From Thermotogota bacterium (GTDB taxonomy: Bacteria; Thermotogota; Thermotogae; Petrotogales; Petrotogaceae), in NCBI GenBank assembly GCA_051748045.1, contig JBNJGY010000015.1, forward strand, positions 1 through 36,370: DNA of 36,370 nucleotides, in the 5' to 3' direction. This document shows, in pieces, positions 1 through 36,370 of this stretch (position 1 is the stretch's first letter; every line of letters starts with the position of its first letter). Made by a program: the position numbers and the translations under genes. The notes beneath the pieces are model-generated. The model ran no database searches, was not told the DNA's origin, and saw nothing but the letters and a program-made list of their open reading frames with translations.

Positions 1-19
1 GCTACGAAAGCCGAAGATA

Positions 20-49
20 ATACTACCACATTCTTGTACTTTTTGTCAA
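20..49 (-). promoter_or_regulatory. Strong sigma70-type promoter firing out of the window's left edge
   Basis: Minus strand reads TTGACA (49-44), an 18-bp spacer ending TGTGG, then TAGTAT (25-20); extended -10 TGn present. Confidence 0.7.
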
Positions 50-95
50 TGAACATATGGTAAATAAAAATACAAATAACTGTTAATCGATTTGT

Positions 96-1517
96 TTATG
101 CATTTATTATGAGTATAATAAGCAATATTGTAATTTGATAAATAATTGTATTATCAAATTTGTGCATAAAAGAAAGGTCAATATTTTTTTCATTTAAGAA
201 TTTATTTAGGTATTTATAGAAAACTCCTCCAAGAATCATTAATAAAATTTCTATAATGAATTCTTTTAGATGAAATGTTATATTTATAAAGGCAAAAAGA
301 ATGAAGGAAAAAGCTATTATATACATATACCAATGTTTAAAATTTATATCTTTATAAAATGATATATTTTTTATTAGTTTATAGATTAACGCCCCATAAA
401 AAAAGTACCCAATAAAAAGAATATTATGATTTATTATTAAATTATATTTAATTCCATTTATAACAGATGGGTATAACCCAGTTATTATAAATATGTTTAT
501 AAAAAATATTATATAGAGAGATAAAGGTATTTCTTTTATCTTTCTAATGTCTTTTTGTTTCGTTATTAACTTAATATCATCTGCGTTCATAAAAAGAAAA
601 CCTTTGATAAACATGTCCAACGCTAAAAAATAAATAAAATAATCTGTAAATTGTATTAGTACTATGAGCATATAGGCAGTAGTAATCATTGTTGAGAATG
701 CAAGAGTTTTTTTTAAATTATTTTCCAATATCATAAAAATACCACCCATTATTGAGCTAACATAAGCATAATTAATTAATAATTCTCTGTTTGAAACATT
801 TAATAATGGGATTATTAAAAAAATTATTCCTAAACCAAGTTTAACAATAACTCCAGATAAAATAGGAGATATTCCATATACAGCTTCACCATGAGCATTT
901 TCTAACCATCCGGAAATAAAAAAGAAGCCTGATTTTATTAGCAAACCAACAATTATAAACTCAAGCGCTAATTGAGATATTTCTCCTTGTTTGACAACAT
1001 AGTTAATATTTATACTTCCTGTATCTTTATATATTATTGCTACACCTATTAAATATATTTCAAAAGCAATTGAACTTAAAAACATGTATTTTAAAGAAGC
1101 CCATATTTTTTTTTCATCTCTATCTAGAGCCACTAATAAAAATATCAACATAGATATTAATTCAAGATGTACATATATGTTAAAAAAGTCTCTTGTTGTA
1201 AAAAAGCTATTTAATGCCCCATTAAGCATAAACCACAATAACAAATACATTTTTGTGTATTTTTTATATGACTTGAAAAACACAATCATAAAAAATACAT
1301 TCATAGAAATAAGTAAGACTTTTACCTGTGAAGTAAATTCAAGTTCTATTCCGTTAAAAATATTATTAGAAGACAAATATAAACTTTGTGATTCAGAAAA
1401 AATAAGAATTATAATCACAGAAATATAGGTTATTAAAGCATTAATTTTTTTATAATCCGGAAGTAAATATTGTATTATACCCATTGATAAAGGTATTAAC
1501 GACGCGAGTAAAAACAA
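96..1517 (-). CDS. mrpD: Mrp/Mbh-type Na+/H+ antiporter, MrpD/MbhH-like (NuoL/M/N family) subunit, copy 2
   Basis: Highly hydrophobic 473 aa; motifs FNIYVHLELIS (TM5 Glu), ASLKY, LIKSG, WLENAHGEA, LSGVIVKLG, LKKTLAFST; TTG start. Confidence 0.85.
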   Translation of the reverse strand: MFLLASLIPLSMGIIQYLLPDYKKINALITYISVIIILIFSESQSLYLSSNNIFNGIELEFTSQVKVLLISMNVFFMIVFFKSYKKYTKMYLLLWFMLNGALNSFFTTRDFFNIYVHLELISMLIFLLVALDRDEKKIWASLKYMFLSSIAFEIYLIGVAIIYKDTGSININYVVKQGEISQLALEFIIVGLLIKSGFFFISGWLENAHGEAVYGISPILSGVIVKLGLGIIFLIIPLLNVSNRELLINYAYVSSIMGGIFMILENNLKKTLAFSTMITTAYMLIVLIQFTDYFIYFLALDMFIKGFLFMNADDIKLITKQKDIRKIKEIPLSLYIIFFINIFIITGLYPSVINGIKYNLIINHNILFIGYFFYGALIYKLIKNISFYKDINFKHWYMYIIAFSFILFAFINITFHLKEFIIEILLMILGGVFYKYLNKFLNEKNIDLSFMHKFDNTIIYQITILLIILIINA

Positions 1518-1518
1518 C

Positions 1519-2949
1519 TTATATCATTCCTTTTAGTTCAAAAATCATTATTATTAATATAAATGCCAATATATATATTAGGTTATTACTAAAGTTAAAT
1601 ATATTAATTTCTCTAAAACTGATTTTATCTTTGAAAATTTTATATATTATTGCACCAACTATTAAAAAAACAAATCCTATTATTATTTCTTTTATTTCAA
1701 TAGCTTGAAAATAAAGATTAATAAAAATTAAAATAAAAACACTTGGGATTATAATATGATTGATTTTTTTATATTTTTCTTTGATATGGATATTATCCAT
1801 TATTTTTTCAAAAAATATCCCAACTAAAAATAATACAAAGTTTAAGAAAAAACCTAGTTCTATATTTTTCTTGATAATATACAAAATAGAAGGATATACT
1901 CCAGTTAAATTAAATATAAGTATAAAAAACACCAAATAAATATCATACCTTATTATCTTTCTTTTTAAATCATATAAAGTTATAATATTTTTTTCTGTAA
2001 ATAATTTATCTACAAAAATGAAAATAAGGCCTTTAGTAATCATATGATAAATGAAAAAATAGACAAAAACTTCTCTCGAGAATATGATAACTAGGAGTCC
2101 ATAGCTAACTTGAGACATTGTAGATATTGCAAATATCTTTTTTATGTTATGTTGAAATAATAAATAAATATAACTTAAAAAAAGAGTTGAAATTGCAAAT
2201 ATTAATAGAAAATCTATTGTACCTTGATTAAATGATGGAAATATTAAAAACAACATCCACAAACCCATTTTTTCTACTACTCCTGTTAAAATAGAGGATA
2301 CACCTGGAGTAGAATATGATTGAACGTCTATTACCCATCCTGCTAAGAAAAATACACCAGATTTAATTAGCAAACTACTAACTAAGAAAGTCTGAAAAAA
2401 TAAAGGTTTTTCAAAATTAAGGTTTTCAATTATATTTAGAGATCCCGTATTTGAATATAGAATAGCAATTGAAATTAAATATAAATTCAAAGCTATACTC
2501 GAAAAAATCATGTATTTTAATGAAGCCCATACCATTTTAACTTTTTTCTCATAAGCAACTAAAAGAAATAAGGACATAGAAATTAGTTCTAAACTGACAT
2601 AAATGTTAAAATAATCTCTACTTTGAAAAAAGTTTATAATTGCTCCATTTAAAATTAAAAAGATCATTAAAAAATATTTTTCTTTTTTTCTAAAAAATAT
2701 TGAATATGTCAAAAAAGATAAAACAAAGAAAAATAATAAAATTAATTTGTTGTTGTAGTCAAATGATAATTGAATACCTAAATTTCTACTAATATTATTT
2801 GGTACGAAACTTCCATATTTAGAAAAAAGTAAAATAATAAATCCACTTATATAAGTAGATTTAATTAATATACTTTTATGTTTATAGAAAAAATATAATA
2901 AAATAGATGAAGAAAAAAATATTAAAGTTGGAATAAAAAATAAATTCAT
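1519..2949 (-). CDS. mrpD: Mrp/Mbh-type Na+/H+ antiporter, MrpD/MbhH-like subunit, copy 1
   Basis: Hydrophobic 476 aa; DYFNIYVSLELIS, ASLKY, LIKSG, VVEKMG, IKKIFAISTMSQ, YHMITKG. Confidence 0.85.
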   Translation of the reverse strand: MNLFFIPTLIFFSSSILLYFFYKHKSILIKSTYISGFIILLFSKYGSFVPNNISRNLGIQLSFDYNNKLILLFFFVLSFLTYSIFFRKKEKYFLMIFLILNGAIINFFQSRDYFNIYVSLELISMSLFLLVAYEKKVKMVWASLKYMIFSSIALNLYLISIAILYSNTGSLNIIENLNFEKPLFFQTFLVSSLLIKSGVFFLAGWVIDVQSYSTPGVSSILTGVVEKMGLWMLFLIFPSFNQGTIDFLLIFAISTLFLSYIYLLFQHNIKKIFAISTMSQVSYGLLVIIFSREVFVYFFIYHMITKGLIFIFVDKLFTEKNIITLYDLKRKIIRYDIYLVFFILIFNLTGVYPSILYIIKKNIELGFFLNFVLFLVGIFFEKIMDNIHIKEKYKKINHIIIPSVFILIFINLYFQAIEIKEIIIGFVFLIVGAIIYKIFKDKISFREINIFNFSNNLIYILAFILIIMIFELKGMI

Positions 2950-3275
2950 TTTATCTTTTTTTCAATTTCATCTATTTGGTAAGTTTTTATTTTACTTGAT
3001 AAAATCATAACAAATACAAGCATTAAAGATAAGTTCGCAAATCCTATTACTATTACAGTTAGTAAAAAAGAATGAATTAAAGGATCAGAATAAGATTCAA
3101 TTCCTGGGGTTATTATCGGAGAATGTCCATTATAAGAAATAGCGATAAATAGTAACACAACTCCTGATTGTATAGTTCCCAAATTCAGTAATTTTAATAT
3201 CATATCTTTTTGGTTAATAACTCCAAACAACCCTATTATAAAAACTAAGAATGAAAGTATTTGATATAAATTCAT
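2946..3275 (-). CDS. mrpC: Antiporter subunit MrpC/MbhG (NuoK-like)
   Basis: 109 aa, 3 TM, DPLIHSFLLTVIVIG resembles the MrpC DPLPQALILTAIVI motif. Confidence 0.88.
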   Translation of the reverse strand: MNLYQILSFLVFIIGLFGVINQKDMILKLLNLGTIQSGVVLLFIAISYNGHSPIITPGIESYSDPLIHSFLLTVIVIGFANLSLMLVFVMILSSKIKTYQIDEIEKKIK

Positions 3276-3958
3276 AATAACCCCCTATGTTTAATAAATT
3301 TATATAGAATTGTCCATGTTCCAGCAAAAACTTCAAAACCTATTATAAAATTAATTAATACAGCTGAACCTCCACTTAATAATTCACCTAATTCTCCTGT
3401 AAAAGGAAAATTAGCAAAATATGTATCTCCCCAAACCATACCTAATACACCGTATATAATTATAAGTAAAGGAGATAGTATTTTGAATTTTTCGATTTTA
3501 GATCTTTTAAAAATCCCTTCAATTTCATCCATAGGTTTTACAAAAGAAACTCCAATTAGTCCAGTCCCTAAAATAACTCCAGCAGCAAATCCCCCACCTG
3601 GACCCAAATGTCCTGTTAATGCTATATATAAGGATATAAGAACAATTATTTGAAATAATATAGGAGTCATAATTTGAATAACTGGAGATTGTAAAATAGT
3701 GTCTTTCCCTTTATATTCTGGGAGTTTTTCCATATAGAATGATACTCCTATAATTGCAATAGTGAAAACTAGTACCTCAAAAAAAGTATCAAATAATCTA
3801 AAATCTAAGACTATTGATGATACCATATTTTGAGAGCCATTCTCTCTTATTATTAATTCTGGAGTAAACGTAGAAGTTGCTTCACCTATATTAACATTAA
3901 AAATAAATATAAAAAATATTGAAGATAATAGAATAATTGATATAATAGTTTTTATCAT
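3272..3958 (-). CDS. mrpB: Antiporter subunit MrpB/MnhB (MbhE+MbhF-like)
   Basis: NMVSSIVLDFRLFDTFFE and GHLGPGGGFAAG motifs. Confidence 0.9.
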   Translation of the reverse strand: MIKTIISIILLSSIFFIFIFNVNIGEATSTFTPELIIRENGSQNMVSSIVLDFRLFDTFFEVLVFTIAIIGVSFYMEKLPEYKGKDTILQSPVIQIMTPILFQIIVLISLYIALTGHLGPGGGFAAGVILGTGLIGVSFVKPMDEIEGIFKRSKIEKFKILSPLLIIIYGVLGMVWGDTYFANFPFTGELGELLSGGSAVLINFIIGFEVFAGTWTILYKFIKHRGLL

Positions 3959-4728
3959 CCTATATACCTCCTTATTAATTCTTCATATTTATCTTTATCA
4001 TTTTTAAATTCTTCTATAAATTCATTGAATTCCTGCTTTAAAAAATTATTATTTGAATTGAAAAGAATTTTATAACCTGTAGTTTTTAGTTCTTCCACTT
4101 TGTTGTTATCAAATGTTTTTCCTAAGTATAACAGGTATTTATATCTTATAAGATCAATAATAAAGTTATCATCAAATTCATTTAAGTTATATTTTGTTTC
4201 TAGTTCTTCTTCAAAATATCCATATGCAGTTTTATCTGGTTTGCCTACCATAAATATTTTGGTCGGTAAAAATTCATCTGAGGTCAAAATATCATCATCG
4301 TTTATTTTAGTATGTCCACCTATCAAAATATCACCATTTTTTTCTAATTTTTGAAAAGCATTATCTTCTTTGACCTCTATATATTCAACTTCTAAACCTT
4401 TTGATTCTATAAACTCATTGAGTAAGGCGTACTCAAATCCAATAATTTTATTTTCCCTTTTTTCTATCATATAGGGAGTGAGAACATAATATACTCTAAC
4501 TTTACCTACTTTTTTAATAGCAATTAGATATATAAAAAATATAAACGCAGCTCCAACTGTTATTTCAACTATAGCAACATCGGGAGCATTTAATATAAAA
4601 AAAACAGCAGATAATGCTGCTCCGAACATCCCGTATGCTAAAAGGGCGTTTATATGATTTTTTACTAATGATATATATAAAGCAAGTATAACTATAACAG
4701 CAATCATAAAATAATTAAAGATAATCAT
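3955..4728 (-). CDS. DUF4040/MbhD-like antiporter subunit fused to a C-terminal solute-binding-protein (family 3)-like domain
   Basis: N-terminal ~72 aa: 3 TM with APDVAIVEITVG; remaining ~180 aa soluble with IGFEYALL...GLEVEYI...DILIGG and C-terminal LKQEFNEFIEE...YEELIRRY. Confidence 0.8.
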   Translation of the reverse strand: MIIFNYFMIAVIVILALYISLVKNHINALLAYGMFGAALSAVFFILNAPDVAIVEITVGAAFIFFIYLIAIKKVGKVRVYYVLTPYMIEKRENKIIGFEYALLNEFIESKGLEVEYIEVKEDNAFQKLEKNGDILIGGHTKINDDDILTSDEFLPTKIFMVGKPDKTAYGYFEEELETKYNLNEFDDNFIIDLIRYKYLLYLGKTFDNNKVEELKTTGYKILFNSNNNFLKQEFNEFIEEFKNDKDKYEELIRRYIG

Positions 4729-5009
4729 TTTTTATTTCCACCTACTTTTATATCACTACGAGAAGCCCCCCAAGCTAAAATATGGGAGATAACTGGTTCT
4801 ATTATAATTATTAACAGTGCTATTAACACTAATTTTGCAATATTATCTGGATTCTTAATCATAAATGAAAGTAGTATAGTAAATATACCAATAGTATCAG
4901 CAATACCTGATGCTTGAACTCTAGAATAAAAATCCTTCATAGTTAACATACCTATACTTCCAACCATAAAGAAAAAGATTCCAATATAGAATAAAATATC
5001 TCCAATCAT
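4725..5009 (-). CDS. mrpG: Antiporter subunit MrpG/MbhC
   Basis: 94 aa, GSIGML..KDFYSRVQA...DT.G and PVISHILA motifs. Confidence 0.88.
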   Translation of the reverse strand: MIGDILFYIGIFFFMVGSIGMLTMKDFYSRVQASGIADTIGIFTILLSFMIKNPDNIAKLVLIALLIIIIEPVISHILAWGASRSDIKVGGNKK

Positions 5010-5278
5010 TTTTTTATCTTACCTTTCTCTAAAAATTTAGTAGCTATTAATACTCCCCATACATTTAATAATGCAAATATTATTATCATATCCATCAAAA
5101 AATATTGTTCTGTTTGAAATATGTATAATAACATAATAATTGTAATTTTTGAAGAGAATGAAGTATACGCTAATAACCTCTCCCATTGATTAGGGCCTAT
5201 AAATAGTTTTATCAACGTTAAGGCAAAAGGAATTATAATCAAAACTTGATTCAAATTATAATTATTCAAATAAATCAC
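5006..5278 (-). CDS. mrpF: Antiporter subunit MrpF/MbhB
   Basis: GPNQWERLLA (cf. GPTxxDRvvA), 3 TM, ends ATKFLEKG; start may be the TTG at 5269. Confidence 0.8.
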   Translation of the reverse strand: MIYLNNYNLNQVLIIIPFALTLIKLFIGPNQWERLLAYTSFSSKITIIMLLYIFQTEQYFLMDMIIIFALLNVWGVLIATKFLEKGKIKK

Positions 5279-5687
5279 CTTCCCATACTCCTTCTGATGA
5301 ATGAGCTTTTTCCGGAGTATCTTCGACTCTGTGTATTATTAAATTAGATTCATCAACATCAACAAAAAGTGTTTTTGGAGTAAGCGTTATACAATCTGCG
5401 ATAGCTACCTTTTCTACTTCTGTTCTATCTTTTAAATTTATAAAAGTTAATCCAGAATAGTGTTTTTTAAATATTAAAGGGATAAATTGAAATGTAGTTT
5501 TATACATATTTAAAATAGTACCAATGGTAGAAATTAAAATTTCTACCATTCCTTTTATTTTTCTTTCGAAAAATATTCCAGTTATTAAATTAGAGATTAT
5601 CACAAAAAATAATCCTATTGCTATTGAAAAATCAGAAAAATCTCCTATTAATATCATCCAAAGGAAAAATAAAAAAATATAAATCAT
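5262..5687 (-). CDS. mrpE: Antiporter subunit MrpE/MbhA
   Basis: N-terminal FLWMIL helix; IADCITLTPKTL..D.....L.IH (cf. ANsITLTPGT..vD....LyvH). Confidence 0.85.
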   Translation of the reverse strand: MIYIFLFFLWMILIGDFSDFSIAIGLFFVIISNLITGIFFERKIKGMVEILISTIGTILNMYKTTFQFIPLIFKKHYSGLTFINLKDRTEVEKVAIADCITLTPKTLFVDVDESNLIIHRVEDTPEKAHSSEGVWEGDLFE

Positions 5688-6649
5688 TATTTTTCCAAAG
5701 CCTCATTTATTTTTTGAACTGTTATTTTTTTTAGTTCTTCAAGTGGTTTGCTTGATGAAAAACCTGCAGCTCTTGGATGTCCCCCACCGCCCATTTCAAA
5801 AGCGATTTTAGACACATCAAACCATTCTTTTGATCTCATAGAAACATGAAAAACTCCTTTTTCATGTTCATTGAACATAACAGCAATTTCTACTCCCTTT
5901 AAGGATCTTAAGTCACCAACAAAAGGAGGTATGTTTTTTGGCAATATATCATATTTTTCAATCATTTCTAAAGTCACATGAGAAATCGCTAATCTTTTAT
6001 CATTATAAAACTCTAATTGATTTACAACATCTTTTAGAAGCAAAAGATTTTCTATAGGTTTGTTTTCAAGTACAGAATTTGTTATTTTACTCAACTCAGC
6101 ACCTTTTTCAATTAAATCAGCTGCGTCTCTAAAAACTTTTGTGTCAGTATTTGAATATCTAAAAAAACCTGTGTCTGTTGCTATACCAGTCAAATTCATA
6201 GTAGCCAAATCTTTATTGTATTTAACATTCAAGTTTTCTAAAATCTCTTTTACCATTTGAGCAGTTGACGCATAGTTTGAATCAACCCAATTAATATGGC
6301 CAAATTGTGTGTTTGTGGCATGATGATCAACAACAACAACTCTTCTAAAATCAAATAATTCTTGTACTCTTCCTACTCTATCAGGAGAAGAAGCATCAAC
6401 AATAATTATTAAATCTGAAGGGTTTTCTTTTGCACAATCAAAATTTCTAATAAATTGTTTAACAAATTTGAATTCCTCTAAATATTCAGGTATTTCATCA
6501 TCTATTATTCCAACAACTTTTTTACCATGCATTGTCAACCCAAGCACTAATGAAGCTACAGAACTTATGTCATCTCCATCAGGCATTATGTGTCCAGCAA
6601 TCATTATAGTTTCAGCTTTATTTATCTCGTCGATTATCTTATTTATCAT
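5687..6649 (-). CDS. nrnA: DHH/DHHA1 phosphoesterase (NrnA-like nanoRNase / linear dinucleotide phosphodiesterase)
   Basis: GHIMPDGD, IVD, VVDHH, GIATDTGFF, SMRS, GGGGHPRAAG. Confidence 0.9.
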   Translation of the reverse strand: MINKIIDEINKAETIMIAGHIMPDGDDISSVASLVLGLTMHGKKVVGIIDDEIPEYLEEFKFVKQFIRNFDCAKENPSDLIIIVDASSPDRVGRVQELFDFRRVVVVDHHATNTQFGHINWVDSNYASTAQMVKEILENLNVKYNKDLATMNLTGIATDTGFFRYSNTDTKVFRDAADLIEKGAELSKITNSVLENKPIENLLLLKDVVNQLEFYNDKRLAISHVTLEMIEKYDILPKNIPPFVGDLRSLKGVEIAVMFNEHEKGVFHVSMRSKEWFDVSKIAFEMGGGGHPRAAGFSSSKPLEELKKITVQKINEALEK

Positions 6650-6661
6650 TATATACCTCCA

Positions 6662-7474
6662 TCAAAACATTTTTAGGGCAGTTTTAACTACTTTTTCAAA
6701 AGTAGGTTTTATTTGATCAGCGACTTTAACAACGTCTTCATGATTTAAAGGCTCTGGTAAAATTCCCGCTGCCATATTTGTACAAGCAGAAAAAGATACA
6801 ACTCTTATATCTGCATGGTTCGCAGCAATAACTTCAGGCATAGTTGACATACCTACTAAATCCGCTTGAAATTTCTCTACCATTTTAATTTCTGCAGGGG
6901 TTTCATATGTTGGGCCTAAAAACCATGCGTAAGTACCTTTTTTAATTGTAATTTTATTATTCGCTGTTTGTTCTATTATAGAATTTAGCCATTTTTTGTC
7001 AATTGGATTTGCCATAGGAACAAATCTAGGGCCAAGGGCTTCATAATTTGGTCCGATAAGAGGATTTTTCATGGAAAAATTAATAAAGTCTGTATTGGCT
7101 ACTATATCTCCTGGTTCATATGTCCTGTTTAAACCACCTGCTGCGTTTGTTAAAATAAGCCCTTTTACGCCTAGCTCTTTCATAATATAAATAGGAAATG
7201 TTATCTTTTTCATATTTAAACCTTCATAAGCATGAAATCTTCCTTTTAAAGCTATTACAGGAATTCCTTCTAAATGTCCTATAACAATCTTCCCTTCATG
7301 ACCTTTAACTGTTGAGCTTGGGAAGAAAGGAATATCTTCATATTTTAGTTCTTTAGAATTTTCAATTTTATCTGCTAAATATCCCAACCCTGATCCCAAA
7401 ATCATACCTATTATAGGTTTCTCATCAATATTTTCTTTGATATAATCTGCTGCCTTTTTAACTTTAGATAACAT
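6662..7474 (-). CDS. punA: Purine nucleoside phosphorylase (trimeric PNP family)
   Basis: ILGSGLG, STVKGH, GRFHAYEG, LTNAAGG, GPTYETPAE, VGMST.PE, TNMAAG. Confidence 0.93.
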   Translation of the reverse strand: MLSKVKKAADYIKENIDEKPIIGMILGSGLGYLADKIENSKELKYEDIPFFPSSTVKGHEGKIVIGHLEGIPVIALKGRFHAYEGLNMKKITFPIYIMKELGVKGLILTNAAGGLNRTYEPGDIVANTDFINFSMKNPLIGPNYEALGPRFVPMANPIDKKWLNSIIEQTANNKITIKKGTYAWFLGPTYETPAEIKMVEKFQADLVGMSTMPEVIAANHADIRVVSFSACTNMAAGILPEPLNHEDVVKVADQIKPTFEKVVKTALKMF

Positions 7475-7485
7475 CTTTAATCCTC

Positions 7486-8145
7486 CTATTCTACTATAAT
7501 GTATTTTGCATCTTCTTTATCTATCAAAATTGTTTTTCCATTTGTATAAAGTTCTATATATTTATCTTTTTTCTTATTCAAAGTTACATTGATTCCTGGA
7601 TATATACCTAATTTTAATAATTGTTTTTTCTTTTCATCATCTCCGGACACATTGATTATGCTTATTTCTTCACCTTCATCTACTTCTTCAAGAGTAGTTC
7701 TAAAAACATGTGGCATCTCGTTTGAATATTTAGTAATAAATTTTCTCATCTTTGAATACTCAATGGGATTTCTTTTTATAAATAAGATCATAGCTTCTAA
7801 AGATGTAAAAAAATCTTTTGTCATATGATGCTCTATTCCGCAGGATAGATTATAAGCTTCTTCTTTTGATAAATTTAATATATTTACAAAAAAATCTATC
7901 AATGTTATATATTTTCTATAAACTCTTTCCCCATATGCCAAACCTTTTTCATTCAAGTCAATATAACCATATTTTTCATGGGTAATCATACCTGATTTTT
8001 CAAGTCTTTTTATTGCTTCAACTGTTGAAGCATTTCTAACGTTCAACATCTTAGAAATATCTTTTATTCTTGGTATTTTCCCATCAATATGTAAAATGTA
8101 TATTGCTCTTAAATAATTCTCTAAGCTCTCTGATATATTTTTCAA
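7486..8145 (-). CDS. DtxR/MntR-family metal-dependent repressor with C-terminal FeoA/SH3-like domain
   Basis: SLENYLRAIY wHTH start, CGIEHH metal site, C-terminal LLKLGIYPG FeoA motif; TTG start with RBS. Confidence 0.88.
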   Translation of the reverse strand: MKNISESLENYLRAIYILHIDGKIPRIKDISKMLNVRNASTVEAIKRLEKSGMITHEKYGYIDLNEKGLAYGERVYRKYITLIDFFVNILNLSKEEAYNLSCGIEHHMTKDFFTSLEAMILFIKRNPIEYSKMRKFITKYSNEMPHVFRTTLEEVDEGEEISIINVSGDDEKKKQLLKLGIYPGINVTLNKKKDKYIELYTNGKTILIDKEDAKYIIVE

Positions 8146-8157
8146 ATTAATTACCCC

Positions 8158-9174
8158 TTACAATACTTTTAGGATATAACTTTTTTCTTTTGCAAGATCA
8201 ACTATTTCATTTCCAATTTGTAATAATGGTTGTAACTCATTTTGCATTTTACTAGCGATTACTGTAGCTACTCTATAATCATTTAGAAGTATTTTTGTTC
8301 CTGGTGGATAAATTCCAAAGACTTTAACAAAAGCAGAAACACATTCAGGATCAAACATTTTATTTGAATTTTGAATGATATGAGATACAGCTTTATAATT
8401 ATTCCAACAATTTTTATAACTTCTTTTTGAAGTAAGAGCATCATAAACATCAGATATTGCTATAATTCTACCAAATAGAGGAATTCCATTTTCTTTTAAT
8501 CCATTTAAATATCCTCTTCCATCATACCTTTCATGATGATATAAAATTCCAGATAATATATCTTCATTGTTAATACCATGAGCCGTACATAATTCTTCTC
8601 CATATTTTACATGATTTTTCATATGTTCAAATTCTTCTCTTGTGAGTCCTCTTGGAGCATTTATTAAATTTATATCTACTTTGGATTTTCCAACATCATG
8701 TAATAAAGCAGATAAAGATAACTTTTTCACCATAAAATCATCAAAATCAAGAGCCTTACCTATTAAAGTAGCAACAATTGAAACATTCAAAGAATGCGAA
8801 TAAGTATACTCATCAAAATTTTGAAGTTTTTTAAGAGGGATGTAAATAACTTCATCAAAGTTATCAATAATTGATTCTGCTATGTTTTCTGAAACATCTA
8901 TAAATTCCTCTTTATCAAATTTTTCTTTCTTATAAAGAGTCTCCCAAAATTCTTTAATTTTTGTATATGACTTTTCTACAAGCTCATTTCTTAAAACAGC
9001 GTGTTCAGAAGCATTATTTTTTATAACAGGTATAACAAAAATACCTTTTTTTAAAAGGTTTTCTTTTATTCTTTCTGTTATAATTACTCCTTTTGCTAGT
9101 TTTAATTCGGGTATATTAGCATTTAAAATGTAATCCCATGGCTTTATCTTATCTACAGATACAAAAAGATTCAA
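8158..9174 (-). CDS. HD-GYP domain phosphodiesterase (likely active)
   Basis: YTYSHSLNV, LLHDVGK, HHERYDGRGYL, DVYDALTSKRSYK, FDP, GIYPPG. Confidence 0.9.
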   Translation of the reverse strand: MNLFVSVDKIKPWDYILNANIPELKLAKGVIITERIKENLLKKGIFVIPVIKNNASEHAVLRNELVEKSYTKIKEFWETLYKKEKFDKEEFIDVSENIAESIIDNFDEVIYIPLKKLQNFDEYTYSHSLNVSIVATLIGKALDFDDFMVKKLSLSALLHDVGKSKVDINLINAPRGLTREEFEHMKNHVKYGEELCTAHGINNEDILSGILYHHERYDGRGYLNGLKENGIPLFGRIIAISDVYDALTSKRSYKNCWNNYKAVSHIIQNSNKMFDPECVSAFVKVFGIYPPGTKILLNDYRVATVIASKMQNELQPLLQIGNEIVDLAKEKSYILKVL

Positions 9175-10196
9175 GATTTAATTACTTCCTTAATATAAAC
9201 TCCAGAATTTGAGCCGGTTTCTATTATCTCTCCATCAACATTAATTATAGGAAAAACAGATGCCTTTCCTTTTTTTACTACAGTAGCAACATCTCCATTA
9301 TTCAACAAGACTTGAGTCCCTGTAGGATAAAGACCTGTTATAGAAAATAAAGTACTAACATAATAAGGATCAAACATTTTTCCCGATTGTTTTAATAAAT
9401 AACTTATAGCTTCATAAGGAGCCTGTCCTGATTCGATTAAGGAATCATAAGCATCCCCAATTTGTAATATTCTTACTAGAGGATTTATTTGTTCTCCCTT
9501 TTTTTTCATCAAAATACCTGTTCCGTCAAATCTTTCATGATGATTAAAAACAGCATCAATAACTTCTTTTGATATTTGATCTTTCATATTTTTTAATGCA
9601 TTATAACCAGATATAACATGAGACTTTACTACTTTGTTATCTAATTGACCATAATCAAAAACTACTCTTTCTCCAATCAAACTATAACCAATATCATGTA
9701 AAAGACTTGCTTTCAATAATTGGTTTGTAAAAACAAAAGGCATATTTAATTTTACAGAAATAATTGAAGAAATAATTGCTGTATTGATACTATGAGCAGA
9801 TAAAGCTTCTGAACCAATATTATGAAAAAGATTTAAAACTATATCTTCTTTTTCTAAAAAAGATTTGTAAATATCTTCTGATATTTGATTCAGCTGTTCA
9901 TCGTTTTCGTCTAATTTTGTAATGTCTAATACTTTTTCAAATTGTTGAGACCATTTTTTATATTTTTTGTTAGGTACAACTGGTGGTAATTCTGGAAACT
10001 GAATGTTTATCTTATTTTCCATAGTAAAGTCGTCTTCATCATATACAAAGACTTCTTTTATTCCATACTTTTTTAGCCTCTCAATATCTTTCGCTGTTAA
10101 AACATTTCCCTCAGATAATAAAATAATAGAATTTCTTGAAATATCTTCTGCAATTACCATACCTGGATTAACATCGGATATATATAGTTTTCTCAT
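9171..10196 (-). CDS. HD-GYP family protein with degenerate motifs
   Basis: HSINT, LLHDIGY, HHERFDGTGIL, DAYDSL, FDP, GLYPTG; lacks GYP and RxYK. Confidence 0.85.
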   Translation of the reverse strand: MRKLYISDVNPGMVIAEDISRNSIILLSEGNVLTAKDIERLKKYGIKEVFVYDEDDFTMENKINIQFPELPPVVPNKKYKKWSQQFEKVLDITKLDENDEQLNQISEDIYKSFLEKEDIVLNLFHNIGSEALSAHSINTAIISSIISVKLNMPFVFTNQLLKASLLHDIGYSLIGERVVFDYGQLDNKVVKSHVISGYNALKNMKDQISKEVIDAVFNHHERFDGTGILMKKKGEQINPLVRILQIGDAYDSLIESGQAPYEAISYLLKQSGKMFDPYYVSTLFSITGLYPTGTQVLLNNGDVATVVKKGKASVFPIINVDGEIIETGSNSGVYIKEVIKS

Positions 10197-10211
10197 AGTA
10201 AGCCCCCTTTA

Positions 10212-11441
10212 TTATTTTTCCGGGTTTAATTCAGAAATAAAACGAGTGTTTGTAAAAATTTCTTTTGACACTTTGATCACATCTTCTAATGTAACTTTTT
10301 CAACTCTTTTCACTATTTCATCTATATTAACTATTTTACCATATGTCAAATATAAGTCTAATATTTTCATTCCATAAGCCATATTAGTTTCTATGTCAAT
10401 AGTTAATTTCCCAATTAACCTCTGTTTTCCATAATTCACCCAATCATTTAAATCTTCTCTCTTATATATTAATTTTGTAATTTCTTCAATTTTTTCTTTA
10501 TAATTTTCTATATTTTCATTTGATGTAGCTGCAAAAATCATAAATAAACCGCTATCATTATAAGAGTTATAATCAGAAGCAACTTCATAAACTAGCCCTT
10601 CTTCTTCTCTAATATTTGTAAATAATAAAGAGCTCATTCCACTTCCCATCAGAGTATTCAAAACAAGAGTAGCGTAATAATCTTTACTATACTTTGGAGG
10701 AGCTTTATAGGCATAAACTAAATAATTTTGAGATAAGTCTTTTTTTGTTTTTTTAACACTTATTTCTTCATTAGAAATTTTTGGGCTTTTAATCTCATTT
10801 TTTTCTTTAGATTCTCTATTTATTTCTAATGACTCTAAATATCTTATTACCTCAACTTCATCAAAATTCCCTACGATAGAAACAATTGTATTCTCAGGTA
10901 TGAAATTTTTCTTATAATGAGTTCTAAGTATATTTTCATCCATATTTTTTACAGTTTCTCTATACCCAATTATAGGTCTACCAAAATTTGAATCGTAAAC
11001 ATTTCTAAAAAGGTTTTCAAAAATTTGGTCTACAGGGTCATCTTCATACATTGCTATCTCTTCTAAAATAACTTTCTTCTCTTTTTCTATATCGTCTTTT
11101 TCTAGAGAAGCATTGAAAGTTAAATCAGATAAAATTTCTATTGCAATATTTATGTTTCTGCTTGGAACTTTTGAATAAAATAGTGTTAAATTTCTTGCAG
11201 TAAATGCATTCAAAGAACCTCCAACTTCTTCAAGAGGTTTTTTAATTTCTTTAATATTTCTTGTTTTAGTTTTTCTAAAAACGGTGTGCTCAATAAAATG
11301 AGACACACCGGCTATATTATCTTCTTCATGAACAGAGCCTGATTTAACACAAAAGGAAACTGAGGCACTCCTCATAGTTTTTCTTTTCAATAATAATAGG
11401 GTTAGACCGTTTTTCAGTTTGTTTACTTTAAACAATCTCAT
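10212..11441 (-). CDS. M16 (pitrilysin/insulinase) family zinc peptidase
   Basis: HFIEH inverted zincin motif, [20 protein letters not shown]; usual neighbour of pnp. Confidence 0.92.
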
Positions 11442-13549
11442 TTACCCCCATCTTTATTATCATTTGATTCTTCTTCAATTAATTCAAGTTGAAATTTCCC
11501 AGGGCCTTCAACTTTTAAAACCTTAACTTTTACAATCTGACCTAATTTGAATTCTGTAGGTTTTTGTTTCATATTAGATGCATGAAGTAATCCAACTTTT
11601 CCTGGTAATACTTCTACAAATAAACCATATTTTTCAATTCTTGTTATTTTCCCTTCAAAAACATTACCTTTTTCAACATCTGTTGTAAGATTTTTTATAT
11701 GATTAATTGCTTTATCAATTTTCTCAACATCAAATCCTGTTACTTTAACGAGTCCACTATCATCTATAAATACTTCTACAGTGTAGTTTTCCATAATTTT
11801 TTTGATAACTTCTCCACCACGACCTATAACATCTCCAATTTTCTTTTGTGGAATTTGTATAGTTTTAATTTTTGGTACAAATTTAGATAATTCTTCTTTT
11901 GGTTCAGGTAGAGCATCATACATTAGGTCCAATATATGATTTCTTGCTATTCTAGCTTTTTCTAGAGCGATTTTCATTATTTCTCTAGTAACTTTATCAA
12001 CTTTAACATCCATTTGGAAAGCAGTAATTCCTTCTCTTGTCCCTGTTACTTTAAAATCCATGTCTCCCAAATGATCTTCTATTCCTAAAATATCTGTTAA
12101 AACAACATTTTTATCTTCTTCAAAAATAAGACCCATAGCTATACCAGCAACATGTTTTTTAAGAGGAACACCAGCGTCCATCATAGCTAATGATGCAGAA
12201 CAAACAGAAGCCATAGATGAAGAACCGTTTGATTCTAATATTTCTGAAACCATTCTTATTGTATATGGAAATTCATCTTCTGTTGGAATTAAATTCTTAT
12301 GTGACCTTTCTGCGAGATGTCCATGTCCAATTTCTCTTCTTCCTGGACCTCTTAAAGGTTTTGATTCACCTGTTGCATATGGTGGGAAATTATAATGAAG
12401 CATAAATCTTTTATCTTCATCAGAAAAAATAGTATCTACCATTTGTACATCCATAGGTGCTCCCAATGTAATTATACCTAAAGATTGTGTTTCACCTCTA
12501 GTGAATAAAGCAGAACCGTGAACTCTATTAATTAATCCAGTTTCACATTCAATTGGTCTAATCTCATCTGTTCCTCTTCCATCTGCTCTTTTATTGTCAT
12601 CTAGTATAGATCGTCTCATAGTATTCTTAAATACTTCTTCATATTTTTCGTATAAAAATCCTTTTTTCTCATTATAAAAACTTTCTGACCATTTGTCTAA
12701 ATATTTTTCTTCGAATGATTCAAAAACAGATTTTTTATATTCTGCTAAATTTTTATCTTTATTTTTTTTACCATCTACAAGCATTCTTTTCATTATTTCT
12801 TCTCTATCAATTAATTCTTCAAAATCACTCAAGAAATCTTTAGGGCATGTTGGAACTTCTACTTCCCATTTTTCTATATTAAATTCTTTAATAATTTCTT
12901 CTTCAAATTTTATAACTTCTTTAATTGCATCATGAGCGAACATCAACGCATCAACCATTTCATCTTCAGAAACCTCTAAAGATTCACCTTCAACCATAGT
13001 AACAGCATCATTAGTTCCTGCGACAATGATATCCATTTTTGATTTTTCTAATTCTTCTTGAGTTGGAAACGCTACATACTCACCATCTACATAACCTATT
13101 CTTACTCCAGCAACAATGCCATTAAAAGGGATAGGAGATAAGTTAAGAGCTAAAGAAGCTCCCGTAATACTCCATGTTTCAATGCTATCATCACCCAACA
13201 TTGAAAAAACTGTTGAAATAACTTGGATTTCATTATGAAAGTCTTTAGGAAATAAAGGTCTAATTGGTCTATCTATTAGTCTTGAAGATAAAATTGCCTC
13301 TTCACTTGGTCTTCCTTCTCTTTTAACAAAACCTCCAGGAATTTTCCCAACAGCGTAGAATTTTTCTTTAAAATCTACTGTTAATGGTAAAAAATCTATA
13401 CCTGGTTTAGGTTTTTCACTAGCATTAGCTGTTACTAAAATTGTTGATTCATTGAAATTCAAAACAACTGAACCTAAAGATTGTTTAGCCATTTTACCAT
13501 GTTCAATAGTTAATTTTCTTCCGAAAATTTCTTTTTCCCATTTTTTCAT
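11438..13549 (-). CDS. pnp: Polyribonucleotide nucleotidyltransferase (PNPase)
   Basis: [47 protein letters not shown] and S1 domains. Confidence 0.98.
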
Positions 13550-13586
13550 TTAATTTTCACCTCTTAATTAATATCTATTCTTATAT

Positions 13587-13615
13587 ATTCTACCATAATT
13601 AGCAGGATTTATAAA
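13587..13615 (-). promoter_or_regulatory. Probable pnp-operon promoter
   Basis: Minus strand TTTATA, 17 bp, TAGAAT with TGG extended -10, just downstream of the rpsO terminator. Confidence 0.55.
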
Positions 13616-13643
13616 AATAAAGCGGGGCTTATTAGCCCCGCTT
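13611..13643 (-). terminator. Intrinsic terminator after rpsO
   Basis: Stem AAGCGGGGCT/AGCCCCGCTT (13620-13643) followed by a U-rich tail on the minus strand. Confidence 0.88.
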
Positions 13644-13648
13644 AAAAT

Positions 13649-13924
13649 TTATCCTCTTATTCCAAGTTTTTTAATTAATTCTTGATATAATTCTGGTCTT
13701 CCTTTTTTCAAGTATTTTAACATTTTTCTTCTTTTTCCAACCATTGACATTAAACCTCTTCTTGAATGGAAATCCTTTGGGTGTTTTTTCAAATGTTCAG
13801 TTATATGTTTTATTCTAGCTGAAAGTAAAGCTACCTGTACTTCTACTGAACCTGTATCTTTTTCGTTGATTTGAAATTCTTCTACAATTTCTTTAGTTAC
13901 ATCATTTTCTAATCCTCTTGACAT
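13649..13924 (-). CDS. rpsO: 30S ribosomal protein S15
   Basis: [27 protein letters not shown]; upstream of pnp; RBS AGGAGG. Confidence 0.98.
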
Positions 13925-13948
13925 GTTGTTTCCTCCTGAATATGTATT

Positions 13949-13991
13949 CCTAAAACTAAGTAAAGGGTAACTCCCTAAACTGAGTAATAGG
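13949..13991 (-). promoter_or_regulatory. Structured rpsO 5' leader (candidate S15 autoregulatory element)
   Basis: CCUA-UU-ACU-C-AGU-UU-AGGG-AGUUA-CCCU-UU-ACU-U-AGU-UU-UAGG hairpin starting at the predicted TSS. Confidence 0.5.
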
Positions 13992-13998
13992 TATTTTC

Positions 13999-14027
13999 AT
14001 TATATTATAATAATAATAAATTGTCAA
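13999..14027 (-). promoter_or_regulatory. rpsO promoter, perfect sigma70 consensus
   Basis: TTGACA (14027-14022), 17 bp, TATAAT (14004-13999). Confidence 0.9.
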
Positions 14028-14036
14028 TGAATTGTA

Positions 14037-14045
14037 TGTTATAAT
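14037..14045 (+). promoter_or_regulatory. Extended -10 promoter element for the GNAT gene
   Basis: TGTTATAAT about 25 bp upstream of the ATG, which has a GGAGG RBS. Confidence 0.55.
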
Positions 14046-14069
14046 TAATTAAAAAATGGAGGTATTAAA

Positions 14070-14525
14070 ATGGCTTTATCAGTTTTTACTTTTTTATTTA
14101 AAGATTTTGAATTTTTTAAACTTGCTTATGATATTAGAGATAAAGTTTTTATAAGAGAGCAAAATGTGCCAAAAGAAGAAGAATTAGATGGATTAGACCC
14201 TGCTTGTATTCATTTTTTAGGTTTATATGAAAATACCCCTGTTGCAACTGCAAGGGTTAGATATATAGATAAGGATACATGGAAGGTTGAAAGAGTTGCT
14301 GTTTTAAAAGAATATAGAAATAAAGGCTTTGGAAAAGAAATGATGGAAAATATTGAAAATGAAGCTCATAAAAAGAAAGTTTCAAAACTAATCTTGAATT
14401 CTCAAAAAAATGCTATTGATTTTTATAAATCCTTAAATTATAAATCGATATCAGATGATTTCTTTTATGAAGCAGGAATACCACACATAAAAATGCAAAA
14501 AATATTAAAAGAGAGCCAAAACTAA
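14070..14525 (+). CDS. GNAT-family N-acetyltransferase (ElaA/YjcF-like)
   Basis: IRDKVFIREQ, RVAVLKEYRNKGFG acetyl-CoA motif, FYKSLNY, EAGIPHIKM. Confidence 0.92.
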   Translation: MALSVFTFLFKDFEFFKLAYDIRDKVFIREQNVPKEEELDGLDPACIHFLGLYENTPVATARVRYIDKDTWKVERVAVLKEYRNKGFGKEMMENIENEAHKKKVSKLILNSQKNAIDFYKSLNYKSISDDFFYEAGIPHIKMQKILKESQN

Positions 14526-14534
14526 TTGGCTCTC
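14511..14534. terminator. Hairpin between convergent GNAT and CoA-disulfide reductase genes
   Basis: GAGAGCCAA-aactaa-TTGGCTCTC, with A-rich left and T-rich right flanks. Confidence 0.7.
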
Positions 14535-14540
14535 ATATTT

Positions 14541-16205
14541 TTATGAATTTTTGAGCATAACCTTTGCTTTTTTTGCATTAGCATATACAGTGAATCCACC
14601 GTTTAAATTTTTCACTTTAAATCCGTTTAATTTGAGTATTCTGTATGCAAAGTATCCCCTCATACCTAGTGTGCAATATGTTATATATGTTTTATTCTTA
14701 TCCAAGTTGTCTATTTTTTCTCTTAATTTTGGGAATGGAATATTAATCTCATTTTTTAACCCAATAACGTTTTTATCATTTATTTCATCTGGATTTCTTA
14801 CATCTATTAATACAGAATTTTCTAACTCTTCTAATTGATCCCATTCAATTGTTTCTATTTCACCATTCAATATATTTTCTCCGACATATCCTGCAACGTT
14901 TAGGGGATCTTTCGCTGATCCAAATGGAGGAGCATAAGCAAAATCTATATCTGTTAAATCGCTTACTGTCATATTCCCACTAATTGCAGTAGCAAGAACA
15001 TCTATTCTTTTATCCACACCATTTTGACCTACTACCTGACCTCCAAGAATTTCTCCTTCTTTATTGAAAAGTATTTTTGTTGTTAAAAGAGCTGCACCTG
15101 GGTAATAACCAGCATGATCTTTTGAATTAGTTATCGAGGAAATGTATTCTACTCCCATAGCTTGTAACTGCTTTTCATTCATTCCAGTTGAACCAATCGC
15201 CATATTGAATACTTTTGCGATAGATGTTCCAATACTCCCTTTATACTCTTCTTTATTATTTTTCATAATATTATTTGCAACTATTCTAGCTTGTTTATTT
15301 GCTGGTGCAGCTAAAGGAATATTGGTTCTTTCACCACTTATTAGATGCTCAATCTCAACAGCGTCTCCAACTGCAAATATATTTTTATCTGACGTTCTCA
15401 TTTGTCTATCAACATATATGCCTTTTTTACCAATTTTTAATCCTGCTTCTATTGCTAATTTTAATTCTCCTCTAACTCCAATTGAAAGAATTACCATATC
15501 AGTTTCTACTGATTTTCCATTTGAAAGCTTAATAGAATATTTTTTTTCGCCTTCTATTTTTTCTATAGCATTACCTAATATCAAGTTAACTCCGTGTTCG
15601 GTCATATGATTTTGAATTATAGATGCCACTTCAAAATCCACTGTATTCATTATTTGATCAGCCATTTCTACTAAAGAAACTCTAATCCCTCTCTCAGTTA
15701 AATTTTCAGCCATTTCTACACCAATGAATCCGCCACCAGCAACAACTGCATTTTTTACATTATTTTTTTCTATATAGTCTATTATTTTATCCATATCATT
15801 GACATTTCTTAAAGTTTTTACTCCTTCTTTGTCGAACCCTTCTACAGGTGGAACAAAAGGATTAGCTCCAGGAGATAGTATCAAATAATCGTATTCTAAA
15901 TTATAATCTTCCAGATTTTTTCTATCTCTTGCTAAGATTTTTTTATTTTCTTTATCAATAGATAAAGCCTCGGTATGGTTTCTAACTTCTACATTTATTT
16001 TTTTTAAAAATGACTCTGGTGTTTCCAACAATAATTCTTCTCTTGATTCGATTGTACCCCCTATATGATAAGGTAACCCACAATTAGCAAAACTAATATG
16101 TTCTCCCCTTTCGATAACAATTATTTCCGCATCTTCAGATAATCTTCTTAATCTAGCTGCTGCTGTAGCTCCACCAGCAACTCCACCTACTATTACTATT
16201 TTCAT
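14541..16205 (-). CDS. CoA-disulfide reductase / NADH-persulfide reductase with C-terminal rhodanese domain (CDR-RHD, Npsr-like)
   Basis: GGVAGG, SFANCGLPY redox Cys, GGGFIGVEMAE, YAPPF, rhodanese IDVR...YCTLGMRG...NLNGG. Confidence 0.92.
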   Translation of the reverse strand: MKIVIVGGVAGGATAAARLRRLSEDAEIIVIERGEHISFANCGLPYHIGGTIESREELLLETPESFLKKINVEVRNHTEALSIDKENKKILARDRKNLEDYNLEYDYLILSPGANPFVPPVEGFDKEGVKTLRNVNDMDKIIDYIEKNNVKNAVVAGGGFIGVEMAENLTERGIRVSLVEMADQIMNTVDFEVASIIQNHMTEHGVNLILGNAIEKIEGEKKYSIKLSNGKSVETDMVILSIGVRGELKLAIEAGLKIGKKGIYVDRQMRTSDKNIFAVGDAVEIEHLISGERTNIPLAAPANKQARIVANNIMKNNKEEYKGSIGTSIAKVFNMAIGSTGMNEKQLQAMGVEYISSITNSKDHAGYYPGAALLTTKILFNKEGEILGGQVVGQNGVDKRIDVLATAISGNMTVSDLTDIDFAYAPPFGSAKDPLNVAGYVGENILNGEIETIEWDQLEELENSVLIDVRNPDEINDKNVIGLKNEINIPFPKLREKIDNLDKNKTYITYCTLGMRGYFAYRILKLNGFKVKNLNGGFTVYANAKKAKVMLKNS

Positions 16206-16663
16206 TTTCTCACCTCTTCAAATATTTTATTTTCAATTTTATTTTTTAATAAATCTAACTCTTCATTAATTTTTTTTAAATCATCTTTATCTTGCCAATC
16301 TGCAAAAGAAAATAACTTGATTAATTCATTTATCGTATTTCTAAATTCTTTTGAAACGTTGGCACAATTACATTCTGATATAAGTTTTATTTTGTTAAAA
16401 TAATCATTAGCCTGATCTCCATTATCAAGTTTTTCTATGTATTTTTTACCCTCACTAGTAAGATAATATTCTTTTTTTCTTCCTTTAACTTCAAAATCGA
16501 TTATCCCCCTATTATTAAGATCTTTTAATTTTGGATATATAGAGCCAGAGGATATTGTGATATTTTTATCTTTCGAACTTTTAATAAAGTCATATCCTGA
16601 AGCTTTTTTATTTTCTGATAAAAACTTCAATATGTAAGTTTCTACAATACTTTTTTTATTCAT
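16202..16663 (-). CDS. PadR-family transcriptional regulator with CxC motif
   Basis: SGYDF, SSGSIYPKLKDL...G, RKKEYYLTSEG; start reassigned to ATG 16663 behind AGAGGAG; ATGA overlap with the reductase. Confidence 0.88.
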   Translation of the reverse strand: MNKKSIVETYILKFLSENKKASGYDFIKSSKDKNITISSGSIYPKLKDLNNRGIIDFEVKGRKKEYYLTSEGKKYIEKLDNGDQANDYFNKIKLISECNCANVSKEFRNTINELIKLFSFADWQDKDDLKKINEELDLLKNKIENKIFEEVRK

Positions 16664-16695
16664 GATTTTCTCCTCTTGTGAAATTGTTCTCATTA

Positions 16696-16731
16696 TTGAT
16701 ATATCGAAATTGATATATCAAATTCGATATA
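16696..16731. promoter_or_regulatory. Tandem palindromic operator upstream of padR
   Basis: 16700-16731 is a 32-bp inverted repeat with one mismatched pair centred on TGATATATCA; also a 14-bp period repeat TTGATATATC. Confidence 0.75.
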
Positions 16732-16741
16732 ATTTTCTCAT

Positions 16742-16773
16742 AAAAAAAATAACTATTCATAACTGAATAGTTA
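16742..16773 (-). terminator. Intrinsic terminator-like hairpin upstream of the padR promoter
   Basis: Perfect 10-bp stem TAACTATTCA/TGAATAGTTA followed by U8 on the minus strand. Confidence 0.65.
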
Positions 16774-16789
16774 ACTTATCCTAACCTAT
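16771..16789. promoter_or_regulatory. Candidate DtxR/IdeR/SirR-type operator
   Basis: TTAACTTATCCTAACCTAT matches TTAGGTTAGCCTAACCTAA at 15 of 19 positions. Confidence 0.35.
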
Positions 16790-16826
16790 TATTACAAAGC
16801 ATAATAATTAATTCACAAACAATTAT

Positions 16827-16851
16827 AAAAACCCCCCTAAATAGGGAGGTT
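16827..16851 (-). terminator. Intrinsic terminator after the FAD oxidoreductase
   Basis: Minus strand AACCTCCCTA-TT-TAGGGGGGTT followed by T run. Confidence 0.8.
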
Positions 16852-16857
16852 AAATTA

Positions 16858-18150
16858 TTAAAGTGTATTAGAAATTAAATAACCGTGAGCAGCAGCGTAT
16901 GTAATTGATCTTGTCCATCCAGATGAGTCACCAATTATTTTTAAATTTTCATATAAACTATTATCAATTTTATTTCCATAGAACTTGACTTCCACACCAT
17001 ATAATAGGTTATCAGGATATGTTATTCCTGGAATAACTTTATTTAACTTTTCCATAAAATCTATAATTGATTCAACTGTTTTCCTAGGAAAAATAAGATT
17101 CAAGTCACCAAGAATAAAAGAGTTTTCTAATAAAGTTGGCTCAACTCTTCCAATTTTCTTGGTTCTATTGGAATTATAAAAATCTTCATATGTTTGAAGA
17201 ATAACTTTTTCTCCACCAGCTAATATATTAGAAAGCTTTGAGATATAAGATCCATAACCTATCGGATCGTTAAAAGGCTGTGTAAATGAATGAGTGACTA
17301 AAATTGCAAAATTAGTATTTTTTGTTTTTTGTTTTGCTTTAGCGTGACCATTTACAGTAACAAAGTCATCATATTTTTCAAGAGTTACTTCTCCAGAAGG
17401 GTTATTACAAAAAGTTCTAACCATATAACCTGTTTTTGTTTTTAACCTCAATTTGAATTCATACATTTTATCATTTAATTCCTGAACAACATGATCTGGT
17501 AATTCAAATCTAACTCCTAGGTCAACTTTATTATTAGATAAAACTATATCAGGCTCTTGATCTATTAAGGACTTAACTAGTTTATGACCTCTTCTTCCAA
17601 CAGCTAATATTAAGTGGTCGTAGTTTTTGTTTATATTGTTTATAGTATAATGATTTTCAAATTTATTTATTTTTTCTATTTTTGAGTTGAAATGAAAATT
17701 TATATTTTTATTTTCTTCAAATTCTTTATATATTTTTTTTACTGTATCTGCTAAAGCATCAGTTCCTATATGAAAAAATTCAGATTTTACTGGTTCGAAC
17801 CCTTCATCATAAAATTTTTTAAATAATGTTTCATCATCAAAAGACAAACCATGTTCTATATCATCTTTATATAATTTTTTACCGTTGTCATAAGAAATCA
17901 TATCTGCCTTTTCTAAAAAGAATTCAACAATTTCTCTTTGAATTTTTGTGGGAATTTCAAGGTCTCCTCCCATATTTTTTGAAATAAATATTTTTCCATC
18001 ATACTTCAATCCACCAAATCCAGCATTATCTATACTATCTCCCATTTCATATACATCAATTTCATAATCATTAATATTTCCATTATCAATCATTCCTTTT
18101 AAAAAACCTATAGCAGCTGCGCCAAATCCTACTAAAGCAACTTTTTTCAT
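16858..18150 (-). CDS. Uncharacterised NAD(P)/FAD-dependent oxidoreductase (COG2509-like)
   Basis: VGFGAA FAD motif, DGK, HIGTD, AVGRRG, RTFCNNPSG, VNGH, NTNFAIL, YGVEVKFY; start moved to ATG 18150 behind GGAGGTG. Confidence 0.85.
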   Translation of the reverse strand: MKKVALVGFGAAAIGFLKGMIDNGNINDYEIDVYEMGDSIDNAGFGGLKYDGKIFISKNMGGDLEIPTKIQREIVEFFLEKADMISYDNGKKLYKDDIEHGLSFDDETLFKKFYDEGFEPVKSEFFHIGTDALADTVKKIYKEFEENKNINFHFNSKIEKINKFENHYTINNINKNYDHLILAVGRRGHKLVKSLIDQEPDIVLSNNKVDLGVRFELPDHVVQELNDKMYEFKLRLKTKTGYMVRTFCNNPSGEVTLEKYDDFVTVNGHAKAKQKTKNTNFAILVTHSFTQPFNDPIGYGSYISKLSNILAGGEKVILQTYEDFYNSNRTKKIGRVEPTLLENSFILGDLNLIFPRKTVESIIDFMEKLNKVIPGITYPDNLLYGVEVKFYGNKIDNSLYENLKIIGDSSGWTRSITYAAAHGYLISNTL

Positions 18151-18186
18151 AAAATACACCTCCGAGAAGATTTAAAAACACAAATC

Positions 18187-18195
18187 ATTATACCA
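18187..18195 (-). promoter_or_regulatory. Extended -10 promoter element for the oxidoreductase
   Basis: Minus strand TGGTATAAT about 37 bp upstream of the start. Confidence 0.55.
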
Positions 18196-18275
18196 TAAAT
18201 CAAAGTTTTAAATCTTTAATTTATTTTTAAAATTTTTTAGTATAATTGAATTATTCAAAAAGGGGGTTGGTAATT

Positions 18276-19475
18276 ATGAAAAAATTGTTGATTTTATTGA
18301 TTATGATAATTTCCTCAATTGGTCTCACAAATCCATTGAGCCTAATTTTTAAAGATGCAATGGTTAATTTTGTTGAAATGGAACCTGGTATTCATGAACT
18401 AGAAGAAAACCAAAATATTCTTTGGGTAGAAGGAAGCGATAGCTGGAGTATAAAAAAAAATAACTACAATTTCAACTTTCAAATAATATCCTTAGAAGAA
18501 GTAAATTCTGAAATAAAAGAGATAGATGATAACGTTTTTGAGATTGTTGGTAAAAACCAAATTCTATTTTATTATTCAAAGCTTGGAAAATGGGCTTTAA
18601 CCAGTAAAGAAAATCTGAGATATATAAAAGGAGTTAAATCTTTACACATAAATTCAAAAACTAGTGTATATGTAGCTACTTACAAACAAGCTTCTTGGAA
18701 AATGATTTATGAATTAAATCCTGATGGAAAATTTTCAAAAAATATAGAAATTTTAAATACTGTTAATGAAAATAAAAGTAGGACCTATATAATAAATGAT
18801 TATTTACGTGAAAATATTCAAGAATTCAGTATGATGACAAGAAATTTGGCAACTGAATCAAAATCTTTATCTATTGAAGAGAACATAATACAAGATGTAT
18901 ATACTCTTTTTTTAGGAAATTTAAAACTTGAAGCTGAAAAAACAATTATTAATATTGAAAACAAAAAAATAAAGTTATACGAAGATTACTTACAAATTCC
19001 TTTAAATAGCTCTGCCAAGAATGCGAACCCTTATATAATCAGGTATATACTTAATACAAAAGATAATGGAATTGGAATTGAAATACCAGCTGGAGAATTA
19101 TGGATAAATCAAAAATTTGATAACAAAGTAGTTCCTCTCAGTAAGATTAAAATCGATTCTTATTCAATAGGAGAAAAAATCTCACTAAAACTTGATAAAA
19201 GTTGGAACTTTAATTATTCAAACACGTCTATTTCCGATGTAAAAGTAAACGATGATGTTAGAATGATTCAAAGAAATATTAAACTAAACAATAATTCTGA
19301 AGAATTTAAATGGGTAAAGATACAAGAAATTTCTTCAAACTTACAGTTAGAGGATTTTTCTACTAACGATGATTACGACACTTTAATCAACGATTCTAAA
19401 AAAGGTCTTATAGATATAAAAATTAAATTGAAACCAAACAGTTCAATTAATTTAAATATTATATATAAAAAATAG
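18276..19475 (+). CDS. Secreted hypothetical protein, possibly DUF4139-like beta-rich
   Basis: Signal peptide MKKLLILLIMIISSIGLT after an AGGGGG RBS; SWKMIYEL and IPAGEL segments loosely resemble DUF4139. Confidence 0.7.
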   Translation: MKKLLILLIMIISSIGLTNPLSLIFKDAMVNFVEMEPGIHELEENQNILWVEGSDSWSIKKNNYNFNFQIISLEEVNSEIKEIDDNVFEIVGKNQILFYYSKLGKWALTSKENLRYIKGVKSLHINSKTSVYVATYKQASWKMIYELNPDGKFSKNIEILNTVNENKSRTYIINDYLRENIQEFSMMTRNLATESKSLSIEENIIQDVYTLFLGNLKLEAEKTIINIENKKIKLYEDYLQIPLNSSAKNANPYIIRYILNTKDNGIGIEIPAGELWINQKFDNKVVPLSKIKIDSYSIGEKISLKLDKSWNFNYSNTSISDVKVNDDVRMIQRNIKLNNNSEEFKWVKIQEISSNLQLEDFSTNDDYDTLINDSKKGLIDIKIKLKPNSSINLNIIYKK

Positions 19476-19480
19476 TTGAA

Positions 19481-19510
19481 AAATCCCTTGGTTAATAAAC
19501 CAAGGGATTT
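19481..19510. terminator. Bidirectional terminator
   Basis: Perfect 13-bp stem AAATCCCTTGGTT/AACCAAGGGATTT between convergent genes. Confidence 0.85.
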
Positions 19511-19913
19511 ATTTTATTTTTTTTAATAAATCATAAGCTTTGTTAATATTATTGATAAAATACAAATTTGATTCTAATTCTTTAATATCAGAAGCGCCAA
19601 ATCCTTTAATGGCTTCAAAATCTTCATTAAACATTTTTGATAAATTAATCTCTTTATATTTTCCATCTGGTATTAAAAACACTCTTTCAATTATTCCTTG
19701 CTCCAAAAGATTATCTATATGCCAATGTTTTTTATAATTTCCTTCTTTATAGGAAATATGTCTTCCAACACGCTGATAAAGATTTTTCATAGCTGAGCCA
19801 ACATAAACATAATTTCCTGCTTTTAGATTGAAATTCTTATTAGAAGTTTTAAAATTTATTTCATCTCTTAATCTGATAAATAAAATATAAGTACCTTTAT
19901 TCATTTTAATCAC
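19509..19913 (-). CDS. GIY-YIG (Uri/DUF123) family nuclease-like protein
   Basis: KGTYIL, GNYVYVGSA, RVGRH, HWHID.L, GFGASD; GTGA overlap with the upstream gene (ATG at 19904 is an alternative start). Confidence 0.85.
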   Translation of the reverse strand: MIKMNKGTYILFIRLRDEINFKTSNKNFNLKAGNYVYVGSAMKNLYQRVGRHISYKEGNYKKHWHIDNLLEQGIIERVFLIPDGKYKEINLSKMFNEDFEAIKGFGASDIKELESNLYFINNINKAYDLLKKIK

Positions 19914-20854
19914 TCTTTTTCTATAAAATTAATAGCCCATTTTCCTATAATTCTTTTGAATAAAATAGAAGATTTATGCCCTGCGGGAAACATCTTTAAT
20001 TTAGCATTAGGTAAAAGATCAAATAATTCATCTGTTGATTTCTCTGGAATTATTTTATCGTACTTACCTTTTATAAATAAAACTTTGTTATTAACAAAAG
20101 GTGCAAAGGAGATTGGGTCATATTGATAACAGGGAATTTTTGATTTTTCAAAGATATCTTCAATAGAATTAAAATTTTTCGTAATAAATTCTTTAGGATC
20201 TCTTCTGAAATTTTTTACACAAAATTCTTCTCCATTACAGCCATAAGCATTGCCTTTTTCTCTATATTCCTGCCTTACTCTTTCAGTATAGGGAGAATGA
20301 AAATTTATCCATCTCCAGTTTCCACCAGTTATAGTCAGTATCCCCTTATTGATTCTTTTATCTAGTGCCATAAGCATTGTTCCTATAATCCCCCCAAAAG
20401 ATACTCCCATAGCATGAAGTTTGGTGCTACTATAACCTTCAAACCCCGATATATAATCAATCGTTTTTCTAACATCTTTGACTGCATTGTGAAATAATTC
20501 AACACATACATCAGGATCTGCTGAATAAAAAGGGTCTCCATCAATTATATTTTGATCTTTTCTTTTATAATGATAAGGCAGTATAGTCATTGTTGTTCTA
20601 TAACCTTGTTTACTAAAATATTCTGCATACCATTGCAAATATTTTATATTATTAGGACCTATTCCATGAATGAAAATTATATCTCCTTTTAAAGTTTTTT
20701 TATTTTCAAAAACTCTAAAAATTAACCTCTCATTTTCTTTGTAGAATTTTTCATCATATGGTGCATCAAGAGTATATTCAGTATAATTTCCTTTTTTTTC
20801 TTTTCTTACTTTTTTTATAGTTTTGTCATAATCATAAATCATTAATAATTTCAA
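19910..20854 (-). CDS. Alpha/beta hydrolase
   Basis: IFIHG, nucleophile elbow GVSFGG, GKYDKII (Asp), AGH (His). Confidence 0.87.
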   Translation of the reverse strand: MKLLMIYDYDKTIKKVRKEKKGNYTEYTLDAPYDEKFYKENERLIFRVFENKKTLKGDIIFIHGIGPNNIKYLQWYAEYFSKQGYRTTMTILPYHYKRKDQNIIDGDPFYSADPDVCVELFHNAVKDVRKTIDYISGFEGYSSTKLHAMGVSFGGIIGTMLMALDKRINKGILTITGGNWRWINFHSPYTERVRQEYREKGNAYGCNGEEFCVKNFRRDPKEFITKNFNSIEDIFEKSKIPCYQYDPISFAPFVNNKVLFIKGKYDKIIPEKSTDELFDLLPNAKLKMFPAGHKSSILFKRIIGKWAINFIEKE

Positions 20855-20928
20855 CCTCTCATTTTTTATTATCCATATATTCTAACAAATACAATTTACA
20901 TTGTTTTAAAATAAATATTTATTTTATT

Positions 20929-20961
20929 TGTTATAATTTAAGAGATACCCCGTCACGGTAT
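20929..20961 (+). promoter_or_regulatory. Glutaredoxin promoter (extended -10) with CsoR/CstR-type operator
   Basis: TGTTATAAT (20929-20937), then ATACC-CCGTCAC-GGTAT (20945-20961) directly before the AGGAGG RBS. Confidence 0.65.
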
Positions 20962-20974
20962 AGGAGGTTTTAAA

Positions 20975-21214
20975 ATGCAACATACAAAAATTACTGTTTA
21001 TAGTACTCCAAGCTGTCCACACTGTAAAAGAGCAAAAAGATTTTTCAAAGAGGTAGGAATGAAATTTAAAGATTATGATGTATCGAAAGATAAGAAGGCA
21101 GCTGAAAAAATGGTTAAAAAAACTGGTCAAATGGGAGTTCCTGTAATTGAAATAGGAAATAAAGCTATAGTAGGATTTGATCAGAATAAAATCAAAAAAA
21201 TATTGGGTATTTAA
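20975..21214 (+). CDS. Glutaredoxin-like protein (YruB/NrdH type)
   Basis: YSTPSCPHC, GQMGVPVI, VGFD; strong RBS. Confidence 0.93.
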   Translation: MQHTKITVYSTPSCPHCKRAKRFFKEVGMKFKDYDVSKDKKAAEKMVKKTGQMGVPVIEIGNKAIVGFDQNKIKKILGI

Positions 21215-21220
21215 CATTAG

Positions 21221-21250
21221 AAAAGGAGAACTCAAAAGAGTTCTCCTTTT
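21221..21250. terminator. Bidirectional terminator (grx / hpf)
   Basis: AAAAGGAGAACTC-aaaa-GAGTTCTCCTTTT. Confidence 0.88.
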
Positions 21251-21258
21251 TATTTAAT

Positions 21259-21801
21259 TTATCCTACAAATTCAATTAAACCATAAGAGCCGTTATTTCT
21301 TAAATATACAACGTTTACTTCATTAGTATCTGCATTTCTGAAAACAAAAAAATTATGTCCTACCAATTCAGCCTGTAATAAAGCTTCATCAGATGTCATC
21401 ATTGATAAATCGTATCTTTTTGTCCTTTTAATTCTTGTTTGGTCATCATCTTCTTCACCAATATCTTTAACGGCTTCGTTAAATTGTTTTTCTTGATCAT
21501 GATCTTGTATTTTTGACTTTAATTTTCTTATTCTTCTTTCCAATGAGTCTGTTACATCATCTATAGCCTCATATAGATCTCCATCTTTAACTTCAACTTT
21601 TACTATTTTATTGATTTTTTTAAAGTGAGTTGTTATTTCTACTTTATAAATCCCACCTTCTTTTTGTAATCTTACATCTGCAGGAGATACTAAATCTTCG
21701 TGTTTTTTCAACATCTTATCCGGTTTGGCCATTCTTTTTTCGATATAATTATGTATTGCTGGAGTTAACTGAATATCTTTTGCAAATACTTTAAATTCCA
21801 T
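21259..21801 (-). CDS. hpf: Ribosome hibernation promoting factor, long form (HPF/RaiA)
   Basis: LTPAI..YIEKR, DLYEAID, RKLK.K, C-terminal M..DEALLQ...GH.FFVF.N..T..VNVVY.R..G.YGLI. Confidence 0.95.
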   Translation of the reverse strand: MEFKVFAKDIQLTPAIHNYIEKRMAKPDKMLKKHEDLVSPADVRLQKEGGIYKVEITTHFKKINKIVKVEVKDGDLYEAIDDVTDSLERRIRKLKSKIQDHDQEKQFNEAVKDIGEEDDDQTRIKRTKRYDLSMMTSDEALLQAELVGHNFFVFRNADTNEVNVVYLRNNGSYGLIEFVG

Positions 21802-21883
21802 ATAACCACCTCCAGTTTGATTGACAATGACTGCATATTTTTAAAGTTTAAAAATAAATATTGTTTTTTACCCTTGTATTAAC

Positions 21884-21912
21884 ATGTTACCACGAATTAG
21901 TGTTTAAGTCAA
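21884..21912 (-). promoter_or_regulatory. hpf promoter
   Basis: TTGACT, 17 bp ending TGG, TAACAT, immediately after the priA stop. Confidence 0.7.
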
Positions 21913-21913
21913 A

Positions 21914-24202
21914 TTATAGGAATGTAGTTGGAGGATTTAAAAAGAGTTTCATATCGCTATCGTACTTTTTTTGAATACTCATCAAATCTTGTTTTGATAT
22001 GTCTTTTTGTTTTATTATTAATTGTTTTCTAAACTCGCCTTTTATTTTTTTTATTAGTGGATCTATAGGACCATTAATTTTAATATTCATTTTTAAAAAT
22101 TCTTCTTTTATTACTTTTGTTTTTTCATCTAACTTATTTTTATCTTTATCTTTTAGCATTATAAGTATCAAATTAGCAAAAGGCGGATATTTATACTTTT
22201 CTCTTTTTGAAAACTCTTGATCAGCTATCATATTATAATCATGATTTTTTATAGCAGCAAATATTTTTTCTTCAGGATTAAAAGTTTGAATTAAAACCTT
22301 ACCACTACCTTTTCTGCCAGCACGTCCAGCTACTTGCATTATCAATGATGCTGTAGTTTCGTAAGATCTATAATCGGGAAAATAAGAATATCTATCAGAA
22401 TCCATAATAACTACTAGTTTCAAATCACTTATATCAAGACCTTTTGTAATCATTTTAGTACCAACAATAATCTTCGGTCCTTTATCATAAAATCTTTTAA
22501 AAGTTTTTTTCAAATCATCAAATGATTTTATGACAGTCCTATCAACTCTTAGAATCTCTGTAGAGGGAAAATACTTAACCATTTCATTGACTACTCTTTC
22601 GGTTCCATATCCTCTTGTCTGTAAATTATAACCTCCACACTTATTACATTTTTGAGGGATAGGATATTCTTTACCACAATAATGACATTCAAGTTTTTCA
22701 TCGTATTTATGATATGTCAAAGATACATCACAATCTTCACATTTAAAAATATGACCACAGTCTGTACACAAAACGTAATTTGAATGACCTCTGGTTGGTG
22801 TAAAAATAATTACTTTATTTTGATTTTCAAGGGTTTCTTTTATGTTCAACATAGTTTTAGTAGAAAATAACCAGCTAACTTTCTTTTCATTTTTCATATC
22901 TATTATTTCTACATCAGGCATTTTCGTTAAATATCTTTTTTCTATTTTTTCTAAATAATACTCATTATTTTTAGCCAAAATCAACTCATTAAGTCTTGGT
23001 GTCGCAGAAGCTAAAACAAGATTCAAATCTTCTATATCTTTTCTTATTTCTGCAACTCTCATAGTATCATAAACTACCTGTTCGTTCTGATAAAAAGAAT
23101 CGTCATGTTGCTCGTCTATTATAATCATCTCTAAGTTTTTTATTGGAAGCCAAATACTACTTCTCGTACCTATTAATACATCCATATCTCCATTCACAAG
23201 ATCATACCAATTGTTTATCCTCTCTTTGGGTTTTAAATTGGAATGGTAAGTTATTACCTTATAAGATGAAAATCTGTTTTTTATTCTACTAAACATTTGT
23301 GGAGTAAGAGATATTTCTGGAACAAGAATAAGCACCTTTTTCCCTTTTTCTAAAAGCGGTTGAGCTATATCAAAAAAAACTTCTGTTTTACCACTCCCTG
23401 TCACTCCATACAATAGATGTGGCTTGTCTTTATTTCTTATTATCTTTTTTACAGCTTTAATTTGTTCTTCTGTTAATTCTACTTTGTTTTTTTCATTAGG
23501 TTTATTTTTCATTTCTTTTTGTACTATTATTTTATGTTTGAATAATGTCTCTAAAGTAGAAGAACTTTTTTTAAGGATATCTTTTGAATACAATTCATCC
23601 ACTGAAGTTATTCCATTTACCCTTAAATAATTTATGATTTTATCAGCTGTTTTTGATATATTAGGTATTTTTTCTATATCACATAGCTCAATATATATAT
23701 TTTCTTTATCTTCTCTCTGTTTTTTTGTATGAGAATCCAATTTAATTAAATTTGAATCCAAAAGATTTTTCAATTTTTTTCTACCTTCTGATCTGTTTTT
23801 AAAATTTCTAAAAAATTCATTTAAAAAAATTGGTTTTTCAAATCCAACCATTGGATTTAATGGTATTATCTTTATTCTGAAAAGATCATTTGAAGTTGAT
23901 GGAAACATCATTTTAGCAACTTCAGAAATAGGAATTAAAAGCTCTTGAGATATCTTTTCTATGAATTTTATATGTTCTTTTTTTATTAAAGGTTTTTCGT
24001 CTAAAATAAATTCAATTTCTTTTATCTTAACATTTGGAATTATTTTAGTTTCTTGAAAAACAAGAGCTGAAGTGAGTTTATTTCTTAAATTCACAATAAC
24101 CCTTTGACCAATAGCCAAAGGGTTATTTGATTTAAATGTATAGGTATTATATATTCTTCCTCCAAAAGGTATAATTTCATAAAAATTCAATTTTTCCACC
24201 AC
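21914..24202 (-). CDS. priA: Primosomal protein N' (replication restart helicase)
   Basis: GVTGSGKTEV, LVPEISLTPQ, IIDEQH, four CxxC zinc motifs, GTERV, QVAGRAGR. Confidence 0.96.
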   Translation of the reverse strand: MVEKLNFYEIIPFGGRIYNTYTFKSNNPLAIGQRVIVNLRNKLTSALVFQETKIIPNVKIKEIEFILDEKPLIKKEHIKFIEKISQELLIPISEVAKMMFPSTSNDLFRIKIIPLNPMVGFEKPIFLNEFFRNFKNRSEGRKKLKNLLDSNLIKLDSHTKKQREDKENIYIELCDIEKIPNISKTADKIINYLRVNGITSVDELYSKDILKKSSSTLETLFKHKIIVQKEMKNKPNEKNKVELTEEQIKAVKKIIRNKDKPHLLYGVTGSGKTEVFFDIAQPLLEKGKKVLILVPEISLTPQMFSRIKNRFSSYKVITYHSNLKPKERINNWYDLVNGDMDVLIGTRSSIWLPIKNLEMIIIDEQHDDSFYQNEQVVYDTMRVAEIRKDIEDLNLVLASATPRLNELILAKNNEYYLEKIEKRYLTKMPDVEIIDMKNEKKVSWLFSTKTMLNIKETLENQNKVIIFTPTRGHSNYVLCTDCGHIFKCEDCDVSLTYHKYDEKLECHYCGKEYPIPQKCNKCGGYNLQTRGYGTERVVNEMVKYFPSTEILRVDRTVIKSFDDLKKTFKRFYDKGPKIIVGTKMITKGLDISDLKLVVIMDSDRYSYFPDYRSYETTASLIMQVAGRAGRKGSGKVLIQTFNPEEKIFAAIKNHDYNMIADQEFSKREKYKYPPFANLILIMLKDKDKNKLDEKTKVIKEEFLKMNIKINGPIDPLIKKIKGEFRKQLIIKQKDISKQDLMSIQKKYDSDMKLFLNPPTTFL

Positions 24203-24203
24203 T

Positions 24204-26195
24204 TTATTTCTGTTCTAATATTTTGAAACTATTTCCATCAATTTCTTTTATATTTTCAATTATATCATTATTGTATAAATCTAAAAATTTACCTTCTAAT
24301 AAATCAGTTTTTATACTATTCTTATTACTATTTAATACTACAACTGTTTCTTCATCTTCCATAATCCTCTTAAAAATCAGCAATCCTTGTTTAGCTTCAA
24401 AAACCTTATAATCACCTTTTTGTAAAGATTTCCTTTCTTGCCTTAATTCTATTAATTTTTTGTAATGACTTAAAATTTCTTTATTCCATAGATCTTCTTT
24501 CCATGGAAATGGTTTCCTATCAAAAGGATCATTCATCCCTGTCATACCAATTTCATCACCATAATATATAAGGGGTGCTCCTACAAATGTCATTTGTAAT
24601 GCTGAGATCATTTTCATTCTATCAACATTTTCATTTAACATTGTAAAAACTCTTTCGGTATCATGACTTCCTAATAAATTCCATAAAGAATGAAGAACTT
24701 GTGGAGGATATTTATTCAAATAACTATTAGTTGACTCAACAAAATCCTTTGCTTGCCCGTTATTTATATATAAAAGTGCTGCGTCTTTAAATAAATAATT
24801 CATAACTCCATCAAAAGATGGTGCTTGGAAATATTCAGTTGAATCTTTCCAATATTCTCCAACTATAAGAGATTTATCATTTATAGATTTTACATTTGGA
24901 TAAAAATAGTTATTCCAAAAATATTTTGGAATTTGATCAGCAGCATCTAATCTCCAACCATCAATATTTTCCATCATCCAATGTCCTATAACTTTACTGA
25001 AATAAGATTTTACTTCAGGATTATCTATATTTAATTCAGGTAAAGAAGCATAACCTTGCCATGATTCATAAGAAGTAGGACTTTCTTTTATTGGGAAATT
25101 TTTGATATAGTACCAATCGAGATATTCAGAATCTTTTTGTTTTTCAAAATTTTCTTGCATTGCAAAAAATTGTGTTCCAGAATGGTTGAAAACTCCGTCT
25201 AAAATAATTTTTATGTTATTTTCATGTAATGTTCTTACTAAATTTTCAAAAGTTTCATGAGTTCCAAACCTATGATCTATTTTCATGTAATCTGTTGTAT
25301 TATACTTATGAGTAGAGATAGATTCAAAAATAGGGTTGAAGTATATAGCTTGTATCCCAAGATCATTGAAATAGCTCTCTGATTTAATAACTCCATCTAA
25401 ATCCCCACCATAATGATCAAACATCAAATTGTCTTTTGAATGATCCCCATACCAATCTGGTGTGTAAGTTGGATCATTATCTTCATTTCCATTTCTAAAT
25501 CTATCTGGAAATATCTGATAAAATACTCTACCTTTAGCCCAGTCTGGTACATCAAAATAAGGTATTTTTGGATTATCAAAGTCAAATTCAAAAGGTTTAT
25601 TAGAATCTTGAGCTCCAAATATAATTTCCTCTCCATCTGTTATTTTAAATCTATACCTTAATAAAGAAGAATCTGTCTTTACATGAAATCTATACTCAAG
25701 CATATCATCGATTTCTATTATTTTTTTAGAAAATGCTTTAATATTACCCTGAATATCTACATCTTCTACATCATTCTTTCTAACCTTCAAAGAAAGGTAT
25801 ATTTCGCCTGGTTTCACAGGATTTATATATGTTCTAGTTGTCTCATGTTTTGCTTCTTTTATCTTTCCATCTCCAACTGATTCAAAATACATTCCTTCAA
25901 CGATTCTGTAATTATAAACTTCACCATTTTTAAAATCTATTTGAGTGTTTGAAAAATTGATGGTTTTGTCTCCATCAATTTCATATTTATATAAATATTT
26001 CCCTTCATCTAAGTTAACTCTTAGACGCCATAATCCAGTGAATGACTTTTGCATCTCTTGTTTCCCATTTTCCAAAAAATCTCCAATTAAAGAAACTTCT
26101 TCTGCATCTTTAGCATCAAAAATAAAAGTCACATTAGCAGAAAATAAATTCCCAAATAATAAAACAAATAACAAAATAAAAACTATATTTTTCAT
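24204..26195 (-). CDS. Secreted GH13 glycosidase (neopullulanase/cyclomaltodextrinase-like) with N-terminal CBM48-like domain
   Basis: Signal peptide; V.LIGDF...G.Y.YKY.IDG; FYQIFPDRF, GGDLDG, DGVFNH, GWRLDAA, GEYW, LGSHD, IYYGDEIG. Confidence 0.9.
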   Translation of the reverse strand: MKNIVFILLFVLLFGNLFSANVTFIFDAKDAEEVSLIGDFLENGKQEMQKSFTGLWRLRVNLDEGKYLYKYEIDGDKTINFSNTQIDFKNGEVYNYRIVEGMYFESVGDGKIKEAKHETTRTYINPVKPGEIYLSLKVRKNDVEDVDIQGNIKAFSKKIIEIDDMLEYRFHVKTDSSLLRYRFKITDGEEIIFGAQDSNKPFEFDFDNPKIPYFDVPDWAKGRVFYQIFPDRFRNGNEDNDPTYTPDWYGDHSKDNLMFDHYGGDLDGVIKSESYFNDLGIQAIYFNPIFESISTHKYNTTDYMKIDHRFGTHETFENLVRTLHENNIKIILDGVFNHSGTQFFAMQENFEKQKDSEYLDWYYIKNFPIKESPTSYESWQGYASLPELNIDNPEVKSYFSKVIGHWMMENIDGWRLDAADQIPKYFWNNYFYPNVKSINDKSLIVGEYWKDSTEYFQAPSFDGVMNYLFKDAALLYINNGQAKDFVESTNSYLNKYPPQVLHSLWNLLGSHDTERVFTMLNENVDRMKMISALQMTFVGAPLIYYGDEIGMTGMNDPFDRKPFPWKEDLWNKEILSHYKKLIELRQERKSLQKGDYKVFEAKQGLLIFKRIMEDEETVVVLNSNKNSIKTDLLEGKFLDLYNNDIIENIKEIDGNSFKILEQK

Positions 26196-26224
26196 GGCTA
26201 TCCCTCCCTATTGTATTTTATAAA

Positions 26225-26254
26225 TAAAAAAGGGGAAAATTAATTCCCCCTTTA
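26225..26254 (-). terminator. Intrinsic terminator after apbC
   Basis: Minus strand AAAGGGGGAA...TTCCCCTTTTTT. Confidence 0.75.
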
Positions 26255-26261
26255 ATTATTA

Positions 26262-27071
26262 TTAGTCATGTTTTTCTATTATATTTCTTGCTAGATTAGT
26301 ATAAGGTGCGACAATTTCAGGATCTCCAAAATAAGCTGTTGGTTTTCCATCATCCATATTTTCTCTAACTTTTTGATTAATAGGTATTTCTGCTAGTATG
26401 TCTAAATCATATTTTTCTGCTAATTTCTTAGCCCCTCCTTGTCCAAATATAAAGTGTTTTTCATTAGAACCTGGACAAACAAAATATGACATATTTTCTA
26501 CTAAACCTAAAATATTTTGTTTCATCATACCTAAGAAATTAATAGCTTTCTCAACATCATCCTGAGATACAACAGATGGAGTTGTAACAACAATTGAACC
26601 TGTAATTTTTTTCAAGTTTTGGAAAATAGTTAAAGGTTCGTCACCTGTACCTGGAGGAGAATCAATTATTAAATAATCAAGCTCTCCCCAAGCAATATCT
26701 CCAATAAATTGAAGTATAGTACCTGTTTTAAGTGGTCCTCTCCAAACAACTGGAGAAGTCTCTTCTTTTAAAAATTGAGACATGGATATAACTTTTATTC
26801 CACTTACTTCTGGAGGTACAACTTCATCACCAACCTGTGTTGGATATTGTCCTCTTCCGCCAAGCATTCTCGCTACATCTGGACCATGTAAATCAACATC
26901 TAAAATTCCTACTTTTTTACCTTCTAAGGATAGGGCTATAGCTAAATTAACAGCTACTGTTGATTTACCTACTCCACCTTTTCCTGACATAACAACTATC
27001 GTATTCTTTACTTCTTTCATTCTGTCGTTAGCTTTATCTATAACGACATTTATGTTATTAACATTCGCCAT
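26262..27071 (-). CDS. apbC: Mrp/NBP35 (ApbC) Fe-S cluster carrier ATPase
   Basis: SGKGGVGKST, WRGP, DSPPGTGD, ENMSYFVCP; start moved to ATG 27071 behind AGGTGA. Confidence 0.9.
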   Translation of the reverse strand: MANVNNINVVIDKANDRMKEVKNTIVVMSGKGGVGKSTVAVNLAIALSLEGKKVGILDVDLHGPDVARMLGGRGQYPTQVGDEVVPPEVSGIKVISMSQFLKEETSPVVWRGPLKTGTILQFIGDIAWGELDYLIIDSPPGTGDEPLTIFQNLKKITGSIVVTTPSVVSQDDVEKAINFLGMMKQNILGLVENMSYFVCPGSNEKHFIFGQGGAKKLAEKYDLDILAEIPINQKVRENMDDGKPTAYFGDPEIVAPYTNLARNIIEKHD

Positions 27072-27097
27072 AAAAAAATCACCTACTTTCAACTGAT

Positions 27098-27106
27098 ATT
27101 CTACCA
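27098..27106 (-). promoter_or_regulatory. Extended -10 promoter element for apbC
   Basis: Minus strand TGGTAGAAT within ATTATGGTAGAATAT, the same 15-mer as at the pnp promoter. Confidence 0.55.
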
Positions 27107-27147
27107 TAATATCTTTTTATAATGGTAAATTTTTCATTATTTTAATA

Positions 27148-27175
27148 TAAAAATAGGGGGATAATATCCCCCATT
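27148..27175 (-). terminator. Intrinsic terminator after the OsmC-family gene
   Basis: GGGGGAT-ATT-ATCCCCC followed by TATTTTT on the minus strand. Confidence 0.75.
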
Positions 27176-27179
27176 AAAA

Positions 27180-27599
27180 TTAGTCTATAATTTTTATTTC
27201 GAAATCTACATTAGCTGTACCTTTAAAAATGGCTGATGCTGCGCAATATTTATCTTGAGATAAATTCACTGCTCTTTCTAATTTATCCATAGGCAAATCC
27301 TTACCTTTGAATATGTATACAATTTTTATATCTGTATATATTTTCGGTTGTTCATCTCTTCTGTCTGCTTCAATTTTAATTTTAAATTCATCATATTCAA
27401 CTTTCATTTTTTCTAAAATCATCGAAACATCAACACCTGTACATCCCGCTAAACCAGAAAGCATTAATTCCATAGGTCTTGCTGCTGAATCTGTTCCACC
27501 TATTTCTATGTTCGCATCTGTATGAACATCATGTCCAGTTGGTGTTTTTGTGTAAAAATGTTTTTTGCTTATTTCTTTAAATTCCATTTCTGTTATCAT
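27180..27599 (-). CDS. OsmC/YhfA family protein
   Basis: RPMELML.GLAGCTGVDV and AVNLSQDKYC two-Cys motifs. Confidence 0.92.
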   Translation of the reverse strand: MITEMEFKEISKKHFYTKTPTGHDVHTDANIEIGGTDSAARPMELMLSGLAGCTGVDVSMILEKMKVEYDEFKIKIEADRRDEQPKIYTDIKIVYIFKGKDLPMDKLERAVNLSQDKYCAASAIFKGTANVDFEIKIID

Positions 27600-27737
27600 A
27601 AAATACCCCCTTATGCTATTTTATATAATTATAACATATATATAATTCTTATAAATTTTATCCAATTTGCATTAATATTAAAATTTTATTAATGGACATA
27701 TAAAACAAAAATGTTAATATATACTTGGAGGTGTGAG

Positions 27738-28496
27738 ATGAAAATATTAATTTCGAATGATGATGGGATAATGGCCCCAGGTATAAGTACTTTAAAAAGC
27801 TATTTAGAGAAAGAGCATGAAGTTTATGTCGTGGCACCAGATGTAGAAAGATCAGCAACTGGTCATGCTATAACAATTAGAAACCCTCTATGGGCAAAAA
27901 AAGTTGAGATAAATCAAAAGTTCTTTGGATATGCTGTTAACGGAACACCTGCAGATTGTGTAAAGCTTGGAGCACTAGCAATTTATAAAGATGTTGAATT
28001 TGATTTAGTGATAAGTGGTATCAATAAAGGTGCAAATATGGGTACAGATATATTATATTCCGGCACTGTATCAGCAGCTTTAGAAGGGGCTATAGTAGGC
28101 TATCCCTCAATAGCTGTATCTTGTGTTGAGTTTAATGAACCAATGTTTGAGACCGCAGCTAAATCCATTTTAAAATTATTAAAAAAAATAGATGTTAAAA
28201 AGATACCTGAATTCACAACATTGAATGTCAACGTTCCCAATGTTGATATCGATAGCATAAAAGGTTTCAAAGTAACAAGACAAAGTACTAGAAGATATGA
28301 AGATTATTTCGAGGAAAGAAAAGATCCTTATGGAAATTCATATTATTGGATGTTAGGAAAAGTTGTAGAAGATGATGATACCGATAATTCTGATTATCAT
28401 TATATCAATCAAAATTATGTATCAATTACTCCTTTGTCTGTCTTTTTAACAAACAAAGAATATTTAGATAAATTAATAAGAGTTATCGAGGAGTGA
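27738..28496 (+). CDS. surE: 5'/3'-nucleotidase SurE
   Basis: ILISNDDG, GTPADCV, SGIN.G.N, YSGTVSAA.EG; ATG 27738 behind GGAGGTG. Confidence 0.96.
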   Translation: MKILISNDDGIMAPGISTLKSYLEKEHEVYVVAPDVERSATGHAITIRNPLWAKKVEINQKFFGYAVNGTPADCVKLGALAIYKDVEFDLVISGINKGANMGTDILYSGTVSAALEGAIVGYPSIAVSCVEFNEPMFETAAKSILKLLKKIDVKKIPEFTTLNVNVPNVDIDSIKGFKVTRQSTRRYEDYFEERKDPYGNSYYWMLGKVVEDDDTDNSDYHYINQNYVSITPLSVFLTNKEYLDKLIRVIEE

Positions 28497-28502
28497 TAGT
28501 AA

Positions 28503-29024
28503 ATGGAAGTTAGATTAATTGGAGATCCTGTTTTAAGAGGTAAAACAGAAGAAATTAAAATTTTTGATGAAAGATTTAGAGATTTAATCGATAAAATGTA
28601 CTCCGAAATGTATAAGTCTGATGGAGTGGGCTTAGCTGCTCCACAGGTTGGAATGCCTTATAAATTTTTTGTAATGGACGATGGGCAGGGGAAAAAAGCA
28701 GTTATTAACCCAAAAATTTTATCTTTTAGTGACGAAAATATTACTTTTGAAGAAGGTTGTTTAAGTATCCCGGAAATCTTTGCTGAGATAGAAAGACCAA
28801 AAACTATAAAAGTTGAATATTATAATGAGTATGGAGAAAAAATTGAAGAAGAGTTGACAGACTATACTGCAAGAATTTTCCAACATGAAAATGATCATTT
28901 AAATGGTATTTTATTTACTGATAAATTAAGCGTAGTTTCAAAACAAAGAATCAAGAAAAAATTACAAGAGTTAATAAAAGAAGGTAAAAAACAAGGTAAA
29001 GAACTTGGAGAAATAAAAATATGA
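28503..29024 (+). CDS. def: Peptide deformylase
   Basis: GVGLAAPQVG, EGCLSIP, QHENDHL. Confidence 0.97.
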   Translation: MEVRLIGDPVLRGKTEEIKIFDERFRDLIDKMYSEMYKSDGVGLAAPQVGMPYKFFVMDDGQGKKAVINPKILSFSDENITFEEGCLSIPEIFAEIERPKTIKVEYYNEYGEKIEEELTDYTARIFQHENDHLNGILFTDKLSVVSKQRIKKKLQELIKEGKKQGKELGEIKI

Positions 29025-29953
29025 AAAGTCCTAAAGATTTAAGAATTATTTTTATGGGTACTCCAGAATTTGCTGCATTAAATTTAGCCCATTTAATTAA
29101 AAAAGAGTACAATATTATAGCAGTAGTTTCTCAACCTGATAAACCTCATGGAAGAGGAAGAAAACTTAAACAAACTCCTGTAAAAAAAATTGCGCTTGAT
29201 CACAATATAAAAATTTTTCAACCCGAAAAAATGAAAGAAATATATGAAGACATAGAAAAACTAAAACCTGATATGATAATAACTGTAGCGTTTGGAAAAA
29301 TTCTAAGAGAAAAATTAATAAAGATACCAGAATATGGCTGTTGGAATGTTCATACATCTTTATTACCAAAGTACAGGGGAGCTGCTCCTATGCAAAGAGC
29401 AATTGAAAATGGGGAAAAAGAAACAGGAATAACCATTTTTAAAATAGTTAAAGAATTAGATGCTGGACCTATTGCTTTACAAAAGAAAATAAATATTAAA
29501 GAAAACGATAATTTAGAATCTGTTTATGAAAAACTACTCAAAAAATCAAAAGAAGGATTAGTAGAATTCATTAACAATTATAAAGAAATTGAATTAAAAG
29601 AACAAAATGATGAAAATGCTAACTATGCGGAAAAAATTACAAAAGAAGAAATGAAACTAAATTTTGAAGACGTGTATAACACTCATAATAAAATAAGAGC
29701 TTTTGATCCTTTCCCAGGCACATTTGCTTTATACAATAATAAAAAAATAAAACTATTTGAAAGTGAAATTTATGAAAAGAATTATCCAGGTACACCGGGT
29801 AAAATTCATGGTTTAGATAATTCAGATATTTTAATAGAAACAAAAAATGGAATTTTAAGTGTTTCTAAAATACAATTCCCAGGCAAAAAGACTATGACAG
29901 GAAAAGATGCTTTCAACGGAAATTTAATATATAAAAATGATGTATTAAACTAA
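29021..29953 (+). CDS. fmt: Methionyl-tRNA formyltransferase
   Basis: FMGTPEFA, QPD, NVHTSLLPKYRGAAP, LDAGP; follows def. Confidence 0.97.
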   Translation: MKSPKDLRIIFMGTPEFAALNLAHLIKKEYNIIAVVSQPDKPHGRGRKLKQTPVKKIALDHNIKIFQPEKMKEIYEDIEKLKPDMIITVAFGKILREKLIKIPEYGCWNVHTSLLPKYRGAAPMQRAIENGEKETGITIFKIVKELDAGPIALQKKINIKENDNLESVYEKLLKKSKEGLVEFINNYKEIELKEQNDENANYAEKITKEEMKLNFEDVYNTHNKIRAFDPFPGTFALYNNKKIKLFESEIYEKNYPGTPGKIHGLDNSDILIETKNGILSVSKIQFPGKKTMTGKDAFNGNLIYKNDVLN

Positions 29954-29987
29954 AACAGAGATAGTTTAGATAACTATCTCTGTTTTA
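29951..29987. terminator. Bidirectional terminator (fmt / tatD)
   Basis: Long perfect stem TAAAACAGAGATAGTT/AACTATCTCTGTTTTA. Confidence 0.88.
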
Positions 29988-30755
29988 TTATTTACTTATA
30001 TTAAATAATTTATTTGAATTACTTTTCAATTGAGAAGCTATTCTTTCATCATATATTTCTTTAACTTTTGTAATTTCTTCATAAACGTATTTAACTTTCA
30101 AAGGGTCATTTCTTTTCCCTCTAAAAGGTACTGGAGGAAGAAAAGGTGAATCTGTCTCAGGCAATATTTTATCTAAAGGTGTTTTTTTCACCACCTGTCT
30201 TAAATCATCATTTTTCGGATAAGTTAGTGGTCCATCAACCCCAAGATAAAGACCCAAGTCGAGATATTTTTTTGCATCTTTCCAATCTGATGAAAAACAA
30301 TGAACTACCCCTCCAGCATCTGGTAATCCTATTTTTTTTATATAATCATAAGCTTCATCATAAGCATCTCTTATATGAAAAACAATAGGTTTGTTATACT
30401 TTTTTGCTAATTCCATTTGCATTCCTAACGCTTTAAATTGTTTATTCTTATCTGTATCCCAGTGAAAATCAAGTCCTATCTCACCAATAGCAACAATTTT
30501 TTCTTCTTCTAAATTTTTTTCCATAAAAGCAAGGTCATCTTCAGTAAAATTCTCAGTATCTGTTGGGTGAAATCCAACTGTCCCATAAATAAAATCATAC
30601 TTTTTTACGTTTTCCAAGACCTTTGTTATAGAATCTCTGTCAATCCCTATATCAATAATATAATCAAGATTTTTGGATATTTCTTCTAAGAGAGACTCTC
30701 TATCTTCATCAAAACGTTTTAAATAAGTATGTGAGTGTGTATCTATATATCTCAA
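29988..30755 (-). CDS. tatD: TatD family metal-dependent DNase
   Basis: IDTHSH, GFHP, AIGEIGLD, H.R, HCFS, ETDSPFL; likely TTG start at 30755 behind GGAGG. Confidence 0.93.
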   Translation of the reverse strand: MRYIDTHSHTYLKRFDEDRESLLEEISKNLDYIIDIGIDRDSITKVLENVKKYDFIYGTVGFHPTDTENFTEDDLAFMEKNLEEEKIVAIGEIGLDFHWDTDKNKQFKALGMQMELAKKYNKPIVFHIRDAYDEAYDYIKKIGLPDAGGVVHCFSSDWKDAKKYLDLGLYLGVDGPLTYPKNDDLRQVVKKTPLDKILPETDSPFLPPVPFRGKRNDPLKVKYVYEEITKVKEIYDERIASQLKSNSNKLFNISK

Positions 30756-30885
30756 AATCACACCTCCCGAATTAAAGATTATCAAAGATATATTTTTATT
30801 ATTTTAAAGTTATGAAAACCTTTATTTGATAATATTAAATGTACTTAATTTTTGTAAATAAAATTATTATAAAGGGGCGCTATAC

Positions 30886-31887
30886 ATGAAAAAAATTATT
30901 ATTTCTTTTTTAGTTTTAGTTATTGGTTTAATCTCTTTTTCAGAGGTTTATATTTTCTTATATCATAGATTCGATGATGAAAGATACCCTTCTACAAGTA
31001 CTTCAATAGAAGAAATTAAAGATCATATAAGAATTGTTAGAGAAAAAGGATTTAAAATTTTAGATCACAAAAATTTTTTAGATTATGTTAATGGAGAAAA
31101 AGATTATGATAAAGCTGTTTTGTTTACAGTAGATGATGGATATAAGACCACTGAAAAAGCTCATAATCTTTTTGTCGAAGAAGATATTCCTTATCTTCTA
31201 TTCATAAATACAGGAAATGTAGGTTTTCCAGATTATTTGACTTGGGAACAAATAAAGGATTTTGATAAGTATGAAAATCTGGATTTAGGTCTACATTCCC
31301 ATGAACACGATAATTTCCTATATATGTTAGAACAAAAAGGAAAAGAAAAAACATTAGAATTTTTTGAAGAAGATTTAATAAAATCTCAGAATATTTTTAA
31401 GGAAAAGCTGGGTTACAAATCAGAAATATACGCTTATCCGTACGGTTATTACATGTTTGGTATGGATGACATTTTAAAAGAAAATAATTTTCTTTATGCC
31501 TTTTCACAGGATATGGGCCCGTACACTAATGAATACGGTAATTTTTTTATTCCGCGAGAGCCATTATTGCTGGATTGGGCTACTGAAGATCACTTAAACT
31601 ATATATTAAAAAGAAAGGCTCTTGTTACTGCTTCAAGGTATCCTATTGAAATATCTGTTGAAGAAGATTTTCAAATATCTTTAACTACTAATGAAAATAT
31701 AAGAGACACTAAATTATACATATCTCAAGAAGGATTAGTTGAAACCATTCAAGAAGATAATAAAATATATTCAAAAAAATCTTTTACATCTAAACAATTA
31801 TTAAATAGAATAGCAATTTTTGCTAGAGATGTAGAAACTGGTAGAGAAAAAGTTAAATACTGGTTATTAAGAACTATAGGGGAGTGA
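30886..31887 (+). CDS. Secreted polysaccharide deacetylase (CE4/NodB, IcaB/PgaB-like)
   Basis: Signal peptide; LYHRF, FTVDDGY, HSHEH, YAYPYG. Confidence 0.88.
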   Translation: MKKIIISFLVLVIGLISFSEVYIFLYHRFDDERYPSTSTSIEEIKDHIRIVREKGFKILDHKNFLDYVNGEKDYDKAVLFTVDDGYKTTEKAHNLFVEEDIPYLLFINTGNVGFPDYLTWEQIKDFDKYENLDLGLHSHEHDNFLYMLEQKGKEKTLEFFEEDLIKSQNIFKEKLGYKSEIYAYPYGYYMFGMDDILKENNFLYAFSQDMGPYTNEYGNFFIPREPLLLDWATEDHLNYILKRKALVTASRYPIEISVEEDFQISLTTNENIRDTKLYISQEGLVETIQEDNKIYSKKSFTSKQLLNRIAIFARDVETGREKVKYWLLRTIGE

Positions 31888-31891
31888 ATTT

Positions 31892-32740
31892 ATGAAAAAT
31901 ATAATACCTTTTATTTATATACTATTTTCCATAATACTCGTATTAATTATTGTAATCAATGTGGATGGAAAATATAGTCAAGAAACAACAAACAAAAAAG
32001 AAATAATCTCAGAATATTCTATAAAAAATAAACAAATAGATTGGGATTATGTGTATTATAGAGATTGGGAAGATTTAGATAATTATTTTAATGAAATCAA
32101 CTTTTATTTAGATAGTGAAACTATCCCAACAATAATTGTAGAGAGATTCCCCAATAATTTAAACAACATAAATGATATTAATAAGAAAAAAAATACTTTT
32201 ATAAAAATAATGCTTCCAATTATTAAAAAAGTAAATTTAACAATAGAATATGAAAGAAAACAAATTCTGGAAGGGAATATAACAGAAAAATTAATTGACA
32301 AATATTCAACAGAAGATAATGACATTCTTTTAAGAAGGGTTCAACCAATACCAACTCATATCGCCTTGGGACAATCAGCAAAAGAATCTGGATGGGGAAC
32401 TTCAAGATTTGCTATTGAAGGAAACAATATTTTTGGAGAGTGGACATGGGAAGAAGGAACGGGGATAATCCCTTCTGGAAGACCAGAGGGAGAAATCTAT
32501 GAAGTCAAAAAATTTGATTCTTTAGTAGATTCAATGGAGAGTTATGCCCTAAAATTGAACACATTAGATTACTATTCTGATTTTAGGAAAATAAGAAACA
32601 ATGAAATTAATAATAAAAGATTAACAGAAGGTCTTTTATACTATTCACAACAGAGAGAAATATACATTGAATCATTATCTAATTTAATTGACACAAATAA
32701 TTTCAAAAAATATAACAGCTATTCTTTAAAAAATAAATAA
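31892..32740 (+). CDS. Membrane-anchored glucosaminidase (GH73, Bax-like) peptidoglycan hydrolase
   Basis: N-terminal TM; KKNTFI....P, QSAKESGWGTSRFAIEGNNIFG, Y...LNT...Y..FR. Confidence 0.88.
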   Translation: MKNIIPFIYILFSIILVLIIVINVDGKYSQETTNKKEIISEYSIKNKQIDWDYVYYRDWEDLDNYFNEINFYLDSETIPTIIVERFPNNLNNINDINKKKNTFIKIMLPIIKKVNLTIEYERKQILEGNITEKLIDKYSTEDNDILLRRVQPIPTHIALGQSAKESGWGTSRFAIEGNNIFGEWTWEEGTGIIPSGRPEGEIYEVKKFDSLVDSMESYALKLNTLDYYSDFRKIRNNEINNKRLTEGLLYYSQQREIYIESLSNLIDTNNFKKYNSYSLKNK

Positions 32741-32780
32741 TACAATTAATTATGATAAAATATATATAGGAGAAAATAAT

Positions 32781-33605
32781 ATGAAGACATTCGTTTTTGA
32801 TCTTGATGGAACCCTCTTGAACTCAAATATAAAAGTATCAGAAAAAAACAAAAAAACTCTTAAAAAAATTATAGAAAAAAAACATAATTTAATTTTAGCA
32901 AGCGGGAGAATGTATAGTTCTATGATGCACATTATAGATTACTATATACCTTTTGTAGAAAATTATGCCCATATAGTATCATATAATGGTGCTTATGTTG
33001 TTGATAATCAAAACCAAGTTCTAGTTGAGGAAGGAGTAAATTCTGAAATAGCAAAAGAAATCATTAGATATTTAAGAATAAAAAATTTACATAGACAAAT
33101 TTATGTCAAAGATGAACTAATTGTTGAAGAGGACAATCAAGAAATAAGAGACTATGCAAAACATGCATCAGTAAAATATGAAGTAGTATATGATCTTATA
33201 GATTTTATAAACAAAAATAAAAACCTCCCTTTAAAACTTTTAGCAGTGGGAGAGAATAAAAAATTATTAAAAATTCAAAAAGAATTATCAAACAAATACA
33301 GTAATTATCTAAATATAATAATGTCATTTCATTCTTTTTTAGATATAATTCCCAAAAATACTTCTAAAGGGTTGGCATTAGATAAACTTTCTAAATTATA
33401 TAATTTTGATTTGAAAAAGGCCCATATATTTGGAGATTCAGAAAATGATATTTCAATGCTTGAAAAAACTAATAATTCATATGCAATGGGAAACGCTAAT
33501 GAAAAAGTAAGACAAATCGCAAGGTATACAGTTCCTTCAAATGATAAAGAGGGTGTTGCTTATGCTGTTGAAAAAATACTTAGTAATGGTTTTTATTCTG
33601 ATTAG
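32781..33605 (+). CDS. Cof-type HAD-IIB phosphatase
   Basis: FDLDGTLL, ASGR, NGA, SKG, FGDSENDISM, AMGNA. Confidence 0.93.
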   Translation: MKTFVFDLDGTLLNSNIKVSEKNKKTLKKIIEKKHNLILASGRMYSSMMHIIDYYIPFVENYAHIVSYNGAYVVDNQNQVLVEEGVNSEIAKEIIRYLRIKNLHRQIYVKDELIVEEDNQEIRDYAKHASVKYEVVYDLIDFINKNKNLPLKLLAVGENKKLLKIQKELSNKYSNYLNIIMSFHSFLDIIPKNTSKGLALDKLSKLYNFDLKKAHIFGDSENDISMLEKTNNSYAMGNANEKVRQIARYTVPSNDKEGVAYAVEKILSNGFYSD

Positions 33606-34362
33606 CTTTCTTGCTTATTCAGAAATAAATCTGTACAATTCAAAAAATGAAAACATAGGAAAAGTATATCAGAATTATGAATCTATAACTATAGAGAACA
33701 ACAACATGATAAATGGTTACATATTAGATCTATCAGATTTTGATGAAGAACTTTGTTATTTAGCTTTAGGAACAATAAGAAACTATAATTTAATAGAAGA
33801 TCTTTTTAGAGATATAGGTGTATTATTAAAAAACAAGAATATAGACTTTGTTATTTTTGGTAATTTAGAGCCATTAAACGAATCAAAAGAAAATAAACTA
33901 GAATATATTGCTAGATCTCCATATATAATTTCTGAAATACTGTACAGGATGATCAGAGGATTTGAAACTTCTGGGGTTTATCCAGTAATAAAAATAGACT
34001 CTAAATCTAATAAAAATGTTATAGACTCTCTTTTATCAAAGTCAGGTTCTTTTCTATCTTATTCCTCTGAGATATCTGATGCTGATTTTATTAAAGAAAA
34101 TGCAAAAATAACATTTTTGAAAAACTATGATCTAAAATTAAAATGGAATTTAACTAATAATAATTTCGATAATAATATAGTAAAAATATATAAAAATAGT
34201 ATTGTTTTAAGTGGTTTCAGAAAAGATCAAAATATCCTTCTTTATAGAGAAATTAACTATTCAAATGATCGTGCTGTAACCTTCTTTTCTGAAAGTGTTA
34301 GAAGTCTAGCTGAAGAAGTTTTGAATGGTACAGAACAACCTACCGGTAATAAAAACTGGTAA
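33562..34362 (+). CDS. Secreted hypothetical protein resembling a degenerate GH3 (NagZ-like) barrel
   Basis: Signal peptide from ATG 33562 (RBS GAGGG); ALGT....L......IG..LK...ID...SPYII...IRGFETSGVYPVIK tracks GH3 N-terminal motifs but lacks KHFPGHG. Confidence 0.6.
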   Translation: MLLKKYLVMVFILISFLAYSEINLYNSKNENIGKVYQNYESITIENNNMINGYILDLSDFDEELCYLALGTIRNYNLIEDLFRDIGVLLKNKNIDFVIFGNLEPLNESKENKLEYIARSPYIISEILYRMIRGFETSGVYPVIKIDSKSNKNVIDSLLSKSGSFLSYSSEISDADFIKENAKITFLKNYDLKLKWNLTNNNFDNNIVKIYKNSIVLSGFRKDQNILLYREINYSNDRAVTFFSESVRSLAEEVLNGTEQPTGNKNW

Positions 34363-34376
34363 AAGGGGGATTTAAA

Positions 34377-34967
34377 ATGGGGGACAACACTAGCGAATTG
34401 AAAAAAAGAATAGCTTATTTAGAAAAAGAAATAAATGATTTAAAACAAAAAGAAGAGGAAATGGACGATGTTGTTAAACAGTATAATGAACTAATACAAC
34501 AAGAATTTTTGAGTTTTGAAACTTTTGTTGAAGACCTTGTTGATAGAAAGATCATTGATGAAAATACAAGAGTATATTCAAAGAATTTTTTTGATAAGTT
34601 CTTTTCAATTTACTTTCAAAAAGCTTTCGAATCTAACAATGAATGTGGAATCGTAATAATAAAAATACCTCATTTAAAAAAGTTGAAACTCAATGAAGAA
34701 AAAAAGATAGTTGAAAGACAACTAGGAAAAATCATAAGAGAAAGTGTAAGAATTCCCTTAGACTATATTTTTAGATACTCAAAAGATACCTTTGTTATTC
34801 TTCTTACAGATGTTTTTGAAGATATTTTTGAAAAAATTAAAAATAGAATAAGTGATAGAATAGAAATGTTGACAGATTACTCTGCTACAAGTGAAATAAA
34901 ATCATTTTATATACCAAGAGATAAAATATCCACTGAAGATATTTATAAAATACTTGAAGAGAAATAA
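34377..34967 (+). CDS. Coiled-coil plus degenerate GGDEF-domain protein
   Basis: N-terminal heptad coiled coil; DENTRVYSK (cf. DxLTGlyNR) and DYIFRYSKDTFVILL (cf. D.vaRyGGDEFvill). Confidence 0.75.
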   Translation: MGDNTSELKKRIAYLEKEINDLKQKEEEMDDVVKQYNELIQQEFLSFETFVEDLVDRKIIDENTRVYSKNFFDKFFSIYFQKAFESNNECGIVIIKIPHLKKLKLNEEKKIVERQLGKIIRESVRIPLDYIFRYSKDTFVILLTDVFEDIFEKIKNRISDRIEMLTDYSATSEIKSFYIPRDKISTEDIYKILEEK

Positions 34968-34988
34968 TTTATATTGGGGGTTTATTTA

Positions 34989-36278
34989 ATGAACGCTGTA
35001 AACTTAGAATCATCGGGCAAATTAATAGTTAAAGGTCCACAAACAGCAAAAGGCTCTGTAAAAATTTCAGGATCTAAAAACGCTGTTTTACCAATAATGG
35101 CAGCTACACTGTTAACAAAAGAAAAAGTCATATTGAAAAATGTTCCAGATCTAGCAGATGTCCAGACTATGATAGAAATATTAGAACATTCAGGAAAAAC
35201 TATAAATAGAAATGATGAAGTTTTAATAATTGAAGAAAAGAACGAATTAATAGGAGAAATTCCTTATGAACCAGTAAGAAAAATGAGAGCTTCATTTAAT
35301 GTGTATGGACCTCTTACATTAAGAACAAGAGAAACAAAGGTTGCATTACCTGGAGGTTGTTCCTTAGGGGTTAGACCTGTGAATTACCATTTAGAAGGTC
35401 TTAAAAAAATGGGAATAGAAAGTACAACTGAACATGGTTATGTAATGGGTAAAATAATTGATTCAAAAAATAAAATTAATATTAGTTTGCCTTTTCCAAG
35501 TGTAGGAGCAACAGAGCATCTTATTAGTTCTGCAGTATTATTAGAAGGTAAAACCATTAAAATTTCTAATTGTGCAATGGAACCAGAAATTACTGACTTG
35601 ATAGATTTTCTTTCAAAGATGGGAGCTAATATAGAAGGTAAAAATACTTCTATTATCACAATAAAAGGTGTAAAAGAATTACACGGTTTAGAATATTCTG
35701 TCAGTCCAGATAGAATTGAAGCTGGAACTTATATTATTATGGGAGCAATAATCGGAGAGAAATTAAAAATTGAGAGAGTTTGCATAGACGATCTTAGAAT
35801 TCTTTTAAATATGCTAGAAGAAATAGGTATAGAATTTGAGATATCTGAAAAAGAAAATTATGTAGAAATAAGTAAAGTAGATTTTAAAAAATTAAAAAAT
35901 TTAAATATTGATACAGCTCCTTATCCCGGATTCCCGACTGATTTACAACCACAAATATCTGTTCTTGCATCTTTAATCCCTGGTAAATCTACAATATCAG
36001 AAAATATTTTTAGTAGCAGATTCAACCATATAGATGAATTAAACAGAATGGGAGCTAAAATTAGGTTAGAAGATAACACAGCTATTATAGATGGCGTTGA
36101 TTATCTATCAGGTGCACCAATACAAGCCTCAGATTTAAGAGCTGCTGCTGCTTTATTAATAGCTGCTTTATCTGCAGAAGGAGAAAGCATAATATCTAAT
36201 ATTGATCATATCTTTAGAGGATATGAAAAGCTAAAAGAAAAACTTGATAAAATTGGAATACAAATAGAATATAACTAA
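34989..36278 (+). CDS. murA: UDP-N-acetylglucosamine 1-carboxyvinyltransferase
   Basis: SGSKNAVLP, MRAS, LPGGCSLG.RP, SVGATE, DRIEAGT, PYPGFPTDLQ, DLRA, RGYE; ATG 34989 likely start. Confidence 0.97.
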   Translation: MNAVNLESSGKLIVKGPQTAKGSVKISGSKNAVLPIMAATLLTKEKVILKNVPDLADVQTMIEILEHSGKTINRNDEVLIIEEKNELIGEIPYEPVRKMRASFNVYGPLTLRTRETKVALPGGCSLGVRPVNYHLEGLKKMGIESTTEHGYVMGKIIDSKNKINISLPFPSVGATEHLISSAVLLEGKTIKISNCAMEPEITDLIDFLSKMGANIEGKNTSIITIKGVKELHGLEYSVSPDRIEAGTYIIMGAIIGEKLKIERVCIDDLRILLNMLEEIGIEFEISEKENYVEISKVDFKKLKNLNIDTAPYPGFPTDLQPQISVLASLIPGKSTISENIFSSRFNHIDELNRMGAKIRLEDNTAIIDGVDYLSGAPIQASDLRAAAALLIAALSAEGESIISNIDHIFRGYEKLKEKLDKIGIQIEYN

Positions 36279-36282
36279 TAGT

Positions 36283-36313
36283 AAAAGCCTTTCTTAAAAA
36301 AAGAAAGGCTTTT
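36283..36313 (+). terminator. Intrinsic terminator after murA
   Basis: AAAAGCCTTTCTT-aaaaa-AAGAAAGGCTTTT, then T-rich. Confidence 0.88.
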
Positions 36314-36370
36314 GTTTTATAAATAAAAATATTTTAAAAATTCCAAATAGATATACCAGTTTAAATTATC

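Follow-up and report, generated by a model that had tools for sequence, protein, structure and literature searches.

A PadR-family protein with a conserved CxC pair, encoded beside a CoA-disulfide-reductase-type rhodanese enzyme in Thermotogota, as a candidate sensor of sulfane sulfur

The padR gene and the cdr-rhd gene that follows it, located in a 36,370-nt stretch of a Thermotogota bacterium contig (JBNJGY010000015.1; the whole of the stretch analysed is referred to here as the window), appear to form a two-gene operon in which a small PadR-family protein would repress its own synthesis together with that of a CoA-disulfide-reductase-type flavoprotein with a C-terminal rhodanese domain (CDR-rhodanese, or CDR-RHD). 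The protein belongs to a small, undescribed branch of the PadR family which, in sequence comparisons, is marked by two conserved cysteines in a CxC arrangement. We hypothesize, with a probability that we would put at about one half, that it is an autoregulated repressor in which the CxC hinge serves as a thiol switch for sulfane sulfur.

The padR–cdr-rhd unit and its control region

Table 1. Features of the padR–cdr-rhd unit (positions in the window)
Feature	Position	Strand	Description
two-way terminator hairpin	14511..14534	.	past cdr-rhd and a convergent GNAT gene; 3' limit of the unit
cdr-rhd	14541..16205	-	554 aa CoA-disulfide-reductase-type flavoprotein with C-terminal rhodanese; start overlaps padR stop
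padR	16202..16663	-	153 aa PadR-family winged-helix protein, putative repressor; PF03551; MNKK start shared with homologues
C98-N-C100 codons	16366..16374	-	sole two cysteines; loop between helix 83-97 and dimerisation helices 105-152
promoter-like site	16692..16721	-	TTGATA-18-AATAAT within the operator; 10/12 consensus positions, joint-best of the region
operator (predicted)	16700..16731	.	32-bp palindrome; ATATC-N6-GATATATC-N6-GATAT boxes with 14-bp period
intrinsic terminator	16830..16851	-	ends the upstream FAD-dependent gene; 5' limit of the padR unit

The longest open reading frame for padR occupies 16202..16693 of the minus strand, but the true start is almost certainly not the ATG at 16693 but that at 16663 (Table 1). 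The MNKK start that it gives is common to 8/8 close homologues, a GAGGAG stands just 5' of this ATG, and the ATG at 16693 falls within the -10-like hexamer of the promoter-like site. In Pfam, the PadR family (PF03551) matches residues 21-87 of the long reading frame at 37.2 bits (cut-off 27); the families found at E ≤ 0.01 are PadR, FUR and HTH_45, with PadR the best, and the same search gave no CsoR, ArsR or Fis-type domain in the protein. A profile made from the clade matches 47 PadR-type chains in the PDB. Scanning of the genome contigs gave one close padR relative only, and the ESM Atlas yielded generic archaeal PadR clusters of 146-168 aa only, with a model of the window PadR absent. As stated in a preliminary description of this DNA, the TGA of padR and the ATG of cdr-rhd overlap as ATGA (16202-16205).

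The predicted product of cdr-rhd carries Pyr_redox_2 (9.8e-62), Pyr_redox_dim (4.3e-14) and Rhodanese (3.2e-13) domains, all on one chain. Its closest solved relatives, 3icr (1.5e-164), 3nta and 8a56 (6.6e-149), are structures of CoADR-RHD, Npsr and CoA-persulfide reductase, and both the redox cysteine of SFANCGLPY and the rhodanese cysteine of C(T/Q)LGMRG align with 3icr and 3nta. Against TIGR03385 (CoA-disulfide reductase) the enzyme scores 480.6 bits, below the equivalog cut-off of 578.8, and by this measure it is a relative of the plain CoADR and not an equivalog.

Upstream of padR lies the large palindrome which the preliminary description had called operator-like. It consists of 16+16 nt, 94% complementary, with a spacer of 0, although a row of three ATATC/GATAT boxes with a 14-bp spacing describes it better. 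Its reading as an operator is supported by conservation across 15/15 CxC loci with ≤3/18 mismatches (0 mismatches in seven of the 15), a level attained by 4 of 6200 shuffles. The pattern has a single site in the window (0 matches in 100 shuffles) and, at 0-2 mismatches, a single site in the 2.41-Mb genome, namely the padR promoter. Four exact occurrences of the half-pattern were found genome-wide, three of them overlapping at the padR promoter and one intragenic; the latter, on contig C42, was rejected as a regulon member, lying as it does inside a coding region. Sites with three mismatches were also rejected as a regulon and are taken to be chance matches, since they occur in 11 places as against 6 for a reversed control, and a match on contig C62 was rejected because the palindrome there is another one, preceding a gene that looks like TetR. 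Two relatives (L003 and L004) have TTGAT(A/G)-N18-TATAAT at the place equivalent to the promoter-like site, and in relatives the operator directly follows or overlaps TATAAT-like boxes.

Metatranscriptome contigs from four runs of one study cover 14620-16187 of cdr-rhd with at least 95% identity (nearly all at least 99%), and contigs from two of the four runs cover 16216-16508 of padR. Among these contigs none bridges the padR–cdr junction and none lies on 16559-17685; being contigs and not reads, they speak for presence in RNA libraries only and not for co-transcription, level or induction, and DNA carry-over may be their source.

The cysteine pair, its conservation and its gene neighbourhood

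The only cysteines of the PadR protein had been described as forming the motif ECNCA just after the winged-helix domain. The protein indeed has exactly two, C98 and C100, but the position given was too close to the DNA-binding domain: in an AF2 model (mean pLDDT 82.4) the pair comes two helices further on, in the loop 98-104, for which mean pLDDT is about 57-75. The C-terminal part of this model is a two-helix hairpin of ~50 residues, intermediate between the two PadR subfamilies, and the best fold match is to B. subtilis PadR (5x11; Foldseek probability 1.00, TMq 0.51). A dimer model scored 0.45, compared with 0.01 for the best control, the mark applied being reached by 20/30 solved homo-pairs and 1/23 single chains; as solved PadR dimers exist, the score may come from resemblance to these. 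Between runs, ≥69% of contacts agree, with a partner pLDDT of 69-70, and the interface comprises residues 101-151, beginning directly past the CxC. The models thus suggest a PadR fold in which the C-terminal helices form the dimer.

The preliminary description had also proposed looking for conservation of the CxC in PadR proteins encoded beside CDR-RHD genes, and the motif is invariant throughout the clade: it is present in 15/15 Thermotogota loci and in 16/16 database clusters, all of which score at least 162 bits, while the next hit, at 96 bits, is without it. Clade members with as little as 18-30% identity retain the pair. In an alignment of 12 sequences with 18-81% identity to the query, two of the 14 invariant columns are C98 and C100, and these and W123 are the sole invariant columns past residue 66. 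The tryptophan is nearly invariant family-wide; invariant residues specific to the clade are limited to the two cysteines, both of which are missing from the sister clade (16 loci). In the tree, the CxC and non-CxC groups part on one branch with support 95/93, which points to one origin only; the locus counts are therefore not independent.

These loci come from 61 genome matches, of which 31 loci were analysed, together with two more (G052:C1 and G047:C7); the remaining 28, with scores of ≤107 bits, were left out. Weak matches (L010-L019 and L021) were likewise omitted from the locus analysis, and L005-L009 are duplicates of L023, L032, L026, L030 and L027. A single-protein metagenome scan gave one informative locus (L091) and a weak 29-residue match that is irrelevant here (L092).

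A CDR homologue of 48-93% identity directly follows padR in 14 of the 15 CxC loci, which span eight genera and three families. Beside the non-CxC PadR of the sister clade a CDR gene is found in 0/16 loci; there, padR precedes an ABC ATPase and a permease in 12/12 loci for which neighbours are listed (including L034-L043 and L046, and leaving aside L044, L045, L047 and L048). A preselected metagenome representative from outside the genome set (P0009) again has padR followed by CDR. Coupling of a CxC PadR to CDR-RHD, as first proposed, thus holds when viewed from the regulator, but it is not universal from the enzyme side, where, of 21 Thermotogota genomes that encode a full-length CDR-RHD, six are without such a PadR beside it; in one of the 21, the adjoining PadR has the CxC region deleted. 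On the evidence of the tree, the CxC-CDR association arose once and has been kept since, and does not represent many independent events. A YeeE-type gene neighbours another CDR-RHD.

The one CxC-PadR locus without CDR (genome G051) heads a gene cluster for an Mrp/NuoBCDH-type, MBX-like membrane complex, which is closed by a rubrerythrin gene. TusA and DsrE are dedicated sulfane-sulfur carriers, and an enzyme form of ~810 aa occurs in nine of the 14 genomes with CxC-PadR and CDR; the five long forms scanned with Pfam each contain Pyr_redox_2, Rhodanese, TusA and DrsE_2 domains. The window enzyme is without TusA and DsrE domains, and neither was found elsewhere in its genome with the query used. 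The link of the targets to sulfur is stronger than could be seen from the window, given the fusions to TusA and DsrE, the MBX-like locus and the YeeE-type neighbour, and the genes beside those of the PadR clade are predicted to handle sulfane sulfur.

A model for sensing and its alternatives

According to our model, the reduced PadR dimer would bind the three-box operator over the promoter-like site and so keep the operon off, probably with two dimers on two abutting ATATC-N6-GATAT palindromes. The sensor would be C98-x-C100, placed in a flexible loop between the DNA-binding half and the C-terminal dimerisation helices, and the signal would be sulfane sulfur, in the form of persulfides or polysulfides derived from elemental sulfur or thiosulfate. 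Modification or bridging of both thiols by sulfane sulfur would shift the hinge and release the protein from DNA. The enzyme thus induced, a putative NAD(P)H- and CoA-dependent persulfide/polysulfide reductase, would convert sulfane sulfur to H2S, and the formation of H2S would remove the signal and close a negative feedback loop.

The CxC might instead be a general thiol-oxidation switch, responding in a strict anaerobe to O2, H2O2 or disulfide stress, in which case the main task of the enzyme, as an NADH oxidase or CoA-disulfide reductase, would be to restore the thiol pool. A vicinal CxC is able to form a disulfide, the enzyme matches TIGR03385, and CoADR/Nox-type enzymes can act on O2 or CoA disulfide too; indeed, related chains such as 6pfz and 6ruz were deposited as NADH oxidases, and it is a rubrerythrin that ends the MBX-like cluster. 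We nevertheless regard this explanation as unlikely: a rhodanese domain is retained in the enzymes checked, TusA and DsrE domains are present in the five long forms scanned, the long form occurs in the nine genomes mentioned above, and the genome of the window has two further CDR/Nox paralogues that are without rhodanese and from which this operator is absent. Little credence can be given, in our opinion, to a scheme in which the cysteines are structural or secondary and DNA release is caused by a small ligand (CoA persulfide, CoA disulfide or an organic sulfur compound) in a dimer-interface pocket round W123. PadR proteins usually work by binding a ligand, as is established for PadR and LmrR, and in the dimer model W123, nearly invariant as it is, contacts residues 103, 104, 107 and 146 of the partner copy. 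However, this residue is equally conserved in the sister clade, which is associated with ABC transporters, and so cannot account for a clade-specific target, and no invariant residues other than the two cysteines are specific to the clade.

It seems highly improbable that the two CxC motifs of a dimer jointly bind a metal (Cu, Zn or Cd) or an iron-sulfur cluster, which would make the protein a metal or cluster-redox sensor. Metal binding by CxC motifs occurs in other winged-helix repressors, CopY among them, a mycobacterial PadR-like protein binds cadmium, and the four cysteines of a dimer would suffice for a cluster; against this, none of the 16 CxC loci examined has a metal-efflux or metal-homeostasis gene and the clade has no additional conserved His, Asp, Glu or Cys ligand. 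Residues 98 and 100 are also missing from the cross-chain contacts that the dimer model gives with confidence, which is weak evidence because residues not named among these contacts are simply uncertain.

Relation to known sulfur-responsive regulators

Reactive-sulfur sensors are, to our knowledge, drawn from few regulator families, almost all from sulfide-oxidising or host-associated bacteria, and for anaerobic sulfur reducers among the bacteria, such as the Thermotogota, we know of no described means of sensing elemental sulfur or polysulfide; archaea use SurR for this. No PadR-type sulfur or redox sensor was found described among the titles and abstracts listed in searches of open-access literature (subscription journals excepted). 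The candidate, of 153 aa, is small and tractable, with two cysteines, a single operator and a single target operon, and so is open to direct test.

The arrangement resembles that of CstR and the cst operon, in which a small repressor, dimeric or oligomeric and with a pair of conserved cysteines, is encoded beside genes for rhodanese-type and CoADR-rhodanese proteins of persulfide detoxification, and the window enzyme matches the CoA-persulfide reductase of the cst operon of Enterococcus faecalis (8a56). In CstR, di- to tetrasulfide bridges form between two cysteines. These are distant in sequence and on different subunits, whereas those of the window PadR are vicinal and in one loop; CstR is a CsoR four-helix bundle and not a PadR winged helix, and the operators differ. 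A similar logic is seen in SqrR/BigR (ArsR family) and FisR, where thiol modification leads to derepression or activation of sulfide- or persulfide-handling genes, as modification of the CxC would here, but the domain in the present case is that of PadR and the hosts are anaerobic sulfur reducers, not sulfide oxidisers. The window PadR may work like the CstR, SqrR and BigR sensors but is not a member of the CsoR or ArsR families.

With B. subtilis PadR (5x11) and LmrR-type proteins the window protein shares family, fold, C-terminal dimer helices, a palindromic operator (predicted in this case) and control of a neighbouring gene (likewise predicted). Those proteins, however, sense phenolic acids or drugs non-covalently, and we know of no redox-active cysteine pair described in them. 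A CxC switch, if confirmed, would add a sensing motif to a family otherwise known for non-covalent ligand binding, and CxC-PadR proteins could supply a compact sulfur-responsive genetic part.

A further parallel is archaeal. SurR, a winged-helix regulator, differs from the CxC-PadR proteins of bacteria, which have CxC in a predicted hinge loop, in having CxxC in its N-terminal DNA-binding domain, and it activates hydrogenase genes too; moreover, the operator described here is limited, in this genome, to its own operon. For Thermococcales it has been reported that S0 acts through the cysteine redox switch of SurR to derepress MBX and NSR, a CoADR homologue (PMC4463584). Both sorts of target are also found behind padR in the CxC clade, with CDR-rhodanese at 14 loci and the MBX-like cluster at one. 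It is possible, and we suggest it tentatively, that the clade is a bacterial counterpart of SurR, derived from within the PadR family in Thermotogota, which switches on sulfane-sulfur reduction in the cytoplasm by CDR-rhodanese (whether or not TusA and DsrE are present) or, in one lineage, an MBX-like membrane complex, and owes its selectivity to the CxC: a plain CxC disulfide would be strained and a tri- or tetrasulfide ring relaxed, so that sulfane sulfur would be preferred. On this reading, the clade would represent a fourth structural family of sulfur sensors and a new chemical way to tell persulfides from ordinary oxidants. The Thermotogota MBX has been proposed, in another report, to be a ferredoxin:NAD(P) oxidoreductase and not a sulfur reductase (10.1101/322537). 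In the MBX-like cluster headed by a CxC-PadR gene, the NuoD-like subunit is without a C-terminal CxxC.

The padR-cdr unit and its upstream region

On the minus strand, a PadR-family gene (padR; Pfam PadR match of 37.2 bits, the cut-off being 27) precedes the gene of a CoA-disulfide-reductase/rhodanese protein (CDR-rhodanese, cdr). As the preliminary description had claimed, padR overlaps the start of cdr, a shared ATGA serving as stop of one and start of the other; similar start-stop overlap or near-abutment is seen in relatives. The most likely padR start is an internal ATG, since all eight close homologues share a length of 153 aa and an MNKK or MNNK start, GAGGAG lies just upstream of this ATG, and the upstream ATG falls within a -10-like hexamer. 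Numbered from there, the protein has C98 and C100 as its only cysteines, so that the single CxC pair of that description also holds. Its nearest named relative is a Geotoga petraea protein (79 % identity), which points to a Geotoga-like member of the Thermotogota as the source; Geotoga reduces elemental sulfur. The gene directly upstream of the unit, beyond a terminator, encodes a 433 aa FAD-dependent protein with a PF21688 C-terminal domain; the same protein is encoded directly upstream of the padR unit in a metagenome locus (L091, 2048-3349) and in a Geotoga relative (L062, 7686-8987).

Coordinates of features in and around the padR-cdr unit
Feature	Position	Strand	Remark
padR ORF	16202..16693	-	ORF call, longer-start version
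Most likely padR start (ATG)	16663	-	predicted
cdr-rhodanese ORF	14541..16205	-	ORF call, 554 aa
Predicted operator	16700-16731		inverted repeat, 16+16 nt, no spacer, 94 % complementarity
Hairpin	16750-16773		perfect 10 nt inverted repeat, 4 nt loop, then T8 (T-run to about 16741)
Terminator after FAD-dependent gene	16851-16830		bounds padR unit
Two-way terminator	14511-14534		other bound of padR-cdr unit
FAD-dependent protein gene	16858-18159		directly upstream of padR unit

The large operator-like palindrome reported upstream of padR has proved to be conserved. Comparison with relatives gave the unit ATATC-N6-GATATATC-N6-GATAT, which may be described as three boxes at 14 bp spacing or as two abutting 16 bp palindromes. 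It occurs at a single place in the window (no match in 100 shuffles) and, with 0-2 mismatches, only at this promoter in the whole genome (2.41 Mb). Upstream of CxC-type padR genes it is found in 15 of 15 cases with at most 3 of 18 mismatches, in 13 with at most 2 and in 7 with none, whereas only 4 of 6200 mononucleotide shuffles of these 15 regions came within 3 mismatches. Within the operator falls the best promoter-like site, TTGATA-18-AATAAT, which matches at 10 of 12 positions; relatives from other genera have a TATAAT-like box immediately before the operator. We read the operator as a predicted repressor site that would occlude the promoter, and the regulon in this genome as probably the padR-cdr operon alone. 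Eleven further places with 3 mismatches were rejected as regulon members and taken as chance, because a reversed control gave six. An unrelated long AT-rich palindrome (contig C62, 6155-6196), which surfaced only as a 3-mismatch match, stands upstream of two genes, one for a TetR-looking regulator and one of 570 aa. The hairpin between the upstream terminator and the padR promoter folds as RNA (z = -2.87), and in a Geotoga relative (L004) its arms are changed with complementarity kept; it may act as a second terminator or as an attenuator.

Four metatranscriptome runs labelled salt lake, all of a single study, hold contigs that match cdr at 95 % identity or above (nearly all at 99 % or above), and in two of the four runs contigs match padR. 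They span 14620-16508, none crossing the padR-cdr junction or lying on the flank 16559-17685, and show no more than that padR and cdr occur in RNA libraries.

Distribution of the CxC-type PadR proteins and their neighbours

When 1.84 billion representatives were scanned exhaustively with HMMER, 214 matched at E <= 1e-3 but only 20 at E <= 1e-10. The full-length relatives split into two groups, one with CxC at a shared column (CNC, CDC, CEC, CSC, CQC or CIC) and one with no cysteine there. An alignment of 12 CxC sequences (18-81 % identity to the query) has 14 invariant columns, of which only C98, C100 and W123 lie past residue 66. In a profile search of a 5.8-billion-protein collection, all 16 clusters scoring at least 162 bits carried CxC, and the next match, at 96 bits, did not. 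The motif and its association with CDR arose once, as judged from the single branch (support 95/93) that parts the two groups in the tree; the locus counts therefore show long maintenance and not repeated origin, terminal branches reaching about 2 changes per site.

Searched with a profile, 151 Thermotogota genomes yielded 61 places, of which 31 were analysed (30 given loci and a paralogue, L020). Fifteen are of the CxC type, from nine genera and three families, and in 14 of these a CDR homologue (48-93 % identity) follows immediately. The conservation of CxC in PadRs beside such genes, named as a check in the preliminary description, holds in all 14 CDR-adjoining loci of this set, and none of the 16 non-CxC PadRs adjoins a CDR. 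Non-CxC genes instead precede an ABC ATPase and an ABC-2-type permease in 12 of 12 loci with ORFs listed (L034-L043, L046), a listing that left out L044, L045, L047 and L048; L020 is located elsewhere. A prospective check on a CxC representative outside the genome set (P0009) gave the order FAD-dependent gene, padR, CDR. Sister-clade operators (L034-L048; 15 loci, families f7 and f10) have the same architecture, mostly with AGATATATCT-type boxes instead of CGATATATCG. Genome G009 holds both a CxC copy adjoining CDR-rhodanese and the non-CxC L020 (1080-1938, contig C24), which is divergent from a 96 aa ORF, by eye a candidate CsoR/RcnR-type repressor, and upstream of an FtsH-like gene.

The one CxC locus followed by other genes is that of genome G051 (contig C27; L049 1-7544, L063 9372-14135), in which a CxC-PadR and the same operator type precede a long cluster with no CDR-rhodanese: MnhE, MrpF, MnhG, MbhD, MnhB, a NuoK-like and two antiporter-M subunits, then NuoH-, NuoB-, NuoC- and NuoD-like subunits, a ferredoxin/GltD-like flavoprotein and rubrerythrin. 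The NuoD-like subunit ends in ...DFCPPEIDR and has no CxxC there; absence of a C-terminal CxxC from this subunit marks MBX/MBS-like complexes and not hydrogenases, and for this reason the cluster is taken as MBX/MBS-like. Mbx clusters have been reported in Mesotoga and proposed to be ferredoxin:NAD(P) oxidoreductases (10.1101/322537). In Thermococcales the cysteine switch of SurR derepresses MBX and the CoADR homologue NSR on sulfur (PMC4463584), the same pair of target types as in the CxC-PadR clade.

Cysteine position and candidate mechanism

In the AlphaFold2 (AF2) model of the window PadR (mean pLDDT 82.4), whose top fold match is DNA-bound Bacillus subtilis PadR (5x11, TMq 0.51), helices 6-18, 23-32 and 39-51, a wing (55-68) and helices 70-81 and 83-97 are followed by a loop (98-104), a helix (105-120), a short loop with W123 and a helix (126-152). 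Loop 98-104, where confidence is lowest, carries C98-N-C100. The homodimer model scored 0.45 (best control 0.01), passing a mark that 20 of 30 solved homo-pairs attain, as does 1 of 23 single chains, although PadR dimers are already solved and resemblance to them may account for the pass; contact agreement between runs was at least 69 %, partner pLDDT 69-70, and the interface comprised residues 101-151. The models thus place CxC at a putative hinge, with the DNA-binding half on one side and the dimerisation hairpin on the other; a covalent change here could plausibly move the two recognition helices closer together or further apart.

Our working hypothesis, to which we give a probability of about one half, is that PadR is an autoregulated repressor of its own operon, that sulfane sulfur would modify the CxC hinge and release the repressor, and that the persulfide/polysulfide reductase so induced would remove the sulfur signal. 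The predicted content of the targets argues for sulfur. The window enzyme has Pyr_redox_2, Pyr_redox_dim and C-terminal Rhodanese domains (Pfam), and its best solved relatives are the CoADR-rhodanese of Bacillus anthracis (3icr, E 1.5e-164), the Npsr persulfide reductase of Shewanella (3nta, E 7.5e-159) and a CoA-persulfide reductase (8a56, E 6.6e-149), with which both its SFANCGLPY cysteine and its rhodanese cysteine align. The enzyme scores 480.6 bits, under the NCBIfam equivalog cut-off of 578.8 for plain CoA-disulfide reductase. In nine of the 14 genomes that pair a CxC-PadR with CDR-rhodanese the enzyme is of about 810 aa, and the five of these examined with Pfam carry Pyr_redox_2, Rhodanese, TusA and DrsE_2 on a single chain; Rhodanese, TusA and DrsE_2, whether added or retained, are all persulfide-sulfur carriers. 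The short form (551-555 aa) is that of three Geotoga-like genomes, G009 and G046.

A switch for oxidants in general or for disulfide stress, in which the enzyme would serve as Nox or CoADR, is an unlikely reading. Sensing of a non-covalent ligand around W123, with structural cysteines, seems somewhat less likely again; in the homodimer model W123 contacts the partner's residues 103, 104, 107 and 146, and it is common to the CxC and non-CxC groups. A metal or Fe-S site built from two CxC motifs we regard as improbable. For the sulfur-responsive repressor, the idea of a thiol-switch PadR controlling sulfur reduction or detoxification has gained a CxC clade, a conserved predicted operator and probable sulfur-enzyme targets, and is now a well-founded, testable hypothesis. 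Such a protein would be functionally like CstR, SqrR, BigR and SurR, yet lies outside their families; in the open-access literature searched, at the level of titles, abstracts and selected passages, no PadR-family redox or sulfur sensor was found. If the hypothesis is true, the repressor would be thiol-based, sulfur-responsive and of a known type, but with a new family and a new motif.

CDR-rhodanese genes with and without padR

Full-length CDR-rhodanese was found in 21 of 151 Thermotogota genomes (22 loci), with a CxC-PadR gene upstream in 14 genomes (15 loci) and no PadR in six. In the remaining one, G047, the PadR upstream has a 50-residue in-frame deletion (L085, 3138-3572) that, by comparison with a 57 %-identical relative, removes the second wing strand through CxC; this may be a natural repressor loss or an assembly artefact. 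Two further, more distant CDR-rhodanese genes (44 % identity; L087 113-3186 and L088, in G021 and G007) adjoin no PadR, and each has a gene for a YeeE/YedE-type Sulf_transp membrane protein upstream.
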